Below, one piece after another: positions 1 to 64,000 of a stretch of 64,000 bases of DNA. Position 1 is the stretch's first letter. Each line of letters starts with the position of its first letter. The stretch lies in the NCBI GenBank assembly GCA_049903315.1, contig JBNGBT010000005.1, forward strand, positions 32,001-96,000. The letters are read 5' to 3'. The notes beneath the pieces were generated by a model. That model had not been told where the DNA came from. It did not search any database and saw only the letters and a list, made by a program, of their open reading frames with translations. The translations under genes and the position numbers were made by a program. Origin of the DNA: Candidatus Cloacimonadota bacterium (GTDB lineage Bacteria > Cloacimonadota > Cloacimonadia > JGIOTU-2).

Positions 1-8
1 GAACTGGA

Positions 9-2039
9 TTGACAGAAGGTACAAACGCAATTGACTTTAACGATGATAATGATGGATACAAGTACACAGGATCAAGATCCGGAGAAGCAAGTTTTGAAGA
101 TTATTTACCATTAATAATAAATGCTTCAAACTGGCAGATTGAAACAAGCGATGGAGAGTTAATATTACCAATTTCCACTACTGCATTTACTGAAACAGGT
201 GGCGGCACTCCTTCGATAACACTTAGTGAATCATCATTAACTGGATTTTCATATTACGTAGGTAGCGGTCCTTCTGCTGAACAAACATTCACTGCTCAAG
301 GAAGTGATTTAACAGCAAATATTTCTATAGCTGCTACTACTAATTATGAAATATCTACAGGAAGCGGCGGATCCTTCGTTGCCACAAATCCAATAATCCT
401 AACACAAAGTGGTGGATCAGTTGCAGAAACGACAATATATGTTAGATTAAAATCTGGCTTAAGTGCAGGCGAATATAATAGTGAAGATATCTCAGCCACA
501 TCAACAGATGCGTCTACTAGAACAGTTACATGTAGCGGAGAAGTATATAAACTTGAACCTACTAATCATGTAACTTCCTTCACTGCTACCGCTGATGGTT
601 TTAACAAAATAGATTTATCATGGACAGAAAATGATGGTGCCGTCGTTCCTGATGGATACCTTATAAAAGCAAGTACTTCTGATAATGTTTCCAATCCTTC
701 CGATGGAACACCTGTTTTTGATAATACAACCATTGGTAATGATAGTGGAGCAAAGAATATATCTCATGGGACAACAGCTTATGAATGGACGGGATTGACA
801 GCAGAAAGCACTTATTATTTTAAAATTTATCCTTATACTAATTCAGGTTCAGTTATTAATTATAAAACTGATGGAACTGTACCGAGTGCAAATGCAACAA
901 CTGATCCAATGCCCGAAATCCCAGATATTCTAATTTCAGAAGTAGCAGATCCATCTGATGTTGCCAATGCAAAGTTTGTAGAATTATATAATGCAAGTGG
1001 TTCTGGAATAACATTCGATACTGATTGGTTTATATGTAGACAATCTAATGGTGATTCGTGGTCTGATGTGGAATTAATAGGAACAATATCAGCTGGTGGA
1101 ACTTTTGTTATCGCATATAACCAAGGTACTTATGAATCAACTTATCCTTCTCCTGCTGATCAATATAGCGGTTCTATAAGTGGTAATGGAGATGATGGAT
1201 ATTTCTTGTATTATGGTTCTGGTCATGCAACCGGCACATTAATTGATGCATATGGAGTTATTGATCAAGACGGTACTAGCCAAGATTGGGAATATACTGA
1301 TGGACATGCAGTAAGAAATGCTGGTGTAACAGAACCTAACTCTACATGGACTTCATCCGAATGGACAATCACTTCAGCAACTGCAGCGCAATGCACTCCA
1401 GGTATTTCAACCCTCCCTGTCACCCTCTCCACCTTCACTGCTCAATATCTCAACAGCAAACCAACTCTCTATTGGCAGACGCAGTCTGAAGAAGACAACA
1501 TGGGTTGGTTTATTTATAGAAATACAATTGAAGATTTCACTTCAGCAGAGAAAATTTCTGGCATGATACAGGGACATGGCACAACTACGCAGCCGCAATC
1601 CTATATTTACGAGGATGCAGAACAACTTCAGGTTGAGCAGACGTATTTCTACTGGCTCGAGAGTGTGGATTACAGTGGAACGATCCATCATTTTGATATG
1701 GTTGCCAACGTCACTATTCCTCATACGAACGATCCCGGACAGAATATAACTCCTCCTGTTGCCTACGAAATTACTGCAGATCCCAACCCCTTCTCACAGA
1801 CAACCGAAATCACTTTTGCAATGAGTCAAACCAGTTTAGTTGATGTTGCTATCTATAATCTGAAAGGTCAGCTGGTAAAATCATTTGATACTGTAATGAC
1901 CAATGCAGATGAAGATGTGAGCTTCCAATGGAATGGTAAGGATGACTCCGGCAAATCACTTTCCAATGGCGTGTATTTGTATTCAGTAAAAGTTAATGGC
2001 AAGGACTATGCCACCAAGCAGTTGATATTAATGAAATAA
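9..2039 (+). CDS. Large secreted protein, probably 5'-truncated by the window edge: FN3-like and lamin-tail (LTD) domains, 'LPVTLS' linker, FlgD-Ig/T9SS-like C-terminal domain
   Basis: ILISEVADP...FVELYN LTD motif; TLPVTLSTFTA linker; PNPF...IYNLKGQLVK...WNGKDDSGKSLSNGVYLY C-terminus. Confidence 0.8.
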   Translation: MTEGTNAIDFNDDNDGYKYTGSRSGEASFEDYLPLIINASNWQIETSDGELILPISTTAFTETGGGTPSITLSESSLTGFSYYVGSGPSAEQTFTAQGSDLTANISIAATTNYEISTGSGGSFVATNPIILTQSGGSVAETTIYVRLKSGLSAGEYNSEDISATSTDASTRTVTCSGEVYKLEPTNHVTSFTATADGFNKIDLSWTENDGAVVPDGYLIKASTSDNVSNPSDGTPVFDNTTIGNDSGAKNISHGTTAYEWTGLTAESTYYFKIYPYTNSGSVINYKTDGTVPSANATTDPMPEIPDILISEVADPSDVANAKFVELYNASGSGITFDTDWFICRQSNGDSWSDVELIGTISAGGTFVIAYNQGTYESTYPSPADQYSGSISGNGDDGYFLYYGSGHATGTLIDAYGVIDQDGTSQDWEYTDGHAVRNAGVTEPNSTWTSSEWTITSATAAQCTPGISTLPVTLSTFTAQYLNSKPTLYWQTQSEEDNMGWFIYRNTIEDFTSAEKISGMIQGHGTTTQPQSYIYEDAEQLQVEQTYFYWLESVDYSGTIHHFDMVANVTIPHTNDPGQNITPPVAYEITADPNPFSQTTEITFAMSQTSLVDVAIYNLKGQLVKSFDTVMTNADEDVSFQWNGKDDSGKSLSNGVYLYSVKVNGKDYATKQLILMK

Positions 2040-2050
2040 ATGTATTAAAT

Positions 2051-2087
2051 TCTCGTTCCTATCCGCCAGCTGGTTGATGGGAATGCA
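2051..2087. repeat. REP-like imperfect palindrome
   Basis: tctcgttcct-atccgccagctggttgat-gggaatgc; outer arms pair imperfectly. Confidence 0.4.
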
Positions 2088-2096
2088 TAATTATCG

Positions 2097-2122
2097 GGGC
2101 TGATTGGATTCAGCCCTTTTTT
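2097..2122 (+). terminator. Rho-independent terminator
   Basis: gggctga-ttggat-tcagccc followed by tttttt, downstream of CDS 9..2039. Confidence 0.8.
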
Positions 2123-2127
2123 ATTTG

Positions 2128-2280
2128 GGAATTTGAAACTTGAAACTTGAAATTGGGAAAAAGAAAATGGCTCACGGATTTACACTGATCAACACTGATT
2201 CATAAAAAATTATAAAGAAGAGAATATATTGAATTCTTAATCTGTTTTCATTGGTGAAAATTCGTGTTAATTCGTGGTTA
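2128..2280. repeat. Heptamer tandem repeat (gaaactt) plus an inverted pair of 9-10-nt periodic repeats
   Basis: gaaacttgaaacttgaaatt; cacggatttacactgatcaacactgatt (2173-2200); gtgaaaattcgtgttaattcgtggtta (2254-2280). Confidence 0.6.
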
Positions 2281-2324
2281 ACAATCTTAATCTGAGTTCT
2301 ATTACAAGGAGTAAATAATTGGTC

Positions 2325-3275
2325 TTATCTATTCCCCTTAAAAGGTTTCTGTTTCTTAAAATCGGGCACGAAATTATCCTTATCTTTTAACGATTTGAAA
2401 TCCTGGGGATACTGCACCAGTATATTTGTAAATCCCAAACTCAAAGCATGTTCATAAACTTCCTCAAATTCTTCGAGAGTAATTCGTCTTTTTAAGAACT
2501 GAATGCTAGCAGTCTTGTCCATTTTCAATCGTTCAGGCGGGTAATACTGTGACATCAAACTGATCGGGATTTCTCTCCCAAATTCGATAAAGAGAGTTGA
2601 GAGTACATTCTTCGAGTTCTGCACCTGTTCCGGTAAAATAAGGTGGCGGACAAGCACACCTCTTGATGCAATCTGCTTGTTCTCTGTGAAAGAATCGAGA
2701 AATCCTTTTTGCCGAACCATCTCGATAAGTGATTCAAGAGCTTTATCAGGATAATCCTCCGCATGAGAGAGCTCTTTTGCCAGTTCTCTGTCGGCATATT
2801 TGAAGTCAGGCATGTAGATGTCAGCATAATCTTCAAGATTTTTAACTGACTCTGTTTTCTGATATCCAGACATATTATAGAGAATTGGAAGTGAGAGATT
2901 CCTTTGTCTGAGCAGTTCAACGATTTTTATAGTATGAGGCAAAAAATGATCAGGCGTAACGAAGTTCACATTATGAATATCATAGGATAGAACAAGTTTT
3001 TCAAGTTCGTCAACAACCTGCGTGCATGTGTAAAAATTTCCCATTCCTTCAAAAGATATTTGATAATTCTGGCAGTAGCAACACTTGAGAGAGCATCCCG
3101 TGAAGAAGATAGTCCCAGATCCATTTGTGCCAGAGATAGGGGGCTCTTCACCAAAATGTGCACTGATGCTCGAAATGCGAAACTGGCTTGTTTCCCCACA
3201 ATAACCTGTTTGGTCCTGTGTGCGGTCAATATTGCACTCACGAGGACAAAGTGAGCAATTTGTATAATTATTCAT
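2325..3275 (-). CDS. Radical SAM protein, PflX-like
   Basis: CxxCPRxC N-terminus, HFGEEPPISG, CSLKCCYC radical SAM motif. Confidence 0.85.
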   Translation of the reverse strand: MNNYTNCSLCPRECNIDRTQDQTGYCGETSQFRISSISAHFGEEPPISGTNGSGTIFFTGCSLKCCYCQNYQISFEGMGNFYTCTQVVDELEKLVLSYDIHNVNFVTPDHFLPHTIKIVELLRQRNLSLPILYNMSGYQKTESVKNLEDYADIYMPDFKYADRELAKELSHAEDYPDKALESLIEMVRQKGFLDSFTENKQIASRGVLVRHLILPEQVQNSKNVLSTLFIEFGREIPISLMSQYYPPERLKMDKTASIQFLKRRITLEEFEEVYEHALSLGFTNILVQYPQDFKSLKDKDNFVPDFKKQKPFKGNR

Positions 3276-3315
3276 ACGATTTAGAGTATATCAGTTCATT
3301 ATATGTTCAACTAAA

Positions 3316-3342
3316 CCACCCTTCGAGAACCTCAGGGTGACA
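3316..3342 (-). repeat. TGTC-tagged REP-like palindrome
   Basis: Minus strand TGTCACCCTGAGGTTCTCGAAGGGTGG; caccct/agggtg stem. Confidence 0.55.
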
Positions 3343-3362
3343 ATAGATTTATAGGAAATAAA

Positions 3363-3839
3363 TTATAGATTCTTGATCTTCTCGATAATATCAGTTGTAG
3401 ATTTTCCTTCGATGAATTGTAAGCTTCTTACTTCTCCACCTTGCCCGAGTACAATATCACTTCCCACAATATCTTCAACAGCCCAGTCACCGCCTTTTAC
3501 GAGGATATCCGGTTGGATCATTTTGATGAGTTCATAAGGTGTATCTTCATCAAAAATGCACACATAATCCACAGATTTAAGATTGTCGAGTACTACTGCA
3601 CGATCCTGTTCATAGTTTATAGGACGGTCAATGCCCTTAAGTCTTTGCACTGAATCATCGCTGTTCAAACCGATGATGAGGATATCTCCACATTTTTTTG
3701 CTTTATTCAAGTATTCAACATGACCTCTATGTATGAGGTCAAAGCATCCATTGGTGAATACAATTTTCATGTCAGATTCGTGCAAATTACCTGATATTTC
3801 GGTGATTTCTTCTCTTGTAGCGATCATGATTCGTTCCAT
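3363..3839 (-). CDS. rfaE2: D-glycero-beta-D-manno-heptose 1-phosphate adenylyltransferase
   Basis: VFTNGCFDLIHRGH, GLNSDDSV, LVKGGDW. Confidence 0.92.
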   Translation of the reverse strand: MERIMIATREEITEISGNLHESDMKIVFTNGCFDLIHRGHVEYLNKAKKCGDILIIGLNSDDSVQRLKGIDRPINYEQDRAVVLDNLKSVDYVCIFDEDTPYELIKMIQPDILVKGGDWAVEDIVGSDIVLGQGGEVRSLQFIEGKSTTDIIEKIKNL

Positions 3840-4819
3840 TCTCTAAAAGAGCGCAGGATTTCCTTTGGTGAAGCAGTTGCAGCTCCAACTTTTCCACACA
3901 CAACACCTGCAGCATGGTTTGCGATTATTGATGCTGTCTTGATATCGCAGTTCGCTGTTATGGCAAGCATAAGAGTGCTGATGACAGTATCTCCAGCACC
4001 GGACACATCATACACTTCCTGGGAAAATGTGGGTATCTGCCAGCTTTGGTTTTGATCATCACAGATAAACATACCTTTTGAACCGAGTGTGATCACAACG
4101 TATTTGCAACTCAATTTGTCCATGAGTTTCTGCGCAACGATCTTCAGGTCTTCATCAGATTTGATCTCATATTGCAGATTCTTTTCAGCTTCATTTTTGT
4201 TTGGTTTGAAAAAAGTAATATTTTTGTATTCGAAGAAATTTTTTGCTTTCGGATCGACACCGATGAATTTGTCATGTGTTTGCGCAAGAGAAGTGAAAAG
4301 ATGAATGAGGTCTTTTGTGAGTAAACCTTTATTATAATCCTGAAGTATTATGCCATCGATCAAAGGAATAATTTTTTGTGCATATTTTTCAATTTCGTGA
4401 AACACTTCGCCATCTATTTCATCATCCTTCTCGAAATCGATACGCACAAGCTGCTGATTGCGTGCGATCACTCGTGTTTTTTGGGTTGTGGGACGGAGAG
4501 AGTTGGAAAATATACCCTCATCAGAAATGTTGTTATCTCGGAATATCTGCCGTAATTGATTACCACTCTGGTCATCTCCAACCGTTCCTATAATGAAGGG
4601 TTCAGCCCCTAGTGCTTTTATATTCTGAGCAACATTTGCAGCACCACCGGGACCAAATTTTTCCTTATCAACCTTCACGACCTGTACTGGTGCTTCCGGT
4701 GAAATTCGATCAACGTCTCCAATGATGTAATGATCGAGCATGAGATCGCCGACTACCAAAATCTTTTTTGATTGAATCTTTGTTAAGATATCTTTGAGTT
4801 TTTGTTCATCAATATGCAT
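3824..4819 (-). CDS. rfaE1: D-glycero-beta-D-manno-heptose-7-phosphate kinase
   Basis: GDLMLDHY, RISPEAPV, GGAANVA, DVSGAGDT (PfkB family). Confidence 0.92.
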   Translation of the reverse strand: MHIDEQKLKDILTKIQSKKILVVGDLMLDHYIIGDVDRISPEAPVQVVKVDKEKFGPGGAANVAQNIKALGAEPFIIGTVGDDQSGNQLRQIFRDNNISDEGIFSNSLRPTTQKTRVIARNQQLVRIDFEKDDEIDGEVFHEIEKYAQKIIPLIDGIILQDYNKGLLTKDLIHLFTSLAQTHDKFIGVDPKAKNFFEYKNITFFKPNKNEAEKNLQYEIKSDEDLKIVAQKLMDKLSCKYVVITLGSKGMFICDDQNQSWQIPTFSQEVYDVSGAGDTVISTLMLAITANCDIKTASIIANHAAGVVCGKVGAATASPKEILRSFREWNES

Positions 4820-4820
4820 A

Positions 4821-6203
4821 TTACTCCTTTAAATGGATGGGATAATTCCCATCAAAGCAAGCAAAACAAAATTCTTTATCATCTTTTATCAGACTTTTCA
4901 GATCAGGCACAGTAAGATAGCGAAGAGAATCCGCCTGGAGAAAAGCTGCAATGTCTTCGACGGTTTTATGGTTTGCAATAAGTTCTTCCATAGTAGGCGT
5001 GTCTATTCCGTAATAGCAGGAATATTTTACCATCGGAGAACCAATTCGCACGTGTACTTCTTTTGCACCATGTTCGCGAACCATTTTTACGATTTTTTTC
5101 AGCGTGGTACCCCGCACAATAGAATCATCTATCAAAGTGACCTTTTTCCCTTCGAGAAAACCAGGGAGGGGATTGAATTTTTGACTCACATTCTCATCAC
5201 GAATAGTCTGTTCCGGTGCAATAAAGGTACGCCCCACATAGTGATTTCGAATAAGCCCAAAGCTGAAATCAATGCCGAGTTCTTTAGCATAACCCAGGGC
5301 AATGAAATTACTCGAGTCAGGTACGGGCATGACAACATCGGTTATGATATCTTCTTTTTCTGCAAGTTTTTGACCGAGTTTTTCCCGAAAAGTATACACT
5401 GCATTATCGTAAACAATACTGTCTGGACGGGAGAAATAGATAAGCTCAAATATGCAATGTGCAGTATGTTTTCTGCTTCTGAATTCATCAGGATCAAGTT
5501 GGATTGATTCCATTCCTTTTTCACTTACATGAATGATCTCACACGGTGAGACTTCTTTTTTGAATTGAGCCTGAATAATATCTATGCAGCAGGATTCCGA
5601 TGCGAATGCATAGGTTCCATCATCAAGCTCACCAAAAATGAATGGTCTGTTAGCGTGGGGATCACGAAATGCATACAGTTCATCTTTGACAAGCATGACA
5701 GTAGAATAAGATCCCTGAAAATGTTCCATAAGATGTTTAATTGAATCAACAATTGAGAGTCCCTGCTTCTCGTGAAAATATGCAATATATTTCAAGATAA
5801 GTTCACCGTCATTTTGTGATTCAAAAAAGACTCCTTTTGCTTCCAGGATCTCGCGCAGTTCTTTATAATTTACTATATCCCCGTTACTTGCAAGAGCAAA
5901 CATTGGTCCGGAGAGATTGTTCAATAAATGCGGTTGGGCATTTCCGATATCTGAAGAACCTTGAGTAGGATAACGGACATGACCTATTGCAACGTGAGAA
6001 GGAATCTGTGTAAGTACACCTTCATTAAAAACTTCTTTCACAAGCCCCATTTGTTTTATGAGCTGTAATTTCTCGCCGTCGAAATACGTAATTCCACAGC
6101 TTTCCTGTCCGCGATGCTGAGCAGCAAAAAGTCCAAGGACTGCGAGATGTGAAGCAGTTTCAAGTTGCTTATCTTTTTGATATATTCCTATGATTCCGCA
6201 CAT
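4821..6203 (-). CDS. purF: Amidophosphoribosyltransferase
   Basis: MCG N-terminus, QHRGQE, GHVRY, DDSIVRGTT. Confidence 0.95.
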   Translation of the reverse strand: MCGIIGIYQKDKQLETASHLAVLGLFAAQHRGQESCGITYFDGEKLQLIKQMGLVKEVFNEGVLTQIPSHVAIGHVRYPTQGSSDIGNAQPHLLNNLSGPMFALASNGDIVNYKELREILEAKGVFFESQNDGELILKYIAYFHEKQGLSIVDSIKHLMEHFQGSYSTVMLVKDELYAFRDPHANRPFIFGELDDGTYAFASESCCIDIIQAQFKKEVSPCEIIHVSEKGMESIQLDPDEFRSRKHTAHCIFELIYFSRPDSIVYDNAVYTFREKLGQKLAEKEDIITDVVMPVPDSSNFIALGYAKELGIDFSFGLIRNHYVGRTFIAPEQTIRDENVSQKFNPLPGFLEGKKVTLIDDSIVRGTTLKKIVKMVREHGAKEVHVRIGSPMVKYSCYYGIDTPTMEELIANHKTVEDIAAFLQADSLRYLTVPDLKSLIKDDKEFCFACFDGNYPIHLKE

Positions 6204-6212
6204 ATTATTAAG

Positions 6213-6884
6213 TTACTTCTTTTTTCGGAAAGATACTTTCGATTCTTCACCTTTTCGCAGGCGAGTAATATTTTCTTTATGACGATATATTATCAAAATT
6301 GCAATACAGGTTGTGAGAATGAGCAGTGGAATTTCCTTAAAATCGGGGATATTTCGTATGAGTTCAACGACCCAGAAACAAAAGACTGCACAAAGGGAAG
6401 CAAGAGAAATATAGCGTGATAGTGCTGCAATTAATAGGAATACTCCAGCAGAAATAAGCAATGGGATTGGGAGCAGACTCATCAATACACCTCCCCCTGT
6501 TGCAATACCTTTTCCACCCTTGAATCTCAGAAAAACCGGGTATACATGCCCGATGATCGCAACTAATCCGATCGCAACGATAGCAATCTGATAAGTTTGT
6601 GGATTTGTATAATCAAGGCAGGGATTAAAACCAAAAATTGTATGTTCGCATGATTGCGCAAGGAGGAGTTTGCCAATTTCGACTGCAAAAAATCCCTTAA
6701 AAAAATCAAAAATTAAAGAAATAATACCTGGAACAACTCCAAGAGTTCTCAGAACATTTGTAGCACCTGTGCTTTTGCTGCCATGTTCCCGAATATCAAT
6801 TTTTTTGATTATTTTACCCAGAATAAATCCGCTGGGAATTGCTCCAAGAAAATAGGAAATGAGTAAGGCAATAAATAAAATCAC
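6213..6884 (-). CDS. plsY: Glycerol-3-phosphate acyltransferase
   Basis: GSKSTGATN, GH-YPVF-FKGGKG, RHKENI; hydrophobic. Confidence 0.93.
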   Translation of the reverse strand: MILFIALLISYFLGAIPSGFILGKIIKKIDIREHGSKSTGATNVLRTLGVVPGIISLIFDFFKGFFAVEIGKLLLAQSCEHTIFGFNPCLDYTNPQTYQIAIVAIGLVAIIGHVYPVFLRFKGGKGIATGGGVLMSLLPIPLLISAGVFLLIAALSRYISLASLCAVFCFWVVELIRNIPDFKEIPLLILTTCIAILIIYRHKENITRLRKGEESKVSFRKKK

Positions 6885-8200
6885 GATTTATCCTTAAACT
6901 TTAATTTAATTGTGATGCCGTCGAAACCGAATTCGTCTCTGATCTGATTCTGGATGAATCTTTTATAATTTTCTGTGATCAGTGTGGCATTATTCATTGA
7001 GAAAAGGAAAAGTGGGGGATTGGTATCGACCTGCGATGCAAAATAGAATTTCACTCGTTTGTGGGATGTATGAGTAGGAGGATTTTGCGCAATGATCTTT
7101 TGAAGAAATGTATTCATTTCATGTGTAGGGATGCGCTTCTTTCTCTGTTGATTCACATAAAGTATAAGGTCAAGGAGTTTGGTAACACGCTGTCCCGATT
7201 TCGCAGAAATAAAAATAAGAGGAGCATAGCTTGCATAATTCACACTATAACGAATTTCCTCTTCGTATTTTTTTGCAGTTTTATGATCTTTCTCGATCAC
7301 ATCCCACTTATTAAATACAAGAATAATAGCTTTGAACTGGGACTGAGCATATTCAATAATCCTCTTATCCTGTACTGAGATCTCTTCTTGAGCATCCAGA
7401 AGAACAAGTACGATATCAGCATCGTCAATGCTGCGGAGACTTCGCAAGTTGCTGAAATACTCAATGCCAAATTTCACCCTGCTTTTTCTGCGCAATCCCG
7501 CTGTATCTATGATAGTCAAATCGTAATCCTTATATTTGAAATTGAGGTGCACAGAATCACGAGTTGTGCCGGGGATGTCCGTTACAATTACAGCATTTTG
7601 TCCTATGATCTTGTTAACTAATGAAGATTTTCCTACATTTGGCTTTCCGACCACTGCAATCTTGATGGTATCTTCTTTGAACTGTTCCTTCATTTCTTCA
7701 AGGGTTGGTAATCTATTTACGATCTGATCTTGAAGTTCTGAGAAATTTCTTCCGCCAAGTGCAGAAATTCCAATGGGTTCACCATATCCAAGGTTCATGA
7801 ACTCAAATATTTCAAGTTCCTCTTTTTCATTATCAACTTTATTTACAGTGAAGATGACTTTATCCTGAACAGGGAAAAGCATTTGTGCGATTTGCTGGTC
7901 ATAATCCGTTATCCCGTTCTTGCAATCTGCCACAAACACTATCAGATCTGCTTCTTCAATCGCAAGCTCTGCCTGCGCCTTGATGGACTGTGTCATAGTA
8001 TCATTTGTACTTGGCACGATCCCGCCGGTGTCAACTACAATAAAAGGATAACCATTCCACTCGGTTTGGTAATATTTTCTATCCCTGGTAACTCCGGATT
8101 CCTCATCAACGATCGCAAGTTTCCTCTTCACCATCCTGTTAAAAATGGTTGATTTGCCCACATTCGGGCGTCCTACTATTGCAACTATGGGTATAGACAT
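6881..8200 (-). CDS. der: Ribosome biogenesis GTPase Der (EngA)
   Basis: Two GxPNVGKS GTPase domains and a KH-like C-terminus. Confidence 0.97.
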   Translation of the reverse strand: MSIPIVAIVGRPNVGKSTIFNRMVKRKLAIVDEESGVTRDRKYYQTEWNGYPFIVVDTGGIVPSTNDTMTQSIKAQAELAIEEADLIVFVADCKNGITDYDQQIAQMLFPVQDKVIFTVNKVDNEKEELEIFEFMNLGYGEPIGISALGGRNFSELQDQIVNRLPTLEEMKEQFKEDTIKIAVVGKPNVGKSSLVNKIIGQNAVIVTDIPGTTRDSVHLNFKYKDYDLTIIDTAGLRRKSRVKFGIEYFSNLRSLRSIDDADIVLVLLDAQEEISVQDKRIIEYAQSQFKAIILVFNKWDVIEKDHKTAKKYEEEIRYSVNYASYAPLIFISAKSGQRVTKLLDLILYVNQQRKKRIPTHEMNTFLQKIIAQNPPTHTSHKRVKFYFASQVDTNPPLFLFSMNNATLITENYKRFIQNQIRDEFGFDGITIKLKFKDKS

Positions 8201-8311
8201 AATTTATTAAAATACAGTGGGATTTTCAGGGAAAAGCTTGTCAAATATTTCGTGGATTGAGCGCGAATCATACAGATAAATATTTATAAATGAGTGTAGT
8301 AGAGGAGGAAA

Positions 8312-8353
8312 TGGAACACTGATTAGCACTGATTGGGCTGATTAACGATGATT
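8312..8353 (+). repeat. Periodic 9-10-nt 'ctgat' intergenic repeat
   Basis: tggaacactgat-tagcactgat-tgggctgat-taacgatgatt. Confidence 0.55.
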
Positions 8354-8427
8354 AAATACAAAGAAAAATGAAAATTTTTTCTGCCTTCTAAGACGTAGAG
8401 TAACTGAGATTTATGAATGAAACTAAC

Positions 8428-9747
8428 TTATTTGAGATTCGCAAGGCAATTATCGCACTCATGATGGGAACAGAACAGGTAAAAGAGTTGGATCATTCCC
8501 TGTTGCATCTGTAAGTTGATGCGGAAACGAATGCCGTCTTTCAGAAGAGTGTGCATATAATGGGTAATGTAATTATCTGATAGTTTCGGGAGTTCGCCAT
8601 ACACTGTAGCGATCACTTTCTGCAATGTGTCATAATGCAACGTTTCTGCATAGACATAGCATATCGGCAAAATAATATTTGAGAAAATATCCCTGCTTCG
8701 GGATGAACCGATCGACGGATGATCCGCTTCACTTAATAAGCTTGAAAACTCTTCTTCGATTTTCCGAGCATCAATTTTCTGTGTATCTCCATAACTAAAA
8801 AGTGCAATGATCGAGTTGATGAGATTTCCTTGCTCAAGAGCGGTGTAAAGAAAAGGTGCAATTTGCCAGAGTCTGTACACTGGATGATTTTGTGGACGGC
8901 AACGGAAGAAATTCCACTCATCTTTGTGGAGTGTAGGGTAAGATTTTGCATGAAAACGAGAATGAATTCTATCAAATCGCTTTAGAAGTTTTTCTTCAAT
9001 GAAAGTGAAATTATACTCATGCAGATCAAGTCCGCAGGTTAAAAGAAGTATGCAAAAGATATCTTCGAAACCTTTTAACTCGTTCATGAATGTTTTCAAT
9101 TTTTGAAATGGAAGCAGCTTTGCCAGCTTAAAAAACGGCATTTTGTTCTTTCCGTATCCAAGTGCTTCGATTATTCCTTCATAGAGGATCTGGTTGAAAT
9201 CTGAGTTGTATAGTTCAGCGGAAAAGCGTTTACTCTTCTTTAAAAAGCGCTCCTTACCCAGTTTGAGAAGTATATTCTTAAGAAGATCAGGATTGTGCAA
9301 ATCCTTTACCAGAAGGCATTCGATCGTTTTTTGCTGAGAGGTGTCGAAAGGTTTTTGTCCATATCGTTTCCATAGTTTGTCTATCTGCTGATCCAGATTG
9401 GGCTGGAGTTCGAGGATAGGTATTTTACTGCCGTTTTCTGTGATAGTAAATTCAGCATTTTGCTCATTTGAAAAGACGACGTGAAGAATGACGTTGTTAT
9501 AATTTTTATCCTCATGATGATTGTGAGCTTTCCAATCATATTCATGTGTATGTATCTCGACATCCCCTTGCAGCTTTTTCCCGTCAAATAGAATGATGCT
9601 ATTCACAAAATCAGGTCCGGCATCAGTATTCCATTTGCCCTGAAAAAGTATCTTTAGTTTAGATCCTGCTACAGTTATTATGCTATCTTTAAGATGCTGT
9701 TCATCCCAGATATGATACAAAAAATTTTCTGCAATATTTTTTTTCAT
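8428..9747 (-). CDS. DUF2851-like protein
   Basis: E-FL-HIW, N-DAGPDF, GDVEIH, HxHH-D-NY-NVILHVV, RPQNHP; start placed at MKKNIAE behind GAGGGA. Confidence 0.8.
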   Translation of the reverse strand: MKKNIAENFLYHIWDEQHLKDSIITVAGSKLKILFQGKWNTDAGPDFVNSIILFDGKKLQGDVEIHTHEYDWKAHNHHEDKNYNNVILHVVFSNEQNAEFTITENGSKIPILELQPNLDQQIDKLWKRYGQKPFDTSQQKTIECLLVKDLHNPDLLKNILLKLGKERFLKKSKRFSAELYNSDFNQILYEGIIEALGYGKNKMPFFKLAKLLPFQKLKTFMNELKGFEDIFCILLLTCGLDLHEYNFTFIEEKLLKRFDRIHSRFHAKSYPTLHKDEWNFFRCRPQNHPVYRLWQIAPFLYTALEQGNLINSIIALFSYGDTQKIDARKIEEEFSSLLSEADHPSIGSSRSRDIFSNIILPICYVYAETLHYDTLQKVIATVYGELPKLSDNYITHYMHTLLKDGIRFRINLQMQQGMIQLFYLFCSHHECDNCLANLK

Positions 9748-9901
9748 GTGTCCCTCTTGATGATAATTGGATAGAAAAAAGTAATATTTATTTGTCAATT
9801 TTCTTGTAATGAATATATTTTTTTCAGTAAAATTTGACACAAGATTTGTAATGTACAAATTAGTCGATAATTACAGAAAAAAATCCATCCATGGAGGCCT
9901 C

Positions 9902-10183
9902 ATGACCAAAGCCGATTTAATTCAGGCAATTTCTCAGGAAACGGGAATTATATTAAAGGATACTAAAATTATCGTTGATGCACTCTTGGATAATATAAAG
10001 ATCAGTATGATCAATGGAGAGCACATAGAACTTAGAGGATTTGGTACCTTTAAAAATAAAGTACGTAAATCGCGCATCGCACGTAATCCCAACACAAAGG
10101 ACCTTGTTCATCTTCCAGAACGAGTGGTTCCCACCTTTAAGTTTTCAAAATTCTTTATTGACGAAGTAATGGATAACAACTAA
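9902..10183 (+). CDS. HU/IHF family DNA-binding protein
   Basis: MTKADL, IELRGFGTF, ARNP; GGAGG RBS before ATG 9902. Confidence 0.92.
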   Translation: MTKADLIQAISQETGIILKDTKIIVDALLDNIKISMINGEHIELRGFGTFKNKVRKSRIARNPNTKDLVHLPERVVPTFKFSKFFIDEVMDNN

Positions 10184-10199
10184 TCATTTTGGAGATTCA

Positions 10200-10289
10200 A
10201 TGCCCTGCGGGAAAAAAAGAAAAAAAGCTAAAATCAATAAGCATAAACGTAAAAAAAGATTAAAAAAGAACCGTCATAAAAAGAAATAA
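10200..10289 (+). CDS. Small basic AURKAIP1/COX24-domain (bS22-like) ribosomal protein, not in ORF track
   Basis: MPCGKKRKKAKINKHKRKKRLKKNRHKKK (29 aa), GGAG RBS, follows HU. Confidence 0.85.
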   Translation: MPCGKKRKKAKINKHKRKKRLKKNRHKKK

Positions 10290-10341
10290 TGATGCTTTGC
10301 TGGTTTAAATAGCACACGCATCTAAAATTGGAGTACGGTAT

Positions 10342-10539
10342 ATGTACAAAATATTAGCGAAACTCAGTGCTATTGCTGCAGCTATATTATTACTTCTTGG
10401 AATAATAGATAAGATATTCTTTCCACACAGCAATATCCTTTTACAGCATGAGAACTATTTCATTGCTGCAAACCCATTCATTTTGTTTGGGATATTCTTC
10501 CTTGTCGCATCTTATATGAAGTCTAGGAATAAAGAATAG
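10342..10539 (+). CDS. Small two-helix membrane protein, hypothetical
   Basis: 65 aa, two hydrophobic segments, GGAG upstream. Confidence 0.55.
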   Translation: MYKILAKLSAIAAAILLLLGIIDKIFFPHSNILLQHENYFIAANPFILFGIFFLVASYMKSRNKE

Positions 10540-10577
10540 TATAATAGTTCGTCTCATCACATTCACTCAAAATAAAA

Positions 10578-10654
10578 TGGTCGGGATGGCCGGATTTGAA
10601 CCGGCGACTTCTTCGTCCCGAACGAAGCGCGCTACCGGGCTGCGCTACATCCCG
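10578..10654 (-). tRNA. tRNA-Pro (anticodon CGG)
   Basis: CGGGATG...CATCCCG-ACCA; anticodon arm CTTCG-TTCGGGA-CGAAG; T-loop GTTCAAATC. Confidence 0.96.
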
Positions 10655-10750
10655 ACTGGGAATCAAAACCTTAGTATGAGAATCATCTGTCAAGAAAAAG
10701 CAATGCCACGCCATTCATACACGGTTGAGAGAAAAGAGTGCGAGTTTTCA

Positions 10751-10778
10751 TTGACAAATATTACTAGCAGGATAGAAT
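10751..10778 (+). promoter_or_regulatory. Sigma70-type promoter upstream of lon
   Basis: TTGACA-16 nt-TAGAAT. Confidence 0.55.
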
Positions 10779-10809
10779 TTATTGTAAATAATTTAGGTTT
10801 TATGTATAT

Positions 10810-13158
10810 ATGACAGAAAAAATATTGAAAGAACAAGAAAATACACTTCCGATAATTCCCACTAGAAATATTGTGATCTTTCCTCAAATGATCGTACCTC
10901 TGGTCATCGGAAGAACGCATTCTATCAAAGCAACTGAAGAAGCATACGGAAAGAACAAAATAATTTTTTGTGTTGCACAGAAATCTCCTGATACACAAAA
11001 ACCTCAGCAAGAGGATATGTACGATATGGGAGTGGTCTGCCAGATCTTACAAATTTTAAAAATGCCTGACGCAACCATTCGAATTCTTGTTGAGGGATTG
11101 CAGCGTGCTAAGATAGAGGAGCTGTATTATTCTGATGATTATATGAGTGCAAAACTCGATCTCATACCCAAAGAAACTTTGAAAGAAACCTCGGAGAATA
11201 TAGCGTTACTACAAACATTGGCACATGATTTCAAAGAATATGGAAAACTAAGCAGAAACTTCTCCGATGATGTGCTTATCACCTATGAGAATCTAAAATC
11301 AATGGACGACAAGGTCGATTTTATTGCATCGAATATCGACCTCGATCTGGAAGTGAAGCAAAAGCTTCTTGAACTCAATCTCATGGAACGTATCTTCGAT
11401 TTGATCGAATACATCTCCAAGGAACTGGAGATTTTAAAGATCCGCAAGAAAATCGCAGGTGAGGTAAGAAGTAAGCTGACAAAAAGCCAGAAGGAATATT
11501 TTCTCAACCAGGAGCTGAAAGCGATCCAGAAGGAGCTTGGTTTTTCCGAAGATCAGAACGTAGAAGTACGTGAGCTTGAAAAAAAGATTCGTAAACTTCA
11601 GCTTACTGAGGAAGCAAAAGAGAAAACCGAATATGAACTGAACAAACTGCGTAGAACCAATCCCATTTCACCCGAATACTCAGTTTCATTAAACTATCTT
11701 AACTGGCTCACCGATTTACCGTGGAATAATCCTAAAAAGGGACGGTTTGACCTCGCAGAAACAGAAAAAATTCTTGATGAAGATCATTACGGTTTGAAAA
11801 AGATCAAAGAGCGCATTGTCGAATATCTTGCAGTACTCAAAATGGTCAAAAAAGTAAAAGGTCAAATATTATGTTTTGTCGGTCCGCCGGGTGTTGGAAA
11901 AACATCGCTGGGACAATCAATTGCACGAGCACTGAACCGAAAGTTCGTACGTCTTTCTCTCGGCGGGGTGCGCGATGAAGCAGAAATTCGAGGGCACAGA
12001 AAAACATATATTGGCGCAATGCCGGGAATAATCATCCAGGCAATGAAGCGCGTCAGCACAAAGAATCCTGTGATAATGCTCGATGAAGTCGATAAAATGA
12101 GCATGGATTTCCGTGGAGATCCTTCTGCTGCATTGCTGGAAGTGCTCGATCCGGAACAGAATTATGAATTCCATGATCATTATATTGAGATTGGATACGA
12201 TCTCTCGCAGGTGCTTTTTATAACCACTGCGAACAATCTTTTTTCGATTCCTCCTGCGCTTCAGGATAGAATGGAAGTTATTACACTGCCGGGATATACT
12301 GAACTTGAAAAGTGCCGGATTGCAGAGGGATTTCTTCTTCCAAAACAGGTGGAGAAACATGGTTTCAACCATAAGATTACAGTAGAATTTTCTGATAATG
12401 CCTTACTTAAAATAATAAGAAATTATACTCGTGAAGCAGGTGTCCGCAACCTCGAAAGAAATATTTCTTCGATTCTTCGAAAAATTGTGCGAGAATATCT
12501 AAAAGATAAAAAAAATAATTCCTATAAAGTGAATGAATCCAGTATCAGAAAATATCTTGGTGTAGAGAAATATCTCTACTCAGATGTAAAGAAAGAAGAT
12601 AATGTTGGCGTGGCAAACGGACTCGCATGGACTTCTGTGGGTGGTGTTCTCTTACAGGTAGAAGCCGTTGTTCTGGAAGGAAAAGGCAATCTTTCTCTCA
12701 CCGGAAAACTTGGCGACGTTATGAAAGAGTCAGCAAGCGCTGCACTGAGTTATGCCAGAGCTCATTATGCAGATTTCGGAATTAAAAAGGAGTTTTATAA
12801 AACGAAAGATCTCCACATCCATGTTCCCGAAGGTGCGATCCCCAAAGATGGTCCTTCGGCAGGGATAACTATCGCGACTGCAATTATATCAGCGCTTTCA
12901 AAAAGAAAAGTGCGCGTGGATTACGCAATGACAGGTGAGATCACTCTCATGGGAGACGTGCTGCCGATTGGCGGATTGGAAGAGAAACTGGTTGCTGCTC
13001 AACGTGCAAAAATAAAAAATATAATTATTCCGCAAAAAAACTTTAGAGAATTGACGGAAATTCCGAAACAGATTAAAAAGGGATTAAATATTATATCAGT
13101 CGCAACAATGGATGAGGTGCTCGAGCATGCATTACATAAGGATACAGGTGTTGAATAG
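10810..13158 (+). CDS. lon: ATP-dependent protease La
   Basis: Lon N domain, GPPGVGKT, PKDGPSAG catalytic Ser, GGLEEK Lys. Confidence 0.97.
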   Translation: MTEKILKEQENTLPIIPTRNIVIFPQMIVPLVIGRTHSIKATEEAYGKNKIIFCVAQKSPDTQKPQQEDMYDMGVVCQILQILKMPDATIRILVEGLQRAKIEELYYSDDYMSAKLDLIPKETLKETSENIALLQTLAHDFKEYGKLSRNFSDDVLITYENLKSMDDKVDFIASNIDLDLEVKQKLLELNLMERIFDLIEYISKELEILKIRKKIAGEVRSKLTKSQKEYFLNQELKAIQKELGFSEDQNVEVRELEKKIRKLQLTEEAKEKTEYELNKLRRTNPISPEYSVSLNYLNWLTDLPWNNPKKGRFDLAETEKILDEDHYGLKKIKERIVEYLAVLKMVKKVKGQILCFVGPPGVGKTSLGQSIARALNRKFVRLSLGGVRDEAEIRGHRKTYIGAMPGIIIQAMKRVSTKNPVIMLDEVDKMSMDFRGDPSAALLEVLDPEQNYEFHDHYIEIGYDLSQVLFITTANNLFSIPPALQDRMEVITLPGYTELEKCRIAEGFLLPKQVEKHGFNHKITVEFSDNALLKIIRNYTREAGVRNLERNISSILRKIVREYLKDKKNNSYKVNESSIRKYLGVEKYLYSDVKKEDNVGVANGLAWTSVGGVLLQVEAVVLEGKGNLSLTGKLGDVMKESASAALSYARAHYADFGIKKEFYKTKDLHIHVPEGAIPKDGPSAGITIATAIISALSKRKVRVDYAMTGEITLMGDVLPIGGLEEKLVAAQRAKIKNIIIPQKNFRELTEIPKQIKKGLNIISVATMDEVLEHALHKDTGVE

Positions 13159-13392
13159 ATGGATTTTGAAATAGTCTCAAGAACAAAAATAGAAGGAAAT
13201 TCTGAGGAACTCGTATTGAAAACTGAGAAAAACAATCTGCAGCTTCTCGGATATATACTTGAAACGGTCGAAGGAATGTGCCATTACACCACTGTAGATA
13301 ATGAAGAAACATTGCTCAAAATCGTTTATACACTTGATTTCAAAGAAGATGTTGACCGAGTTTTACAGTCACTCAAGGAACATAAGAATTAA
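13159..13392 (+). CDS. DUF4911-like small protein
   Basis: LGYILETVEGMCHYTTVD motif. Confidence 0.6.
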   Translation: MDFEIVSRTKIEGNSEELVLKTEKNNLQLLGYILETVEGMCHYTTVDNEETLLKIVYTLDFKEDVDRVLQSLKEHKN

Positions 13393-13410
13393 GACTAATT
13401 CTTCCGCTTG

Positions 13411-13765
13411 ATGGATCTCAATAATAAAATTGCACAATTAATTGCGGGAAATGTCAGGATCGCCGCTCAGATTAACACTCATATCGAAAATCAGAATACA
13501 GTACAAGAAATTATATCACATGATCCAGGATCATCAAAAATTGCAGCAGGAAAATAAGATGCTTCACGTAAGACACTGGGCACATATCAAGAATGAGGTC
13601 ATATACAATTTGCAGCAACCAATACACTCTCATATTAAAAAAATTGTTGTCTCCGACCACGAAATTGAAGATCTGATTGATGATGTATTTGACAATAAAT
13701 CCGACCCTTTGACAATATCACTTTCATTGATTGAAAAATCCCAAAATAATTCAGAAACGGAGTGA
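13411..13765 (+). pseudogene. MeaB/ArgK GTPase remnant: N- and C-termini in different frames, GTPase core absent
   Basis: MDLNNKIAQLIAGNVRIAAQI-THIEN resembles the MeaB N-terminus; LYHMIQDHQK...DDVFDNKSDPLTISLSLIE resembles the MeaB C-terminus; no P-loop. Confidence 0.55.
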
Positions 13766-15000
13766 ACATGAAGCTTTGCGTGTTCGAAGATAGTTCGTGG
13801 GATCATTTCCTACCTCTTACATATACGAGAGCTTATTTTGATTTGAAATGCGGAATTCTAAAACTCAGGCATAAGATCTCGCGCTTTTATCCTGATGATG
13901 AGAAATATTTGATCCTGCGTGAAGAGCTTAAGCAATTATATATATCTCGATATCCTGAATATAAAATCAATCATTTTGAAAAGGGAGAGTATCTTTTCAT
14001 TAACGGCAGGCTGCTTTTCGATGAAATGATGAAGCAAGAACTTGATTCTCTCGAATTGGAAACTGGACTCTTCAACGATGATGCTTGCATTGCTGCAAGA
14101 GTTCTCATTGGACATGAAGGAGATATTTCAACAGAGCACCTGCCCAAAATATTTTCCAAACTGAAGAAAATAGATACGAAAATACAACCAATTCAATATA
14201 TCTGGGAATTGGTTGCAAAAAATGAGGAGCAAATAGCTCTCGATTATAAATTTTTGATAAAAAACAAGATAAGTCAGCATTTGCAGGACGGAACATTCCA
14301 TATGATGAACTTCTCTGAAATATTCTTTGGAGAAGACGTCATAATTGAACCGGGAGTCGTGCTCGATGCAACCAATGGGCCGATCATGATAGATGATGAT
14401 GCACAAATTATGGCAAATGCAGTTATCAAAGGTCCTGTGTATGTAGGTAAAGGAAGTACAGTAAAAGTCGGAGCCAAAATTTATGAAGGCACTTCTATCG
14501 GAAAAGTATGCAAGGTCGGCGGTGAAGTCGAGGGAACAATATTTCAGGCGTTCTCAAATAAACAGCATGAAGGATTCCTCGGTCATTCATATATTGGCGA
14601 GTGGGTGAACATCGGTGCAGATGCGAATAACAGCGACTTGAAAAATAATTATAATCATGTGAAAACTTTTTATTATCCGCTAAGAAATTTTAAAGATACC
14701 GGTTCACAATTTTTCGGCGCTGTTTTTGCAGATCATGTCAAAACCGGCATCAACACAACTTTCAATACAGGTATTGTTATCGGAGTTGGGTGCAATCTCT
14801 ACTCATCTTTGCTTTTCAGTGGATTTATTCCGTCTTTCAGTATTGGAAGCGCGAACAGAATGGGGGAATATCATCTGAAAAAGATGCTCCAAACTGCAGA
14901 AATCGTAAAATCAAGAAGAGGGCTTGAACTCACGGATGACGAAAAAACAATTTTGGAGAGTTGTTACAAAAGATCGGCATCTCTCAGAAAAATATTTTAA
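13762..15000 (+). CDS. GlmU-related sugar nucleotidyl/acetyltransferase with left-handed beta-helix
   Basis: FLPLTYTR, hexapeptide repeats, NKQHEGFLGHSYIGEWVNIGA, SDLKNNY. Confidence 0.8.
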   Translation: MNMKLCVFEDSSWDHFLPLTYTRAYFDLKCGILKLRHKISRFYPDDEKYLILREELKQLYISRYPEYKINHFEKGEYLFINGRLLFDEMMKQELDSLELETGLFNDDACIAARVLIGHEGDISTEHLPKIFSKLKKIDTKIQPIQYIWELVAKNEEQIALDYKFLIKNKISQHLQDGTFHMMNFSEIFFGEDVIIEPGVVLDATNGPIMIDDDAQIMANAVIKGPVYVGKGSTVKVGAKIYEGTSIGKVCKVGGEVEGTIFQAFSNKQHEGFLGHSYIGEWVNIGADANNSDLKNNYNHVKTFYYPLRNFKDTGSQFFGAVFADHVKTGINTTFNTGIVIGVGCNLYSSLLFSGFIPSFSIGSANRMGEYHLKKMLQTAEIVKSRRGLELTDDEKTILESCYKRSASLRKIF

Positions 15001-15015
15001 AAGGTTTTATACATA

Positions 15016-15885
15016 ATGAACGGATTAATAGAAGTTAAATTCAAACAAGACGAAAAACGGTATTACGAAAATACTCATGATATCGAATTGAGAAAAGGTT
15101 TGTACGTGATTGTTGAAGCGGAAAAGGGCGCAGACATGGGTTATGTGGGTAATTACCCGCTTGAAAAAGAGAAACTCAATCTTCCCGAATCCTATGAGAT
15201 AAGAAAAATTATCCGCATTGCGAGTGAGGATGATGTCGAAAAGATGAACCGCATTCATGAAAAAGAAGAAGATGCCAAGAATAAATTTCTCGATGCGCTC
15301 AAAGAGCAACCCTTTGAAATGGACCTTGTAGATGTCGAATACCAGTATGACGGCAACAAACTCACTTTTTATTTCATGGCAGAAACAAGAGTAGACTTCC
15401 GGGATTTCCTGAAAGTGCTCGCGCGGATATTCCGAACTCGTATTGAACTCCGCCAGATCAATGAGCGTCAGGAAATTAAACGACTCGGAGGTGTGGGTCC
15501 TTGCGGCAGAGAGTTGTGCTGCAAAAATCTCGATCTCAATTTTGACCGTGTCACCATCCAGATGGCTAAAGACCAGAATGTGAGTGTGACCTCATCTAAA
15601 ATGTGCGGACTGTGCGGAAAACTCCTGTGCTGCCTCGCCTATGAAGAAGAATTTTATAAGGAAGAAGCAGAGAAATATCCGGAAATTGGTGAAGAGATAT
15701 TCTATAACGATAAGAAAATGAGGGTAGGAAAAAATAATTATCTTACTTACAGAATTGAACTGAGAGATGAGAACGGCGTGCTAACAACTATTAGTTTTGA
15801 TGATTATCTTGAGCAAAAAATTAAAAAGAAAAGGGCTAAATTTCAAGCAAAAAAGAACAAGAGAACCAAAGATGAACAACATTAA
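15016..15885 (+). CDS. PSP1-domain protein (RicT/YaaT family)
   Basis: RVDFR, RIELRQI, GPCGRELCC, CGLCGKLLCCLAYE. Confidence 0.9.
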   Translation: MNGLIEVKFKQDEKRYYENTHDIELRKGLYVIVEAEKGADMGYVGNYPLEKEKLNLPESYEIRKIIRIASEDDVEKMNRIHEKEEDAKNKFLDALKEQPFEMDLVDVEYQYDGNKLTFYFMAETRVDFRDFLKVLARIFRTRIELRQINERQEIKRLGGVGPCGRELCCKNLDLNFDRVTIQMAKDQNVSVTSSKMCGLCGKLLCCLAYEEEFYKEEAEKYPEIGEEIFYNDKKMRVGKNNYLTYRIELRDENGVLTTISFDDYLEQKIKKKRAKFQAKKNKRTKDEQH

Positions 15886-16666
15886 ATCAATCGCATTAGA
15901 GCTCTGGCCTCTGGATGAAAAATCGAACTCCAGATGTAATGGAGCTCACCAGATATGCCTTCAGTGTGCGGTGTGCGGGTATAAAAATAAGAGCTATTCT
16001 CTCATCGATGAAGTGCCCACACAGCAAGAACTTGCCCGATATATCGATCATACAAATCTCAAACCGGATGCGACAAATGTAGAGATCGTGAGACTGTGCC
16101 AGGAAGCACGTACTTTTGATTTTGCATCTGTGTGTGTAAATCCTTATAATGTGAAACTTGCAAAAAGAGAAATGGACAAACGCGTCGTGTGTTCTGTTAT
16201 CGGATTTCCACTCGGAGCTAATGTCACGCATACAAAATTAGAAGAAACGAAACTCGCTCTTAAACAGGGTGCAACCGAGTGTGATATGGTCCTGAATATT
16301 GCCGAGCTTAAAGAACAAGGGTACAATTATATCCTCACCGAAATCGAGAAGATCGCAGAACTCTGCCACGAGCACGGTGCGAAGTTGAAGGTCATTCTTG
16401 AAACGTGCCTGCTCAATGAAAGAGATAAGATCGTTGCATGCCTGATCGCAAAAAAAGCTGGAGCTGATTTTGTAAAAACTTCGACCGGTTTCTCTAAATC
16501 AGGCGCAACAGTCGAAGATATTATGCTGATGCGAACCGTTGTCGGAGATTATATGGGAGTGAAAGCATCAGGCGGAATTCGAGATACTGAAAAAGCTTTG
16601 GAAATGATCGCAGCCGGAGCTAACCGTATCGGAGCGAGCGCAAGTCTTGCAATTATCGGAGTGTAA
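15872..16666 (+). CDS. deoC: Deoxyribose-phosphate aldolase with Cys-rich N-terminal extension
   Basis: IDHTNLKP, VIGFPLG, KVILET, FVKTSTGF, KASGGIR. Confidence 0.93.
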   Translation: MNNIKSIALELWPLDEKSNSRCNGAHQICLQCAVCGYKNKSYSLIDEVPTQQELARYIDHTNLKPDATNVEIVRLCQEARTFDFASVCVNPYNVKLAKREMDKRVVCSVIGFPLGANVTHTKLEETKLALKQGATECDMVLNIAELKEQGYNYILTEIEKIAELCHEHGAKLKVILETCLLNERDKIVACLIAKKAGADFVKTSTGFSKSGATVEDIMLMRTVVGDYMGVKASGGIRDTEKALEMIAAGANRIGASASLAIIGV

Positions 16667-18073
16667 TTGAGAGTAATACTCGCTGGCTATAATATTGATG
16701 TTTCCCAGCTTCGTTCTACAAAAACACAGTCTACACCTGAGACAATTTCTGCTGCCTATGCGCGTATAAGCAGATCAAAGAAATCTGTGGATGAGCTTCG
16801 AAAAGAAGCAGTCCTCGATGTAGAAAAAGCAAGAAGATCAAACAAAAGTATCGTTTTCGAAATGGGGCACAGCTCCGTTGCCGAACACGCTGTATTTAAC
16901 TTTGATGTCATCGGTATTTCCCGTTATCTTACAGAATTTGTTCAACGAACACGACTGGCTTCCTTTACGGAAAAATCACAACGCTATGTGACTCTGGACG
17001 GAGATTATGTTGTTCCTGAAGAAATTCAGAATAATGCACAAGTAGTAAAGCAATTTCAAGATACAATCCAATTACAGAATGAAACATATCTCTTACTTTT
17101 TGATAAGCTGAAATCCTATTTCCAACAAACGACTACGCTTTCCAAAAAAGAGATTGAAGGTCGAGTAAAAGAGGATGCGCGGTATGTACTTTCTATGGCA
17201 ACACAAACTCAGATGGGCATGACGCTGAATGCACGGAGTTTGGAGCATTTACTCAAGAGGTTGAACGCACTTCCTCTCATCGAAGCAAAAAATCTCGCAG
17301 ACAGTTTGTATGAACAGGTTAAAGAAATTGCACCTTCACTTATACGCTACATCGAGCCGTCCGAATATGATCGGAGAAAATATAGATCGGAAGTTGCTCC
17401 CGGTTTCGAAAAACAGATTGAGAAGTGCACTCTTTTATCCTCTCCTGAACATGCAGATGAGAAAATTATTGCAGGTTTGCTTTTCCGCTCGACAGGATCA
17501 GATTACAATACTATTTTTGAAGATGTGAGACGTATGAGCACGCAGGAAAAAGAAGAAATTCTTCACCAATATTTGAATGATATCACCTGCCATGATTCCC
17601 TGCCGCGCGAGTTTGAATTACTGGATCTGATGTTCCAGGTAAATATCAGTTCATCATGCTTTGCGCAGCTTAAAAGGCATAGGATTGCCACGATTATTTC
17701 AAGCGATTATAGTCCGAAATTTGGATATACAATTCCAAAAAGTATAGATGAAATTGGTCAAAAAGAAATCTTTCAGAAGGTTATGAAAGAGTCAGAAAAA
17801 ACATATGATCTTCTCGCAGAATATTATCCTGGAGTAAGAAATTATATCCTGACAAATGCCCATCATAAAGTTGTTTTATTCAAATGCAATTTGCGAGAAC
17901 TGTGTCACTTTGCACGGTTGCGTCAGGATGCACATGCACAGTGGGATATTCGGGAGCTTGCTCAAAATATCATTGAAAAAGTAAAGCAGGCAGCGCCACT
18001 CACTTCGCTAATCATCTGTGGAAAAGACACGTTTGCTGAACATAAAGAAGAAATAGCACGCAGAAAACACTGA
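16667..18073 (+). CDS. thyX: FAD-dependent thymidylate synthase with tandem ThyX domains
   Basis: GHSSVAEH, RTRLASFTEKSQRY, KEDARY; second repeat KRHR...HAQWDIR. Confidence 0.88.
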   Translation: MRVILAGYNIDVSQLRSTKTQSTPETISAAYARISRSKKSVDELRKEAVLDVEKARRSNKSIVFEMGHSSVAEHAVFNFDVIGISRYLTEFVQRTRLASFTEKSQRYVTLDGDYVVPEEIQNNAQVVKQFQDTIQLQNETYLLLFDKLKSYFQQTTTLSKKEIEGRVKEDARYVLSMATQTQMGMTLNARSLEHLLKRLNALPLIEAKNLADSLYEQVKEIAPSLIRYIEPSEYDRRKYRSEVAPGFEKQIEKCTLLSSPEHADEKIIAGLLFRSTGSDYNTIFEDVRRMSTQEKEEILHQYLNDITCHDSLPREFELLDLMFQVNISSSCFAQLKRHRIATIISSDYSPKFGYTIPKSIDEIGQKEIFQKVMKESEKTYDLLAEYYPGVRNYILTNAHHKVVLFKCNLRELCHFARLRQDAHAQWDIRELAQNIIEKVKQAAPLTSLIICGKDTFAEHKEEIARRKH

Positions 18074-18106
18074 TCGTACTGATTATCGCAGATAGAAATT
18101 AAAATT

Positions 18107-18160
18107 GTAGCGCAAGATCCCGACCTGTCAAGGCGAAGTGAGGCGAAGACTGATCTTGCG
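18107..18160 (+). repeat. GTAG-tagged REP-like palindrome with long GC-rich loop
   Basis: GTAG-CGCAAGATC...GATCTTGCG 9-bp inverted arms. Confidence 0.65.
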
Positions 18161-18453
18161 ATTATAAGATGGAGAGGAACCGGAAAAATTTGACATAAAA
18201 AAATAATTAAAGTAGTAAAGATATAAATAAGGAGTTCATAATGAATAAAAGGCAAAGGAAAAGAAAAACTAATACATACATTAATAAGTGTAAAAATAAA
18301 GTAATTCTATAATATCCTCTCTATAATTATTCCCGATTAGAGAGGTTCTCTTTATGATTATGGTATTGGAATAAGAAATTAGAATAAGAATGGGATGTTG
18401 AAGTTGAGGGAATTGTTCTTATCAATCTTTGAAATTAGTAAAAGGAATGTAGT

Positions 18454-19479
18454 ATGAAAAAAAACATGATTCTATATGTAATTATTGGATTATTTATTAT
18501 AGCATCGCTTGTTCTTACAGGTTGTGATGAAAATGTGTATATACCATATTATAAGGATTGCATGTACGTTGTTGATAAGGATGGAAGTAATTTAAATATA
18601 TTATTAAAAGAAACTGTATATATTATGAGATTAATACCAAATACAAACAAAATTCTTTACATTACATCTGATTCATTATTATGCACGATTGATTATGAGA
18701 CAGAGAAGATCGATACAATATTTACTAATCATATGACATATACAATAATATCAAAAAATGGGGAGAAATTAGTATTCAAAAAAGAAGTAAATGGAAATTA
18801 TGAGTTATTTATGTCTAATGTAGATGGGACAAATGTTATACAATTAACGGATTTACCAGGAATAGAAAAGGACTATTATTCATTTTCTTTTGATTCTGAA
18901 AAGATAGTATTTATATCGGAAAAAAAAGATAGTAAAACCTTTTACACGCTTTGTGTTCTTGATCTTTTATTAAATGAAATAACAACATTATTAACAACGG
19001 AAGATTATATGTTAACCTATCCGATATTTTCTCCGGATGGTGAAAAGATATACTATATTCAAGAACACAATAATACTTATCATTTTTCGAGTCTGCATGT
19101 AATGGATAAGAATGGAACACATCTGTATGAATTCGGAGATGATTATGTGACCTGGAGAAAACCTTTATACATTACTCCTGATGGAGAAAAAATTGTATAT
19201 TTATCATATGATTCGCTTCGCATTGTTAATAATGACGATTCGGAAAATGTAGGTATTGTAAAGTGTGACGGTTATACATTATCAAACGATGGAATGAAAA
19301 TTGCATATAGCAGATCATCCGGTTCAATTTATATAATCAATTTGGATGGAAGTGGAAATAGAAGAATATTTTCATACTTAGCTGATTCCAATCCGATTTT
19401 TTTACTTCACGGTGAAAAATTAGCATTTGAAGGGCACTATGAAATAAACAATGCAAAAGATAATTTAATAACAAATTAA
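18454..19479 (+). CDS. Lipoprotein with TolB-like (PD40) beta-propeller
   Basis: Lipobox LTGC; repeated FSPDGEKI / DGS-N motifs. Confidence 0.8.
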   Translation: MKKNMILYVIIGLFIIASLVLTGCDENVYIPYYKDCMYVVDKDGSNLNILLKETVYIMRLIPNTNKILYITSDSLLCTIDYETEKIDTIFTNHMTYTIISKNGEKLVFKKEVNGNYELFMSNVDGTNVIQLTDLPGIEKDYYSFSFDSEKIVFISEKKDSKTFYTLCVLDLLLNEITTLLTTEDYMLTYPIFSPDGEKIYYIQEHNNTYHFSSLHVMDKNGTHLYEFGDDYVTWRKPLYITPDGEKIVYLSYDSLRIVNNDDSENVGIVKCDGYTLSNDGMKIAYSRSSGSIYIINLDGSGNRRIFSYLADSNPIFLLHGEKLAFEGHYEINNAKDNLITN

Positions 19480-19493
19480 GACAAGGAGTTTGA

Positions 19494-19973
19494 ATGAAAA
19501 AGAAGATTGTTATATTGATTCTAATTATATTAGTATTTACGGGCATAACATTTAGTCAAATTGGGACAAAGATTCCATCAGGGAAGTTACCTGATAAAGA
19601 AGGTGGTCTTTTGCCATGGCAGAACTCAGGTTGTATATCTAAATTAGGTGAAGATGAAAGAATACATGTTAATAAAATTATAAACGTCGAAACTGATTTG
19701 GACACAATACCCGGAAACGGAGTAAACAGTAAAATTCAATATATAATTGATAATAAGTCTATTAATGATACTATATTGTTATATTTCCCTTCCGGTGAAT
19801 ATAATTTTGGAGATACCTTGAAAATATTTCAAAATATAACTCATCCGGATCCACAAAAAAGAAAGCTTGTAAGTAACGGATATAAGCCACGTTTCTCAAA
19901 TGATGGAACAAAGATCGTGTTTCCCGGGCAATATCAGATAAATAAAGGAAGTAAAAACTATATTACCGATTAA
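19494..19973 (+). CDS. Secreted chimeric or truncated protein (beta-helix-like N-terminal part with TolB-like C-terminal tail)
   Basis: Signal peptide; IQYIID...LYFPSGEYNF; ends PRFSNDGTKIVFPGQYQIN like the upstream gene's end. Confidence 0.5.
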   Translation: MKKKIVILILIILVFTGITFSQIGTKIPSGKLPDKEGGLLPWQNSGCISKLGEDERIHVNKIINVETDLDTIPGNGVNSKIQYIIDNKSINDTILLYFPSGEYNFGDTLKIFQNITHPDPQKRKLVSNGYKPRFSNDGTKIVFPGQYQINKGSKNYITD

Positions 19974-20067
19974 TATCCCATATATAGACAATGTGACTCA
20001 CCAATTCATAAAACTTCATCAGAAAAATTGACAACAAATTCTCAATAAAAATTTGCTATTACAAATA

Positions 20068-20652
20068 ATGACGCAAAAAAAATACTTCCCGATAATCGTT
20101 TCATCTCCTTCAGGAGCCGGTAAAAACAGCGTGTGCGACGCCGTTGTAGAAAAATGCACCGATGTTGTATATTCAATTTCTTATACAACAAGACCTATTC
20201 GCACAACCGAGCAGGATGGAGTAGATTATCATTTTGTGACAGAAGAAAAATTTAAGAAAATGATCGACAAGGATGCTTTTCTTGAATGGGCTCAGTATCT
20301 TGGTCACTATTATGGGACGAGTAAAAAGATGGTTGAAGAGACAATAAACAGGAAAATGTTTATAATTCTTGCAATCGAGACAAAGGGCGCACTTCAATTC
20401 ATGAAGAGAAGACCGGATACGCTCTCAATTTTTATTTTTCCTCCAAGCATGAAAGAGCTTGAAAGGCGTCTGAGAAATAGAAAAACCGATGCACCTGATG
20501 TGATCGAAACAAGATTGAATAATGCAAGGCACGAAATCGCTGACTCAGTATATTATGATCGTTTTGTGATAAACGATGATATTGACCGTGTGAGCGATGA
20601 AGTAATAAAAATGATACATAAAAAAAGCGAAGGAAAAGATATATATGGATAG
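20068..20652 (+). CDS. gmk: Guanylate kinase
   Basis: SSPSGAGK, SYTTR, DGVDYHF, YYGT. Confidence 0.93.
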   Translation: MTQKKYFPIIVSSPSGAGKNSVCDAVVEKCTDVVYSISYTTRPIRTTEQDGVDYHFVTEEKFKKMIDKDAFLEWAQYLGHYYGTSKKMVEETINRKMFIILAIETKGALQFMKRRPDTLSIFIFPPSMKELERRLRNRKTDAPDVIETRLNNARHEIADSVYYDRFVINDDIDRVSDEVIKMIHKKSEGKDIYG

Positions 20653-20884
20653 TAAATTAATGCAAAAGTTCATAGAAGAAAACAACTGCACATTTCTTTA
20701 TTTAATTCTTGCAAATGAAGAATTGGAGCGGATTTCCAAACTTCCATTTCAAATTCAAAAGAATTTTGACAAAAAGCTGACAACCATTGCGTTAGATCAT
20801 GTTGCAGATGATGAAATTCCGGATTATTTTGTTCCGGAAGAAGAAAAAACCGAAGGCAAAATGCAGGATATTATAGACGAATAG
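20645..20884 (+). CDS. Probable divergent RNA polymerase omega subunit
   Basis: Overlaps the gmk stop; KKLTTIALDHVADDEI resembles RpoZ 'K-xTIAL-E-I--G-I'. Confidence 0.5.
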   Translation: MDSKLMQKFIEENNCTFLYLILANEELERISKLPFQIQKNFDKKLTTIALDHVADDEIPDYFVPEEEKTEGKMQDIIDE

Positions 20885-20894
20885 GATCTATGCA

Positions 20895-21548
20895 TTGAAC
20901 GCGATCTCGGAAGCCCGGCTTAGAAAAATTGAATTACTTAAACTCTCAGGAATACATGAAATTCTCTTGCAGGAAACAGAACCTTTTTCAAAGGAGAACT
21001 ACCTGCACCAATTTGAAGCCGAGTATAAGGATTGTGTAAACTGCACATTAGCTCAAACACGCAATAAGCTTGTGTGGGGTGGAGGAAATGCAGAAGCCGA
21101 TATCGTCTTTATCGGGGAAGGACCGGGTGAGCAGGAAGACCGGCAGGGTGTGCCTTTTGTGGGAAAAGCAGGGCAGCTCCTCACCAAAATGCTCGCTGCT
21201 ATCGATATTTCCAGAGAAGACGTGTATATTACAAATATCGTGAAATGCAGACCTCCCGGAAATAGAAATCCCAAGGAAGATGAGATTGAAGCATGCATGC
21301 CGTACCTGGAATTCCAGCTTTCGATCATACAACCGAAAATTATCTGTGCACTTGGCAAAGTGGCAGGAAATACACTCCTGCAGAACGATGACACATTAAC
21401 AAAAATGAGACAGAAGTTCTTTCCTTGTCTATCTTCAAAACTGATGGTGACCTACCATCCCTCAGCTCTCCTTCATAATCCTGATTGGAAACGTCCTGCA
21501 TGGGAAGATCTGAAAATGCTCAAACGAGAATATGCTGAAATGAGATAA
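20895..21548 (+). CDS. Uracil-DNA glycosylase family 4
   Basis: CxxC, GEGPGEQED, FVGKAG, KCRPPGNR, YHPS. Confidence 0.92.
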   Translation: MNAISEARLRKIELLKLSGIHEILLQETEPFSKENYLHQFEAEYKDCVNCTLAQTRNKLVWGGGNAEADIVFIGEGPGEQEDRQGVPFVGKAGQLLTKMLAAIDISREDVYITNIVKCRPPGNRNPKEDEIEACMPYLEFQLSIIQPKIICALGKVAGNTLLQNDDTLTKMRQKFFPCLSSKLMVTYHPSALLHNPDWKRPAWEDLKMLKREYAEMR

Positions 21549-21550
21549 AT

Positions 21551-22924
21551 ATGGCTGACAATATTACAGACAGAACAGCAAATAACCAGGATTCGGTCCG
21601 GGTTCCGCCACACGATCTGAATGCCGAAGGAGCAGTACTCAGCGCTATGCTTCTGGAAGAATGGGCTACTGCGCGCGGTCTGGAACTTCTTCGTGAAGAC
21701 TATTTCTACAAAAGCGCACACAAGTATATTTTCAGGGCAATCCAGGAACTTTTCAACAAAAATATCGAAATCGATCTCATTACTATTATTGATGAACTAA
21801 AAAAGAAGGATGTGTTTGAAAAGATAGGCGGCACTGCGTATCTCACAGATATTCAGGACATTGTCTCATCGAGCGCAAACCTGGAAACTCATGCACAGCT
21901 TGTGATTGAAAAAGCAACATTGCGAAGTCTGATCCATACTGCATCCTCGATCATAGAAGAGTGCTACGGCACAGGGCAGGACAGCAAGGAAATCGTCGAG
22001 CACGCTGAAAAAAAGATCTTCAATGTCACTCAAAGTATGATCAAGGAGGGATTTGAAAAAGCTTTTGATATTGTCTCTCCTACTATAAAGAAGATCGATG
22101 AGATCGCAAAACGCAAAACAAAGATCGTGGGTGTGGCAACTGGCTTTAATGAGCTGGATAGGATAACAGGCGGTTTTCAATCCGGGCAATTCATTGTTGT
22201 TGCTGCTCGTCCAAGTATGGGAAAAACAGCGCTCGCACTGAACATTGCTCATCATGCTGCAGTTTTCCAGGATAAAAGAGTTGGGATTTTCAGTCTGGAA
22301 ATGGATAAAGAAACCCTCATCATGCGTATGCTTAGCTCCGGTTCTGATGTGTCCCTGCATTCTATGCTTCACGGGTATGGAATGGATAAAGATAAAATTA
22401 TGAACCTGACAAGGCACGCTGATAAGATCGCAGAAGCGCCCATTTTTATTGATGACCGCGGAAGCAATACCATGAACGATATCCGTTCAAAAGCTCGTCG
22501 GCTCAAATTCGAAGAAGGGCTCGATCTTCTTATTATTGATTATATGCAGCTATTACTTCCCGTTGCTTCGCGCCAGTCCCGTCAGCAGGAGATCTCAGAA
22601 ATCTCTCGTTCTATCAAGATACTCGCAAAGGAGCTGGAAGTTCCTATTATTGCAGTTTCTCAGCTCAGCCGGGGACCGGAAACCCGGCAGGATAAAATGC
22701 CGCAACTTGCAGACTTACGTGAATCCGGTGCAATCGAACAGGATGCAGACCTTGTTTTACTTATTTACAGGGAAGAGTATTACAAGAAGGAAGAAGCGGA
22801 GAATCCCGGCATCGCAGTCATTGATGTGGCAAAGAACAGAAATGGTCCGCAGGGCAGGATGAATCTCAAGTTCATCGGACCTTACACGCGTTTTGAAAAT
22901 ATAGATAATCAATCGTTCGCATAA
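21551..22924 (+). CDS. dnaB: Replicative DNA helicase
   Basis: AARPSMGKT, IDYMQL, SQLSR, DLRESGAIEQDAD, KNRNG. Confidence 0.97.
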   Translation: MADNITDRTANNQDSVRVPPHDLNAEGAVLSAMLLEEWATARGLELLREDYFYKSAHKYIFRAIQELFNKNIEIDLITIIDELKKKDVFEKIGGTAYLTDIQDIVSSSANLETHAQLVIEKATLRSLIHTASSIIEECYGTGQDSKEIVEHAEKKIFNVTQSMIKEGFEKAFDIVSPTIKKIDEIAKRKTKIVGVATGFNELDRITGGFQSGQFIVVAARPSMGKTALALNIAHHAAVFQDKRVGIFSLEMDKETLIMRMLSSGSDVSLHSMLHGYGMDKDKIMNLTRHADKIAEAPIFIDDRGSNTMNDIRSKARRLKFEEGLDLLIIDYMQLLLPVASRQSRQQEISEISRSIKILAKELEVPIIAVSQLSRGPETRQDKMPQLADLRESGAIEQDADLVLLIYREEYYKKEEAENPGIAVIDVAKNRNGPQGRMNLKFIGPYTRFENIDNQSFA

Positions 22925-23706
22925 TGCACATTCTCACATATCCGATTTCCTCGATTGGAAGGATCATCATCCGGACAGTTCAGGATATTGGCAGATATTT
23001 TATTTTCTTAGGATTAACTGTTAAGAGTTTCGGCAAAGTAGGGAAAAGGTTTCATCTCATATTTGCACAGATGCAGAAGATGGGAGTCGAATCCCTTCCT
23101 TTAATTGCGATCACCTCAGCTTTTACCGGCATGGTCACTGCAGTGCAGGCAACATATCAGACAGGCGGCATCCTTCCATACCGTTATCTAGGAGCGATGA
23201 TCACGAAATCTACAATGATCGAGCTTGCACCTGTACTTACTGCGCTTGTTATGGCTGGGAAGATCGGCGCATCACTTGCTGCGGAACTCGGCACCATGCG
23301 CGTCACCGATCAGATCGATGCGTTGGAAGTGCTTGCAATAAATCCTTATGACTATCTTGTGGTTCCACGTATTATTTCAGGAATAGTCATGCTGCCTGTG
23401 CTCACAGTATTTGCAAATCTGTTTGGCATTCTTTCAGGATATCTTGTCTCTGTTTCATTATATCATGTAACAACTGCAGAATTTCTCAGCGGTATCAGAT
23501 CATTTTTTATTCCTGTTGATTTTTGGAGCGGTATTATTAAGGCAGTTGCATTTGGCATGATCATCACATCAGTGGGTTGTTTCCAGGGATTTTTTGCCCG
23601 TGGCGGTGCAGAAGGCGTGGGAAGAGTAACCACTCGTGCTGTCGTGATCTCATCAATTTTGATATTGGTTACCGATTTCATCGTTGCTGCAGTGATATTC
23701 GGATAA
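22924..23706 (+). CDS. mlaE: MlaE-family ABC permease
   Basis: ELAPVLTAL, AELGTMRVTDQIDALE, GGAEGVG. Confidence 0.88.
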   Translation: MHILTYPISSIGRIIIRTVQDIGRYFIFLGLTVKSFGKVGKRFHLIFAQMQKMGVESLPLIAITSAFTGMVTAVQATYQTGGILPYRYLGAMITKSTMIELAPVLTALVMAGKIGASLAAELGTMRVTDQIDALEVLAINPYDYLVVPRIISGIVMLPVLTVFANLFGILSGYLVSVSLYHVTTAEFLSGIRSFFIPVDFWSGIIKAVAFGMIITSVGCFQGFFARGGAEGVGRVTTRAVVISSILILVTDFIVAAVIFG

Positions 23707-24179
23707 TGTCATTTCATATCGTTCTTTACGAACCTGAAATACCTTCAAATACAGGAAATATCGGCAGATTATGCGTCGGAACACATGCAAAACTGCACCT
23801 GATCAAACCAATGAAATTTCTTCTCAACGATAAATATCTCAAACGAGCCGGACTTGATTATTGGAATAAACTTGATCTTGAAATTCATGATTCGTGGGCA
23901 GATTTCCAAAAGAAATATGAGAATGCACGAAAGTATTATTTTACTACAAAAGCACAGAAATCCTATACCGATATTTCATTTCATGATGGGGATTTTCTGA
24001 TCTTTGGACCGGAAACAAGAGGATTGCCGGAATCGATGTTAAAGAATAATTGGGACAATGCTTACACGATCCCGATGACCAAAGATATTCGATCAATCAA
24101 TTTGAGTAACAGCGTCGCCATTGTGCTGTATGAGGCAGTAAGGCAGGTGGGGATTGATGGAACGCAGATCCGCCGGTAG
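23706..24179 (+). CDS. trmL: tRNA (cytidine/uridine-34 2'-O)-methyltransferase
   Basis: PEIPSNTGNIGR, RAGLDYW, FGPETRGL, RSINLSN; ATG overlaps mlaE stop. Confidence 0.92.
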   Translation: MSFHIVLYEPEIPSNTGNIGRLCVGTHAKLHLIKPMKFLLNDKYLKRAGLDYWNKLDLEIHDSWADFQKKYENARKYYFTTKAQKSYTDISFHDGDFLIFGPETRGLPESMLKNNWDNAYTIPMTKDIRSINLSNSVAIVLYEAVRQVGIDGTQIRR

Positions 24180-24221
24180 GCGGACAAGTAAAATGCTGAC
24201 TAAGCTGATACACGCTGATTT
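24158..24221 (+). repeat. Periodic 'ctgat' repeat interrupted by a GC-rich hairpin
   Basis: tggaacgcagat[ccgccggtaggcggacaagt]aaaatgctgactaagctgatacacgctgattt. Confidence 0.55.
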
Positions 24222-24276
24222 ATATAAGAAAATTTACTCTAAGTATAAATAAAGTGTTAAAGGGAGAGAGGTAAAA

Positions 24277-24340
24277 TGGTCTGGGCGAGAAGATTCGAAC
24301 TTCCGACCTTCCCGATCAATCGGGACGCGCTAATCGGGCT
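24277..24340 (-). pseudogene. Partial tRNA-Pro(UGG) copy with the anticodon arm replaced by hairpin TCCCGATTGATCGGGA
   Basis: Direct repeat of 24610-24674 with 2 substitutions outside the swapped arm; 5' acceptor strand missing. Confidence 0.9.
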
Positions 24341-24348
24341 ATGTTAAG

Positions 24349-24594
24349 TTATTTTTGAGAATTGATGAGTGAGAAAATAAACTTTTTACTTTTTTTGGAT
24401 TTGATGAAGTATTCTTTTTTCATTGCCTCAGAGCGTGTAGTGAAGGATTCTTTATAAACCAATTTCCAAGGGCTACGATGTTTGGTATATGTAGATTGAT
24501 CGGAATTATGCTCGTGGATTCTTCTTTGAAGTTTGTTTGTTGTTCCTATGTAGAATGAGTTCTTCTCATTCTGTAAAATATAAACATAAACCAT
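24349..24594 (-). CDS. Stand-alone GIY-YIG nuclease (Slx1/UPF0213-like)
   Basis: YVYIL...FYIG.T..L.RR..EHN...YTK...PW.LVY.E......A...E..IK. Confidence 0.92.
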   Translation of the reverse strand: MVYVYILQNEKNSFYIGTTNKLQRRIHEHNSDQSTYTKHRSPWKLVYKESFTTRSEAMKKEYFIKSKKSKKFIFSLINSQK

Positions 24595-24609
24595 AATTTT
24601 CCTATAAAA

Positions 24610-24687
24610 TGGTCGGGGCGAGAAGATTCGAACTTCCGACCTCCTGGTCCCAAACCAGGCGCGCTAACCGGGCTGCGCTACGCCCCG
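24610..24687 (-). tRNA. tRNA-Pro (anticodon TGG)
   Basis: CGGGGCG...CGCCCCG-ACCA; anticodon arm CCTGG-TTTGGGA-CCAGG. Confidence 0.96.
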
Positions 24688-24755
24688 ACGTGGAGAGAGA
24701 TTTTTATGCTTGTATTTTTTTGTCAAATTAGATAAATAAAATTAAATATAAGGAA

Positions 24756-25265
24756 TTATTCTTCTAATTCAAACTTCCAGGCACAATAGAATGTATCGGG
24801 ATGTTTATCTGGAGGACAGACAATACAGGTTGTTTTAATACGTGCATCAATCGTTTTGGCAAATTCGCCGTACTCTACAATTCCCACACTTTTGCAGGGA
24901 AAATCTGGTAACCCTTTTTTCGTTCTGGCATATTGAACACGGCAGTGGTTCATTTGGAAGAGGAAAGAATTTTCCGTTTCTTCGCTAATACTCTGAATAT
25001 TTAATCTACTGTATAATCTGAAAGAAAGAGCTTTTTTTAAACCTTCCAAACCACTGTTTTCGGGAATGTTATGTCTCTTCATTATTCGTTTTGCTTCGAT
25101 CTTTGTAAAAGCTCTCCAGGCTTCGATATCGAGTTCAATCGCTTTTTCCAAACCGAAATTCTTTTCCACCTGCTGGAACCATAAGCCATCGTGCGCTAAC
25201 CAGTTCTTGGCAAAATCATCCAGCATACCAATCAGCTGCTTCCGAGATAGATTATCTAAATCCAT
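24756..25265 (-). CDS. DUF6125-like protein
   Basis: WLAHDGLWF, CRVQ-AR---GL--FPC, C--CPPD-HP---C-W. Confidence 0.75.
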   Translation of the reverse strand: MDLDNLSRKQLIGMLDDFAKNWLAHDGLWFQQVEKNFGLEKAIELDIEAWRAFTKIEAKRIMKRHNIPENSGLEGLKKALSFRLYSRLNIQSISEETENSFLFQMNHCRVQYARTKKGLPDFPCKSVGIVEYGEFAKTIDARIKTTCIVCPPDKHPDTFYCAWKFELEE

Positions 25266-25622
25266 TCACTTCTCCCAAAGAAAAATATCTTTTTAGAATG
25301 CAGTTTTTCTATAGGTTTTGTGTCAATAAAAAAACTAAATCAAAGCTATTATAATAAGGTGAAAATGATTTGATTCGTAGTAAAAATGAAGCAGAAATAT
25401 TTCCAGACTTCTTTTCATTTTATCTGATTCCATCTATGCCGAATCGTATCACATACTTTGAGAGAAGATTGATATAACAAGGATTGCAACTGTATAGATA
25501 TTATCCGTTTTCAGTCCTCCTTCCTCACTTTTCCTTTCAAATCGCATAATTATTCCTATTTATTGACATAATAAGGGAAAAAACTAAGAAAAAGTAAATT
25601 ACTCATCTATCAAGGAGCATAT

Positions 25623-25913
25623 ATGGATAAGAAAAAAGTGGATGAATTCAAAGTGAAGGGCGAAGAACTTCTTGGAAAAGTGAAAGAGATCATTCATGAA
25701 GGCAATATCCGAAAAATCATTATTAAGAATGATAACGGTAAAACCTATCTTGAAATTCCCGTAACGATCGGTGTGGTCGGCTTGGTTTTAGCTCCCGTAT
25801 GGGTAGCGATCGGTGCACTTGCAGCGCTTGCATCCCATTTTACAATTCAGGTGATCAAAAAAGAGGTTAAAGCGAAACCCGAAGAAAAAGAAGTTCCAGC
25901 CAAGAAGAAGTAA
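25623..25913 (+). CDS. DUF4342-like protein
   Basis: KVKEIIHEGNIRKIIIK...LEIPVTIG; AAGGAG RBS. Confidence 0.8.
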   Translation: MDKKKVDEFKVKGEELLGKVKEIIHEGNIRKIIIKNDNGKTYLEIPVTIGVVGLVLAPVWVAIGALAALASHFTIQVIKKEVKAKPEEKEVPAKKK

Positions 25914-25934
25914 GCAACTTTGAAACGCGAGAAT

Positions 25935-25967
25935 AGGGTTCCTGAAATACGGAACCCTTTATCTTTT
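25935..25967 (+). terminator. Probable Rho-independent terminator
   Basis: agggttcc-tgaaatac-ggaaccct followed by a T-rich tract. Confidence 0.6.
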
Positions 25968-25995
25968 ATTTCAGAATTTTAAAGAGAACGAACAC

Positions 25996-27882
25996 GTGGA
26001 ACTGAGTTACATGAAGATGCAGATCTTTGAGATAGGTCTGCTCATTCTCGCTGCTTACATTGGCGGCATGATCGCCCGTAAGCTGAAGATCGGGGAGGTT
26101 ATCGGGCAAATTTTCGGTGGTATTCTGGTCGGACCGCATTTTCTGGAGCTCGTACACAAATTTTTAATGAATCATGAGGGACTCAAGCAGATATTTTTTT
26201 TCAAACCCATTTATCATTTCTATGCTACGACATTTCCTGAATATGCAAACATCCTGGAGAGCTACCACTTCTTTGTCTTCCTTTTTCTCGGTTTGATCGC
26301 TTTCTCAATAGGTGAAGAGCTTCACCTTGACCGAATCAAAGAAGTGGGTGCAAAAGCAGCAATCATCTGCGTAATACAAGGACTTCTCACATGGGCTTTG
26401 CTTTTTCTCGGGTTCCGGTTCATATTCCATTTTGATGTGATTCTTTCTCTTATTCTCGGCTCGATCGGTATTGCCACTGCGCCGGCACTCACATTCCTGC
26501 TTATGAATAAACTCCGTATAGAAGGCACGTTGCGGAAAGTGCTCGCTAATGTGATCGTGCTGGATAATATAATGGAGGTTGTGTTCTTTTCTGTGTTCCT
26601 CAGCATTGGCATTGTTTTGAGCAAAGGGCAGAATCTATCATCTCTTTCCATCACTGGTCATGTGCTCAAGGATCTCCTTCTTGCGATTCTTATTGGAGCT
26701 GTGATTTTCTTTGTACTGAAGCTCGCAATAAAAAAGCGATTGCCAGAAGAAATTGATTTTGCCGAATCCGATTCTTTTCTTTCAACAGTACTCTCAGAGC
26801 ATCCCACTCCATCAGTAGAGATACTTCTTATTATTTTGGGAGTAGTATCTATCGGTGTTGCAATTGCCATTCATTTCAATCTTCCTTTCCTGATAACAGC
26901 AGTTGTTGCCGGGCTTCTCATTTCCAATTTTCATTCCCACGCAATTTTTGATTCACTTAAGATAGAAAATGTCATGCCCATTATGAACCTGCTCTTCTTT
27001 GCGATCATTGGTGCAAGTGTCAGGTTGGAGAGTTTCTCAAGACAGACAATAATTTTTGTGATCGCATATCTTATACTCAGAACACTTGGCAAACTATTTG
27101 GTAACTGGATAGGTTGTAAACTCACAAAACAAGACCCCAAAATTACCGCAAGTTTGCCCAAACTCATGCTTCCTCAGGCGGGTGTGGCAGCGGTTGAGAC
27201 AATTCTCGTAGCTGCAATGTTGAAAGGTCACGGTGGAGGGATCATTTTTGATACGATCATTCCTGCCTTGGTCGTATTTGAACTCGTAGGTGCATGGCTG
27301 TCTGAGAGGACGCTCGTGAAGTGGAGGAACTGGACAGTAGGCGAGCGGGAAGCACTTCTCACAAAAGAGGATGCTTCTAATGAATTTTCACTTTTTAATC
27401 TTATACAAGATCGAGTAACCGAGATGATGGCAGCAACGCGGGAGCAAGCCGTGTTTGAGTTATCGCAGATATTTGTAAAGGAACATCTGGTTCCTGAGAC
27501 GAAGATTATCACGGATGCAGTACTCGAGCGGGAGAAGCTTGCCAGTACGGCAATTGGGAGAGGTATTGCCCTTCCACATTGCAGGATTTCTTCAATAAAC
27601 ACCACAAAAGTTGCATGTGGGTTACTCCGAAATCCAGTAAACTGGGATACCCCAGACAATCAACCTGTTGATCTCATATTTCTGATCATTACTCCAGATA
27701 GGTTCCCCGAACAGCATCTACAAGCAATCAAAGCGATCAGTATTGCATTGCAAACACTGCATTTCAAGGAATCTTTAAAGCAGGCGATTACTAAGAAGCA
27801 GGTGAGAGCATTTCTTCAAAAACTTTCTATTCAAGAGAACAAAACTCAGCAAGGAAACACTGTTATTATATATGAGAACTAG
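25996..27882 (+). CDS. Cation:proton antiporter fused to C-terminal PTS EIIA (Fru/Ntr-type) domain
   Basis: Multi-TM region with ATAPA and PQAGVA; C-terminal ERE---STAIG-GIALPH. Confidence 0.85.
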   Translation: MELSYMKMQIFEIGLLILAAYIGGMIARKLKIGEVIGQIFGGILVGPHFLELVHKFLMNHEGLKQIFFFKPIYHFYATTFPEYANILESYHFFVFLFLGLIAFSIGEELHLDRIKEVGAKAAIICVIQGLLTWALLFLGFRFIFHFDVILSLILGSIGIATAPALTFLLMNKLRIEGTLRKVLANVIVLDNIMEVVFFSVFLSIGIVLSKGQNLSSLSITGHVLKDLLLAILIGAVIFFVLKLAIKKRLPEEIDFAESDSFLSTVLSEHPTPSVEILLIILGVVSIGVAIAIHFNLPFLITAVVAGLLISNFHSHAIFDSLKIENVMPIMNLLFFAIIGASVRLESFSRQTIIFVIAYLILRTLGKLFGNWIGCKLTKQDPKITASLPKLMLPQAGVAAVETILVAAMLKGHGGGIIFDTIIPALVVFELVGAWLSERTLVKWRNWTVGEREALLTKEDASNEFSLFNLIQDRVTEMMAATREQAVFELSQIFVKEHLVPETKIITDAVLEREKLASTAIGRGIALPHCRISSINTTKVACGLLRNPVNWDTPDNQPVDLIFLIITPDRFPEQHLQAIKAISIALQTLHFKESLKQAITKKQVRAFLQKLSIQENKTQQGNTVIIYEN

Positions 27883-28101
27883 AAATATTTATCGTTAACA
27901 AAATTCTTGACATTTTAAACCTCTTTTAAGAAACAAAATTAATCTTATTGCAATTCAAATCAGGGAAAGAATGTGAGTCTTATTAGTTCATCTCATGTTG
28001 TCCCTCTGAATCAGAAACTCCAAGGGTAGCTGAAGATTAGAAATCGATTTACGCTCAATACGAGCAAAACCTGTAAACGAATAAAACCCATTGGAGGTTC
28101 C

Positions 28102-30285
28102 ATGAAGAAATTTATTCTTATAATTTTACTTTTTACGATTCCATGTTTATTACATGCCCAGAGTATTATCGACTTGGTTACACCAAACGTAGCTTTTCCA
28201 GGTCAGAATTTCGAAGTTAATATCATCGTACCAGAAGATTTTATTGTGTATGGACAGGATATCTGGTGCTGGATTGAAGCAAGTACAATGAATTGTGATT
28301 GTACATCTATTAATTCTCCCGAGCAGCGGGTTGTAGTTGCAGATTTTGCCTTGCCATATTTTTTCCCAGAAGAGGAATGTGAAATAATCGTATATTCTGA
28401 TGAAAAACCAGATGCTAGCATAACCTTTTACGTTGTTCCTCAATATGAATGCCCTTCAATATTGTTTATAGAACCGGACCATGCTATTCAAGGCGAAACA
28501 GTTGACCTTACAATTTCTACACAAAATGCACAATCTGACGATCCTAATGTGAAATTGATACATGGAACTGACGTGATTGAAGCAACCTCTGTACAACAAA
28601 CTGGACCTGATGAATTTGAGGCAACAGTTGATATTCCTGATGATATTACACCTGCAGACTGGCTGGTAGTTCTCTCTAATTTGTCCGGGTCTGGAGGTGA
28701 GGAATGGAATGTAAATAATGAAGTCGCAGTATATTCAAGTGCAACAGGAGATTTAACCGGGGAAGTATTTAAGGCAGGATCAAGTAATCCGATTGAAGGT
28801 GCCACAGTGACTTGTACATATAAGTCAACACAAACAAATTCATCTGGTTCATACAGTATTAATGATGTGCCAATCGGCGAGCATCAAATTAGTTGTATGG
28901 CGTGGGGGTATGATGGATACGTTGATTTTGTGACAATTATATTGGATGATGTAACTTCATATGATTTTAACCTCAATTGGGGGACCTGTGATCCAGATCC
29001 AGCAATAATTTATAAACATGTTCCACCTGATGGGTATGAAACCGGATATATATTTTGTAATAATACAGGGACAAGAGATGTTAATTATTCAGCCCAATGT
29101 GTCTTTGATGAAGATGAGGGTAAGAATTTCGGCGACCTTCTTTTCAGCTTTGATGCAACAGCGACTACAGGATCAACGAAACTATTTGGTATAAATACCG
29201 ATGGTTCATATTTTTATCTGGCTGATTATGATATATCTGAATTTTATAAGTTAGATTTTGATGGAACATTAATAAATTCATTTTCAATCCCTGGCGTGTC
29301 TGAAATTCGAGGGCTTGCATACGATGGAACATATTTCTATGGAGGAAAAAGAGAGATGTATTTTTGGGAAATGGATTTCGACACACAATCTCTGATCAGT
29401 ACAACCAATACCTTGATGCAAATAAGAGCAATGACCTATGATCCGGTAAATGATGGTTTCTGGGTGAATAATGTTACAACTGATCTGCGATTAATTAACA
29501 GGATTGGAATGCAGCAAGACATCATTCCTTCTCCAGGGTATATGATGGGAGTCGCTTATGACGGATTCTCTGATGGTGGTCCATATTTGTGGTGCTTCAG
29601 AGGTGTAAATGGTCCAGTTCAGGATTGTTGGATAGAGCAAATAGATATTGCAACAGGGACACCTACAGGTGTTGAAATACAGGTCAATGATGATCTTGGA
29701 GATGGCTATGCGAGTGGATTATTCTGTAGCGATCAGATCATTCCAGGAAAGGTTGTGCTTGGTGGTATTATTTCGCAGGCTACAAAGGATGTTGTATTCG
29801 GGTACGAGATAAAATCTGATGATTGGGCTATGATCACAGAAAATGCAACAGGAACTATTCCCGCTGGAGGTTCGATTGGCATGACAATCGAACTCAATGC
29901 AACAGGCATGGAAGTGGGTGAAGAGCACCATTGTGATATAGTAATTGAACATGATGGAAGCGACAGCACTGATGTAATTGTCCCTATAACGATGATCGTG
30001 AGTTATGATGTTGATGATCCCCCAACCTCACAAACGTTATGCGCACAACATTGTCCAAATCCTGCTGCAAGTTCTGTTGAAATTAGCTATTTTGTGCCCC
30101 ACATGCATGAGGGAGAAGAAATCCCGATATGTATCTACAATATTCGAGGACAACTCATCGATTCTGTTCAAGGAAGAGATGGACGTGCAATCTGGAATAC
30201 AAAGCACATCACTTCGGGTATTTACTTCTACAAAATTGAAAAAGAAAATATTGAATTAGTAAGAAAGATGCTCATCATTAAATAA
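28102..30285 (+). CDS. Secreted multidomain protein (Ig-like, carboxypeptidase-regulatory-like, beta-propeller, T9SS-like C-terminal domain)
   Basis: Signal peptide; PIEGATV...TNSSGSY; GLAYDG repeats; PNP...IYNIRGQL...SGIYFYK. Confidence 0.75.
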   Translation: MKKFILIILLFTIPCLLHAQSIIDLVTPNVAFPGQNFEVNIIVPEDFIVYGQDIWCWIEASTMNCDCTSINSPEQRVVVADFALPYFFPEEECEIIVYSDEKPDASITFYVVPQYECPSILFIEPDHAIQGETVDLTISTQNAQSDDPNVKLIHGTDVIEATSVQQTGPDEFEATVDIPDDITPADWLVVLSNLSGSGGEEWNVNNEVAVYSSATGDLTGEVFKAGSSNPIEGATVTCTYKSTQTNSSGSYSINDVPIGEHQISCMAWGYDGYVDFVTIILDDVTSYDFNLNWGTCDPDPAIIYKHVPPDGYETGYIFCNNTGTRDVNYSAQCVFDEDEGKNFGDLLFSFDATATTGSTKLFGINTDGSYFYLADYDISEFYKLDFDGTLINSFSIPGVSEIRGLAYDGTYFYGGKREMYFWEMDFDTQSLISTTNTLMQIRAMTYDPVNDGFWVNNVTTDLRLINRIGMQQDIIPSPGYMMGVAYDGFSDGGPYLWCFRGVNGPVQDCWIEQIDIATGTPTGVEIQVNDDLGDGYASGLFCSDQIIPGKVVLGGIISQATKDVVFGYEIKSDDWAMITENATGTIPAGGSIGMTIELNATGMEVGEEHHCDIVIEHDGSDSTDVIVPITMIVSYDVDDPPTSQTLCAQHCPNPAASSVEISYFVPHMHEGEEIPICIYNIRGQLIDSVQGRDGRAIWNTKHITSGIYFYKIEKENIELVRKMLIIK

Positions 30286-30457
30286 GGCATTTTTATAATA
30301 GTATAAAAATAATTGAGAGAGGGAATTATGAGTAAATGTTGTTTGTTGAGAATTATAACATATTCTTCTACAATCCGATAAAAATTTCGGAAATATTTTA
30401 AACCATTTTACTCGATAACCATCATATGAAGAAAGCAAAATTTCTCAAGGAGAATCA

Positions 30458-31291
30458 ATGAAAAATATCCTTCAAATCACAGTTATACTCATGATGGTTT
30501 TTAGCTTTTCTTCCTGTCAAAGTCAGGAACTTACGAGTATTTATATTTCGTCAGAACGAGTTGTAGATGGGTATGTAGATGAGTGGCAAGACAATGATAT
30601 GACGTTTCTTGAAAAACAGGATGTGTTGGTTGGCGCGGTTAATGATGACGAGTATCTTTATATTAGTTTCTATTCAACTTCACGAGAGCGGGCAATGCAG
30701 CTTATGCAGTCTGGTTTTACGATATGGCTGAATGCAAAAGGAAAGAAAAAGGATTTTGGAATACACTACCCAATCAGAAATATCGAGGGTATGGCGATGC
30801 AAAAATCTGACAGAGGTTTTGACAAGCAGCCCAGAGAAGAAAAATCTTCAACGGATAATGCCAAACCCGATTTCATGGAAAAGGTGGATAAGAATCTTGT
30901 GATCATCGATGGGAAAGATGAGAAAGAATACAAGAGAGAGTATCTGCAAGATATTGAGGTGGCATATACCTTCAATAGAGAAATGTTTATTTACGAATTA
31001 AAAATACCTCTTATTGCAGAGGAGCATAAATATTCTGTTGAACCGACTGATAAAAAAGTGATATATGTATGCTTTGAAACCGATGAAGTTGAAAGACCTC
31101 AAAGACCCTCAGGTGGTCGCGGTCCGGGACAGGGTGGACCTCCTTCAGGTGGAATGGATGATAGACCACAAGGCGGACCCGGCAGCGGACATGAGAATCC
31201 CATGGGCGGTGAAATCCAGGAAATGCCCTCACAGTTTGAAATATGGATGAAAATTCAGTTGGGAACATCAACTGAGTTAGAGAATGAATAA
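30458..31291 (+). CDS. Hypothetical lipoprotein with Gly/Pro-rich segment
   Basis: Lipobox FSSC; VDG-VDEW; first gene of exporter operon. Confidence 0.65.
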   Translation: MKNILQITVILMMVFSFSSCQSQELTSIYISSERVVDGYVDEWQDNDMTFLEKQDVLVGAVNDDEYLYISFYSTSRERAMQLMQSGFTIWLNAKGKKKDFGIHYPIRNIEGMAMQKSDRGFDKQPREEKSSTDNAKPDFMEKVDKNLVIIDGKDEKEYKREYLQDIEVAYTFNREMFIYELKIPLIAEEHKYSVEPTDKKVIYVCFETDEVERPQRPSGGRGPGQGGPPSGGMDDRPQGGPGSGHENPMGGEIQEMPSQFEIWMKIQLGTSTELENE

Positions 31292-31321
31292 ATAATTGAA
31301 TGACACAATTTTGGAGATAAA

Positions 31322-32584
31322 ATGAAAAAGATAATAATAATCATACTCATAATAGTAGCTCTCGCTGTCGGTGCATATTTTCTCTTGTTTATAAATGCAT
31401 CGAATGGCGATGTAATCTTTCAATACGCATCCCTGGAAAAGGGTAATATTGAAGAACTGGTTTCCTGCACAGGTACTCTCGAATTTCTGGGAGCTGTCGA
31501 GGTAGGCACAGAGCTCTCCGGCACGGTCACTGAGGTACTCGTTGATTATAATGATGATGTTAAGGAAGATCAAATATTGGCAGTACTCGACACGACTAAG
31601 ATCGTGTATGAAGTGCGAAATGCACAAGCAGCGTTTGCAAATTCTGAAGCTCAATATAAGCTTGCGAAAAGAAAATATGAGGATGACAAAAAGCTCTTTG
31701 AGCAGAATTATATTTCCGATCTGGATTTATTAACTTCCGAAACGAGTTATAAACAAGCGTATGCATCCTATGTATCAGCAGAAATAAATCTGGAAAAAGC
31801 TCAAACCAATTTGAATAAATATTCCATCATTCGCTCGCCAATAAACGGCAAAGTGATCGACAGATCTGTGGAAGAGGGACAAACTGTTGCAGCAAGTTTA
31901 TCAGCACCTGTCCTCTTCACAATTGCAGAAGATCTTTCCCGGATGGAGATTCATGCACTTGTCGATGAAAGTGATATTGGGCTTATTGATGAGGGACAGA
32001 AAGTGAAATTTACTGTTGCATCGTATACGGATCAAGAGTTTGTCGGAGTTGTTCGGCAGATACGGCTTCAGCCAAAAGTAATTTCAAATGTCGTGAATTA
32101 CACTGTGATAATCTCAACATCGAATGATCAAGAACTTCTTTTACCCGGAGTGACAGCAACGATAGATATTGTCACAGAGTCCGTCGAGGATGTATATTAT
32201 CTTCCTAATACTGCGCTGAATTATACCCCTCCAACGAAAGTGCTCGAGGATTTGATGAATAAGAGAAAGCAGCATCCTTCTCAAGGAAAAGAGAGCAGTT
32301 CACAACGCCCTCAGCAGTTTGGCAGAACAAAACCAAGCGCAGAAATGTTGGAAAAAATGGCAATCGTATGGTTTGAAAATGAAGATGGGGAGATCATGAT
32401 GACTCCTGTCGAGAAGGGCTTTAGTGATGGTATCAACACAGAGCTCACTCAGATCGGCAAGTTGACTTCAGATAGTAAGATAATCATCGGAGATAATGAT
32501 AAAACGAAATCATCCTCAACTACATCAACAACAGGAAATCAGCAGCGCGGTCCGGGCGGACCTCCAATGCGCGGACTATTCTAA
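31322..32584 (+). CDS. MacA-like membrane fusion protein
   Basis: N-terminal TM, VGTELSG, IRSPING, GQTVAAS, VDESDIG. Confidence 0.9.
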   Translation: MKKIIIIILIIVALAVGAYFLLFINASNGDVIFQYASLEKGNIEELVSCTGTLEFLGAVEVGTELSGTVTEVLVDYNDDVKEDQILAVLDTTKIVYEVRNAQAAFANSEAQYKLAKRKYEDDKKLFEQNYISDLDLLTSETSYKQAYASYVSAEINLEKAQTNLNKYSIIRSPINGKVIDRSVEEGQTVAASLSAPVLFTIAEDLSRMEIHALVDESDIGLIDEGQKVKFTVASYTDQEFVGVVRQIRLQPKVISNVVNYTVIISTSNDQELLLPGVTATIDIVTESVEDVYYLPNTALNYTPPTKVLEDLMNKRKQHPSQGKESSSQRPQQFGRTKPSAEMLEKMAIVWFENEDGEIMMTPVEKGFSDGINTELTQIGKLTSDSKIIIGDNDKTKSSSTTSTTGNQQRGPGGPPMRGLF

Positions 32585-32593
32585 AGGTGCAAA

Positions 32594-33340
32594 ATGACAA
32601 AAGTAATTCAAATTAAAGACCTGGTGAAGCATTATTACGTTGGTGATATTGTTGTGCCTGCAATTCAGCATATCGATATGGAGATCGGGCAAGGAGAATT
32701 TATCTCAATAATGGGAGCGTCCGGTTCCGGCAAATCAACTTTGATGAACATAATCGGCTGCCTTGATGAACCGACACAAGGGCAGTATTTCCTTGATGGA
32801 GAAGATGTAGCAAAGATGACAAAGAACCAGTATGCGGATGTGCGGAATAGGAAGATCGGTTTTGTATTCCAGAATTTCAACTTGTTGCCACGAACTACTG
32901 CGCTTGAAAATGTTGAGCTGCCAATTTTGTATGATCGTTCAGGGACAAATAAAAACAGCAAAGCGCTTGCAAAAGAAGCTCTTATTCAAGTCGGCCTTGG
33001 TGACAGAATGGATCATGTGCCAAACCAACTTTCCGGTGGACAAAAACAGCGTGTTGCTCTTGCCCGAGCGCTTGTGAACAGCCCATCGATTCTCCTTGCT
33101 GATGAACCCACCGGTAATCTTGATTCACGAACATCGATCGATATAATGAAACTCCTTCAAGAACTGAACAATAAGGGAATCACTATATTGGTTGTAACTC
33201 ATGAACATGACATTGCATCTTATACGGGCAGAACGATATTTCTTCGTGACGGCAGAATAATCAAGGACAAAGCACAAACGGCGAAACCAGCAGTTCTTTT
33301 ACCAGAGCATGCAGATCATCTTGATGAGGAGGTTGTATGA
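32594..33340 (+). CDS. MacB/LolD-like ABC ATPase
   Basis: [27 protein letters not shown]. Confidence 0.93.
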
Positions 33341-34563
33341 AGCTCGTGCGTATAGAAAAAGTTGCATTGTCGAGCATATTCAGGAATCGGTCGAGGAGCC
33401 TACTCACATCCCTCGGAATTATCATTGGTGTGTGCTCTGTGATCGTTATGGTCGCAATCGGTGAGGGTTCTCAGAAAAAGATCGAAACCGATATCTCAAG
33501 TATGGGAACCAACTTACTTATGATCCGTCCCGGAAGCAGCTCGTATCAGGGTGTTCGCGGGGGTGCAGGAAGCGGGTCAAGTCTTACTATGGATGACTGT
33601 GAAACCCTACGGGAGCAGGCAACATTGATACAGGCAGTCTCACCAAGTGTCAGCACCAATGCTCAGATAATTGGCGGTTCGGGAAACTGGAATTGTAAAG
33701 TTGAAGGTGTATCTCCGGAATTCCTGGATATCAGAAATTATGAGATTGAAAAAGGAACGATGTTCACGGAGAAGGATATTGCTTCCCGAAAAAAGGTAGC
33801 AGTCATTGGTAAAACAATTGAAGAGGAATTATTTCCGACCGGAAACGCAGTTGGGCAGAAACTCAGGATAAATAATACTCCTTTCACTATCATAGGTGTG
33901 CTTGCAGAAAAGGGAAATAATTCGATGGGGATGGATCAGGACGATTTCGTACTCGCGCCCTCAATGACGGTTCTTTATAGGCTAAAAGGCGGCAAGTACG
34001 GCTCTTACGTGAATATGATATATGTCAGTGCAGTTTCTGATGATGTGATTGATGAAGCTGAAGCAGAACTTACCACAATTTTACTAAGAGCCCATAAAAT
34101 TGATGTCGCAGATGACGCTGATTTTACCATTCGCAGTCAATCCGAGATAACTGATTTTGCTACTTCAACAGCATCGACACTCACATTACTTCTTGGAGCA
34201 ATTGCTGGAGTTTCGCTCATTGTTGGTGGTATCGGTATTATGAATATTATGCTTGTTTCTGTGACAGAAAGAACACGAGAAATCGGCATCAGATTGTCTG
34301 TTGGAGCACGAACAAAAGATGTCCTTCTTCAGTTTCTTGCAGAAGCAATCACCCTCAGTCTGATTGGGGGCATACTCGGTCTTTTCTTTGCATCGATCAT
34401 TACAATGATCCTTTCAAAACTCACTTCATTAACTCCTATGATAAATCCTGCCATTGCATTTATTGCTTTCATATTCTCGGGAGCAGTTGGTATATTTTTT
34501 GGATACTATCCTGCAAAAAAGGCTTCGGAGCTCAATCCAATAGATGCACTTCATTATGAGTAG
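33337..34563 (+). CDS. MacB-like ABC permease
   Basis: RSLLTSLGIIIG, GGIGIMNIMLVSVTERTREIG. Confidence 0.93.
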   Translation: MKLVRIEKVALSSIFRNRSRSLLTSLGIIIGVCSVIVMVAIGEGSQKKIETDISSMGTNLLMIRPGSSSYQGVRGGAGSGSSLTMDDCETLREQATLIQAVSPSVSTNAQIIGGSGNWNCKVEGVSPEFLDIRNYEIEKGTMFTEKDIASRKKVAVIGKTIEEELFPTGNAVGQKLRINNTPFTIIGVLAEKGNNSMGMDQDDFVLAPSMTVLYRLKGGKYGSYVNMIYVSAVSDDVIDEAEAELTTILLRAHKIDVADDADFTIRSQSEITDFATSTASTLTLLLGAIAGVSLIVGGIGIMNIMLVSVTERTREIGIRLSVGARTKDVLLQFLAEAITLSLIGGILGLFFASIITMILSKLTSLTPMINPAIAFIAFIFSGAVGIFFGYYPAKKASELNPIDALHYE

Positions 34564-34677
34564 GTATGAAATCCTGTATTTGAAAAAAACGTAAACGAAC
34601 ATAAATTTTGACACATTTTAACATAGGAGAAATTCTATCCAGATGAAATTAAGGAAAACATTTGTACAGGAGACTTC

Positions 34678-35934
34678 ATGATAAACCATTTTAAAATAAT
34701 TAAAGAACTGGATTTTGTACGGCTTGCAGGTAGTGAAGGTGAGAAGCGCGCAAGGGAAATAATATCATCCTATTGTGAAGAAGTTGGTTTTGAGCCAAAA
34801 ACTGAATCCTTTGATCTCATCTCATTTGAACCAGGTACCGCAAAGATAAAAACTGATACCAAAACCTTTGAAGCTGTTCCATTCGGACTCAATGAAAGCG
34901 CAGAGCTTGATGGAGAATTGATCTTTCTCGAAAATAAGGATGTGATCGCATATAATAAAAACGCATTCAAAGACAAAATTGTGATTTCCATGGGGTATAC
35001 AAGAAAACTTGGTCCCGATCTGAAAAAGAGCGGCATCAAAGCATATATTGTAATCAGTAGACCGGAAAGGGAAGCACTCAGTTTATCTCACAGGCAAAAG
35101 CTGCATAAAGAAGGTTATGTGCCGATGGTAACTGTATCCTATAATGATGGGATGAAGCTCGCAAAGAAATCAGGCACACCTATTTCACTCTCAATTTCTC
35201 AGAAAGTACAAAAAAAGAAAGCACATAATATTATCGTTGATATTCCAGGAAAAAATAAAAAAGATGAGAATCTCACTCTTGCTGTTGGTCATTATGATAC
35301 AGTATCACGAAGTCCCGGTGCATCTGATAATGCAGGAGGAACAATCTCATTGATCAAAGCATTAGAATATTTCTCCAAACATAAGCCTGCACGTGATCTG
35401 CGAGTTATATTTTTCTCGGGTGAAGAACTGGGACTGCTCGGAAGTCAGCACTATGTGAAAACTCATTTAGAAGAAATTAAAGACAGAGTCGGACTTGTTC
35501 TCAACCTGGATGTTTCTGGCGATCCGATCGGTTCAGATGGTATGATGGTTGTTGGTACGAATGAACTTCTTGGCTATTGCGATGGTCTCATGAAAGAAGT
35601 CGGCATCTTGTATGAAGCAAAGCTCGATATTTACAGCAGCGATAACATGCCCTTCTCGGTTTATGAAATTCCCTCAGTGAACATTGCCCGTTTTGGAGGT
35701 AAGGCATCATTTCATATTCACACGCCCGGAGATAATGCAAAGAATGTTTCTGCAAAAGGATATAAAAATACGATAACAACAGCGATTGTGCTCTTACAAC
35801 ATATTTTGAATGCTGATATCTATCCTGTTAAAAAGGAGATCGATGCTTCGTTGCGAGACAAAATTGAAAAGTATATCTGGAATCTGAATTACGATAAACC
35901 CGAACTTGAATGGGAACCGAAATATAAGAGATAA
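34678..35934 (+). CDS. M28-family peptidase with PA-like insert
   Basis: R-AGSEGE, GHYDTV, GASDNAGG, GEELGLLGS, NLD, HTPGD. Confidence 0.88.
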   Translation: MINHFKIIKELDFVRLAGSEGEKRAREIISSYCEEVGFEPKTESFDLISFEPGTAKIKTDTKTFEAVPFGLNESAELDGELIFLENKDVIAYNKNAFKDKIVISMGYTRKLGPDLKKSGIKAYIVISRPEREALSLSHRQKLHKEGYVPMVTVSYNDGMKLAKKSGTPISLSISQKVQKKKAHNIIVDIPGKNKKDENLTLAVGHYDTVSRSPGASDNAGGTISLIKALEYFSKHKPARDLRVIFFSGEELGLLGSQHYVKTHLEEIKDRVGLVLNLDVSGDPIGSDGMMVVGTNELLGYCDGLMKEVGILYEAKLDIYSSDNMPFSVYEIPSVNIARFGGKASFHIHTPGDNAKNVSAKGYKNTITTAIVLLQHILNADIYPVKKEIDASLRDKIEKYIWNLNYDKPELEWEPKYKR

Positions 35935-35941
35935 AACAAGA

Positions 35942-37624
35942 TTATAACTGGTAAATATAGAATCTGTAGTAATAATTCGGATTATTACTTACGAACTTGA
36001 ACTTCAAACCAATATCTTCTGCATTCTTGATTTTTGCAGTTGAGAAGAGATACTTTACATCAAAGGTTCGCAATTCTGAGAGATCAAGCTTACAATAAAT
36101 GTCATTAATATTTTTCCTCATATAATCCTGGTCATAGTAATTCTTACCTATTTCATCATCAAATAAAAATAATGCCGAACCGTGATGTATGAAATAATCT
36201 GAGAGCATTTCGGATGATTCAAGTTCATCCTTGATTATCTTATAAAATATTTCTTTGAATTCGATAGGATAATAGGCACTAAAAGAACCGACTGTCTGAA
36301 AACCATTATAATTAGCAACCGCAGGGAAAAAACCAATACATCCAATGCGATATTCTGCGTTACATTCATCAAGTTGAAGTTTGATTTCATCAAATTGTTG
36401 CTCGGACATAAATTCTTTGAATGTTGGATGTCCACTGTAAGCTGTTATTGTTGAATATGAAAAATTTATGATTATTTGTGCGATGAGTAGGGTGGAGATA
36501 ACGACAAGTACCACTCTCTTTTTTGGCAAGATCTCGTATACTCCTTTGATGCAAAAAGCCCAGAGAATATACCAGAGTAATGTCATGAAAACGTAAATCC
36601 TGCTAAAATTGAATCCAATATTTAATGAGTCATAGAATAAAGAAAAGGGACGAAAAAAGTATATTCCATAAATAAAAAGTAGCATGAACTGCAGAGCCCA
36701 TAATTCGAGAATAGTTTTTTTCTGTCGTTTCTTACCGATTCTCAATAGTATGATCGAGAGGATAACACAGGTCGGCAGGATGAGATAGGAATGAAATAAA
36801 TGAGAGAGTTTGGAAGAATTGAAGAAGAGAAAGAACATGTTTTTTAAAGAATCAATGCAATTATATTTTTCCATTACCTGTGCAGCTCTATTTGTAGGGA
36901 TTTTCAAAATGAAGAAATTGTAGAAAACAGGAAAATGTGTTAATACTGCAAGCAGAAGGAAAAGAAGGGATGCGAGTAAGAAGTGAAGCCGCAGTTTCCT
37001 TTTTATCAGAAAATATATATTGAAAATTATAAGTAGGATGAAAATGTAAATCCCAGCAAAGAAGAAGTTCGAATAAAATGAGTAGACAACGATTATAAGG
37101 TATGAAAGTGTGATATAACGATTTTGATAGATATTGATGAAACCCAAAATAAGAAGGGGAATGCCGGCTATTGATAGATTTCCCTGAGGCCAGAATGGCA
37201 AAGAAATCCAGGCAAACGAAAAAAGAACCGGAACATATTCTGGAAAATTCTTCTTAAAAATGAACGTTTTGAGAAGTAAAAACATTCCAATAAACGAAAG
37301 AACACGATAGAAGAATTCATTGAGTACAAATCCCCAGAAATAATCGAAGGAGAAAAATAATTTATCCAACTTGAGATGGGAGAGATGAAAGATATTGTGT
37401 GTGGTAGGGAGAGTAAATTCCTGTATTCCTTGTCCGGGAATAAAAGATGCGCAGAACTTACCGTCAAAAATTCCCTGCATATTCAACTGGTTAAGATTGT
37501 CATGAATCGGTATATACACATTTTTTCCTCGAAAGATATATGGTGAAAAATACAAGGCAAAGAGAATTATTACGAGAATGGTAATGAAAATTATTGTCTC
37601 TAAGAAATTCTTCCGGCTGCTCAT
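35942..37624 (-). CDS. DUF6044-like polytopic membrane protein (putative GT-C-type transferase)
   Basis: IHDNL after first TM, many TM helices, PAVANYNGF, YP--FK--F-KII--EL. Confidence 0.7.
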   Translation of the reverse strand: MSSRKNFLETIIFITILVIILFALYFSPYIFRGKNVYIPIHDNLNQLNMQGIFDGKFCASFIPGQGIQEFTLPTTHNIFHLSHLKLDKLFFSFDYFWGFVLNEFFYRVLSFIGMFLLLKTFIFKKNFPEYVPVLFSFAWISLPFWPQGNLSIAGIPLLILGFINIYQNRYITLSYLIIVVYSFYSNFFFAGIYIFILLIIFNIYFLIKRKLRLHFLLASLLFLLLAVLTHFPVFYNFFILKIPTNRAAQVMEKYNCIDSLKNMFFLFFNSSKLSHLFHSYLILPTCVILSIILLRIGKKRQKKTILELWALQFMLLFIYGIYFFRPFSLFYDSLNIGFNFSRIYVFMTLLWYILWAFCIKGVYEILPKKRVVLVVISTLLIAQIIINFSYSTITAYSGHPTFKEFMSEQQFDEIKLQLDECNAEYRIGCIGFFPAVANYNGFQTVGSFSAYYPIEFKEIFYKIIKDELESSEMLSDYFIHHGSALFLFDDEIGKNYYDQDYMRKNINDIYCKLDLSELRTFDVKYLFSTAKIKNAEDIGLKFKFVSNNPNYYYRFYIYQL

Positions 37625-37628
37625 AATT

Positions 37629-38750
37629 TTATGTTAAGAATTGCCGTATATGATGAACAATTTCAGTAATATCATCAGGATTTAAACCGAAAAAAAGAGG
37701 AAGCCGGAGAATGGCTTTGCTGACCATGTCCGTAACCGGAAGTTTTGTGTTAGCGTATTTCCCTTGCCAGAATGGAGCAGAATGTAGTGGTATATAATGA
37801 AAAACTGACTGGATTCCTTGCTTTTCTAGGTATTCTATCAAGAGTTTTCTTTCTTTTGAGTTTGATAACATAATGTAGAAAATATGTGCATTCGATTGTA
37901 TATGTGAAGAGGTGGGTGGAAGAGATTCAGATGGTAAGAACCGCGAGAGCAGTTCATAATATAAATTCCATATATTAAAGCGTTGATGAGTAATTTCTGT
38001 AAGATGCAGCAACTGAGTGTATAAAAAAGCTGCCTGAAGTTCCGACATGAGAAAATTTGAGCTGCTCGATATCCATGTATAATGGTCTGACTCACCCTTT
38101 TGAAATTCTTCACGATTTGTTCCTTTGTTATAAAGGAAAGTAGCTTCTTCTAGCAAATCGTGATCATTTATCAGGAGTGCTCCGCCTTCACCACATTGGA
38201 TATTTTTGGTCTCATGAAAGCTCATAACTGCCAGATCGCCAAAACTGCCTAAAGATTGTTCATTATATTTAGCACCGATTCCCATAGCAGCATCTTCGAT
38301 TAAAATGACATTATGCTTTTTACAGATTTCGGTAATTTTGTCCATCTCACAAGCGAAACCGCCATAATGGACTATGACAATTGCCTTTGTTTTACGAGTG
38401 ATCAGTCTCTCAAGTTGATTTTCATCTATATTCTTTGTGTCTTCTCGAATATCGCACCAGACCAAATTAGCTCCATTCCGTACAAATGGATTTGCAGATG
38501 CAATATGAGTAAATGACGGCATGATTATTTCATCGTCGGGTTGAATATTAAGGAGTAGAGCACACATCTCCAGCGCTGCGGTACAGGAGGAGGTCATGAA
38601 GACACTTTTTGATGTAGTGATTTTTTCTAATTGTGTTGCACATTTGCTGCAGAATTCACCCATCCCGGAAAATTTCTGATCTGAGATTACTTTTTCCAAA
38701 TATTTCTGCTCATCTCCCCATACACACGGTATATTAAATGGAATTCTCAA
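37629..38750 (-). CDS. rffA: dTDP-4-amino-4,6-dideoxygalactose transaminase (WecE/RffA-like)
   Basis: IPFNIP, TSSCTAALEM, SFHETKNIQCGEGG, KGTNR, FHYIPLH; TTG start inferred. Confidence 0.88.
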   Translation of the reverse strand: MRIPFNIPCVWGDEQKYLEKVISDQKFSGMGEFCSKCATQLEKITTSKSVFMTSSCTAALEMCALLLNIQPDDEIIMPSFTHIASANPFVRNGANLVWCDIREDTKNIDENQLERLITRKTKAIVIVHYGGFACEMDKITEICKKHNVILIEDAAMGIGAKYNEQSLGSFGDLAVMSFHETKNIQCGEGGALLINDHDLLEEATFLYNKGTNREEFQKGESDHYTWISSSSNFLMSELQAAFLYTQLLHLTEITHQRFNIWNLYYELLSRFLPSESLPPTSSHIQSNAHIFYIMLSNSKERKLLIEYLEKQGIQSVFHYIPLHSAPFWQGKYANTKLPVTDMVSKAILRLPLFFGLNPDDITEIVHHIRQFLT

Positions 38751-39439
38751 TATCTTTTCTCTCCCCAGATATACTTGTATGATTGAGAGCCAGCACAAAA
38801 GAGTAAATCAAGAACCGAGACATTGTGTGAGAATATTCCCCACCGCTGATCATAGATTGGATAGTGTGAGTAATCCATATACTCGAGGGTGATGCAGTTT
38901 TCCTCGAATAATTCTGGTCTTATATATGCCTGAGCTGAAGGACCTGTGAGATAATGAGTGCCGCCAAGTTGTTTCACTATCGAAATGATTTTTTCGTTTT
39001 TGCCTTTAATAAGTTCAAGATCCGTGGATTGTAGGAATGTGGTCTCAATATTCAACACATTACATATTTCTTTGATTAAAGTTTGATTGAGCGCACTCAA
39101 TAGCTTCCAGTTCTGTAGAAGAATATTTTTAAAGAAAAGAAAATACTCATCAAAGAATGTGCATTCCGAGTAATTTCTCTGCAATGCCTTGAGATGCTTT
39201 TGTTGCCAGGACTGTGAATTATTGATCTCCACTTCATTGATCGGCATAGATTGGGTGCCGTTTGTGGGCACAGTAAGCCAGAGTAAGCCCTGTGGTGTTT
39301 TTATTTGATTTCGATTTCTCCAATTTCGTACTGTGTATTGTGTGGAATCGAGGAACACAAAGCAATCCACTTTTTGGATAATATGAAAATATCCTTTCCA
39401 CGGAATGTAATTTGACTGGAGAATTGCCACTTTTTTCAT
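38747..39439 (-). CDS. WbqC-like protein
   Basis: AILQSNYIPWKGYF, WRNRNQIK, WLTVP, YLTGP, SVLDLLF. Confidence 0.9.
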   Translation of the reverse strand: MKKVAILQSNYIPWKGYFHIIQKVDCFVFLDSTQYTVRNWRNRNQIKTPQGLLWLTVPTNGTQSMPINEVEINNSQSWQQKHLKALQRNYSECTFFDEYFLFFKNILLQNWKLLSALNQTLIKEICNVLNIETTFLQSTDLELIKGKNEKIISIVKQLGGTHYLTGPSAQAYIRPELFEENCITLEYMDYSHYPIYDQRWGIFSHNVSVLDLLFCAGSQSYKYIWGEKRY

Positions 39440-40092
39440 TCGGATTTTCTTATAAATTTTGCAGGATTTCCAGCCCATATCTCATTATCAGGAATGTTTT
39501 TGAGCAAAACTGAACCCATTCCCAGAGCAGAATATTTCCCGATACTAACATTTTCGCGTACAGTTGCATTCAAGCCGACATGAACGCCTTCAGAAATATT
39601 CACAAAAGAACTGATACATGACTGTGCTGCGAGATGGCAAAAATCTCCGACCACAGAATTATGCCCGACAGTTGCTCCGGGCATGACCAAACTGCAACAT
39701 CCGATTTTTACTCCCGTAGATATACTTGCATTCGGCATGATCACTGCTCCCGCATTTATGAGAACTTTCGGAGCAATATATGCGGTTGGATGAATAAATG
39801 TTGCTAATGATGTCCGTGGTATGCCCAAATCCCGAAATAGAGTTATGCGGGTTTCCTGCCCGTCAATCCGGTATATTGTGTTTATGAAATGATATCCAGC
39901 ATCGATAAATTTATTCACCTCATGCAATGTGCCAAGAACAGGGAATTCCTCAATACTTTCCCCTTTGCCGATCCTGTCATTGAGATAGCCTGCGAATTCA
40001 TATTCATGTGAACCTCGTTTGTGTGCATCACAGATCGCACCTGCAATGACAGAACCATTTCCGAGTCCACCCAAAATTATAACTTTTTTCAT
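39436..40092 (-). CDS. NeuD/PglD-family sugar acyltransferase (hexapeptide)
   Basis: IILGG-GNG, TFIHP, GHNSVVG, WAGNPAK. Confidence 0.85.
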   Translation of the reverse strand: MKKVIILGGLGNGSVIAGAICDAHKRGSHEYEFAGYLNDRIGKGESIEEFPVLGTLHEVNKFIDAGYHFINTIYRIDGQETRITLFRDLGIPRTSLATFIHPTAYIAPKVLINAGAVIMPNASISTGVKIGCCSLVMPGATVGHNSVVGDFCHLAAQSCISSFVNISEGVHVGLNATVRENVSIGKYSALGMGSVLLKNIPDNEIWAGNPAKFIRKSE

Positions 40093-40098
40093 ACTATC

Positions 40099-40830
40099 TT
40101 ATCCCAAAAATTTCTCTATTTTATAATATGGCTTTCTTCTGGATACCTGATTTAAAATTCGCATATTAGGCAAAATTCTGTCAAGAGCAAGCTCGACCAT
40201 TTTTTTAAGATCATACCCGCTGTTTCCTGCAAATCTTTTATCTCTATGAAGACTCACAACAGCATAATCCAAATGAAGCTTGTAAAACTGACTGAGTGTT
40301 GTTCCTGAATAAGCGAAAGGTTTTATGTGCTTATCATATACTTCTCTGTAAAAAGCCCTGAATACACCCATGTGTGGGGGATGATGAATTTTCGTGATAC
40401 AATTCGAAATATGAAAGAATATATTCGCAGGTATCGTTTTGCACAACGAGGCTTTTTGCGTTTCCCACATGGCGATTGCGATTTGTTTCTTATTGTCTTT
40501 CAAGGCATTTAAAAGTTTTGGAATGTCCTCCGGTTTGTCCTGCAGATCGGAATCCATTATCACAATTATATTTCCTGTTGCCTTTTCCAATCCCGCAGAA
40601 ATCGCGTTTGACTGCCCGAAATTTTTGGTGAGTTTGAGGATTTTAATTGCATTATACATATCATGATATGTCTTCAAGAGTGCGAAAGATTTATCAGAGC
40701 TGCCGTCATCCACAAAAATTATCTCATACTTAAGTGTCAGATAATCTAATACTGGAAGTAAGCGTTTTATTAATTCGGGAAGAACTTCTTGATCATTAAA
40801 AACAGGAATTATAATTGAAAGTTCAGGCAT
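40099..40830 (-). CDS. GT2 glycosyltransferase, ArnC/GtrB-like, lacking C-terminal TM helices
   Basis: IIPVFN, VDDGSSD, NFGQ, MDSDLQD, RFAG-SGY. Confidence 0.85.
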   Translation of the reverse strand: MPELSIIIPVFNDQEVLPELIKRLLPVLDYLTLKYEIIFVDDGSSDKSFALLKTYHDMYNAIKILKLTKNFGQSNAISAGLEKATGNIIVIMDSDLQDKPEDIPKLLNALKDNKKQIAIAMWETQKASLCKTIPANIFFHISNCITKIHHPPHMGVFRAFYREVYDKHIKPFAYSGTTLSQFYKLHLDYAVVSLHRDKRFAGNSGYDLKKMVELALDRILPNMRILNQVSRRKPYYKIEKFLG

Positions 40831-41812
40831 TTTTTTTGATATCCTTCTTATGAATTTGGATTAAAATACTCAAGAATCCTCCGATGAGAGCAGGAATTCC
40901 AGTGAGAATTAAAAAATTTAAAATTGAAACACTTAATGCAATTGAGGGTGGGACTCCAACCGATTCATAAAAGTAAACAAATGCTCCTTCACGCACACCA
41001 AAACCACTTATAGTAACAGGTATCAGCGAAATTATCTGAATGATCGGGACAAGAGCAAGGTGCGTCATGAATGGAATCTGAGCTCCGTATGCGCGGAATA
41101 CAATACTTACATTAATGATTGTCACAATCTGGAAGATTATCATAATTGGAATAACACGAATGATAATTTTTCCGAAAGGAAGGTCGGTGAAAGCTCCATG
41201 CAATGAAAGAATGAATGAAATAAGCTTTTTACAATGTTTTGGTTTTTGAGCACGGGTGGACAATTTTATGTAAATCTTCTTATGAGAGATGAGGATGAAT
41301 AGAAATGAAATGAAAATGATAACTGCGAATAAAATAATTCTACTAATCGCTAATTGTTCAAGATGGGGAAGCGAAAAGCTGAATCCAATACCAATAAGGC
41401 AGAGAAGCAAGAATCCGAAAATTTTTTCAACAACAACAGTACTTCCTGCTTTGCCTGGAATGTCCGGATGTCGTTTTTCTATGAGATATAACCTGATAGC
41501 CGCAAATCCGTCGGACGAAGGGAGCATGATGCCCCAAAAAATGGAGATGAAATTGATTTTGAGGATTTGAAAAATTGTTTCTTTTATTCCGGAAAAATAC
41601 AGCATGATCTTCCAACGGAAAGCAGCAAGAAGCGGAATGAAAAACAATGTGATGATGAGTGAAATGAAAAGCCAGTTCGGATCTGGAATTTGAGAGAATC
41701 TCTTGAAAAAGGAGATATGATATTTATAAACAATAAAAATGAGGAGAAATACAGAAATGATGAGTTGTACTATCGGATAGATTTTTCGCAGTTTTCCCGA
41801 ATGTGAACTCAT
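40823..41812 (-). CDS. Lysylphosphatidylglycerol-synthase TM (UPF0104) flippase-like protein
   Basis: RW...LPSS, PVTISGFGVREG; polytopic. Confidence 0.85.
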   Translation of the reverse strand: MSSHSGKLRKIYPIVQLIISVFLLIFIVYKYHISFFKRFSQIPDPNWLFISLIITLFFIPLLAAFRWKIMLYFSGIKETIFQILKINFISIFWGIMLPSSDGFAAIRLYLIEKRHPDIPGKAGSTVVVEKIFGFLLLCLIGIGFSFSLPHLEQLAISRIILFAVIIFISFLFILISHKKIYIKLSTRAQKPKHCKKLISFILSLHGAFTDLPFGKIIIRVIPIMIIFQIVTIINVSIVFRAYGAQIPFMTHLALVPIIQIISLIPVTISGFGVREGAFVYFYESVGVPPSIALSVSILNFLILTGIPALIGGFLSILIQIHKKDIKKNA

Positions 41813-42744
41813 TGGACGATTTCCATCATTCTGTTTAAAGATTTCCTGGTTTTGTAAACGATTTCATCCGGGAGTGTGATCTCTTTTTTTTCTTCTGCTA
41901 ATGCTCGAACCGCTCTACGCAAAGTGGTTTTTTTCATGTCATCACAAAGCATTTTATTGCTCAGAGACACGATGTTCTTTTGGGGATAATGATATTTCAA
42001 CTGGTCATACAAGCCGTATTCCGTGCCGATGATAAGATTGTCATGTTCCTTTGCATAATCCAGCATCTGGCTTGTTGAGCAGACGACATCCGCTTCCTTG
42101 CAGACATCCAGCCTGCATTCCGGGTGAACGAGCAGGGTGTAGTCGGGATATTGCTCCCGAACTGCTAATGTTTCATCAAGAGTTATATCGTCATGGACAT
42201 AGCAGGTGCTGTCGAACATTATCAGTTCTCTGCTAAGTTTATATGAAACCCACATGCCGATGTTTTTGTCAGGAATGAAGATAACTTCTTTCGATTTTGG
42301 GATGGAAGCAACAACCTCAATTGCATTTGCAGATGTGCATGTTATTGTGCTTTCTGCTTTGAGTTCAGCAGAAGAATTTACATAGCAGACAATCTCTGCA
42401 TATGGATGTTTTTCTTTCAAAATTCTAAGATCAGCAACTGTTTTCATCTGGGCAAGACGGCAGTCAGCATCCGGATGCGCCATGATGACTTTTTTGTCAG
42501 GATTCAGGATTTTGGCAGTTTCTCCCATAATAATAATTCCACACAGCAAAATCATATCCGCATCAGTTTGAGCCGCAACCTTTGCCATTTGAAGCGAATC
42601 TCCCACATAATCTGCAAGCTTCTGTACATCCATGAACTGATAATTATGTGCGAGGATAAAGCAGTTTTTCTGAGCTTTCAATTCGCTTGCTAACATATAC
42701 AGATCTTTTTTAGATAGTGAATCCCAATTGAGGATTTTTTGCAT
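41809..42744 (-). CDS. nadA: Quinolinate synthase NadA homologue
   Basis: ILAHNYQ, GDS, ETAKIL, YVNSSA, CYVH, HPEC, GTE, C--MK; three Fe-S cysteines retained. Confidence 0.9.
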   Translation of the reverse strand: MQKILNWDSLSKKDLYMLASELKAQKNCFILAHNYQFMDVQKLADYVGDSLQMAKVAAQTDADMILLCGIIIMGETAKILNPDKKVIMAHPDADCRLAQMKTVADLRILKEKHPYAEIVCYVNSSAELKAESTITCTSANAIEVVASIPKSKEVIFIPDKNIGMWVSYKLSRELIMFDSTCYVHDDITLDETLAVREQYPDYTLLVHPECRLDVCKEADVVCSTSQMLDYAKEHDNLIIGTEYGLYDQLKYHYPQKNIVSLSNKMLCDDMKKTTLRRAVRALAEEKKEITLPDEIVYKTRKSLNRMMEIVQ

Positions 42745-42758
42745 GACGAACTCCGATA

Positions 42759-44051
42759 CTATGTATATTTATTTCCTATTTTCGATATGATAAATGGCGT
42801 CTTTCCACTCTTTTCCGGTTTTTCAAGTTGTGACACTTGTATAAACTTTAACTCGATCGCATTGCCCAATCGCTTTCTCAGACCGGTTTCAAGCCTTTGT
42901 TCGGAGGTATCATTATAAGTTTTATCAACAACTAATTTTACGTCAATATGATGAATGCTGTTTTGAATAAGCTGTGAGCAGATCACACCTTGCGCATTAT
43001 CGATTGAATGAGACATTACTGCACCGAGAATTCTACCGTCTGGAGTCTCGATATAATCACATTGCTTACCAAGTATTTTTTTTACCATTCTAAAATGGCG
43101 TCCGCACGCACACGTCGTATCCTCGCTCTCAGGAACGATCGCATCGTTGATCTTGTACCTGATTAACGGCATTGAAAAATTATAGAGACTCGTTCCAACA
43201 AGTTTTGATATTCCATCTTCTTTGATTATTTCATGATAGGCAAAGTCCTCGATTAAGTGCAGGTTTCCATGCTCGCATTCCGAGATCATAGCTGCACATT
43301 CATGCATAGAAAAGAAATTATGAATTTTGCATTTGAAAGATTTTTCTAGCAGATTTCTTTTTTCATCCGAGAGCGTTTCGCCATACGTTACGATTGATTG
43401 AGGAGGATGGATTTCTATTCCTGCATCATGTGCAAATGTAGCCAGCATGAGCAAGTCAAAAGGAAATCCCATGAAAAATTTTGGTCGTTTCCGGTTAATT
43501 TCTCGAATTACTCGCAAAGCCGAATCTCTGGACAACCGATTTGAATCAAATCTGAGAATATTGTAGAATGGATTGAATGTGTAATCAGTATCGGTGAAGT
43601 AATAACTTTGTATGCTGAATGTCCGCTTTCCCAGCCTGTATCCAGCCCAATTATAACTTCGGAGCAACGCAGCGATCTTGTTTGCCTGAACCGAATTATC
43701 TAAGATGAAATGAAGTGGTGTGCCTGTCGAACCGCTGGTAGAATCCCATGTGATACCGAATTTTGCCGCATTATTAGAAATCAACTTTTCTTTACATGAT
43801 CGAACTGTCTCTTTGTCCAGAAGAGGGAGGTGAGTTAGGTCCTCTCTTCCTCGAAATTTATTTATATCAAAATTTAATTTTTTAAACAGATCGCGATAAT
43901 ATGGAACCTGTTTTCCTGCGTGTTGCAACAGTTTTATTAATTTTTCATCATGAAATTTTTCGATTTGTTTTTTCGTCCAGAATTGGCTTTTCTGGTAAAA
44001 TCTATAACGTTTTAAAACCCTAAATGGGATATGAAAGATTGATTTTTCCAA
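42759..44051 (-). CDS. Phenylacetate-CoA ligase/CapK-like adenylate-forming enzyme
   Basis: STSGSTGTPL, GETL, SECEHG, MPLIRY. Confidence 0.85.
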   Translation of the reverse strand: MEKSIFHIPFRVLKRYRFYQKSQFWTKKQIEKFHDEKLIKLLQHAGKQVPYYRDLFKKLNFDINKFRGREDLTHLPLLDKETVRSCKEKLISNNAAKFGITWDSTSGSTGTPLHFILDNSVQANKIAALLRSYNWAGYRLGKRTFSIQSYYFTDTDYTFNPFYNILRFDSNRLSRDSALRVIREINRKRPKFFMGFPFDLLMLATFAHDAGIEIHPPQSIVTYGETLSDEKRNLLEKSFKCKIHNFFSMHECAAMISECEHGNLHLIEDFAYHEIIKEDGISKLVGTSLYNFSMPLIRYKINDAIVPESEDTTCACGRHFRMVKKILGKQCDYIETPDGRILGAVMSHSIDNAQGVICSQLIQNSIHHIDVKLVVDKTYNDTSEQRLETGLRKRLGNAIELKFIQVSQLEKPEKSGKTPFIISKIGNKYT

Positions 44052-44054
44052 AAT

Positions 44055-44948
44055 CTATTTTTCTTCAATTTGACGGATCAGTTCATATCGATCGAGTAAC
44101 TTCTGTGCGCTTCGAACCAGAGGTGGTCCGATAAAATTCCCATCAATGACTGCAATTGATCTGTTCCCATTATATATTTCCCGGGAGAGTGTAACAATAC
44201 TCTCGGCTCTTTCAATTTCTTCCGGAGAGGGCGTATAATAACGATTGGTTAACTCAATTTCTTTAGGATGGAGAAGCAATGAGCCTTCAAATCCGAGAAT
44301 TCGTGTAATTTTCAGTTTCTTTTTTAATTTTTCCAGATTATGAACATCAATATTCAAAGTGTCGATCGGAATAATTCCTGCAGAGCGGGCAGCATTTGCG
44401 ATCATTGATCTGGGGAAAAGGAGTGCAAATTCCGGGTCATGATGTACGCCGCATAAATCTGATAAATAGTCCTCACATCCAAAAGCAACTGCGATTATTC
44501 TTGTTGAACTGCTACAAATTTTTTGTATATTCATAACTGCGGCAGTGGTTTCTATAAGTGGAATTATCTTGAAGTTTCTTTTTACAAATCCCCCCTTTTT
44601 TTCATAATGCTGTAACAGTTCATCGAATTGTATAATCTCTTCAGATTCAAATACTTTCGGATAAAGAAAACCGAGAATGAACTCATGTGTAAGCTCATCT
44701 AACTCGTGTTCAAGCAAGCCGCTATCAATGTCATTCAATCGTATGAATACCTGTTTGTTCTTGAAGATGTCTGCTTTTAGCAGTTTTTTTATCTCTTCTC
44801 GTGCGAAAAGTTTTTCACTTTCCACAACGGAATCTTCCAGATCAAGGATCAGTGCATCTGCCTTTGAATTAACTGCTTTTCGGATCAAGTCTGGTCTATT
44901 TCCCGGGACGAACAGCATGCTTCTTAGAATATACGTTTTTGTATTCAT
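44055..44948 (-). CDS. CitE/HpcH-family acyl-CoA lyase
   Basis: RSMLFVPG, ILDLEDSV, LIET, FGCEDY, LGFEG--L-HP. Confidence 0.9.
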   Translation of the reverse strand: MNTKTYILRSMLFVPGNRPDLIRKAVNSKADALILDLEDSVVESEKLFAREEIKKLLKADIFKNKQVFIRLNDIDSGLLEHELDELTHEFILGFLYPKVFESEEIIQFDELLQHYEKKGGFVKRNFKIIPLIETTAAVMNIQKICSSSTRIIAVAFGCEDYLSDLCGVHHDPEFALLFPRSMIANAARSAGIIPIDTLNIDVHNLEKLKKKLKITRILGFEGSLLLHPKEIELTNRYYTPSPEEIERAESIVTLSREIYNGNRSIAVIDGNFIGPPLVRSAQKLLDRYELIRQIEEK

Positions 44949-45412
44949 ATTAATTTTTTGGGAACCAGAATATGGCGCCTAAGAGTGAGAACTAATTCAT
45001 TTTTTTGATTATACGCTTTTGTTTCTACAAAGATAATCCCTTCGTTTGTTTTTGTTTTTGATTCTCTAACATCTAAGATTATGGAACTCGCATGAATGGT
45101 GTCACCGATGAATACAGGCGCATTATGGACGATCTTTTCATAATCAAGATTTGCAATTGCTTTTCCGCTGATGTCAGGAACACTCATGCCCACGACCAGG
45201 CTGATAATGTAGGTGCCAACAACAACTCGTCTTTTAAAAACAGTCTTAGAAGCATAATCTTCATCAAGATGAAGGGGATGATGGTTCATGGTAAGCTGGC
45301 AAAAAAGGTTGTTGTCACTTTCTGTAATTGTCTTTTTGGGAAAATGTTTATATACGTCACCTTGAGAGAATTCTCCAAAATATTTTCCAAATATATTGTT
45401 CGTAGCATTCAT
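44945..45412 (-). CDS. MaoC-family dehydratase
   Basis: TITESDN-LF--LTMNHHPLH, ANL, PVFIGDTI. Confidence 0.9.
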   Translation of the reverse strand: MNATNNIFGKYFGEFSQGDVYKHFPKKTITESDNNLFCQLTMNHHPLHLDEDYASKTVFKRRVVVGTYIISLVVGMSVPDISGKAIANLDYEKIVHNAPVFIGDTIHASSIILDVRESKTKTNEGIIFVETKAYNQKNELVLTLRRHILVPKKLI

Positions 45413-45555
45413 TTTATATCCTTATATTTTAATCAGGATTCAAATTTCATGTAACTAAAATAGAAAATACAATAATAATGTAAAGTTTTCCAACATTAAT
45501 CAAACCAGAAAAATATGATAAAACAGGATGAACCGAAGTCATAGATGATACTCCT

Positions 45556-46743
45556 CTAAAGATATCTCAACCACCATTTTTCACGGTTATTGGTTTTATA
45601 CCTGTCATACCATTTGCATAAAGGGAACATAATCAAGATCACAATGACCCACACAAGATACACATATAAAAGACCGAAGCCAAAATTTGCAATTGATTCT
45701 GAGAAGAACACCTGCTTTGTAAGGATGTAATCACTCCAGTTTCGACCGGATAAAATCATCACTACTATTGCGAGGATATGAATGATATAGAGATGTATTA
45801 CATAGAAAAATAACGGTACCCGGCCAAAAATGATGATTTTATTTGTGAGTCTATTCTTGGAGTGCTCGATGATTGATAATAAAATTAGCGAAGGTCCCAT
45901 AGTCATCAAAAGAAATAGTAATGATGGGGGATATTTCGTTGGGTTAAAGAATGACATAACAGAGGAGATGAGGGATTTTTGAACGCTCCAATTCGTTGAG
46001 TCGCCATATATATTTAATAATCGAAATACAATAAATAACAGAGTAGAACTTATCCCAACATAGAGCAGCCATTTTCTTCTTTTTTGTGCTTTGAAATCTT
46101 TTTGATATAACGTGCCGAAAATATATCCTAGAGCCATTAATCCGATCCATGGAAGAATAGGGTAGACAAAATTAACTGCTGAATCTGAACCAAGTAAAAC
46201 CAGCTTTTGCTGATGGAGAGTGTACCAGATAAGATCAATAACAGATTTTCCACCAGCCTGAATAGGATCGAGTAAATTATGACTGAATACAAAAATAATT
46301 CCGATTGCCAGAATAATATATCTTGGTAAAAAAACTATTCCTGCTAAGTATATCATACATAGACCGATTGCCCAGATCACTTGCAGAATATGATAACTGA
46401 GAGTGATATCAAATGTCCATGCAAAATTGACGAAAATCAATTCTACGAACAGGAGCCAGATTCCCCGGGTGAATAAAAACCATGATAATGCTTTTATGCT
46501 TTTTCTGCGCGTCCCATACAGAAATGCGGAAATTCCTGCTAAAAAAATAAAAACAGGTGCACAGAAATGTGTTATCCATCTCGTAAAAAATAAGAGGGGA
46601 GTTGTCGTACTTGCATTAGCAGGGAAAGCGAAAAATGTTCCGAAGCCAAAAAAAATCCGGACGTGATCAAGTGCCATAATAATGATAACTATCCCACGGA
46701 GCAGGTCAATCGATCTTATCCTATAGTCTTGCATGTGTTCCAT
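45556..46743 (-). CDS. DUF1624/HGSNAT-like membrane acyltransferase
   Basis: SIDLLRG--I--MALDH, TRWITHFCAP, KYPPSL. Confidence 0.85.
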   Translation of the reverse strand: MEHMQDYRIRSIDLLRGIVIIIMALDHVRIFFGFGTFFAFPANASTTTPLLFFTRWITHFCAPVFIFLAGISAFLYGTRRKSIKALSWFLFTRGIWLLFVELIFVNFAWTFDITLSYHILQVIWAIGLCMIYLAGIVFLPRYIILAIGIIFVFSHNLLDPIQAGGKSVIDLIWYTLHQQKLVLLGSDSAVNFVYPILPWIGLMALGYIFGTLYQKDFKAQKRRKWLLYVGISSTLLFIVFRLLNIYGDSTNWSVQKSLISSVMSFFNPTKYPPSLLFLLMTMGPSLILLSIIEHSKNRLTNKIIIFGRVPLFFYVIHLYIIHILAIVVMILSGRNWSDYILTKQVFFSESIANFGFGLLYVYLVWVIVILIMFPLCKWYDRYKTNNREKWWLRYL

Positions 46744-47058
46744 TTAGTATGTCCTCATGATACGGTACTATAAATATGAAAGATACTACGCCTGAAAAAT
46801 ATGTAACCAGTTGCCTGATAAAATGTATTTCTCTCATTGCTGCGTCAAGATAATACGTGATACACTTGGACAAATATTGAAAAAGCGATGATTCAAAATC
46901 AGTAATTTAAATTTTTCTTTCAAGAATATTGACAAGCTTACATAAAAAAAATAATAAATTTTCGATTAATAAAATCAAGCTATGGCTATCAAAAATATGA
47001 AGAAAAAATTTCTTATAGAGAAAAATTACTGCACAAAAAACTTTCTTAAGGATGTGTT

Positions 47059-49374
47059 ATGGGAAACCTAGATATTACGATATTATATGTCGAAGATGAA
47101 GTGCTCATTCTCAATTCCGTGAGTATGATACTCGAAAAAAGAGTAAAAAAAGTGTACACAGCTCTCAACGGTGAGGAAGGATTAAAGCTCTTTGAAAAAT
47201 ATCGACCTGATGTGGTCATTGCAGATATCATCATGCCGGAGATGGATGGTTTGATGTTGGCCAGGAGGATAAGAGCGATCGATCCCTCCACTGTTATAAT
47301 AGTACTCTCCGCATTTGATAAGAAAGAAAACTTGCTGGAGGCAATTACTATTGGCATTGACCGTTTTTTACCAAAACCACTGAACTATGATCATTTACTA
47401 AGGATAATAAACGAATTACATTCTACCAAAATCCTTGAACGAAGGATTGAAAAAGAGAAAACCGCACGTCAGATGGCAGAGCTGGAACTCGCTAAAACAG
47501 AGAAGAAATATCATGATCTCTATGACAATGCACCTGATATGTATTTTTCAGTTTCACCAGAAGGCACCATTACCGCAGTCAACCAATTCGGTGCGGAATA
47601 TCTTGGATATACAAAGGAAGAGTTAATAGGAAAAGCTGTATGGATGGTCGTTCATCAAGATGATTTGAAAGAAGTAAAGAAGCAGGTCTCAGAGATATTC
47701 AAAAAGAAGGAGGAGTTCAGCGAACTCGAATTCCGGAAAGTATCAAAAGACGGATCAATACTCTATGTTCATGAGCGTACTCAACTCATTTTTGATGAAA
47801 GTGGTATGCCCTCTGAGATCAGAATTATTTGCAGGGATATCACAGACCGACAACGTATCCAGCACGCACTTGAGGAAAGTGAGGAGCGGTACAGACTGGT
47901 CGTAGAACAGACAGGCCAGGTTGTGTTTGATGCGGATTATTCAAATCAAACAATAGAATTTGTAGGTGCTGTTAATGAGTTGTTCGCATATACGCGAGAC
48001 GACATTTCAGAATTTCTTTCTTTTTCAGATGCCGTGTTACTTATTCATCCTGATGATAAAGATGATGCTTTGAACGCAATAAAAAAAGCAACAAAAACAA
48101 GCAAGCGCTTTCAGATAGAATGCAGGATACAGAAAAAGGATAAAAATTATTTATATGCATATGTGAAAGGTGTATGTCTTGTAGATAACGATGGCAAAGT
48201 AGTAAGAATACTAGGTTCTGTCGCAGATATTACTTTGAGAAAAGAAAACGAAGCAAAATTGCAAGAAATGCATGAATATGTCCGAAACCTTATAGAAAGC
48301 TCACTTACTATGTTCATATCAGTAGATAATGATAGAAAAATAATAGAGTTCAACAGCGCTGCCGAGAAGAATTTCGGGTATAAGAAAAAAGAGGTTGTTG
48401 GGGAGCATATAAAATTACTTTATGCTGATGCTGATGAATGCACAAGGATAGGAAAATTAATTCAGAAGAATGGCACGTTTTATGGAACAGCCCGAAATAA
48501 AAGAAAAAACGGTGAGGAATTTATCAGTTATATATCTTCTGCACTCATGGAGGATGCGCAAGGCAACCAGATCGGAAGTGTGGGAAATTCAATTGATATT
48601 ACTGAATCACAGGAAAGAGAAAAGGAACTGAAACTTAAAGAAGAGCTCTACAAAACCCTTATGGAAACTGTTCAAAATGGAGTTGCAATTCTTGATCTTG
48701 AAGGAAAGATAATCGTATGCAACAAGCAAAATGCTGAAATGTTTGGTTATGAAGAACCCCAGGAACTCATAGGGGTGCAGAGAATTGAATTTGTGACGCC
48801 TGATGATCGGGACAGAGTTGCAAGGAACATGCGAAATCTCCTTGAAACAAATAATGATATTACTCGTATGGAAGTAGAGTTGCTGAGAAAAGACGGCTCC
48901 ACTTTCCATGCTTATTTCAGCGCTTCAATCATACATGATGACGAGGGAAATCCCATACAGATAATGGATACCATAACTGATATTTCAGTTCGAATAAATA
49001 ATGGGGACGATCTTATAAAAAAAAAGGAGAGATATAAAGGGCTTCTGAACAATTTACCTATTGCAATTGAGGAGTTTGATAAATCCGGTATCGTAACTTA
49101 TGTAAATAATCAGGCATTAAAATTGTTCGGATATACCAGAGATGAGATGTTACGAACAGGTATAGGGAAAATGTTTAAGTCCGAAACAAATGATTCGAAC
49201 AGTATCAACAGCTATTTTGCAGATATTCTTCATAAAAAGCCCGAGCCCTCTGTCTGGAAAGGTTTGTTCACGAAAAAGAACGGAGAGGAAGCACCCGTTT
49301 CAATTGCATGGAACTATAAAAAGGATGAACATGACCGAATCGTTGGATTCATTGCAGTTGTGAATGAGGTCTAA
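47059..49374 (+). CDS. Response regulator receiver plus five PAS domains, no output domain
   Basis: YVEDE...DIIMPEMDG...KP receiver; PAS units ending RDIT, ADIT, IDIT, TDIS and VNEV-stop. Confidence 0.85.
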   Translation: MGNLDITILYVEDEVLILNSVSMILEKRVKKVYTALNGEEGLKLFEKYRPDVVIADIIMPEMDGLMLARRIRAIDPSTVIIVLSAFDKKENLLEAITIGIDRFLPKPLNYDHLLRIINELHSTKILERRIEKEKTARQMAELELAKTEKKYHDLYDNAPDMYFSVSPEGTITAVNQFGAEYLGYTKEELIGKAVWMVVHQDDLKEVKKQVSEIFKKKEEFSELEFRKVSKDGSILYVHERTQLIFDESGMPSEIRIICRDITDRQRIQHALEESEERYRLVVEQTGQVVFDADYSNQTIEFVGAVNELFAYTRDDISEFLSFSDAVLLIHPDDKDDALNAIKKATKTSKRFQIECRIQKKDKNYLYAYVKGVCLVDNDGKVVRILGSVADITLRKENEAKLQEMHEYVRNLIESSLTMFISVDNDRKIIEFNSAAEKNFGYKKKEVVGEHIKLLYADADECTRIGKLIQKNGTFYGTARNKRKNGEEFISYISSALMEDAQGNQIGSVGNSIDITESQEREKELKLKEELYKTLMETVQNGVAILDLEGKIIVCNKQNAEMFGYEEPQELIGVQRIEFVTPDDRDRVARNMRNLLETNNDITRMEVELLRKDGSTFHAYFSASIIHDDEGNPIQIMDTITDISVRINNGDDLIKKKERYKGLLNNLPIAIEEFDKSGIVTYVNNQALKLFGYTRDEMLRTGIGKMFKSETNDSNSINSYFADILHKKPEPSVWKGLFTKKNGEEAPVSIAWNYKKDEHDRIVGFIAVVNEV

Positions 49375-49475
49375 AATCAATTTTGTTAAAAAAGAATCTT
49401 GAAAAAGCAAGATTAAAGTGTTACATTTGATGCTTCTTTATTAAGGAGTACGAAAAAAACAATAAGGAGATTTAT

Positions 49476-49943
49476 ATGAATCCAAAAGTTAAAATCATAA
49501 TTGCATTCACAATTGTATTCATAGTGCTTGTGACTGGAACCCTCTTTGCAGATGAAGCCGCAAAAGCAAAAGCTCTTGTTGAGCAAGGTGTAGTGATGGC
49601 TGTAATGAAGGGGGAAGGTCCAACCCTGAAGGCTATCCAAAATGTAAATGGTCCTTTTATTGATGGTGATTTGTATCTTTTTGCAGGTCCGCTAGATAGA
49701 GTTACAATGACTGCGCATCCCTATAAACCAGAGATTGTCAACACTGATTTAAGTACATTCAATGATGGTCACGGCAATTTTCTATTTTTTGATTTTGCAA
49801 AAATTGCAATAGAAGATGGTGCAGGCTGGACTGAGTACTGGTGGCCCAAACCTGGGAAGAAAGAACTCTCACACAAAAAAACGTATGTGATGAAGGTTCC
49901 CGGTCAAGACATGTACATTGCATGCGGTTATTACGCAGACTAA
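49476..49943 (+). CDS. Secreted stand-alone single Cache domain protein
   Basis: Signal peptide; FIDGDLYLF, AHP, GWTEYWWPKPG, K-TYV, CGYY. Confidence 0.85.
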   Translation: MNPKVKIIIAFTIVFIVLVTGTLFADEAAKAKALVEQGVVMAVMKGEGPTLKAIQNVNGPFIDGDLYLFAGPLDRVTMTAHPYKPEIVNTDLSTFNDGHGNFLFFDFAKIAIEDGAGWTEYWWPKPGKKELSHKKTYVMKVPGQDMYIACGYYAD

Positions 49944-49975
49944 ACTCAGTTAAACACATAACCACGAATTTGACG

Positions 49976-50003
49976 AACCGCTGGATTTCCAGCGGTTTTG
50001 TTT
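49976..50003 (+). terminator. Probable terminator hairpin
   Basis: aaccgctgga-tt-tccagcggtt followed by ttgttt. Confidence 0.6.
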
Positions 50004-50150
50004 TGATATGTAAACAGGAAGAATTCAAATTCCTATTGCGATAGTCTTTCTGTGCAAGTTGCAGTGTCTATTCTCTAATTTTAAAGGAAAATTTCTTTCT
50101 TCATTGACAATTTAACTTCATATAGAAAATATACTCTCAAAATACACAGA

Positions 50151-50225
50151 GCGGGTTTAACTCAGTGGTAGAGTATTAGCTTCCCAAGCTAAGGGTCGCG
50201 AGTTCGAATCTCGTAACCCGCTCCA
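50151..50225 (+). tRNA. tRNA-Gly (anticodon CCC)
   Basis: GCGGGTT...AACCCGC-TCCA; anticodon arm TTAGC-TTCCCAA-GCTAA. Confidence 0.96.
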
Positions 50226-50233
50226 TATTTTTG

Positions 50234-50290
50234 TAACCACCCGGCTTCTTTCCAATACGCCGCGGCAGGTGAATTAACACGAATTTTCAC
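50234..50290 (+). repeat. 27-bp periodic repeat interrupted by a 30-nt GC-rich insert
   Basis: taaccac[ccggcttctttccaatacgccgcggcaggt]gaattaacacgaattttcac; flanks equal the reverse complement of 2254-2280. Confidence 0.75.
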
Positions 50291-50428
50291 TAAAATTATT
50301 TAAGAAATAAATATTAAATGGTTAATTAGAAAGCTATTTGATAGAAAATTTAGATTCTTTTAAAAAAAAGGGATTTGATTTATAAATCAAAAATTTGACG
50401 ATTTATTCCGGCACTTCACTTTCCTCCC

Positions 50429-52018
50429 ATGAAGATTTTGCTCTACAAAGGAAAAGTTCTCACCCAAGATCCACACAATCCTATTGCGGATACAGTCCTT
50501 ATTGATGGCAATACTATTGCGTTTGTGGGAAGAAAGGATGAAGTATCTGATACATTGTTCGATGATATCCTCAGAATAGATCTAAAAAATAAAGTGCTAC
50601 TCCCGGGTTTTATTGACTGTCACACTCATTTTGTAAACTATGCTTTTTCAAAACGTTACATAAATTTATCGGGATGTAATTCTGCGGAGACGATAAAAAA
50701 GAAATTGCTCAATTTCAAGGAAAAAATTACCGAAAAGCAAGTCTGGATACATGGAAGCGGTTGGGATAAAAATTTGTGGGATGATCCGAGTTTTTTCACT
50801 AAGGCATTTCTTGATAGAATTTTTCCAGATATTCCTGTCTCACTTTCAAGTAAAGACCTCCATTCTTTTCTATGTAATTCTCAAGCTTTAAAAGAGATGA
50901 ACATTGGTCCTTCGACACCTGATCCTCTTGAGGGAAGTTTCGGTCGAAATCCGAATGGGTCATTGAATGGTTTTCTTTATGAAAAAGCATGGAAGTACAT
51001 CGATGAAGCACGTCCCAATTCCTCGTTTGACGAACAGGTCTCACTTGTGAAAGATGCAATCGATGAAGCACATCACTTGGGACTCACCGGCATCAACAGC
51101 ATGGAAGGCAAAGAAGCCTTTGAAATATTCACATATTTAAAAAAGAAAGACCAACTTAACCTCCGAACCTGCTGGCATTTCCGATATGAATTACTTGATG
51201 AAATGATTGAAAAGGGTATGCGTTCCTATACAGGTGATGAGTGGTTCAAATATGGCGGATTAAAGCTATTTATGGATGGCTCGATTGGGTCTCATACTGC
51301 ATATATGTTCCATCCATATGCAGGGCAGCCAGAAAATTACGGTAGCCATTTTTATAGTGAAGAAGAGCTCTTTGAAATTGTATATAAAGCAGCAAAAAAT
51401 GGAATTTCTCCAACGATCCATTCAATAGGGGACAAAGCAAATATTTTTGTCATCAATACACTCACAAAAGTGAAAAATATTCCTGAAATAAAAGCGAAAA
51501 ATCTGCTCTATCGTATCGAGCATCTTCAGTGCTGTCTGCCGGAAGACCAGCAGCGGGTTGCACAAGAAGGGATCTATTGCTCAATGCAGCCGATCCACAT
51601 TAGTATTGACGTGAAAACGACACAAAGGTTGTGGGGGGAGTACGGGAACAATTCATATCCATTCCGGTCCTTGTTGGATAGGGGAGCGCTTCTCGGATTT
51701 GGTTCGGATGTGCCTGTGGAAACGCATAATCCCTTCCTCGGAATATATTCTGCATTGGAAAGAAAATATCAGTGCGATTTTGATGAAAAAAGCTGGATTC
51801 CTGAACAGAGAATTACTGCGCAGGAAGCAATTCGTGCCTACACAATTGATGCTGCAAAGGGAATGCGAAGTGAGGACATAATTGGTTCAATTACTCCCGG
51901 GAAAAAAGCTGACCTCATTGTGATCGATGATTTCGAACATGAACCAAACGAATTCTGGCTGGAAGCAAAACCCTATATGACGATCGTGGATGGGGAAATT
52001 AAGTTTAATAATTTGTAA
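50429..52018 (+). CDS. Amidohydrolase family 3 (YtcJ-like)
   Basis: PGFIDCHTH, KLFMDGS, HSIGD, RIEH, GSDVPV, GKKAD. Confidence 0.9.
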   Translation: MKILLYKGKVLTQDPHNPIADTVLIDGNTIAFVGRKDEVSDTLFDDILRIDLKNKVLLPGFIDCHTHFVNYAFSKRYINLSGCNSAETIKKKLLNFKEKITEKQVWIHGSGWDKNLWDDPSFFTKAFLDRIFPDIPVSLSSKDLHSFLCNSQALKEMNIGPSTPDPLEGSFGRNPNGSLNGFLYEKAWKYIDEARPNSSFDEQVSLVKDAIDEAHHLGLTGINSMEGKEAFEIFTYLKKKDQLNLRTCWHFRYELLDEMIEKGMRSYTGDEWFKYGGLKLFMDGSIGSHTAYMFHPYAGQPENYGSHFYSEEELFEIVYKAAKNGISPTIHSIGDKANIFVINTLTKVKNIPEIKAKNLLYRIEHLQCCLPEDQQRVAQEGIYCSMQPIHISIDVKTTQRLWGEYGNNSYPFRSLLDRGALLGFGSDVPVETHNPFLGIYSALERKYQCDFDEKSWIPEQRITAQEAIRAYTIDAAKGMRSEDIIGSITPGKKADLIVIDDFEHEPNEFWLEAKPYMTIVDGEIKFNNL

Positions 52019-52231
52019 GAAAAATATCGACTTTATAAATTTTAAAACAATTGAAAGAAACCAATAAATAAATCAATCGATTTATCAGGAAAACGTCCCA
52101 ACGATTTCGATTATTTAATATATATTAATAAATTTAAAAAATAATTGACAGCCCTTCAAAAAATATCACATATTGGCATCGAATGTCATAGATATTCAAA
52201 AAAAGTCAAAATATGGCATTCGGGAGGTTCC

Positions 52232-52669
52232 GTGTCCGGTACTTTTTTGGGTTCGATCGAAGGTTCGATTACCAATAGACGAGTGAGTATTCCTCAATCA
52301 TTCAGAGAGCTTATTGCACTCTCAGCACGGATGCTGGTCGTTGCAGTCCGAGGTAGAAAGAACACGATCTATATATTTCCAATGGATGTTTGGAAAAATC
52401 TGGAGCATGATCTTGAGCAGGGAACAGAAAATGAAAAACAACTCCTGAAAATGTTCCGCATCTATGCGACGGTGATTAAAGTCGAGGGACCGGGACGTAT
52501 CCTGTTACCTAAAAAATTGTTGGAGATCGCTGAGGTAGAAAATAAGATCGTTTTCTTGGGTGAAGGCAAATTCTTTTCAATCTGGAATCCTGAAAATTTC
52601 CAAAAATACGAAGAAGAAATTGCTCAGCACTATGATGAAAAACTGCAAGAGAATGAATTTCTCTTATAA
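52232..52669 (+). CDS. mraZ: Division/cell wall cluster regulator MraZ
   Basis: FLG...RVSIP--FR, GRILLP, G-G-FFSIW; GTG start after GGAGG; heads the dcw cluster. Confidence 0.8.
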   Translation: MSGTFLGSIEGSITNRRVSIPQSFRELIALSARMLVVAVRGRKNTIYIFPMDVWKNLEHDLEQGTENEKQLLKMFRIYATVIKVEGPGRILLPKKLLEIAEVENKIVFLGEGKFFSIWNPENFQKYEEEIAQHYDEKLQENEFLL

Positions 52670-52685
52670 ATCCGCAGGAGGAACA

Positions 52686-53111
52686 ATGAAAGTTTCCATC
52701 GGACAGATTATGCAATTCAAGAAGATCAAAGGAGTGAAACTTCCGGAAGGACCTTATAAGATCGAAAATTTTGATGACGTACCGCACGAAATGGAATTCG
52801 GTCTCTTTGCGTATGAGATCGGAGGAAATAGTGCTCAGTACATTGATGTAAAAAAACTTAAAAACGGCTCCGAAGAAGAAAAAGAACTACTCGAAAAATT
52901 TAAAATGTATTCATCTCTGCTGTCTGTAGAAGCACTTCCTCACCTCATGCACCCTAAAGATATCATTGATATCGAAGAAGTGAATGAACACATTTTACTA
53001 CATTGCGGAAATCGCTATTTCTCGATCTGGGATGGAGATAATTTCAAACGTTATGAAAAATATCTCAGTTTTAACCTGCATCAGGATCAACCTCACCACT
53101 ACGTGCAATGA
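52686..53111 (+). CDS. Diverged MraZ paralog with novel N-terminal half
   Basis: C-terminal half aligns without gaps to the C-terminal half of the upstream MraZ; GGAGG RBS; overlaps rsmH start. Confidence 0.75.
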   Translation: MKVSIGQIMQFKKIKGVKLPEGPYKIENFDDVPHEMEFGLFAYEIGGNSAQYIDVKKLKNGSEEEKELLEKFKMYSSLLSVEALPHLMHPKDIIDIEEVNEHILLHCGNRYFSIWDGDNFKRYEKYLSFNLHQDQPHHYVQ

Positions 53112-54031
53112 AATCTTTTCACATTCCTGTTCTTAAAGACTGCTCTATTGACTTTCTCCAGATTAAAAAAGGTGGGATCTATGTCGATGCCACACTTGGT
53201 GGTGGAGGACACACGGAAGCGATGTTTGAACAGGAACAAGATATTCATGTTATTGCATTTGATCATGATAGGGATGCGATTGACTTCGCACAGAAACGCC
53301 TGAAAAAGTATTTGGACAGAATCATTTTTGTGAATAAAAATTTCTCTTATCTTTCCTCTGCATTAGCGCTTAACAGAATTTCAAAGATTGATGGCATTCT
53401 TTTTGATCTCGGTTTCTCCTCACATCAGATCGACCAGCAACGCGGTTTCAGTTACACGCAAGATGATGAACTGGATATGAGAATGAACCGCAACAACGGA
53501 AAACTTACTGCATACGACATTGTGAATTTTTATCCACAAGACAAACTGGAACAGGTTCTGCATGACTACAGCGAAGACAGGTTTTGGAAGCGTATCAGTA
53601 ATGCTATTCTTCGGGCGAGAAAAGACAAAAAGATAGAAACCACAAAACAACTGAGAGATATCATAGAAAAAGTGATCCCGAAAGATAAGGGATTTAAAAC
53701 ATTATCGAGAATTTTTCAGGCACTTCGTATCGAAGTGAATAAAGAACTCGATGCGCTTGAAAAGGGATTGAAATCTTCGGTAGAGGTTCTGAAAAAAGGT
53801 GGAAGGATCGCAGTCATTTCCTATCACTCTCTTGAGGATCGCATTGTGAAACAGTTTTTTAAATATGAGAATCTTGAATGTATTTGCCCAGCCTATTTAC
53901 CCCGCTGTGTTTGTGAAAAAGAAGTAAGATTGAAAATTATCACAAAAAAACCCGTCATTCCGACCGAGGAAGAGATCAAGGAAAATTCTCGTGCTCGAAG
54001 TGCAAAATTGCGCGTCGCAGAGAGGTGCTGA
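53108..54031 (+). CDS. rsmH: 16S rRNA C1402 methyltransferase
   Basis: HIPVL, DATLGGGGH, DLGFSS, LDMRM, FQALRIEVN, SYHSLEDR, RARSAKLR. Confidence 0.96.
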   Translation: MKSFHIPVLKDCSIDFLQIKKGGIYVDATLGGGGHTEAMFEQEQDIHVIAFDHDRDAIDFAQKRLKKYLDRIIFVNKNFSYLSSALALNRISKIDGILFDLGFSSHQIDQQRGFSYTQDDELDMRMNRNNGKLTAYDIVNFYPQDKLEQVLHDYSEDRFWKRISNAILRARKDKKIETTKQLRDIIEKVIPKDKGFKTLSRIFQALRIEVNKELDALEKGLKSSVEVLKKGGRIAVISYHSLEDRIVKQFFKYENLECICPAYLPRCVCEKEVRLKIITKKPVIPTEEEIKENSRARSAKLRVAERC

Positions 54032-54375
54032 TGAATAAAAAACCATCTATACTTTTTATCATTTTTATTTCATTTTTTTGCTTCATCGTGATTTCCAGTC
54101 TGCTCCGTTCACTTTTTCTTGAACAGCAAAGGGAACTCTTAGCCCTCGAACAGAAAATCCAGGACAGCCGCGATATTATTACTGATCTTAGAAATGATAT
54201 CAGCCAGTTATCCCTGGATACCCGCATCATAGAAATCGCCGGTAGCACTCTTCAAATGGATTTTCCTGATCCAACCAGCATTATCAGTGTGAAGAAAAAC
54301 CAGGTTTCTTCAGATCAAGTAAACTACTCTTTATTAAACTTTATTTCCCCGGAAGCTATTGCTGCGGATAAATAG
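54031..54375 (+). CDS. ftsL: Cell division protein FtsL-like
   Basis: Single TM followed by coiled coil, between rsmH and ftsI. Confidence 0.65.
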   Translation: MNKKPSILFIIFISFFCFIVISSLLRSLFLEQQRELLALEQKIQDSRDIITDLRNDISQLSLDTRIIEIAGSTLQMDFPDPTSIISVKKNQVSSDQVNYSLLNFISPEAIAADK

Positions 54376-54391
54376 CAAATAACTCTTTCCA

Positions 54392-56377
54392 ATGCAGCAA
54401 AATAAAGGTAGAATTGCATCGATAAAAATTATCTTTATTCTTGTATTTTGTGTTTTTATATTTCGATTATTCTCCATCCAATTATTAGACGTTTACGGCT
54501 TTTATAATAATTACCAACGTTATAAAAATAAGAAAACCATTGTACCCGCAGAGCGCGGTTTTATCTATGACAGGCATGGGATTGCACTGGCAGGCAACAA
54601 AAAATTATATAAGCTGGAATTCTGCCCGAAGCTGATAAAATGGGAAAAGAAGGACTCACTTTCTACTGTTGATAGAGAAATTGTATATGATGAAATAACT
54701 CAGATAATTGCTCAAAATACAGATAAAACCTGTGACGAGCTTACCAGCAGGATATCGACTTTTGAAGAGGATTTTCCTTATGGTTTTGAGCTTGTTACTC
54801 ACATCGATGCTGCACAAAAGGACAGGATATTGCAAGCTCTTGATAATCAGGGAATTCACGGTGTGCTCGATTACAAACAGAAATCGGAAAGAGTATATCC
54901 AAAAGGAGATCTGGCAGGTCCGCTCATCGGATTTTATGAGTATGATAATGACAATGCATTGTGTGGCATCGAACTTGTATCCGATAACGAATTGACCGGT
55001 CAGGACGGATGGTCCGAAGTAATTCAATACGGGACAGGTGATGATTTTCATTTTGATGACATGCCGCTGCAGAAACCGATTTCCGGTAAATCTGTTTACC
55101 TCACTATTGATGCTCATCTTCAGGCAATTCTGGAAAAAAATCTCATTCACGGCATTGAAGAGTATGATGCAAAAGGAGCGATTGGCATTATCATTTCTCC
55201 CTGTACAGGTGAAATATTTGCGATGAGAGGGATAAACCGCGAATATATAGATAGTTCTGTGCGAGAGAGTCATACTCTGCCGATCTACCCAATTAACTGG
55301 CAGTACGAACCCGGATCCACTCTCAAACCAGTCACTGCGCTCATCGCAATAGAAGATAATATTTATCATGCAGATGATATCATAGATTGCAGAACCCGGA
55401 AGATCGGCGGACGGACTATTTCCGATGTAAAACCGCTGCAATATTTGACCTTCAAGCAGGTTCTTTCTAAGTCTAGCAATTGCGGTATTACACGTGTCGC
55501 AGATAACATTGAACCGTACAAATTATATAAAACACTTACAGAACTCGGCTTTGGTCATAAAACAGGTATTATTTTAAATGGTGAAAGTGCAGGTCTTATT
55601 CGGCACCCGAGCAAGTGGTCCAAGTATTCCTTGCATTCCCTTTCTTTTGGTCAGGAACTCACTGTGACAGTGCTTCAACTTGCCTATGCGTATGCATCGC
55701 TTGCGAACGGCGGAAAAATGCTGCAGCCGAAAATAATATATAAAATTGAAGATGAGGAGCAGAACATCCTCTTTGAACCTCAAACAACTGTCGTGAGACA
55801 GGTATCAAATCTATGGGCTCTTGACACGCTCAGGACGTACTTAAAGGCAGTCGTTGATGAGGGACACGGAGTAGGAACTAAGCTTGGATATATTTCAATC
55901 GCAGGCAAAACAGGCACTGCGGAAAAACTCGATCCCGAAGGTCACGGATACCTTGAGGGAGCTTATATTACGAGTTTTGCGGGGTTTTTCCCTGTTGAGA
56001 ATCCCCAGGTAGTTATGGTGATATTATTTGATGAACCGGATTATGATCATCGCTACGGAAGTATATCAGCAGTTCCGACCTTCAGAAAAATTGTCGAAGA
56101 AATGACCGTCCTTCCACAAAATGATATTTTATACATAGCTAATGAAGCGAACCGGGAATATGTACTAGTTCCGAAATGCATCGGAAAATCCATAAAAGAA
56201 GCGTGCCAAATTTTGGTTGAGCACAATATAGATTTCACCAGTTTTGGGGACGGTGATATTATAATAGATCAGTTCCCCAAGCCAGGTGTGACAATGCTGG
56301 AAGGCTCATTTATAATCCTTCAGACTGGGTTTCAAATCCTCACACAAAATAACTTGAATCCAAACTTGACGCAATAA
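54392..56377 (+). CDS. ftsI: Class B PBP (PBP3) with PASTA domain
   Basis: RGFIYDR, EPGSTLK, SSN, KTGT motifs. Confidence 0.92.
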   Translation: MQQNKGRIASIKIIFILVFCVFIFRLFSIQLLDVYGFYNNYQRYKNKKTIVPAERGFIYDRHGIALAGNKKLYKLEFCPKLIKWEKKDSLSTVDREIVYDEITQIIAQNTDKTCDELTSRISTFEEDFPYGFELVTHIDAAQKDRILQALDNQGIHGVLDYKQKSERVYPKGDLAGPLIGFYEYDNDNALCGIELVSDNELTGQDGWSEVIQYGTGDDFHFDDMPLQKPISGKSVYLTIDAHLQAILEKNLIHGIEEYDAKGAIGIIISPCTGEIFAMRGINREYIDSSVRESHTLPIYPINWQYEPGSTLKPVTALIAIEDNIYHADDIIDCRTRKIGGRTISDVKPLQYLTFKQVLSKSSNCGITRVADNIEPYKLYKTLTELGFGHKTGIILNGESAGLIRHPSKWSKYSLHSLSFGQELTVTVLQLAYAYASLANGGKMLQPKIIYKIEDEEQNILFEPQTTVVRQVSNLWALDTLRTYLKAVVDEGHGVGTKLGYISIAGKTGTAEKLDPEGHGYLEGAYITSFAGFFPVENPQVVMVILFDEPDYDHRYGSISAVPTFRKIVEEMTVLPQNDILYIANEANREYVLVPKCIGKSIKEACQILVEHNIDFTSFGDGDIIIDQFPKPGVTMLEGSFIILQTGFQILTQNNLNPNLTQ

Positions 56378-56404
56378 ATGAGAATCAAAGTCTAAGGTTT
56401 CTTT

Positions 56405-57742
56405 ATGAAAAATTTGAAAATCCAACAGGTTATTACAGCGATTAATGCGACTACTATTGCACCGGAAGATGCAGAGATAAACTGTGTCGTACATGATTCT
56501 CGTGAGTGTAAAACTCATCCAGATAAGAAGATACTCTATTTTGCGATACCTGGTGAGCAGGTGGACGGACATGACTTTGTAAAAGAAGCACTCTCACAGG
56601 GAGCTTCTTATGCGGTTGTAGATCACGAGCTTCAGGATAAAATCGATTCCAAGAAACTCATTTTTGTTGAAGATACAGTAAAGGCATTGGATGCGCTGGG
56701 CAAATATTATCTCAGCCTGTTTAATATAACCAAAATAGCGATTACAGGTTCTGTTGGGAAGACCATCTCAAAAGAGTTCATTGCAAATGTTTTGTCTCAA
56801 AAATATAATGTTCATAGAAGTTCAGGAAATCTCAATACTACAATTGGACTCCCAATCACCATATTTGATATAGATGATAGTCACGAAATAACAGTTTTGG
56901 AACTCGGCACAAATCATTTTGGAGAGATAAAAACGCTCACAAAAATGGTCGAACCTGATATTGCGATTATCACGAATATCGGTCCATCGCATATAGAATT
57001 TTTGGAAAATCTCGGAGGCGTCTTCAAAGAAAAGAATGATATCTTCAAATATTCTCCAAATCAAACACTGAAAATTTTTAATGGAAATATTGCTTATCTT
57101 CAAAACAAAAAAGGTCAAACGCATTACTATTCCTATGGATTTGAGAATGATAACGATCTTGTTGTGAGTGACATAGCTCGCATTGATCATAAATATTCAT
57201 ACTTGGTAAATGATGAAAAATATTATAATTTTAATGACGTGTATCACAATGTTCTTAATGCCATTCCTGCGATAATTATCGGGAAGCATTTTGGGCTTTC
57301 TCACAAAGAGATTCAGAAAGGTCTATCAATAAAACCGGAAGTTGGCTTGAGGATGGAGATGCGAAGGAATACGAACAAAAAATGGACGATCATAGCTGAC
57401 TGTTACAATGCCAATCCTGTATCAATGATCTCAGCGCTGGAATATCTGCAATCTCTTCCTCATAAAGATAAGGTAGTGATACTCGGAGATATGCTCGAAC
57501 TTGGGCAAGAGAGTCAGCAGTATCATGAAGATATTGGCATACTGGTAAAGGATATGGGATTGAGGAGATCGATCGCAATCGGAGATATGGCAAGATTTTA
57601 TAAATTTATGACACATTACTCATCTGCAGAAGAATTCATAGACCATTTTTCGGATGAGATGTTTCCTGAGGGTGCTGCAATATTGGTAAAAGCATCCCGG
57701 GGTATTGCGTTAGAAAAAATCGCAGAAAGGCTGGCAACGTAA
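56405..57742 (+). CDS. murF: UDP-MurNAc-tripeptide:D-Ala-D-Ala ligase
   Basis: ITGSVGKT, N-NTTIGLP, DCYNANP-SM, LGDMLELG, KASRG. Confidence 0.93.
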   Translation: MKNLKIQQVITAINATTIAPEDAEINCVVHDSRECKTHPDKKILYFAIPGEQVDGHDFVKEALSQGASYAVVDHELQDKIDSKKLIFVEDTVKALDALGKYYLSLFNITKIAITGSVGKTISKEFIANVLSQKYNVHRSSGNLNTTIGLPITIFDIDDSHEITVLELGTNHFGEIKTLTKMVEPDIAIITNIGPSHIEFLENLGGVFKEKNDIFKYSPNQTLKIFNGNIAYLQNKKGQTHYYSYGFENDNDLVVSDIARIDHKYSYLVNDEKYYNFNDVYHNVLNAIPAIIIGKHFGLSHKEIQKGLSIKPEVGLRMEMRRNTNKKWTIIADCYNANPVSMISALEYLQSLPHKDKVVILGDMLELGQESQQYHEDIGILVKDMGLRRSIAIGDMARFYKFMTHYSSAEEFIDHFSDEMFPEGAAILVKASRGIALEKIAERLAT

Positions 57743-58845
57743 TGTTTTATCATATTTTGTACCCTCTTGTAAGGGTTCACATCATTTTTAATGTTTTTCA
57801 GTACATTACTTTCCGCGCGATCGGTGCATTTGTTACCGCGCTTATTTTATGTTTTATATTTGGTCCCAAAATCATCAAATCCTTGAGAAAACATCAGGTA
57901 ACAGAAAATATTAATACGCTCCTCCCTGCTACACATATGAAGAAAAAGGGAACTCCCACGATGGGAGGTATTATAATTGGTCTTGGATTGCTTATTTCAA
58001 GCCTGCTCTGGAACAATCTTACAAATCCCTATGTGCTAATAGCGCTGCTTGTGACGTTATGGTTAGGGGGATTAGGATTTCTGGATGACTATCTGAAAAA
58101 TGTGCGGCATTTAGAGCAGGGTTTAGTTGAAAAATACAAGATCGCAGGACAGCTTGTGCTCGGAATCCTCATTGCTGTTACTCTCTATTTCGGATATCAG
58201 CAAAGTCATTCGATCACGTATATTAGTGTTCCATTTTTAAAAGATACATCATTTTCACTTGGTGTATTATTCATTCCTTTTGTGGCACTATTTATCACTT
58301 TTTATTCAAATGCAGTAAATCTGACTGATGGATTGGATGGGCTCGCAGCAGGAACTATCGCGCTTGTTGCGTTCGGATTGGGAGTTATGGCATATGTGAA
58401 AGGTCATATTGTGATCGCAGACTATCTAAAGCTCGAATTTATTGCTGATGCAGGGGAGTTAACCGTATTTACCACTGCAATTATTGGCTCGATACTGGGA
58501 TTCCTCTGGTTTAATATAAAACCTGCTCAGGTGTTCATGGGAGATACCGGAGCACTCTCCATGGGAGGTGTCCTGGCTGTCATGGCTATCCTCCTCAAAG
58601 AAGAGATCTTTTTTGTAATGATCGGTCTTGTGTTCGTTGTTGAGGCAGTTTCATCTCTTGTTCAGAGATACTATTTCAAGCATACACGCATAAAGCACGG
58701 TGAAGGAAAACGCTTACTACTCTGTGCTCCGCTCCATCATCATTACGAGCTGAAAGGCTGGTCCGAAAACCAGATCGTCATACGTTTCTGGATCGTAACC
58801 ATGCTTTTGACCGCTATCGGACTTGCCACATTAAAGTTAAGATAA
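57742..58845 (+). CDS. mraY: Phospho-MurNAc-pentapeptide transferase
   Basis: KKGTPTMGG, DDYLK, NAVNLTDGLDGL, FMGDTG, APLHHH. Confidence 0.96.
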   Translation: MFYHILYPLVRVHIIFNVFQYITFRAIGAFVTALILCFIFGPKIIKSLRKHQVTENINTLLPATHMKKKGTPTMGGIIIGLGLLISSLLWNNLTNPYVLIALLVTLWLGGLGFLDDYLKNVRHLEQGLVEKYKIAGQLVLGILIAVTLYFGYQQSHSITYISVPFLKDTSFSLGVLFIPFVALFITFYSNAVNLTDGLDGLAAGTIALVAFGLGVMAYVKGHIVIADYLKLEFIADAGELTVFTTAIIGSILGFLWFNIKPAQVFMGDTGALSMGGVLAVMAILLKEEIFFVMIGLVFVVEAVSSLVQRYYFKHTRIKHGEGKRLLLCAPLHHHYELKGWSENQIVIRFWIVTMLLTAIGLATLKLR

Positions 58846-58846
58846 T

Positions 58847-60196
58847 ATGGATTGGAAAGGTAAGAAAGTAGCAGTTATCGGTCTTGCAAGAAGTGGTCTT
58901 GCTGCATCACAGAAGCTGAGAGAGATCGGTGCACAACCTTTTTTATCAGATATTCGTTCCAAAGAAAAATTGAAAGCGATACTTCCTCTTATTAGTGATT
59001 TTGAATATGAAGCAGGCGGACATACCAAGAAAGTTCTTCAAAATGATCTGATCATTGTGAGTCCAGGAGTTCCACTTGATATTCCTATTTTGAGAAAAGC
59101 TCAAGAAAAAGGAATGCCAGTTTGGAGCGAATTGGAATTCGGATTTCAGCTTGTAAAAAACACTTCCTCGAAAATCATTGCAATTACGGGGTCAAATGGG
59201 AAGAGCACTACAACTTCGCTTATTCATCATATTTTGAAAGAGAGCGGAAAAAATGCACTTCTTGCAGGTAATATCGGGTTGCCATTCACTTCGTTTCCAA
59301 TTGAGAAAGGTGAATATGATTATATCGTTTTGGAAGTCAGCAGTTTTCAACTCGATGGGATTATGCAATTCCACCCGGATATTGCACTTATGCTGAACAT
59401 CACTCCCGATCACTTGAACCGATATCATACTTTTGATGCATATAGAAATTCGAAATTACGCATTTTTGAAAATCAAACAAACCAGGATACTGCACTCTTA
59501 AATTTCGATGATGACGAATGCAATCGTTTAAACGAAATTGGTTTCTCACAAAAAATATTCTACAGTGTATACGAGAAAGTGAATGATAATGTTTGGTTTG
59601 AGAATGATCAGATTGTGATACATTCAAAAGATAATACTTCTTTTTTACACTCTCACGAGCTTCCGATAATGGGCTTACATAACATCAGCAACGCAGTTGT
59701 ATCTTCCCTCGTAGGTGTGTTATGCGGATTGAAATCCGGTCAAATATGCACAGCTCTGAAAAATTTCAAAGGGTTGGAACACCGTCTTGAATGGGTAGCT
59801 GAAATTGATGAAAGAATTTTTATTAATGATTCAAAAGCAACAAATTGTGTGTCAGTCGAGAAAGCACTGGCATCATTCGATAAACCGATAAATCTTATAA
59901 TGGGAGGTTCGGATAAGCATGAAGACTTTTCATCACTTATCCCGCTTATACAAAAAAATGTCAGAAATCTGATCGTACTTGGAGAAACCAAAGCCCAAAT
60001 CGTTGTCACATTCAGAAAATTCGTGAACATATTAGAGGTTACTGATTTGCAAGAAGCTTTGAGTGTTGCATTTAACAATTCAAAACCTGGTGAATATATT
60101 TTACTTTCTCCCGGGTGCGCCAGTTATGATATGTATGATAATTTTGAAGAGCGGGGAAAGCACTTCAAACAGCTTGTGTGTGAGATTAAGATATGA
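58847..60196 (+). CDS. murD: UDP-MurNAc-Ala:D-Glu ligase
   Basis: SPGVP, ITGSNGKSTT, EVSSFQL, HRLE, NDSKATN, LSPGCAS. Confidence 0.96.
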   Translation: MDWKGKKVAVIGLARSGLAASQKLREIGAQPFLSDIRSKEKLKAILPLISDFEYEAGGHTKKVLQNDLIIVSPGVPLDIPILRKAQEKGMPVWSELEFGFQLVKNTSSKIIAITGSNGKSTTTSLIHHILKESGKNALLAGNIGLPFTSFPIEKGEYDYIVLEVSSFQLDGIMQFHPDIALMLNITPDHLNRYHTFDAYRNSKLRIFENQTNQDTALLNFDDDECNRLNEIGFSQKIFYSVYEKVNDNVWFENDQIVIHSKDNTSFLHSHELPIMGLHNISNAVVSSLVGVLCGLKSGQICTALKNFKGLEHRLEWVAEIDERIFINDSKATNCVSVEKALASFDKPINLIMGGSDKHEDFSSLIPLIQKNVRNLIVLGETKAQIVVTFRKFVNILEVTDLQEALSVAFNNSKPGEYILLSPGCASYDMYDNFEERGKHFKQLVCEIKI

Positions 60197-61344
60197 AGAT
60201 TTCGACAAGATTCCTGGAAGATTCGCTCGTTTATATCTGCCTGATCTTGGTTTTGATAGGACTATTGCTCATCGGCAGTATTGATTCTTTTCAGTTCAAA
60301 TCTCGGAATATTGTGATGCAGACTTCCTGGATCTTTGTATCAATCATCTTCTTTTTTGTTTTTTCTCATATACATCTTCAAAGGTTGAGAGTTCTTTCAT
60401 TTCCTTTGTTATTTCTAGGATTGATCGCGCTTGGAGCAGTCTTTGTGCCGGGTATTGGGAAGACGGTCAACTATTCATCACGCTGGATAAATTTTGGCAG
60501 ATTCACTTTTCAGGCAAGCAATCTGGCAAAAGTAATTTTTATCTTTTATCTGGCTCATTTCTTTGCAAAAAATCAGGATATTCTGGAAAGGTCTGAACCG
60601 AAGTATTTCATCAAAAACTTTTTCCCAATAATTTTTGCTCTTGGAGTCTATGTCGGATTGATCTATTTTGAGCCCGATCTCAGCACAGCAGGTATTCTCT
60701 TTCTTATTTTTTTAAGTATGCTTTTCGTGGCGAAAGTGAAACTATCCACTATCACATTAATATCAGTGAGTGTGATTGTGGTACTTGTAGTTCTTATATC
60801 GGTTGGTCCTGCATATCGAAGAGCGAGGTATGTTTCATTTGTGAAATTTCTGAGCGGTAAAGAAGTGCAGATTCAAAACCAAAATGACACGTTCTTTCAA
60901 CCAAGAGAATCTCTTATTGCACTTTCTAACGGCAAGTTAACCGGCAGGGGGTCTGAAGAGGGGAAGGCAAAATTATATTACCTGCCCTTTGCTCATTCCG
61001 ATTATATTTTTTCTATACTTGGCGAGGAATATGGGTTTGTAGGAAGTCTCGTGCTTCTGCTGTTTTATCTCTTATTGCTTTTAAGTTGTTTCACATTAGC
61101 ACAACGCGCACATGATCCGTTTTACTCATTTTTGATTGCTGGTCTTGGTTTCGGGATTGCGTATAATATTTTTGTAAATGTCGCAGTAGCAGTGAGTTTG
61201 ATCCCTTCAACCGGCGTAACATTACCTTTCATAAGCTACGGAGGGTCAGCACTTTTAATTGATTCGATTGCAATCGCTGTCATTATCAATGCCAGCAAGC
61301 GTGACCGCTATGAACGTTTAGAGAAGGACCTTCAGTATGTATAG
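60193..61344 (+). CDS. ftsW: SEDS peptidoglycan polymerase FtsW
   Basis: RWI, EPDL, YLP-AHSDYIF, TGVTLPFISYGGS. Confidence 0.93.
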   Translation: MKISTRFLEDSLVYICLILVLIGLLLIGSIDSFQFKSRNIVMQTSWIFVSIIFFFVFSHIHLQRLRVLSFPLLFLGLIALGAVFVPGIGKTVNYSSRWINFGRFTFQASNLAKVIFIFYLAHFFAKNQDILERSEPKYFIKNFFPIIFALGVYVGLIYFEPDLSTAGILFLIFLSMLFVAKVKLSTITLISVSVIVVLVVLISVGPAYRRARYVSFVKFLSGKEVQIQNQNDTFFQPRESLIALSNGKLTGRGSEEGKAKLYYLPFAHSDYIFSILGEEYGFVGSLVLLLFYLLLLLSCFTLAQRAHDPFYSFLIAGLGFGIAYNIFVNVAVAVSLIPSTGVTLPFISYGGSALLIDSIAIAVIINASKRDRYERLEKDLQYV

Positions 61345-62431
61345 AATTGCCATAGCAGCAGGTGGAACCGGCGGACATATCTTTCCGGGTATTGCAATTG
61401 CCAGAGAACTGCAAAGGCAGCTTGCTGATTGTAAAGTGATATTTATCGGATCAAAAGAAGGCATAGAAAATAAAATTGTGAAAGAAAATGGATATGAATG
61501 TTATCCGACTGACGTGCAGAAACTATACCGAAATATCACATTCAAAAATTTGCTATTTCCATATTATATGCTGAAAAGTATTTCTCAAACTCAGGATGTT
61601 TATAGGAAGCACAAAATATCAATTTTTATTGGATGCGGTGGATTTGTTAGTGGAACTGCGGGGTATGCTGCAAAACTGCAAAGAATCCCGATTTTTTTAC
61701 AGGAACAAAATAGTTATCCAGGATTGAGTACACGTTTCATCGCACCCTATGCTCAAAAAATTTATCTAGGAAATCCAAAAGCACATGAATATTTAAAATG
61801 TCCCAGAGAAAACATTTCCTATACAGGCAATCCAATACGTACCCCGATAAAGATTTCCCGGGAAAAAGCACTTGAAATACTTGGATTGCAAAATAAAAAA
61901 ACAGTTTTTATTTATGGTGGAAGTCTGGGTTCCATACCGATTAATAATGCTGTGCTCCCGATTCTTGAGAAGTTGCTGCAAAATAATTTTCAAGTTATCT
62001 TTCAGACGGGAAAACGTGATTATACAAGGATATTTGAGCTTCACAAAAAAACTGAAAGCCTCATCATAAAACCGTTTTTTGACGATATCGATGTTGCATA
62101 TTCTGCCAGTGACCTTGTTGTATGCAGGGCTGGAGCGATCTCACTCTCCGAAGTAGCATATTTTGGAATTCCTGCAATTATTATTCCTTTCCCTTGGGCA
62201 GCAGGGGATCATCAGGTGAAAAATGCTGAGAGTTTGAGAACAAGAAAAGCAGCAGTTGTGATAGAAGAAAAAAACCTTACATCAGAAATATTATTTCACG
62301 AGATCGTGAATATCTTGAATAATCTTGTTCTGCACGAAATTATGGCACATGCGTTGAAGTTACTTGCAAAACCGGAGGCAACCCGGGATATAGTCAGCGA
62401 TATTATTAGTACGTTAGGAATAGAATGTTAG
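61337..62431 (+). CDS. murG: Lipid II GlcNAc transferase
   Basis: GGTGGHIFP, EQNS, GNPIR, GGSLG, RAGA, HQ--NA. Confidence 0.96.
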   Translation: MYRIAIAAGGTGGHIFPGIAIARELQRQLADCKVIFIGSKEGIENKIVKENGYECYPTDVQKLYRNITFKNLLFPYYMLKSISQTQDVYRKHKISIFIGCGGFVSGTAGYAAKLQRIPIFLQEQNSYPGLSTRFIAPYAQKIYLGNPKAHEYLKCPRENISYTGNPIRTPIKISREKALEILGLQNKKTVFIYGGSLGSIPINNAVLPILEKLLQNNFQVIFQTGKRDYTRIFELHKKTESLIIKPFFDDIDVAYSASDLVVCRAGAISLSEVAYFGIPAIIIPFPWAAGDHQVKNAESLRTRKAAVVIEEKNLTSEILFHEIVNILNNLVLHEIMAHALKLLAKPEATRDIVSDIISTLGIEC

Positions 62432-63825
62432 GAAGAACAAAAAAATTACATTTCGTCGGTATTGGCGGGATAGGTATGAGCGGAATCGCAGAACTGCTTA
62501 TAAATTATGGTTATAAGATCTCCGGTTCTGACTTGCTCCAATCCCACGTAACCGAACGCCTTGAAAAAATGGGTGCTGAGATAACTTATCAGCATAAAGC
62601 ATCAAACGTTCATAAGGATGTTGATGTTGTAGTGAAATCATCTGCGGTAACAGATTCAAATATAGAGATAAAAACAGCTATTAATAGGAATATTCCTGTC
62701 ATCAGGCGTGCTGAAATGCTGTATGAACTCATGAGAATGAAAACGGGAATTGGCATTGCAGGCACACATGGAAAGACTACTACAACCTCTATGACGGGTA
62801 TGATACTTACCGAAGCCGGCTTGCTTCCCACACTCGTGATCGGAGGTGTGGTAAAGAATTTTGACAGCAATGCTGTTCTCGGAAAATCAAAATATATTGT
62901 TGTTGAAGCTGATGAATACGACCGTTCTTTTCTGTCACTAACCCCCATAATAGCAGGCATTTGCAATATTGAAGAGGAACATGTGGATTGTTACCCAACT
63001 GTAGAAGAACTGGAAAATGCATTTCTCCAATTTGCCAATTCAGTTCCTTTCTTTGGCTTAATAGTTGCCTGTATCGATGATCCGGCTGTAAACCGGCTTC
63101 TCCCAAGATTTGAAAAGCGATTGTGTACTTTTGGATTGGATAAAAAAGCTACAGTACGTGCGGAGAATATTAAATATTCAAATTTTGAATCGGAGTATGA
63201 TCTCATTTATGCAAATAAAAAATTAGGTTCGATCAATCTCTCTATGCCGGGTGCACATAATGTTCAGAACTCTCTTCTCGCAGCTTCCATAGCACTCGAG
63301 CTTGAAATTCCATTCATAGACATCAGGAACGGTTTAAAGAAATTCAAAGGTGTTTACCGCCGGTTTGAACGCAAAGGCTTTGTGAACGATATTCTCGTTT
63401 ATGATGATTATGCTCATCATCCAACAGAAGTAAGAAAAACACTTCAGGGCATTAAGGAAGGTTCGGTTCGAAGAATAATCGCAGTATTCCAGCCGCATTT
63501 ATTCACGCGGACAAAAATGTTCTACAGAAAATTTGCAGAAGCTCTTATGATTTCCGATGTGTTGATTATCAATGATATTTATCCTGCACGTGAGGAACCT
63601 ATCGAAGGCGTGACAGGCAAACTTATTTCCGATGTGACGCGCGATCTCGGGCATAAAAAGGTCTATTTCATAAAAGATAGAAGAGATATCCCAGCTGAGC
63701 TCATGAAGATATGTAAAAGTGGTGATTTCGTAATTACAATGGGGGCGGGAAATATTGTTGAAGTTTCGGAGAAATTTGTTCACCTGCTCGAGAAGCAGAA
63801 TGAAGCACAATCAAAGAAAAAATAA
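62425..63825 (+). CDS. murC: UDP-MurNAc:L-Ala ligase
   Basis: GIGGIGMSG, GTHGKTTT, EADE, DDYAHHPTE, FQPH. Confidence 0.96.
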   Translation: MLGRTKKLHFVGIGGIGMSGIAELLINYGYKISGSDLLQSHVTERLEKMGAEITYQHKASNVHKDVDVVVKSSAVTDSNIEIKTAINRNIPVIRRAEMLYELMRMKTGIGIAGTHGKTTTTSMTGMILTEAGLLPTLVIGGVVKNFDSNAVLGKSKYIVVEADEYDRSFLSLTPIIAGICNIEEEHVDCYPTVEELENAFLQFANSVPFFGLIVACIDDPAVNRLLPRFEKRLCTFGLDKKATVRAENIKYSNFESEYDLIYANKKLGSINLSMPGAHNVQNSLLAASIALELEIPFIDIRNGLKKFKGVYRRFERKGFVNDILVYDDYAHHPTEVRKTLQGIKEGSVRRIIAVFQPHLFTRTKMFYRKFAEALMISDVLIINDIYPAREEPIEGVTGKLISDVTRDLGHKKVYFIKDRRDIPAELMKICKSGDFVITMGAGNIVEVSEKFVHLLEKQNEAQSKKK

Positions 63826-64000
63826 TGATAGAAAAATTTGAATTATTTCTGAAAGAGCATCACATCATGTGTGTGGACAAAGCAGTTTCATTGAAATCGC
63901 TCACAACCATAAAGTGCGGCGGTAAATCTGATTATCTCGCAGAACCAGACAATTATGATGATCTTTCTATTATATTCAAATTTGTGTGTGAAAATAATAT
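63825..64000 (+). CDS. murB: UDP-N-acetylenolpyruvoylglucosamine reductase, partial (runs off window)
   Basis: MIEKFELF...SLKSLTTIKCGGKSDYLAEP; ATG overlaps the murC stop. Confidence 0.8.
   Translation, partial: MIEKFELFLKEHHIMCVDKAVSLKSLTTIKCGGKSDYLAEPDNYDDLSIIFKFVCENN

Follow-up and report, generated by a model that had tools for sequence, protein, structure and literature searches.

Organisation of the tRNA-Pro locus

The stretch of DNA that we analysed (the window, 64,000 nucleotides from a Candidatus Cloacimonadota bacterium) contains on its minus strand an intact tRNA-Pro(UGG) gene (24610..24687), identified with ARAGORN; no other gene in the genome encodes this isoacceptor. The tRNA gene is followed on the same strand by a 15-nt spacer (24595..24609), in which an AGGA ribosome-binding motif can be read, and then by a gene of 81 codons (24349..24594) encoding a stand-alone GIY-YIG nuclease of the prokaryotic Slx1-like / UPF0213-like kind (Pfam PF01541). 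After the stop codon and a spacer of 8 nt (24341..24348) begins a partial copy of the tRNA, which extends from the D-arm to the CCA (24277..24340) and is also on the minus strand. This copy is composed of 15 nt of the D-arm (24326..24340), a 16-nt palindrome, TCCCGA-TTGA-TCGGGA, in the place of the 17-nt anticodon arm (24310..24325), and 33 nt with the variable loop, the T-arm and the 3' acceptor strand to the CCA (24277..24309). The replacement is an exact swap of 17 nt for 16 nt and reads TCCCGATTGATCGGGA, while the rest of the copy differs from the intact tRNA at one position in the 15-nt piece and at one in the 33-nt piece. The same five nucleotides, TTTTA, stand behind the CCA of the remnant (24272..24276) and behind the intact tRNA. 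Both this layout and the exact exchange of arm for hairpin had been described in a first-pass annotation made from the letters of the window, and ARAGORN, Pfam and our reading of the sequence bore them out throughout.

The 5' acceptor strand is missing from the copy, which ARAGORN does not call. When the copy was used to search the whole genome, only the copy itself and the tRNA were matched (E 1.8e-14), and therefore the repeat cannot be ascribed to chance. The hairpin starts 23 nt past the stop codon and, at this locus, is found on one side of the gene only. A block of 333 bp (24277..24609, minus strand) lies between the intact tRNA and the sequence that natively follows it; we took this block, whose length is the period between the two CCA ends and whose boundary is ambiguous within the repeat, as an insertion. 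The nuclease gene is its sole ORF and no terminal inverted repeats bounding it were seen by eye; the repeat that flanks it is the 15+33-nt piece of tRNA, which does not correspond to an insertion sequence or a MITE. Nor does it correspond to an island placed in a tRNA by an integrase, as the 333 bp hold one ORF of 81 codons and no recombinase. The absence of an integrase, also claimed previously, holds for the whole contig, on which no tyrosine integrase (PF00589) was matched, the six matches in the genome all being on other contigs. The ORFs up to about 8 kb away encode a DnaB-like protein, a permease, a SpoU methylase (TrmL-like) and a DUF6125 protein.

The GIY-YIG protein

Few "hypothetical nucleases" of bacterial genomes are as common as stand-alone GIY-YIG proteins of this kind, among which, to our knowledge, an activity is known only for the Ssn branch. 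The 81-aa protein matches PF01541 over residues 2-70 with 65.5 bits (cut-off 22.6; E 5.5e-18). Its only other Pfam match is to the overlapping T5orf172 domain (E 1e-05), with no auxiliary domain, and a search of the NCBIfam profiles returned only a sub-threshold match to a group I intron endonuclease. The nearest solved structures by sequence are PDB 1zg2 (E 1.5e-10) and 1ywl (E 1.9e-8), and eukaryotic SLX1 is matched weakly (E 0.008-0.045). By its minimal catalytic domain and by these structural relatives, the protein can be placed with the single-domain Slx1-like / UPF0213 group. Residues Y3, Y5, Y15, R25, H29 and E61 are invariant in six paralogues and orthologues, which share 32-63% identity with the protein of the window; we take these residues to be the conserved tyrosines of both motifs, the arginine, the histidine and the catalytic glutamate, with the roles assigned in the work on I-TevI and UvrC. 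In I-TevI and the Seg proteins the nuclease is joined to a sequence-reading DNA-binding domain, as is expected of a homing endonuclease; here the catalytic domain stands alone. The survey of Dunin-Horkawicz et al. (2006, PMC1564403) lists methyltransferase neighbours and a TrmH fusion for proteins of this group and, in the passages covered, assigns them no function; adjacency to tRNA genes does not appear in those passages, the one that concerns tRNA being about the TrmH fusion.

Recurrence of the design

Four of the five GIY-YIG paralogues in the genome have a tRNA or tmRNA gene directly upstream on the same strand, and the sister cassettes are located behind tRNA-Asp, tRNA-Asn and tmRNA. Two remnants accompany tRNA-Asp, with TCCCGA-ggaa/taa-TCGGGA in the T-arm, and at tRNA-Asn a remnant and an upstream pseudo-copy both bear TCCGCCAGCTGGCGGA. 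In the remnants other than that of tRNA-Pro the hairpin replaces 8-17 nt at varying places, which are not always whole arms. A genome search for solo tRNA remnants, for which the Asp remnants were too short, found none beyond the Asn and Pro cassettes, save one 20-nt match to tRNA-Glu.

Concerning other organisms, a profile search with a four-sequence alignment gave us 80 loci with a homologue, in which 15 phyla or more are represented. A same-strand tRNA lies within 150 nt of the gene in 58 loci and within 900 nt in 68; in 7 of the 12 loci without a tRNA the 5' flank is cut. Matches derived from the tRNA were found beyond the gene at 57 of the 68 tRNA-associated loci (none at 11), and the portion retained follows the arrangement, with 3' parts where the tRNA is upstream of the gene and 5' parts where it is downstream. 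A GC-rich perfect hairpin is nearby in 67 of the 80 loci, with a CCCG core in 41 of the 67, and an identical stem flanks the gene on both sides in 21 of the 80. Most of the loci have hairpin-bearing remnants of the tRNA, and the stem is as a rule TCCCG. At least two tandem nuclease copies, 38-100% identical, are present in 17 of the 80, including divergent copies (38-66% identical) at one tRNA. The protein tree (FastTree, 82 rows, 81 columns) is poorly resolved, with 9 of 78 branches starred. The members of its small supported clades have the tRNA identity as well as the host group in common, and the tree therefore settles neither tRNA switching nor horizontal transfer. The recurrence of tRNA, GIY-YIG gene and tRNA copy with a CCCGA..TCGGGA hairpin, which the first-pass annotation had proposed to look for, was found at tRNA-Asp and tRNA-Asn and among the 80 loci, across many phyla. 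The window locus is very probably a member of a recurrent class of nuclease-hairpin cassettes nested in tRNA genes.

Dispersed hairpins and the Ssn nucleases

The genome contains 11 copies of the pattern TCCCGA-N2-6-TCGGGA, compared with 0.55 on average for its 119 permuted partners, and a second hairpin type occurs 15 times (permuted-partner mean 0.33). In congeners the two types number 2-61 and 4-71 copies; among the other relatives searched they reach 214 and 116, and reversed-pattern controls give 0-6. Members of the family also occur at unrelated sites away from tRNAs. Homologues of the nuclease were found in 24 of 31 searched relatives (1-9 copies each) and in none of the remaining 7, which contain 0-3 hairpins in all; it should be noted, however, that the genomes of one family dominate these co-occurrence counts, which are not independent. 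In one relative (G019) the single nuclease gene adjoins a TCCGCC hairpin and the genome holds 116 TCCGCC and 2 TCCCGA copies, while in another (G022) the gene is flanked by TCCCGAG.. hairpins and the genome holds 37 TCCCGA and 0 TCCGCC. In a further family (f4, five genomes) the gene-flanking hairpins do not track the presence of the nuclease: a genome without the gene holds 8 copies of one hairpin type, and another type is found 2-3 times in all five.

Single-domain GIY-YIG proteins that cut single-stranded DNA (ssDNA) beside hairpin repeats flanking their genes have been described as Ssn (Chenal et al., Nat Commun 2025, PMC11893778, main text). Ssn with its NTS/SRM repeats, as described there, and our cassettes have several features in common: stand-alone proteins of about 80-100 aa, short GC-rich hairpin repeats that flank the gene and of which tens to hundreds of copies are scattered elsewhere, an abundance that tracks the gene and several specificities per lineage. 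The window cassette's own hairpin repeat is likewise dispersed in its genome. On the other hand, the cassette does not fit the SRM motif published for such searches: within 500 nt of any of the five nuclease genes there were 0 matches, and genome-wide there were 7, compared with 2, 3 and 7 in mononucleotide shuffles, which is no enrichment. The word tRNA is absent from the main text of PMC11893778; in the cassettes, by contrast, a tRNA and its partial copy enclose the gene. Moreover, hairpins here overwrite arms of the tRNA copy, with the window hairpin on one side only, and the system is known to us from its sequence. By analogy with Ssn, the window's protein is a putative nuclease that would act at its hairpin.

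Occupied and empty sites among congeners

The tRNA-Pro site is occupied in this genome (G000) and in two congeners, G005 and G009, whose hairpin is identical including the loop; it is empty in G001, G002 and G006, and these are the empty sites that had been suggested as a check in sister genomes. Occupied G009 and empty G001 share the flank and differ by exactly 340 bp. Presence and absence at one conserved site is the kind of polymorphism displayed by homing genes, and an empty site alone does not distinguish loss from a site never occupied. The intact tRNA-Pro is identical, by eye, in the window, in G009 and in empty-site G001. Among 11 congeners the cassette is kept at the same tRNA in 8 for Asn, 5 for Asp and 3 for Pro, with a patchy presence even among the closest kin (G000 versus G002, G009 versus G001). 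In the DNA contigs of four studies only the occupied form was present, with no contig or joint skipping the cassette; contigs drop rare variants and therefore this is not evidence of fixation.

We also compared the sequences of orthologous cassettes. The nuclease orthologues of the Asp and Asn types have dN/dS of 0.04-0.17, and for the Pro type pN is 0.21 and pS 0.82; between the same two genomes, pS of the neighbouring trmL is 0.62. In the three species with the Pro-type cassette, 57 of 59 positions of the hairpin and 3' piece are invariant, while the ORF end and the spacer drift, and the D-arm piece of the remnant in G009 and G005 is nearly unchanged only in the 8 nt adjoining the hairpin on its 5' side, TTAGCGCG in the window. 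In the Asp-type cassettes the stems are conserved and the loops variable. Judging from these substitution patterns, the nuclease gene is under strong purifying selection and the hairpin, too, is demonstrably under purifying selection; the cassette looks old, and the gene dates back at least to the time when the species separated. The high pS would fit vertical descent with precise losses and mobility equally well. An adjoining hairpin is not indispensable, since G002 keeps an intact, constrained Asn-type gene that has neither remnant nor hairpin. Broken nuclease copies are also found among the congeners, with one TGA in G003, one TAA in G007 and three stops in G006.

From the recurrence, the empty sites and the lack of an integrase island it follows that the unit is correctly described as a small one, of about 333-340 bp, as the first-pass annotation had held in speaking of a self-propagating unit of about 330 bp; the self-propagation itself, in the sense of a fresh spread, found no support, as the cassette appears old, vertically kept and under purifying selection. 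Genomic islands in tRNA genes also insert in the tRNA, carry a direct repeat of its 3' part at the far end and restore the tRNA, and integrase-mediated insertion typically duplicates the 3' part of the tRNA, so that one might see here the decayed att remnant of a larger integrase-borne island once present in tRNA-Pro. This origin, named beforehand among the findings that would refute the small unit, is extremely improbable: no larger island was found, the gap between occupied and empty genomes is exactly 340 bp, a unit of 333-340 bp is common to three species and no PF00589 match lies on the contig. Furthermore, the repeat is interrupted by a hairpin of the dispersed family, which distinguishes it from the islands, and the same tiny design recurs in the 80 surveyed loci.

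A second alternative is that the nuclease is a domesticated host gene serving the cell, for example in ssDNA restriction or in the control of recombination like SsnA of Neisseria, that it is located behind tRNA genes because expression is strong and constitutive there, and that remnants and hairpins are by-products of old rearrangements. The strong purifying selection over a saturated synonymous divergence agrees with this, and so do the orthologous cassettes kept at the same tRNA, a divergence at least equal to that of a host gene (the pS of 0.82 versus 0.62 for trmL), the persistence of the G002 gene when remnant and hairpin are missing and the cellular role in transformation shown for SsnA (main text of PMC11893778). 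We nevertheless consider it unlikely. A host gene would not be expected to be patchy in nearest kin, to vary from 1 to 9 copies in 24 of 31 relatives and be missing from 7, to be broken in three congeners or to form divergent tandem copies at one tRNA, and expression alone needs no constant partial duplication of the tRNA.

Classical homing would require that the nuclease cuts the arm of a cassette-free tRNA, that repair copies the cassette in and that the hairpin immunises the remnant. Occupied and clean empty alleles do exist, the anticodon arm is exactly replaced in the window, and a free-standing GIY-YIG homing gene, SegB, is present in a phage tRNA cluster (abstract of PMC13096335). However, the tRNA of occupied genomes is that of empty G001 and is the sole copy; being unchanged, it would still be cleavable and at risk, and it is therefore not protected by occupation. 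The hairpin belongs to a dispersed family with members remote from tRNAs. Neither a targeting of the tRNA stem-loop by the nuclease nor a role of the hairpin as an immunity mark, both proposed in the first-pass annotation, found support. The protein is a bare catalytic domain lacking a DNA-binding domain, the other remnants lose 8-17 nt at varying places and not whole arms, and recent spread is not supported by selection, by the DNA contigs of the four studies or by the comparison with trmL. Homing in this form is quite improbable.

Transcription of the cassette

A TTGACA hexamer (24721..24726, minus strand), 34 nt upstream of the tRNA, is a putative promoter element of the tRNA-cassette unit, and in G009, G001 and G006 tRNA-Pro is preceded, about as far upstream, by ATTTGACA. 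A scan for consensus promoters and terminators did not call a full promoter at this site and found no terminator. Between the tRNA and the ATG no promoter-like site was found on the same strand, and the 15-nt spacer is too short, so that there is no room in it for a separate promoter of the nuclease gene. RNA-library contigs of relatives from two studies span the ORF and the remnant and stop 0-3 nt from the remnant CCA, unlike a DNA contig, which continues past it; such contigs indicate presence in a library and not proven transcription, and are a weak hint.

This hint, together with the probable location of the remnant in the same transcription unit and the high conservation of hairpin and 3' piece, could speak for a function at the RNA level, in which the hairpin-swapped tRNA copy is a guide, a decoy, an antitoxin or a 3' stabiliser for the nuclease mRNA or protein. 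The first three roles had been offered previously as an alternative and found no support, and we judge the whole explanation very improbable. Without its 5' acceptor strand the remnant has no acceptor stem and therefore cannot form a tRNA-like minihelix; the retained part differs among cassettes, being 3' or 5' according to the position of the tRNA; no remnant is matched at 11 of 68 loci or beside the intact gene of G002, and the same hairpins occur at many unrelated sites.

A proposed mechanism

The best explanation, to which we assign a probability of about one half, is that the locus is a mobile or once-mobile nuclease-hairpin module which would be transcribed from the tRNA promoter and whose product, by analogy with Ssn, would cut ssDNA at its own hairpin. 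A possible course can be outlined in four steps, although it is somewhat doubtful that all four operate together. First, the promoterless nuclease gene would be carried on the tRNA transcript, and tRNA processing would release the mRNA. Second, the protein would read the TCCCGA..TCGGGA stem in ssDNA, exposed by replication or by heavy transcription of the tRNA, and would nick beside the stem. Third, the intact tRNA and the remnant would recombine to mend the breaks, which could lead to tandem amplification, to precise loss by way of the 33-nt repeat or, after DNA transfer between relatives, to gain. The tRNA sequence, being highly conserved, would supply portable homology arms, and native flanks would then abut tRNA and remnant, as in the comparison of G009 with G001. 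Fourth, hairpins would spread to further sites and be tolerated only in dead tRNA copies, which would explain why arms are overwritten in remnants and never in the working tRNA.

The locus is likely to be a small element, mobile or formerly mobile, for the kind of which we found no published description: our literature search, which covered openly accessible papers and the main text of the Ssn study, yielded none of a tRNA-nested nuclease-hairpin design. The design of the tRNA unit, the dead tRNA copies overwritten by hairpins and the genome-wide hairpin families point to one natural history, that of a nuclease-hairpin element living in tRNA genes, and such a reading would account for numerous tRNA fragments and small palindromes that annotations leave unexplained. 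A further step, speculative and rather doubtful, would be to regard cassettes of about 330 bp as the smallest autonomous parasites of chromosomes, with a bare GIY-YIG domain that reads its own 16-nt hairpin in ssDNA, tRNA homology arms and a REP-like seeding of hairpins; since tRNA sequences are conserved almost universally, such arms would let them enter tRNA transcription units in different species. If true, this would show how Ssn-type nuclease/hairpin pairs, and many "orphan" bacterial tRNA fragments, came about. The new specificities (TCCCGA, TCCGCC and other stems) may also represent a wider toolbox of programmable ssDNA cutters.

Relation to other known systems

The REP/RAYT and IS200/IS605 systems are similar to the cassettes in having a small enzyme gene flanked by cognate dispersed palindromes, a recognition of hairpins in ssDNA and a long-term vertical persistence that suggests domestication (main text of PMC11893778). 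They differ in their chemistry, that of HUH tyrosine transposases and not the hydrolytic one of GIY-YIG enzymes, and in not being nested in tRNAs.

The free-standing homing-endonuclease ORFs of fungal mitochondria insert into the end of a gene and supply a substitute for it. As in the cassettes, a partial duplication keeps the host gene intact and a displaced dead piece lies beyond the ORF; however, those cases concern organellar protein genes, usually with an in-frame fusion and no hairpin, whereas here the duplicated part belongs to a tRNA and the intact copy is the same as at empty sites.

The Seg proteins are larger than ours, possess DNA-binding regions and are phage-borne. Their genes are associated neither with a hairpin family nor with a hairpin-disrupted partial copy of the target gene. 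Nevertheless, the Seg genes of T-even phages, such as SegB, are like the cassettes small selfish GIY-YIG genes located between or beside tRNA genes, with a presence/absence polymorphism. The abstract of PMC13096335 reports a nuclease-driven segmental amplification, which resembles the tandem arrays of cassettes found here.

A nuclease gene nested behind tRNA-Pro(UGG)

On the minus strand, the intact tRNA-Pro(UGG) called by ARAGORN (24687..24610) is followed, after a 15-nt spacer with AGGA inside, by an ORF of 81 aa (24594..24349) and, 8 nt further on (both spacers as read from the sequence), by a partial copy of the tRNA running from D-arm to CCA (24340..24277). Comparison of this copy, the remnant, with the intact tRNA revealed that the 16-nt palindrome TCCCGATTGATCGGGA (24325..24310) stands exactly in place of the 17-nt anticodon arm, that the 5' acceptor strand is missing, and that the 15-nt D-arm piece and the 33-nt 3' piece have one mismatch each; TTTTA trails both tRNA and remnant. 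The minus-strand sequence is as the first-pass annotation had described it. Nuclease gene and hairpin form a 333-bp unit, with the intact tRNA on one side and the partial copy, disrupted by the hairpin, on the other. ARAGORN did not call the remnant as a tRNA, and a whole-genome search with it matched only itself and tRNA-Pro.

The ORF encodes a GIY-YIG domain (PF01541, E 5.5e-18), whose catalytic-motif residues are invariant in six paralogues and orthologues. The closest solved structures are the stand-alone UPF0213 proteins 1zg2 and 1ywl, with SLX1 next, weakly. Judged by these comparisons, the predicted nuclease belongs to the GIY-YIG superfamily and, within it, to the stand-alone Slx1-like/UPF0213 group.

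The neighbouring genes are ordinary ones (DnaB-like, permease, SpoU/TrmL-like methylase, DUF6125). A palindrome of the same family, TCCGCCGGTAGGCGGA (24169-24184), sits about 90 nt past the remnant and overlaps the SpoU/TrmL-like gene (trmL, ORF 23577..24179) at its final codons and stop; no palindrome like it was found at the trmL end in the congeners G006 and G005.

Sister cassettes in the same genome

The unit recurs at several tRNAs of the window's genome (G000). Of its five small GIY-YIG genes, four lie a short way downstream of a same-strand tRNA or tmRNA. At tRNA-Asp(GUC), two remnants of the tRNA 3' half come one after the other beyond the gene, with part of the T-arm swapped for TCCCGA-ggaa-TCGGGA in one and for TCCCGA-taa-TCGGGA in the other. 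At tRNA-Asn(GUU) the remnant beyond the gene extends from the D-loop through CCA into 22 nt of flank, with TCCGCCAGCTGGCGGA in place of its 3' anticodon stem, variable loop and some of its T-stem; a full-length tRNA-Asn pseudo-copy carrying the same palindrome lies upstream of this cassette. The fourth gene is located about 130 nt downstream of the tmRNA (locus L004, G000:C55:228207-231422, 1483-2203) and has tmRNA-adjacent orthologues in three congeners (G003, G005 and G006); a short direct repeat, AAGACTGACAC(G/A)CCG, flanks it on both sides. Among the 48 tRNA and tmRNA genes of the genome there is a single one each for Pro(UGG), Asp(GUC) and, counting working genes, Asn(GUU), and therefore the cassettes stand at genes that the cell cannot lose.

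The fifth paralogue is longer (about 100 aa; locus L005, G000:C11:263622-266822) and stands between two direct repeats of about 115 nt (L005 1300-1420 and 1780-1900), different from the repeats of the other cassettes. Each is an inverted-repeat element starting with GTCATTCTGAGC, and another copy of the element, at C44:147325, has a TCCCGA hairpin inside. A stretch of 20 nt identical to part of tRNA-Glu(CTC), away from tRNA genes (G000:C66:173722-173741), may be a solo remnant.

Recurrence across phyla

An alignment of four of the proteins above served to search for homologues in a single genome for each species, and 276 relatives were confirmed; the figures in this section refer to the best 80 loci of these 276. 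They are placed in Bacteroidota, Ignavibacteriota, Acidobacteriota, several Patescibacteria groups, Cloacimonadota, Omnitrophota, Thermodesulfobacteriota and others. Together with the Asp and Asn cassettes, they bear out the expectation that the tRNA/GIY-YIG/tRNA-copy arrangement recurs across different tRNAs. A tRNA on the same strand ends within 150 nt upstream of the gene at 47 of the 80 loci and starts within 150 nt downstream at 12 (one locus has both), while at 10 more it is farther out, still in the 900-nt flanks. No tRNA was found at 12 of the 80, 7 of which have a 5' flank shortened by a contig end; a single opposite-strand tRNA was seen in all the loci surveyed.

Where a tRNA is present (68 loci), blastn-short revealed pieces derived from it on the far side of the gene in 57 (some checked by eye), and they are 3' parts if the tRNA is upstream and 5' parts if it is downstream. 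GC-rich perfect hairpins stand between or beside these pieces, often in place of the anticodon arm, at about tRNA positions 28-43, and in other cases of the T-arm or of both. Such a hairpin lies within 350 nt at 67/80 loci, the stem having a CCCG core (TCCCGA and similar) at 41, TCCGCC at 9, T(C/G)(A/G)GCC at 8 and TTCCG at 5; an identical stem flanks the gene on both sides at 21/80. Two or more tandem nuclease copies, some 96-100% identical and others 38-66%, occur at 17/80.

Occupied and empty sites among congeners

The cassette is polymorphic in the 11 genomes of the genus that we searched. In G009, tRNA-Pro(UGG) is followed by a 22-nt spacer, an 80-codon orthologue (63% identical) and a remnant with a more diverged D-arm piece, an identical 16-nt palindrome and a 3' piece equal to that of the tRNA, with native flank next. 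In G001 an identical tRNA-Pro abuts this same native flank, the difference being 340 bp. G005 is occupied, with an identical palindrome, and its assembly breaks inside the gene; G006 and G002 have tRNA-Pro without the cassette. The empty sites anticipated for sister genomes are therefore present in G001, G006 and G002, while in the other five genomes, whose assemblies are 54-95% complete, the Pro-type gene was not found. We also looked in the relatives for a larger, integrase-bearing island of which the unit might be a decayed remnant: the unit measures 333-340 bp in all three carriers, and no tyrosine integrase is encoded on the window's contig, so that this origin appears extremely improbable.

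Cassette lineages stay with their own tRNA among the 11 genomes, the Asn type occurring in 8, the Asp type in 5, the tmRNA type in 4, the Pro type in 3 and the Ala(GGC) type in 2. By trmL, the nearest relatives of the carriers G000 and G009 are G002 and G001 respectively, both empty. The Pro cassette was either ancestral and precisely lost at least twice or gained several times; an empty site is compatible with both, because a clean tRNA would result if the 33-nt repeats recombined with each other. In G009, G001 and G002 (loci L016, L017 and L013) the tRNA faces away from the 3' end of trmL, and in G000 (window 23577-24687), G005 and G006 towards it, irrespective of the presence of the cassette. 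This orientation does not track trmL similarity, and therefore the locus seems prone to rearrangement.

Selection and decay

The cassette nucleases are under purifying selection, dN/dS of orthologues, where dS was estimable, being 0.05-0.17 (Asp type) and 0.04-0.08 (Asn type), with pN 0.21 vs pS 0.82 for the Pro type. In the same genome pair the neighbouring trmL has pS 0.62 and pN 0.10; the cassette has therefore diverged at least as much as its host, and this comparison gives no sign of recent transfer of the Pro cassette. In the three Pro carriers, 57 of 59 positions of the palindrome (loop included) and 3' piece are invariant, unlike the ORF end and spacer, which drift; Asp-type hairpins have conserved stems and variable loops.

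Such constraint could be that on a host nuclease that has been domesticated, and the Asn-type gene of G002 is intact and constrained without remnant or palindrome. On the other side, Asn-type genes are broken in G003 (one TGA, L110), G007 (one TAA, L117) and G006 (three stops, L113), with intact orthologues elsewhere; we regard domestication as possible, if rather doubtful. In the congener G004 (L105 / L130, C22, about 1309-1737) a tandem cassette at tRNA-Asp consists of a complete nuclease gene, a hairpin-bearing remnant and, directly behind it, a second, partial gene of the first 40 codons only, with the usual tRNA-to-ATG spacer in front.

A dispersed hairpin family

The unit is linked to a family of dispersed hairpins. 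In G000, TCCCGA-N2-6-TCGGGA occurs 11 times and TCCGCC-N2-6-GGCGGA 15 times, vs control means of 0.55 and 0.33 respectively when left halves are combined with permuted right halves. Among 31 genomes (G000 and 30 relatives), copies per genome range over 0-214 (TCCCGA) and 0-116 (TCCGCC), reversed-pattern controls over 0-6 and nuclease homologues over 0-9; in the 7 relatives with no homologue, hairpins total 0-3. This co-occurrence signal comes mostly from one family of related genomes. Outside that family, the sole nuclease gene of G019 lies behind tRNA-Asn beside a TCCGCC hairpin, and the genome has 116 TCCGCC vs 2 TCCCGA hairpins; in G022 the gene is between TCCCGAG.. hairpins, with 37 TCCCGA vs 0 TCCGCC. 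In another family searched (f4), gene-flanking hairpins did not track nuclease presence.

Several G000 hairpins (for example C22:151168, C22:219964, C44:260529, C11:455244 and C66:183328) share a larger context, ..GGCTTC-hairpin-..ACGCCGCGGCAGGCA.., which suggests a longer composite repeat.

Possible mechanism and known systems

We propose that the unit is co-transcribed with its tRNA, as expected since only 15 nt separate tRNA and ORF, and that, by analogy with Ssn, the single-domain GIY-YIG nucleases, its product would cut single-stranded DNA beside its own hairpin. Recombination between tRNA and remnant would then yield arrays and precise loss, and could also let the cassette enter an empty tRNA gene while leaving the native flanks intact; only dead tRNA copies could be overwritten by hairpins. 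Each of four purified Ssn homologues cleaves ssDNA close to its own hairpin repeat, the SRM (PMC11893778). The cassette would work most like Ssn/SRM, with a looser functional likeness to REP/RAYT. Membership of Ssn was not assigned: the published SRM motif, tested in G000, does not fit.

The first-pass annotation had proposed a self-propagating unit whose nuclease targets the tRNA gene's stem-loop, with the hairpin as an end or immunity mark; the unit and its recurrence stand, while the targeting and immunity mechanism is not supported. Classical homing with such a mark is unlikely in our opinion. The cassette resembles free-standing homing genes in duplicating part of the host gene.

The word tRNA is absent from the main text of the Ssn paper (PMC11893778). 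In the 2006 superfamily survey it occurs three times in all; within the subset of passages available, the tRNA passage concerns a TrmH fusion and none is on tRNA-gene adjacency. Full-text searches of open-access main texts did not turn up any account of the tRNA-nested design. The cassette can be considered a variant of nuclease-hairpin pairs and free-standing nuclease genes, the new part being its distinctive and widespread tRNA-nested design.

Library contigs

Contigs from DNA runs of four sea-water studies contain exactly the occupied form, and none of them skips the cassette. We hold a role of the remnant as RNA to be very improbable. Contigs of relatives from RNA libraries of two studies cover ORF and remnant (window 24277-24563), with one end 0 and 3 nt from the CCA end of the remnant, a weak hint that a transcript ends there; a DNA contig of a third study crosses this point.

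Follow-up and report, generated by a model that had tools for sequence, protein, structure and literature searches.

Ten packed genes and their protein families

The window analysed here is a stretch of 64,000 nt from the genome of Candidatus Cloacimonadota bacterium (GCA_049903315.1, contig JBNGBT010000005.1, positions 32,001-96,000 of the forward strand), and all coordinates refer to it. Ten open reading frames of the minus strand run from 45412 down to 35942. Successive genes are spaced by -4, 3, 14, -4, -8 and 6 nt, followed by two overlaps and a gap of 4 nt; with the shorter and likelier starts of the WbqC gene (39439) and the WecE gene (38750) these two overlaps are 4 nt each. The open reading frames, the spacing and the family matches confirmed the first-pass annotation, which had described ten co-oriented, tightly packed genes of the families given below. 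A promoter and terminator scan of the cassette stayed at the level of shuffled sequence (45 and 8 sites compared to 46.8 and 8.6 in shuffles). An upstream HGSNAT-like gene was considered as a further member and rejected, since it adjoins the cassette in genome G004 only.

The first gene (44945..45412) codes for a hot-dog hydratase of the MaoC family (PF01575, 5e-19), of the same type as Ich/RipB and mesaconyl-CoA hydratases, with the Asn-His motif LTMNHHPLH; its best PDB matches were 4E3E and the beta-methylmalyl-CoA dehydratase 8HGN. It is followed by a CitE-like TIM-barrel enzyme (44055..44948; PF03328), which was aligned to CLYBL, 1SGJ and Mcl. Both proteins missed the equivalog cut-offs of the RipB/RipC itaconate-degradation pair (136 bits for MaoC with RipB_Ich, cut-off 340; 134 vs 375 bits). 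The CitE-like protein keeps the barrel Arg70 and the Mg-binding Glu133 and Asp160, and has Gly274 at the position of the catalytic lid Asp, with Gly in 120 of the 120 near homologs. The lid Asp is present in three citrate-lyase-type copies, malyl-CoA thioesterases have Glu at this position, and an excerpt of PMC3832036 describes the residue as conserved across CitE-like lyases. Therefore, the usual lyase chemistry on malyl-, citramalyl- or methylmalyl-CoA should not be assumed for this enzyme, and the earlier proposal that it acts on these thioesters is weakened.

The third gene (42759..44051) codes for a predicted adenylating ligase of the PaaK/CapK/VpsH type with the P-loop STSGSTG and the lysine of a C-terminal GKTP. 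We found no Pfam match for it, only PaaK, F390 and FlxY matches below cut-off. Its PDB matches (9S3L, 4R1L, 6SIW, 6WUQ) are phenylacetate-CoA ligases, PaaK-like ligases and AjiA1, and it shares 28.5% identity with a ligase encoded in a vps-like cluster. Like the VpsH/CapK glycan amide ligases, it combines PaaK-type adenylation motifs with a glycan-locus context. According to an excerpt of PMC13463779, VpsH is needed for the glycine amide on Vibrio polysaccharide (VPS); the direction proposed there joins a small amine to a glycan carboxyl, and direct, CoA-free amide formation is putative even for VpsH. By analogy, the cassette ligase may well work as something other than a CoA ligase, although it belongs to the family assigned in the first pass.

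Behind the NadA gene (41809..42744), which is treated in the next section, lies a gene for a flippase-like membrane protein with about seven hydrophobic segments (40823..41812; LPG_synthase_TM). It scored over the TIGR00374 cut-off and is neither GtrA nor ArnEF; its role as a flippase is putative. The adjacent GT2 glycosyltransferase (40099..40830), a predicted polyprenyl-phosphate sugar synthase, had PgfS and ArnC as its nearest models, with scores far below their cut-offs, and has no C-terminal membrane segment.

The acyltransferase (39436..40092) is a left-handed beta-helix protein of the NeuD/PglB/VioB family (TIGR03570, 162 bits vs cut-off 160.8), with VioB 7TXP as the best PDB match (1e-26). 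The ninth gene (37629..38750, longest ORF from 38798) codes for a WecE-type dTDP-4-amino-4,6-dideoxygalactose transaminase, which passed the NF008687 cut-off (472.5 bits vs 375) as well as that of PRK11706. With rmlB also found in this genome and VioB the nearest solved acyltransferase, the 4-amino-6-deoxy sugar suggested earlier is supported.

Between these two genes lies one for a WbqC protein (38747..39439, longest ORF from 39478; PF08889, 7e-75). A PDB sequence search gave it no match of note, and in E. coli genomes nothing matched its DNA. Fold comparisons were made by a VIA-align search of representative structures. The WbqC model (pLDDT 94.7) had BshC as its best match (Z 13.8, rmsd 3.5, 219 of 229 residues aligned), followed by LysRS (Z 10.9); the predicted fold is thus BshC-like, of the class I aminoacyl-tRNA-synthetase-like type. 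BshC is, as we understand it, the cysteine-adding enzyme of bacillithiol synthesis; it has 540 residues compared to 229 in WbqC and 10% identity to it, and a common fold proves no function.

The last gene (35942..37624) codes for a DUF6044 polytopic membrane protein (PF19510), the profile of which had no sequence match in the PDB. For its model (pLDDT 88.9) the top 11 fold matches were all GT-C enzymes, including Pmt1, Pmt4, OST-B, AftA, PglB, AftD and ArnT, with Z of 8.5-12.3; for helical proteins the tool advises caution below about 13. On the other hand, 334-466 residues were aligned to the GT-C enzymes, compared to mostly 70-150 for unrelated rows. The protein has a predicted GT-C fold and is a likely outer-face transferase, and the model lends support to the lipid-carrier export logic of the first-pass annotation. 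We hold with high confidence that the ten genes form a surface glycosylation cassette.

Recurrence, and the NadA copy

Counted as ligase orthologs at an identity of at least 53% among 232 genomes of the class Cloacimonadia, the cassette is present in 34 genomes from five families. The full set of ten genes, in the same order, was seen in 10 of the 40 fetched loci, while contig ends cut most others. The neighbourhood check proposed earlier thus bore out that the gene set recurs. In 28 of the 29 loci with assembled DNA after the ligase, NadA is no further than about 1.5 kb from it. An intact cassette-type NadA was found in 31 genomes of the class, all 31 with a ligase ortholog. The range outside Cloacimonadia is tentative: those near homologs of NadA that bear a name are all from Cloacimonadota, while two ligase homologs carry just the label 'bacterium' and a third that of Armatimonadetes. 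A plasmid search returned distant relatives only, of the ligase, CitE, MaoC and WbqC, and therefore did not link the cassette to any cultured strain of known glycan structure.

In sister loci the ligase is 54-57% identical; these loci lack NadA and, as far as they are assembled, contain MaoC and CitE. The ligases of the two types differ at Gln122 (Arg in the NadA-less loci) and at Met/Leu249 (Gln). In genome G058 MaoC and CitE accompany the acyltransferase and not NadA, and in G058 and G176 the ligase is separated from MaoC-CitE. Judged from gene order, the ten genes behave as two or more modules, one of MaoC, CitE and the acyltransferase and another of ligase and NadA. Of the single acyl route first proposed for the whole operon, the conserved gene set remains and the linear order of steps does not. 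Six more distant NadA-less ligase loci had an octopine-dehydrogenase or AlaDH-like gene one or two genes away. Such neighbours would fit a ligase taking a nitrogen-containing diacid made next door; among known structures is a Qui4N that bears alanopine (PMC10609480, in excerpt).

The cassette NadA passed the cut-offs of TIGR00550 (302.6 vs 262.9) and NF006878 (345.7 vs 294). It retains the three 4Fe-4S cysteines (Cys95, Cys181 and Cys267) as well as His33, Tyr35, Asp49, Ser50, Met73, Tyr121, Asn123, Ser138, His184, His207, Glu209, Ser223 and Thr224; the cysteines and twelve other conserved residues are present in 72-73 of the 73 near homologs. We take the retained His, Ser, Tyr, Glu and Thr residues to be catalytic. 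The clade is marked by Ile70, Ile72 and His90: position 72 is Phe in 138 of the 143 scored representatives and Ile in each of the 73 near homologs. All 28 tips of cassette copies fall into a single clade with a support of 0.994, and a dN/dS of 0.09-0.12 points to purifying selection.

The cassette NadA is the only nadA in this genome (96% complete), in which we found no nadB over cut-off, no nadC and no nadX match. The housekeeping nadA site is assembled and empty, with dut running into a methyltransferase gene; an assembly gap was therefore rejected as the cause of its absence. In cassette genomes with nadC, another nadA was present elsewhere in 26 of 26, so the cassette copy was never the sole nadA beside nadC (0/26). 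In the eight genomes with no nadC match, on the contrary, it was the only nadA (8/8). No nadB over cut-off was found in six cassette genomes: G000 (96% complete), G003 (95%), G004 (77%), G177 (93%), G187 (83%) and G192 (93%). A 555-aa flavoprotein was tried as NadB and rejected: its best model was TfrA, it scored below all cut-offs, and it occurs in genus members without nadA. It may moonlight as NadB.

On gene content, the cassette NadA is uncoupled from NAD synthesis, and a nadA match in these genomes should not be taken as de novo NAD synthesis. That the clade persists where nadB and nadC have been lost suggests a different use and a different substrate supply. Its separate clade and its retention without NAD-pathway partners agree with the idea of a dedicated NadA in the first-pass annotation, and we consider it very probable that the enzyme serves the cassette rather than NAD synthesis.

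Possible routes to the sugar substituent

In the proposed scheme, WecE, by its family match, would convert the RmlB product to dTDP-Fuc4N, and WbqC, by its predicted fold, would likely place an amino acid on the 4-amine of the sugar. Gene order groups the VioB-like transferase with MaoC and the Asp-less CitE; this module would likely produce a dicarboxylic acyl group and pass it on, the chemistry being of a non-standard kind. NadA and the ligase, which are linked in the genomes, would be a second module, likely adding a pyridine acid. The GT2 enzyme, the flippase-like protein and the GT-C-fold DUF6044 protein would then load the sugar, flip it and transfer it to an envelope acceptor.

In its broadest form this reading has a little less than an even chance: a repurposed, NadB-independent NadA, together with the Asp-less CitE and the CapK-type ligase, would build a pyridine-carboxylate or otherwise new substituent of a surface sugar, in a ligase family that swaps partners (opine dehydrogenase, NadA or none) and so diversifies glycans. 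The specific form, which is our preferred explanation, is slightly more tentative. Here the product of NadA would be quinolinate or a close analogue, which the ligase would adenylate and amide-link to aminoacylated Fuc4N before lipid-carrier export; a quinolinate-type acyl group on the sugar we likewise hold to be somewhat less probable than its absence. The genomes with no nadB over cut-off leave the source of iminoaspartate unaccounted for, which counts against quinolinate, and since the cassette NadA is never the sole nadA beside nadC, it could make something other than free quinolinate. A literature search found no pyridine-carboxylate glycan substituent.

Several side observations were also counted against the quinolinate reading. 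Ile72 replaces Phe72 in NadA, and the sister ligase loci have no NadA. The direction proposed for VpsH would be reversed, since there a glycan carboxyl receives an amine, and quinolinate has no free amine. Finally, one sugar amine faces three possible acylating proteins.

The strongest alternative, which we consider possible but on balance unlikely, gives NadA a new chemistry: its iron-sulfur site would act, as a hydro-lyase or condensing enzyme, on a C4/C5 dicarboxylate made by the cassette or on a MaoC-CitE imine, and the ligase would work in the manner of VpsH and couple an amine to the carboxyl left free on the sugar's dicarboxylic acyl group. The retention of NadA without nadB, nadC or nadX and the 0/26 count speak for it, as do the fixed substitutions beside Met73, yet all ordinary NadA catalytic residues are present and the NadA equivalog cut-offs are passed. 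CitE, too, is without its standard catalytic residue, and the VpsH precedent agrees. The two cassette genomes without the cassette-type CitE (G153 and G195) both have nadB, while the nadB-less ones keep CitE in the cassette, a contrast of small numbers. However, the company of MaoC-CitE in G058 is the acyltransferase and not NadA, and the same CitE clade also occurs in NadA-less loci.

An improbable alternative is the dicarboxylic route of the first-pass annotation in a standard form, in which the ligase makes an acyl-CoA, CitE and MaoC interconvert malyl-, citramalyl- or methylmalyl-CoA by ordinary Claisen chemistry, the acyltransferase acts on Fuc4N, and NadA has no part in the product. The Gly at the lid position of CitE argues against it, although the closest matches of MaoC are hydratases of itaconyl- and mesaconyl-CoA and N-malyl glycans exist (PMC10609480, in excerpt). 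Sister cassettes manage without NadA, as this route would have it, but in 28 of 29 loci NadA, which is under purifying selection, holds its place beside the ligase, and the ligase stands apart from MaoC-CitE in G058 and G176.

A role of NadA as a passenger, or as a reserve for NAD synthesis, placed by chance in a glycosylation operon, is very improbable: its family score is that of a bona fide NadA, nadC is present in 26 of the 34 cassette genomes and gene absences in incomplete genomes prove little, but NadA is retained where nadC and nadB were not found, including the genome with the assembled, empty housekeeping site, and it keeps the same position across five families as a monophyletic clade with fixed residues of its own.

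If the broad reading is true, the ligase family would be shown to swap partner enzymes to diversify glycans. The cassette also gives testable leads on three little-understood families: WbqC (predicted BshC-like fold), DUF6044 (predicted GT-C fold) and a CitE-like subfamily without a supposedly universal catalytic Asp.

Comparison with known systems

To our knowledge, NadA is known only as an enzyme of the NAD pathway. Our literature search, which covered subscription journals thinly, found no account of the cassette and none of a NadA linked to glycans; the likely use of NadA in making a surface-sugar substituent is thus a role not described in the literature searched. The Pyrococcus NadA structures (5KTM/1WZU/4HHE and the 4P3X series) match the cassette copy over its full length (E 5e-68); from ordinary NadA it differs by its setting in a glycosylation cassette, its separate clade and its persistence without nadB and nadC.

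The RipB/RipC, Ich/Ccl and Mch/Mcl pairs share with the cassette the gene pair, the fold family, the Arg and Mg-binding residues and the Asn-His hydratase motif. In contrast to them, the cassette CitE has Gly for the lid Asp, scores below all equivalog cut-offs and a glycan context.

Pathways of N-acyl 4-amino-6-deoxy sugars, such as VioA/VioB, the N-acetylglycyl pathway of E. coli O121 and the alanopine-Qui4N pathway of Providencia O35, likewise combine an aminotransferase and a left-handed beta-helix acyltransferase with acyl-making helpers; the anthrose operon is presumably another of this kind. None of them was found with an iron-sulfur NadA, and the cassette would export its sugar by a predicted single-sugar lipid-carrier route, not by Wzx/Wzy.

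With GtrABC and ArnC-ArnEF-ArnT the cassette shares the predicted GT-C fold of a transferase, and its GT2 enzyme and flippase-like membrane protein are candidates for the other two components (for the three-component logic of Gtr see PMC7685785, in excerpt). The cassette differs by its LPG_synthase_TM flippase candidate, its tailless GT2 and its own genes for sugar and acyl chemistry.

The VpsH/CapK and PaaK-like ligases, including AjiA1, are homologous to the cassette ligase. Its relatives are partnered by opine-dehydrogenase-like genes or by NDP-hexose 2,3-dehydratase, while the cassette ligase itself is paired with NadA.

Layout, recurrence and modules of the cassette

The cassette comprises ten genes on the minus strand, running from window position 45412 (MaoC) to 35942 (DUF6044). 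Neighboring genes overlap or are separated by 14 nt or less, which bears out the tight co-oriented run described in the first-pass annotation, and its family labels agree with family scans of the cassette proteins. The ligase (42759..44051) matched family models only below the cut-off, and its PDB matches were PaaK-type enzymes. The GC content is 0.371 compared to 0.385 for the genome; the closest named relative is a Cloacimonadota genome with a NadA 86% identical. The surroundings are ordinary: to one side lie an M28 peptidase and an ABC exporter, and to the other an HGSNAT-like membrane protein, genes for signalling, and the dcw cluster. The HGSNAT-like membrane acyltransferase (45556-46743), encoded on the cassette strand with 143 nt between it and MaoC on the upstream side, adjoins the cassette elsewhere only in genome G004. 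The stretch 47059-49943 encodes a 771-aa protein, in which a receiver domain precedes PAS domains and no output domain was recognized, and beside it a stand-alone Cache-domain protein (155 aa); the pair is also present in G004.

Ligase matches (E 1e-80 or better) were found in 40 of the 232 genomes of the class, with identity of at least 53% in 34 genomes and 35-41% in six. The gene neighborhood recurs, as the grouping of these genes into one pathway had implied: all ten genes stand together in identical order in 10 of the 40 fetched loci, and a contig edge truncates most others. Within the genus the distribution is patchy (3/11 genomes). MaoC, CitE and WecE are missing from the loci of G153 and G195, and WecE from that of G192; in G176, MaoC-CitE is sited away from the cassette. 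Since G058 carries MaoC-CitE-acyltransferase at one site and ligase-NadA-flippase-GT2-WbqC-WecE at another, we read the cassette as two modules. All cassette genes are under purifying selection, with dN/dS of 0.07-0.24 against three close loci.

A dedicated NadA paralog and the NAD pathway

The cassette NadA is a dedicated paralog. In a midpoint-rooted FastTree tree of 80 sequences (those outside 250-345 aa excluded), the 28 cassette copies formed one clade (support 0.994) adjoining the housekeeping copies of the same order. With a threshold of E 1e-125, the clade profile matched 33 of 232 genomes; two of them are the housekeeping neighbors, and a ligase ortholog was present in all the remaining 31. 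Ligase and NadA lie within ~1.5 kb in 28 of the 29 loci with assembled following DNA, the exception being G011. An opposite-strand ORF of ~380-420 aa, possibly a mobile element, separates the two genes at L112:8338-9474 and L144:6576-7838. NadA is split over two frames at L039:9691-10607 (G058) and G155:C2:439-1312, by sequencing error or decay.

Three cysteines and the conserved His, Tyr, Asp, Ser, Met, Asn, Glu and Thr, whose catalytic roles we take from the structural literature, are retained in 72-73 of 73 near homologs. Ile72 is present in 73/73, at a position held by Phe in 138 of the 143 representatives scored; further fixed changes of the clade are Ile70, His90, Met53 and Thr133. The Ile70/His90 signature occurred in only two among the 150 representatives listed, therefore the clade is compact.

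Among 34 cassette genomes, which are kin rather than independent, 26 have nadC, each with a second nadA elsewhere (26/26), and the other eight have the cassette copy as their only nadA. Six of these eight also have no nadB over the cut-off. G180 has nadB over the cut-off and G179 a partial match, therefore incompleteness may explain these two.

In the source genome (96% complete), the interval from dut to a methyltransferase gene, where the housekeeping nadA usually sits, is assembled and contains no nadA (G000:C71:106419-107560). Queries for nadB and nadC there returned nothing except a TfrA-like flavoprotein, the sole match to the nadB model, and nadX was not found; a nadC match was absent from 9 of the 10 other genomes of the genus. 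The flavoprotein gene (L002:1339-3714, on G000:C33) has an iron-sulfur partner and adjoins hydrogenase-type subunits. A possible salvage gene, missed by the NAPRTase family search of the source genome itself, shares 88-89% identity with the weak NAPRTase matches found in two sister genomes.

CitE-like protein and ligase contexts

The CitE-like protein retains Arg70, Glu133 and Asp160, and Gly274 replaces the Asp found in CLYBL, in malyl-CoA lyases and in the citrate-lyase-type protein of the same genome. This lid Asp is described as conserved superfamily-wide (Glu in thioesterases) and assigned proton transfer to the enolate in PMC3832036. Gly occupied the position in all 120 near homologs listed (P0206-P0325) of 1441 found at E 1e-60 or better; in other CitEs from glycan loci the residue is Ser, Ala or Thr. 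The malyl-, citramalyl- or methylmalyl-CoA chemistry proposed earlier for CitE is doubtful because the catalytic Asp is Gly274. Decarboxylative condensation with malonyl-CoA would be one route needing no such base. MaoC has the Asn-His motif of dicarboxylyl-CoA hydratases, its best matches.

Relatives of the ligase occur in three contexts, the first being beside NadA. In the second (54-57% identity), made up of five metagenome loci, a WecE-like gene is present and NadA is absent from the assembled DNA; NDP-hexose 2,3-dehydratase was present in all three checked. This sister cassette is found in L150, L157, L159, L160 and L161 and is complete only in L160 (L160:6231-15543: WbqC-GT2-acyltransferase-MaoC-CitE-ligase-WecE-like-NDP-hexose 2,3-dehydratase-PMT_2 transferase), which suggests an acylated 2,4,6-trideoxy-4-amino sugar as its product. 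In the third (35-41%, six genomes), the ligase lies near an octopine-dehydrogenase or AlaDH-like gene; the latter, identified by domain, we take to be opine synthases. Those loci (L130, L133-L137) also hold ATP-grasp and PGA_cap proteins, and L135 and L137 a tandem pair of different CitE-like genes, neither with the lid Asp. Two ligase positions vary with gene context and, as judged from the alignment to PaaK, may line the acid pocket.

Candidate chemistry and known systems

WecE passed its family cut-off, the genome carries rmlB, and the acyltransferase most resembles VioB. The predicted WbqC structure (pLDDT 94.7) best matched BshC (Z 13.8, rmsd 3.5, 219/229 residues) and then class I aminoacyl-tRNA synthetases. 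WbqC has been proposed to add glycine, and the modeled fold fits that proposal. N-acetylglycine is listed for E. coli O121 (PMC7685785). For DUF6044 the model (pLDDT 88.9) predicts a GT-C fold, with GT-C enzymes filling the top 11 matches (Z 8.5-12.3).

We tentatively favor a reading where the ligase would add a quinolinate-type acyl to aminoacylated Fuc4N, because the NadA catalytic set is intact, the ligase-NadA pair is fixed, and in relatives the slot adjoining the ligase is occupied by an enzyme that forms a diacid. The main rival, a new reaction of NadA with a substrate made by the cassette, is rather unlikely; it would account better for the missing nadB and for the cassette copy never replacing the housekeeping nadA. 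Standard malyl-type chemistry with NadA idle fits poorly and is improbable. That the cassette NadA is a spare NAD gene fits poorly too and is very improbable. Gene content and order, the NadA clade, the co-occurrences, the residue states and selection were observed directly, whereas the two folds are model predictions and each of the reactions is inferred.

Searches of literature listings found no published account of the cassette. In the Vibrio polysaccharide system, gene deletion showed VpsH to be needed for glycine, and carboxylate activation was suggested as its role (PMC13463779); the ligase of a vps-like cluster is 28.5% identical to the cassette ligase. In opine glycans (PMC10609480), alanopine acylates Qui4N and carboxyethyl-lysine amidates a uronic acid; since both directions are known, this precedent does not fix the direction of the amide. 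We read the cassette as a form of lipid-carrier glycosylation that differs from the known ones, with a NadA probably turned to another role.

Follow-up and report, generated by a model that had tools for sequence, protein, structure and literature searches.

The window, the whole 64,000-nucleotide stretch of DNA that was analysed (contig JBNGBT010000005.1 of a Candidatus Cloacimonadota bacterium), carried a tRNA-Gly gene followed by a short ladder repeat that was interrupted by a 30-nt unit. The features of the window that bear on this unit were as follows.

49959–49969, plus strand: degenerate ladder fragment, 11 nt, unfilled
50151–50225, plus strand: tRNA-Gly(CCC), with different repeats in its 3' flank in different congeners
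50234–50239, plus strand: left part (TAACCA) of the host ladder repeat, up to the CA^C insertion point
50240–50269, minus strand: micro-element, 30 nt, placed by the covariation-derived register and copy comparison
50270–50290, plus strand: right part of the host ladder repeat, with first base T here and C in orthologous empty alleles
2254–2280, minus strand: empty paralogous ladder copy, 23/27 identical to the arm downstream of a GxxExxY gene on contig C33
2173–2201, plus strand: facing ladder arm (CACGGAT/CACTGAT words), which on sequence reading forms a gene-less inverted pair with 2254–2280
24349–24594, minus strand: GIY-YIG gene of 81 aa behind tRNA-Pro, originally predicted as candidate driver of the unit, tested and disfavoured here
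24310–24325, strand not given: CCCGA-type palindrome, 16 nt, in place of the anticodon arm of a tRNA-Pro remnant

Excision of 50241–50270 left a 27-mer that matched the reverse complement of 2254–2280 at 27/27 positions, as the original prediction had stated. The filled repeat began 8 nt past the end of the tRNA-Gly gene, and no target duplication was present at the insert, both also as predicted. A third copy had been placed at 49959–49977, but the match extended over 11 nt only (49959–49969). This shorter match was above chance, with two such 11-nt ladder matches in the window vs. 0.02 expected, but was not conserved in genomes G004 or G006. The predicted size of 30 nt was retained, but the boundaries moved by one base, from 50241–50270 to 50240–50269. 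Among 94 30-mers of fixed geometry, 88 had the first base of the unit paired with the base that precedes the CARG tail (C–G in 67 and T–A in 21). Hence, the leading C belonged to the element and the unit occupied 50240–50269, which made the T at 50270 a host base (C in three orthologous empty alleles). The host matched 2254–2280 at 26/27 positions in this register; the target was CA^C, and the host C was changed to T in the window copy. A 1-nt target duplication was ruled out as a separate possibility, given the host C that followed T-start copies in 9 of the 16 cases with a T–A pair.

The orthologous ladder was empty and had the same downstream flank in G004, G007 and G009, that is, in three of the eight congeneric tRNA-Gly loci (L002–L009). 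None of these eight loci was filled, and the ladder was absent or other repeats were present in the remaining five. The unit at 50240–50269 was a true insertion. The filled allele occurred without differences in the contigs of three of four sequencing runs, which may be the source samples, and the fourth run had no coverage of the site. The identical filled allele in these three runs excluded an assembly error. No empty allele of the site was seen in same-species contigs, which thus gave no sign of present activity of the element. The downstream flank of tRNA-Gly was a repeat hot spot that differed in nearly every congener. In G009 and G001 (L004, L007), the tRNA-Gly 3' end was duplicated, and the two ends enclosed other repeats together with an NTS-like hairpin. 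A ladder of GAAACTT/GAAATT words, like those that flank four-helix-bundle genes, lay at 2127–2158 of the window, immediately upstream of the empty ladder pair.

A search of the source genome (G000) with a two-arm profile, for which only relatives served as the training set, gave 26 copies with scores above 20, including the window copy, vs. none in the reversed genome. Nearly all of the 26 copies sat within other short repeats. The right-arm pattern had 11–60 matches in five congeners and 1–3 in controls. The insert was thus far from unique, and the prediction of a very short GC-rich, non-autonomous unit with precise entry into another repeat family was borne out by these copies and the orthologous empty alleles. 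The congener set consisted of 117 copies parsed from 191 right-arm matches and rose to 136 with G000 added, a count that includes one false positive (the 52-nt G000:C4 row); three matches with only a right arm (C33:288457, L024, L025) were coding sequence. Among the 136 parsed copies, the length was 30 nt in 98, 39 nt in 21 and divisible by three in 126. The longer copies carried CCGCC..GGCGG or CCCGA..TCGGG palindromes in the loop, at times with a third insert nested inside.

The distribution of the element across 218 genomes of the phylum was patchy. Eight of nine genus members were rich in it, as were 13 genomes scattered through the phylum; the others were at background level. The strict pattern matched at least 118 stretches in GTDB, of which a few in GC-rich genomes may be due to chance. 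The 80 matches listed came from Cloacimonadota, Verrucomicrobiota, Planctomycetota, Lentisphaeria, deltaproteobacteria, Marinimicrobia and others, with no cyanobacterial title among them. Only three viral contigs matched the element. Rfam returned only tRNA and tmRNA matches in the window and ten loci, and the element had no curated model there. No description of the element or of the GxxExxY ladders was found in the literature covered, from which most subscription journals and all figures fell outside. The preprint bioRxiv 10.64898/2026.09.22.753630 deals with TwoAYGGAY and UG27. The 30-nt unit is almost certainly a real mobile element. A second insert family of 33 nt, ending in GGGCAGG (L016:1500-1560, L032, L033, L315), shared the A^C ladder target; it was found in frame in a T9SS-tail gene, and the same site was empty in G000 C70.

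The flanking bases of the 136 genus copies were C at −2 in 101, A at −1 in 108 and C at +1 in 105. The hosts were CACGAA, CACAGAG, CGCAAAG and GAAATTT-type ladders, other hairpin repeats, tRNA ends and other copies of the element; at L052, successive units of one ladder were each filled. The 27-mer host at tRNA-Gly was an arm of a GxxExxY-type ladder repeat family, one arm of which adjoined a GxxExxY gene, and six GxxExxY genes were present in G000. In other phyla (records without a Cloacimonadota title), C was found at +1 in 46 of 55 junctions and CA^C in 3 of 55. The +1 base was related to the internal pairing base of the element: T stood at +1 in 6 of 17 copies of the A type and in 2 of 71 of the G type (p = 0.0005). 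Such a correlation is compatible with pairing of a single base with the target, or with subfamilies that differ in their hosts. The host ladder was also seen inside reading frames of G000 (C3:43265, C11:344954, C22:202000, C44:232517 and C8:28484), in genes whose ends resembled T9SS-tail domains. The ladder within these frames looked like an older in-frame insertion. At G000 C44:12300-12604, a four-helix-bundle gene was frameshifted where a CCGCC..GGCGG palindrome sat inside it.

Filled and empty alleles were also compared at other loci. Pairs of reverse polarity were found, in which relatives were filled where G000 or another congener was empty (L074 filled vs. L099/L121 empty, with 30/30 bases identical across the junction; L016/L089 filled vs. 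G000 C70 empty; L017/L093 filled vs. G000 C11 empty). The pairs included in-frame insertions within genes. A strict automatic orthology test of the 117 copies gave 2 clean empty sites, 66 without synteny, 47 unalignable and 2 also filled. A looser test gave 9 empty sites among 136, of which L097 and L104 were tandem-array artefacts, and it missed the window site, for which a 1-nt indel immediately upstream is the probable cause. The small yield of the automatic tests arose mostly because the flanks were non-syntenic or unalignable at 70–85% identity.

The minus strand of the window copy comprised, in order, a CCTG tag, the stem strand CC-n-CGGC, GTA, a 2-bp stem with a GGA triloop, GAA, and the stem strand GCCG-GG. 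The minus-strand plan was one CCTG tag, a bulged 6-bp stem and three GNA motifs, a pattern that is typical of hairpins of single-stranded DNA. Two-sided changes were found among 61 distinct sequences at pairs 5–30 (17), 6–29 (8), 15–21 (25) and 16–20 (22), whereas pair 10–26 was unpaired in 50 of the 61. The covariation score was reached by none of 500 shuffles, and 85% pairing was obtained for the proposed structure vs. 20–44% for slid controls, although the structure was tested on the same sequences from which it was derived. The tag was CCTG or CTTG in all 61 aligned copies. The middle of the loop was TNC in 90 of 94 copies, which is GNA on the minus strand, and many loops were exactly GCGNAGC or had a GNA triloop closed by a 2-bp stem that covaried. 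GCGNAGC is described as a mini-hairpin DNA motif in PMC13037366, where it is a structural motif and not, as here, part of a mobile element. The GNA loops and this match suggest that the minus strand folds as single-stranded DNA, and this strand would be the functional one. The variants closed by A–T, including the window copy, may be less stable than the GCGNAGC mini-hairpin. The lone 30-mer folded no better than shuffles (z of 0.3 and −0.5), with sheared pairs lying outside the folding model.

The plus strand was nearly free of stops (1, 1 and 16 of 94 copies by frame vs. 85, 2 and 57). Long reading frames held 13 copies on the same strand and 2 on the opposite strand, and about ten of these frames were credible genes. 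In the loci that were read, protein inserts of 10 or 13 residues were present in seven T9SS-tail-type genes and three copies of one other gene.

Five short GIY-YIG genes were present in G000. One of them, at C55:229692-229937 behind the tmRNA, encoded 82 aa with PF01541 as its only domain and belonged to a clade termed clade A. Its protein was 36% identical to the window GIY-YIG, and clade A was split from the window-type clade by a 100/99 branch. A single-sequence AlphaFold model of clade A had a pLDDT of 52. Element arms lay upstream of 25 of 30 clade-A loci of the phylum vs. 0 of 24 window-type loci. At clade-A loci, an expanded copy of the element formed the leader between the tRNA or tmRNA end and the start codon. 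The left arm of this leader began at CCA^CCA, restoring the CCA end, and the loop measured between 7 and about 95 nt; the right arm ended in GGCAGG and was followed by CCA in 32 of 46. Of the 98 clade-A loci from phylum and metagenome data together, 68 had the left arm starting directly at the tRNA or tmRNA 3' end, and 49 had the hairpin once more in reverse orientation inside or after the leader, compared with 3 for the control. In G000, the loop of the inner leader hairpin was the commonest loop among the micro-elements. A model of the unit as the joined ends of a nuclease transposon did not fit, as both arms lay upstream of the open reading frame. Sibling units with the same stem and other tails (TAAA, GAAC; L046:640-670 on the minus strand, L139, L153, L063) plugged a duplicated leader downstream of clade-A genes. 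The clade-A genes at L138 and L143 had a different leader starting with CCATCTTTCGC, which suggests a sub-clade with its own hairpin.

Outside the genus, clade A was present in 10 of 13 genomes rich in the element and in 24 of 196 poor in it; within family f8, the corresponding counts were 9 of 11 and 13 of 48. The p-values for such comparisons are overstated because related genomes are non-independent. In favour of the link, two genomes with no intact clade-A gene retained remains of it at the tmRNA, namely internally deleted tandem copies in G007 and a leader stump in G009. Deviating genomes were found on both sides. G009 had the most element copies of all (60) despite its lack of an intact gene. 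Neither a clade-A gene nor a leader was found in the element-rich genomes G161, G186 and G147, of which G147 was near the control level. Conversely, 24 genomes outside the genus and G003 had a clade-A gene but few elements. Clade A is somewhat favoured as the partner of the element. The leader could instead reflect passive insertion into a tRNA end and have no bearing on partnership.

The window GIY-YIG at 24349–24594 had been put forward as the driver in the original prediction. Its type was present in 8/8 scored congeners and, outside the genus, showed a weak enrichment (5 of 13 element-rich vs. 25 of 196 element-poor genomes, p = 0.02), and the CCCGA palindrome type of 24310–24325 also nested in the loop of some copies. 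However, the element motif was found at none of the 24 related loci, 19 of which were flanked by CCCGA or CCGCC palindromes in tRNA remnants, and within f8 the gene type was not associated with element richness (5 of 11 vs. 15 of 48, p = 0.48). A role for this gene as driver is very improbable, and clade A fits much better. As a separate observation, GIY-YIG genes linked to tRNA-Pro, tRNA-Asn and tRNA-Asp (window 24272–24337 and 24349–24687, L047, L048) were each followed by a partial tRNA copy, an arm of which was replaced by a 16-nt CCCGA- or CCGCC-type palindrome. Mobilisation in trans by an HUH transposase of the Y1/RAYT type, with the GIY-YIG leader as one more insertion site, was rated unlikely, although the 4-nt tag with a bulged hairpin, the strand asymmetry and the absence of duplication are compatible with HUH chemistry. 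G000 had four Y1_Tnp matches, and the relation of the +1 base to the internal base is what a guide would predict. Against this route, the motif was found at none of the four Y1 loci of G000 (inspected by eye over about 230 nt of upstream and 270 nt of downstream sequence), the tag was neither GTAG nor CGTC, and the leader was conserved with one GIY-YIG clade across many metagenomes. Trans mobilisation by such a transposase has been proposed for REPs.

An element without its own enzyme might also be copied from filled to empty ladders through homing or gene conversion, possibly started by GxxExxY cutting. The hosts were multi-copy ladders flanking GxxExxY genes, with 25–36 intact copies for each of three word types, and G003, the sole genus member without GxxExxY, had few elements. 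However, the hosts included unrelated repeats sharing only 1–3 nt, from the four ladder types to hairpin repeats and tRNA ends, and CA^C was rare outside Cloacimonadota-titled records. GxxExxY was present in 63 of 94 f6 genomes, none of which had more than five pattern matches or clade A, so that GxxExxY is insufficient. Moreover, the in-frame gene insertions at L017 and L093 lean toward single-copy sites without homology to the filled copies. This route is rated unlikely. An RNA route, in which a tRNA-trailer transcript is reverse-transcribed at a nick by target priming, would benefit from the fusion of the expanded copy to tRNA or tmRNA CCA ends, with which it would be co-transcribed. The GNA and mini-hairpin signature nevertheless lay on the strand opposite to the transcript and is a DNA motif, and no Rfam match was obtained for the element; an RNA intermediate is quite improbable.

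The preferred reading, with a rough probability of 0.55, is a gene-less 30-nt mobile hairpin that enters other short repeats and tRNA ends at A^C without target duplication and is likely moved as single-stranded DNA by a clade-A GIY-YIG. The minus strand would fold in exposed single-stranded DNA. The clade-A nuclease would then bind the CCTG-tagged hairpin and cut at its foot, by analogy with the cut of SsnA beside a tagged hairpin. Host repair might afterwards join the freed, folded 30-mer into a break in a different repeat, a speculative step in which about one base would pair at the junction. The least certain step is that ladders would be preferred since they may often be broken or single-stranded, perhaps through their own GxxExxY nuclease. 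GIY-YIG enzymes are hydrolytic nucleases and are not known to have a joining activity. This chemistry of binding, cutting, repair and joining, modelled on SsnA, is doubtful. The single-domain GIY-YIG SsnA binds its tagged hairpin as single-stranded DNA, for just one of the two strands, and cleaves a few bases upstream (PMC11893778).

In its behaviour the unit is similar to SDRs, tagged REPs and SRM/Ssn, but it departs from each in a defining feature. SDRs are reportedly very small mobile cyanobacterial repeats of 21–27 nt, without duplication and with codon-multiple lengths, said to have been described by Elhai and colleagues in 2008. The likeness lies in a gene-less unit of tens of nucleotides that enters other repeats precisely without target duplication. 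The unit differs from SDRs in length (outside the reported range in the 98 copies of 30 nt and 21 of 39 nt), phyla, its identified candidate partner enzyme and probably sequence. Precise insertion of SDR5 into HIP1 is confirmed in PMC4390886, and the Delihas review (PMC3184786) contained no SDR passage. According to PMC11893778, Ssn/SRM likewise comprises a single-domain GIY-YIG gene adjoining an oriented, tagged hairpin repeat that is multicopy in the genome; cleavage is shown there, and spread of the repeat is only hypothesised. Clade A resembled this arrangement (82 aa, PF01541 only, beside its own hairpin at 25 of 30 loci) but differed in its location at tRNA ends. The SRM/NTS consensus (GTCATTC...GAAT) was found at 0 of 29 and 0 of 69 clade-A loci, and clade A matched the SRM-flanked GIY-YIG of G000 only weakly (11 of 30 residues), the latter lying outside clade A on a long branch. 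Locus L049 (G000:C11:265116) encoded a 101-aa GIY-YIG with GTCATTCTGAGC hairpins on both sides and is likely an Ssn/SRM unit.

The GTAG/CGTC REPs with RAYT/TnpA-REP share with the element a 20–40-nt hairpin with an unpaired 4-nt tag, and certain tagged REP families are found inserted in other palindromes and, with the frame kept, in genes (PMC3733652). In contrast, the tag of the element was CCTG/CTTG, and its associated gene was a GIY-YIG rather than a Y1 transposase; copies flanking a Y1/RAYT gene were not seen by eye at the four Y1 loci of G000. The running text of PMC3733652 had no occurrence of CCTG, CAGG or GIY. The TIR and target-site duplication of a MITE of a DDE insertion sequence were not found; the element had an asymmetric 4-nt tail and at most one shared base.

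The family bears on how repeats of 20–40 nt (SDR-, SRM- or RPE-like) spread without a transposase, a question for which it offers a precisely defined unit and junction, empty alleles at orthologous sites, a covarying structure and one 82-aa candidate enzyme amenable to a simple oligonucleotide assay. A bolder proposal, which is tentative and perhaps true in a minority of outcomes, is that an 82-residue GIY-YIG suffices, unaided by any transposase, integrase or reverse transcriptase, to insert 30-nt folded single-stranded DNA without a scar, and that the hairpin base reads the junction base, so that a base-pair swap would retarget the unit. The unit would then parasitise the repeat arms of other small nuclease systems while itself hosting the palindromes of a sister GIY-YIG clade, a three-tier nest of nuclease-specific micro-elements across several phyla. 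Should the enzyme prove to cut or mobilise the unit, single-domain GIY-YIG proteins would gain, in a second large clade, a function beyond Ssn, and clade A may then offer a very small site-specific tool for single-stranded DNA.
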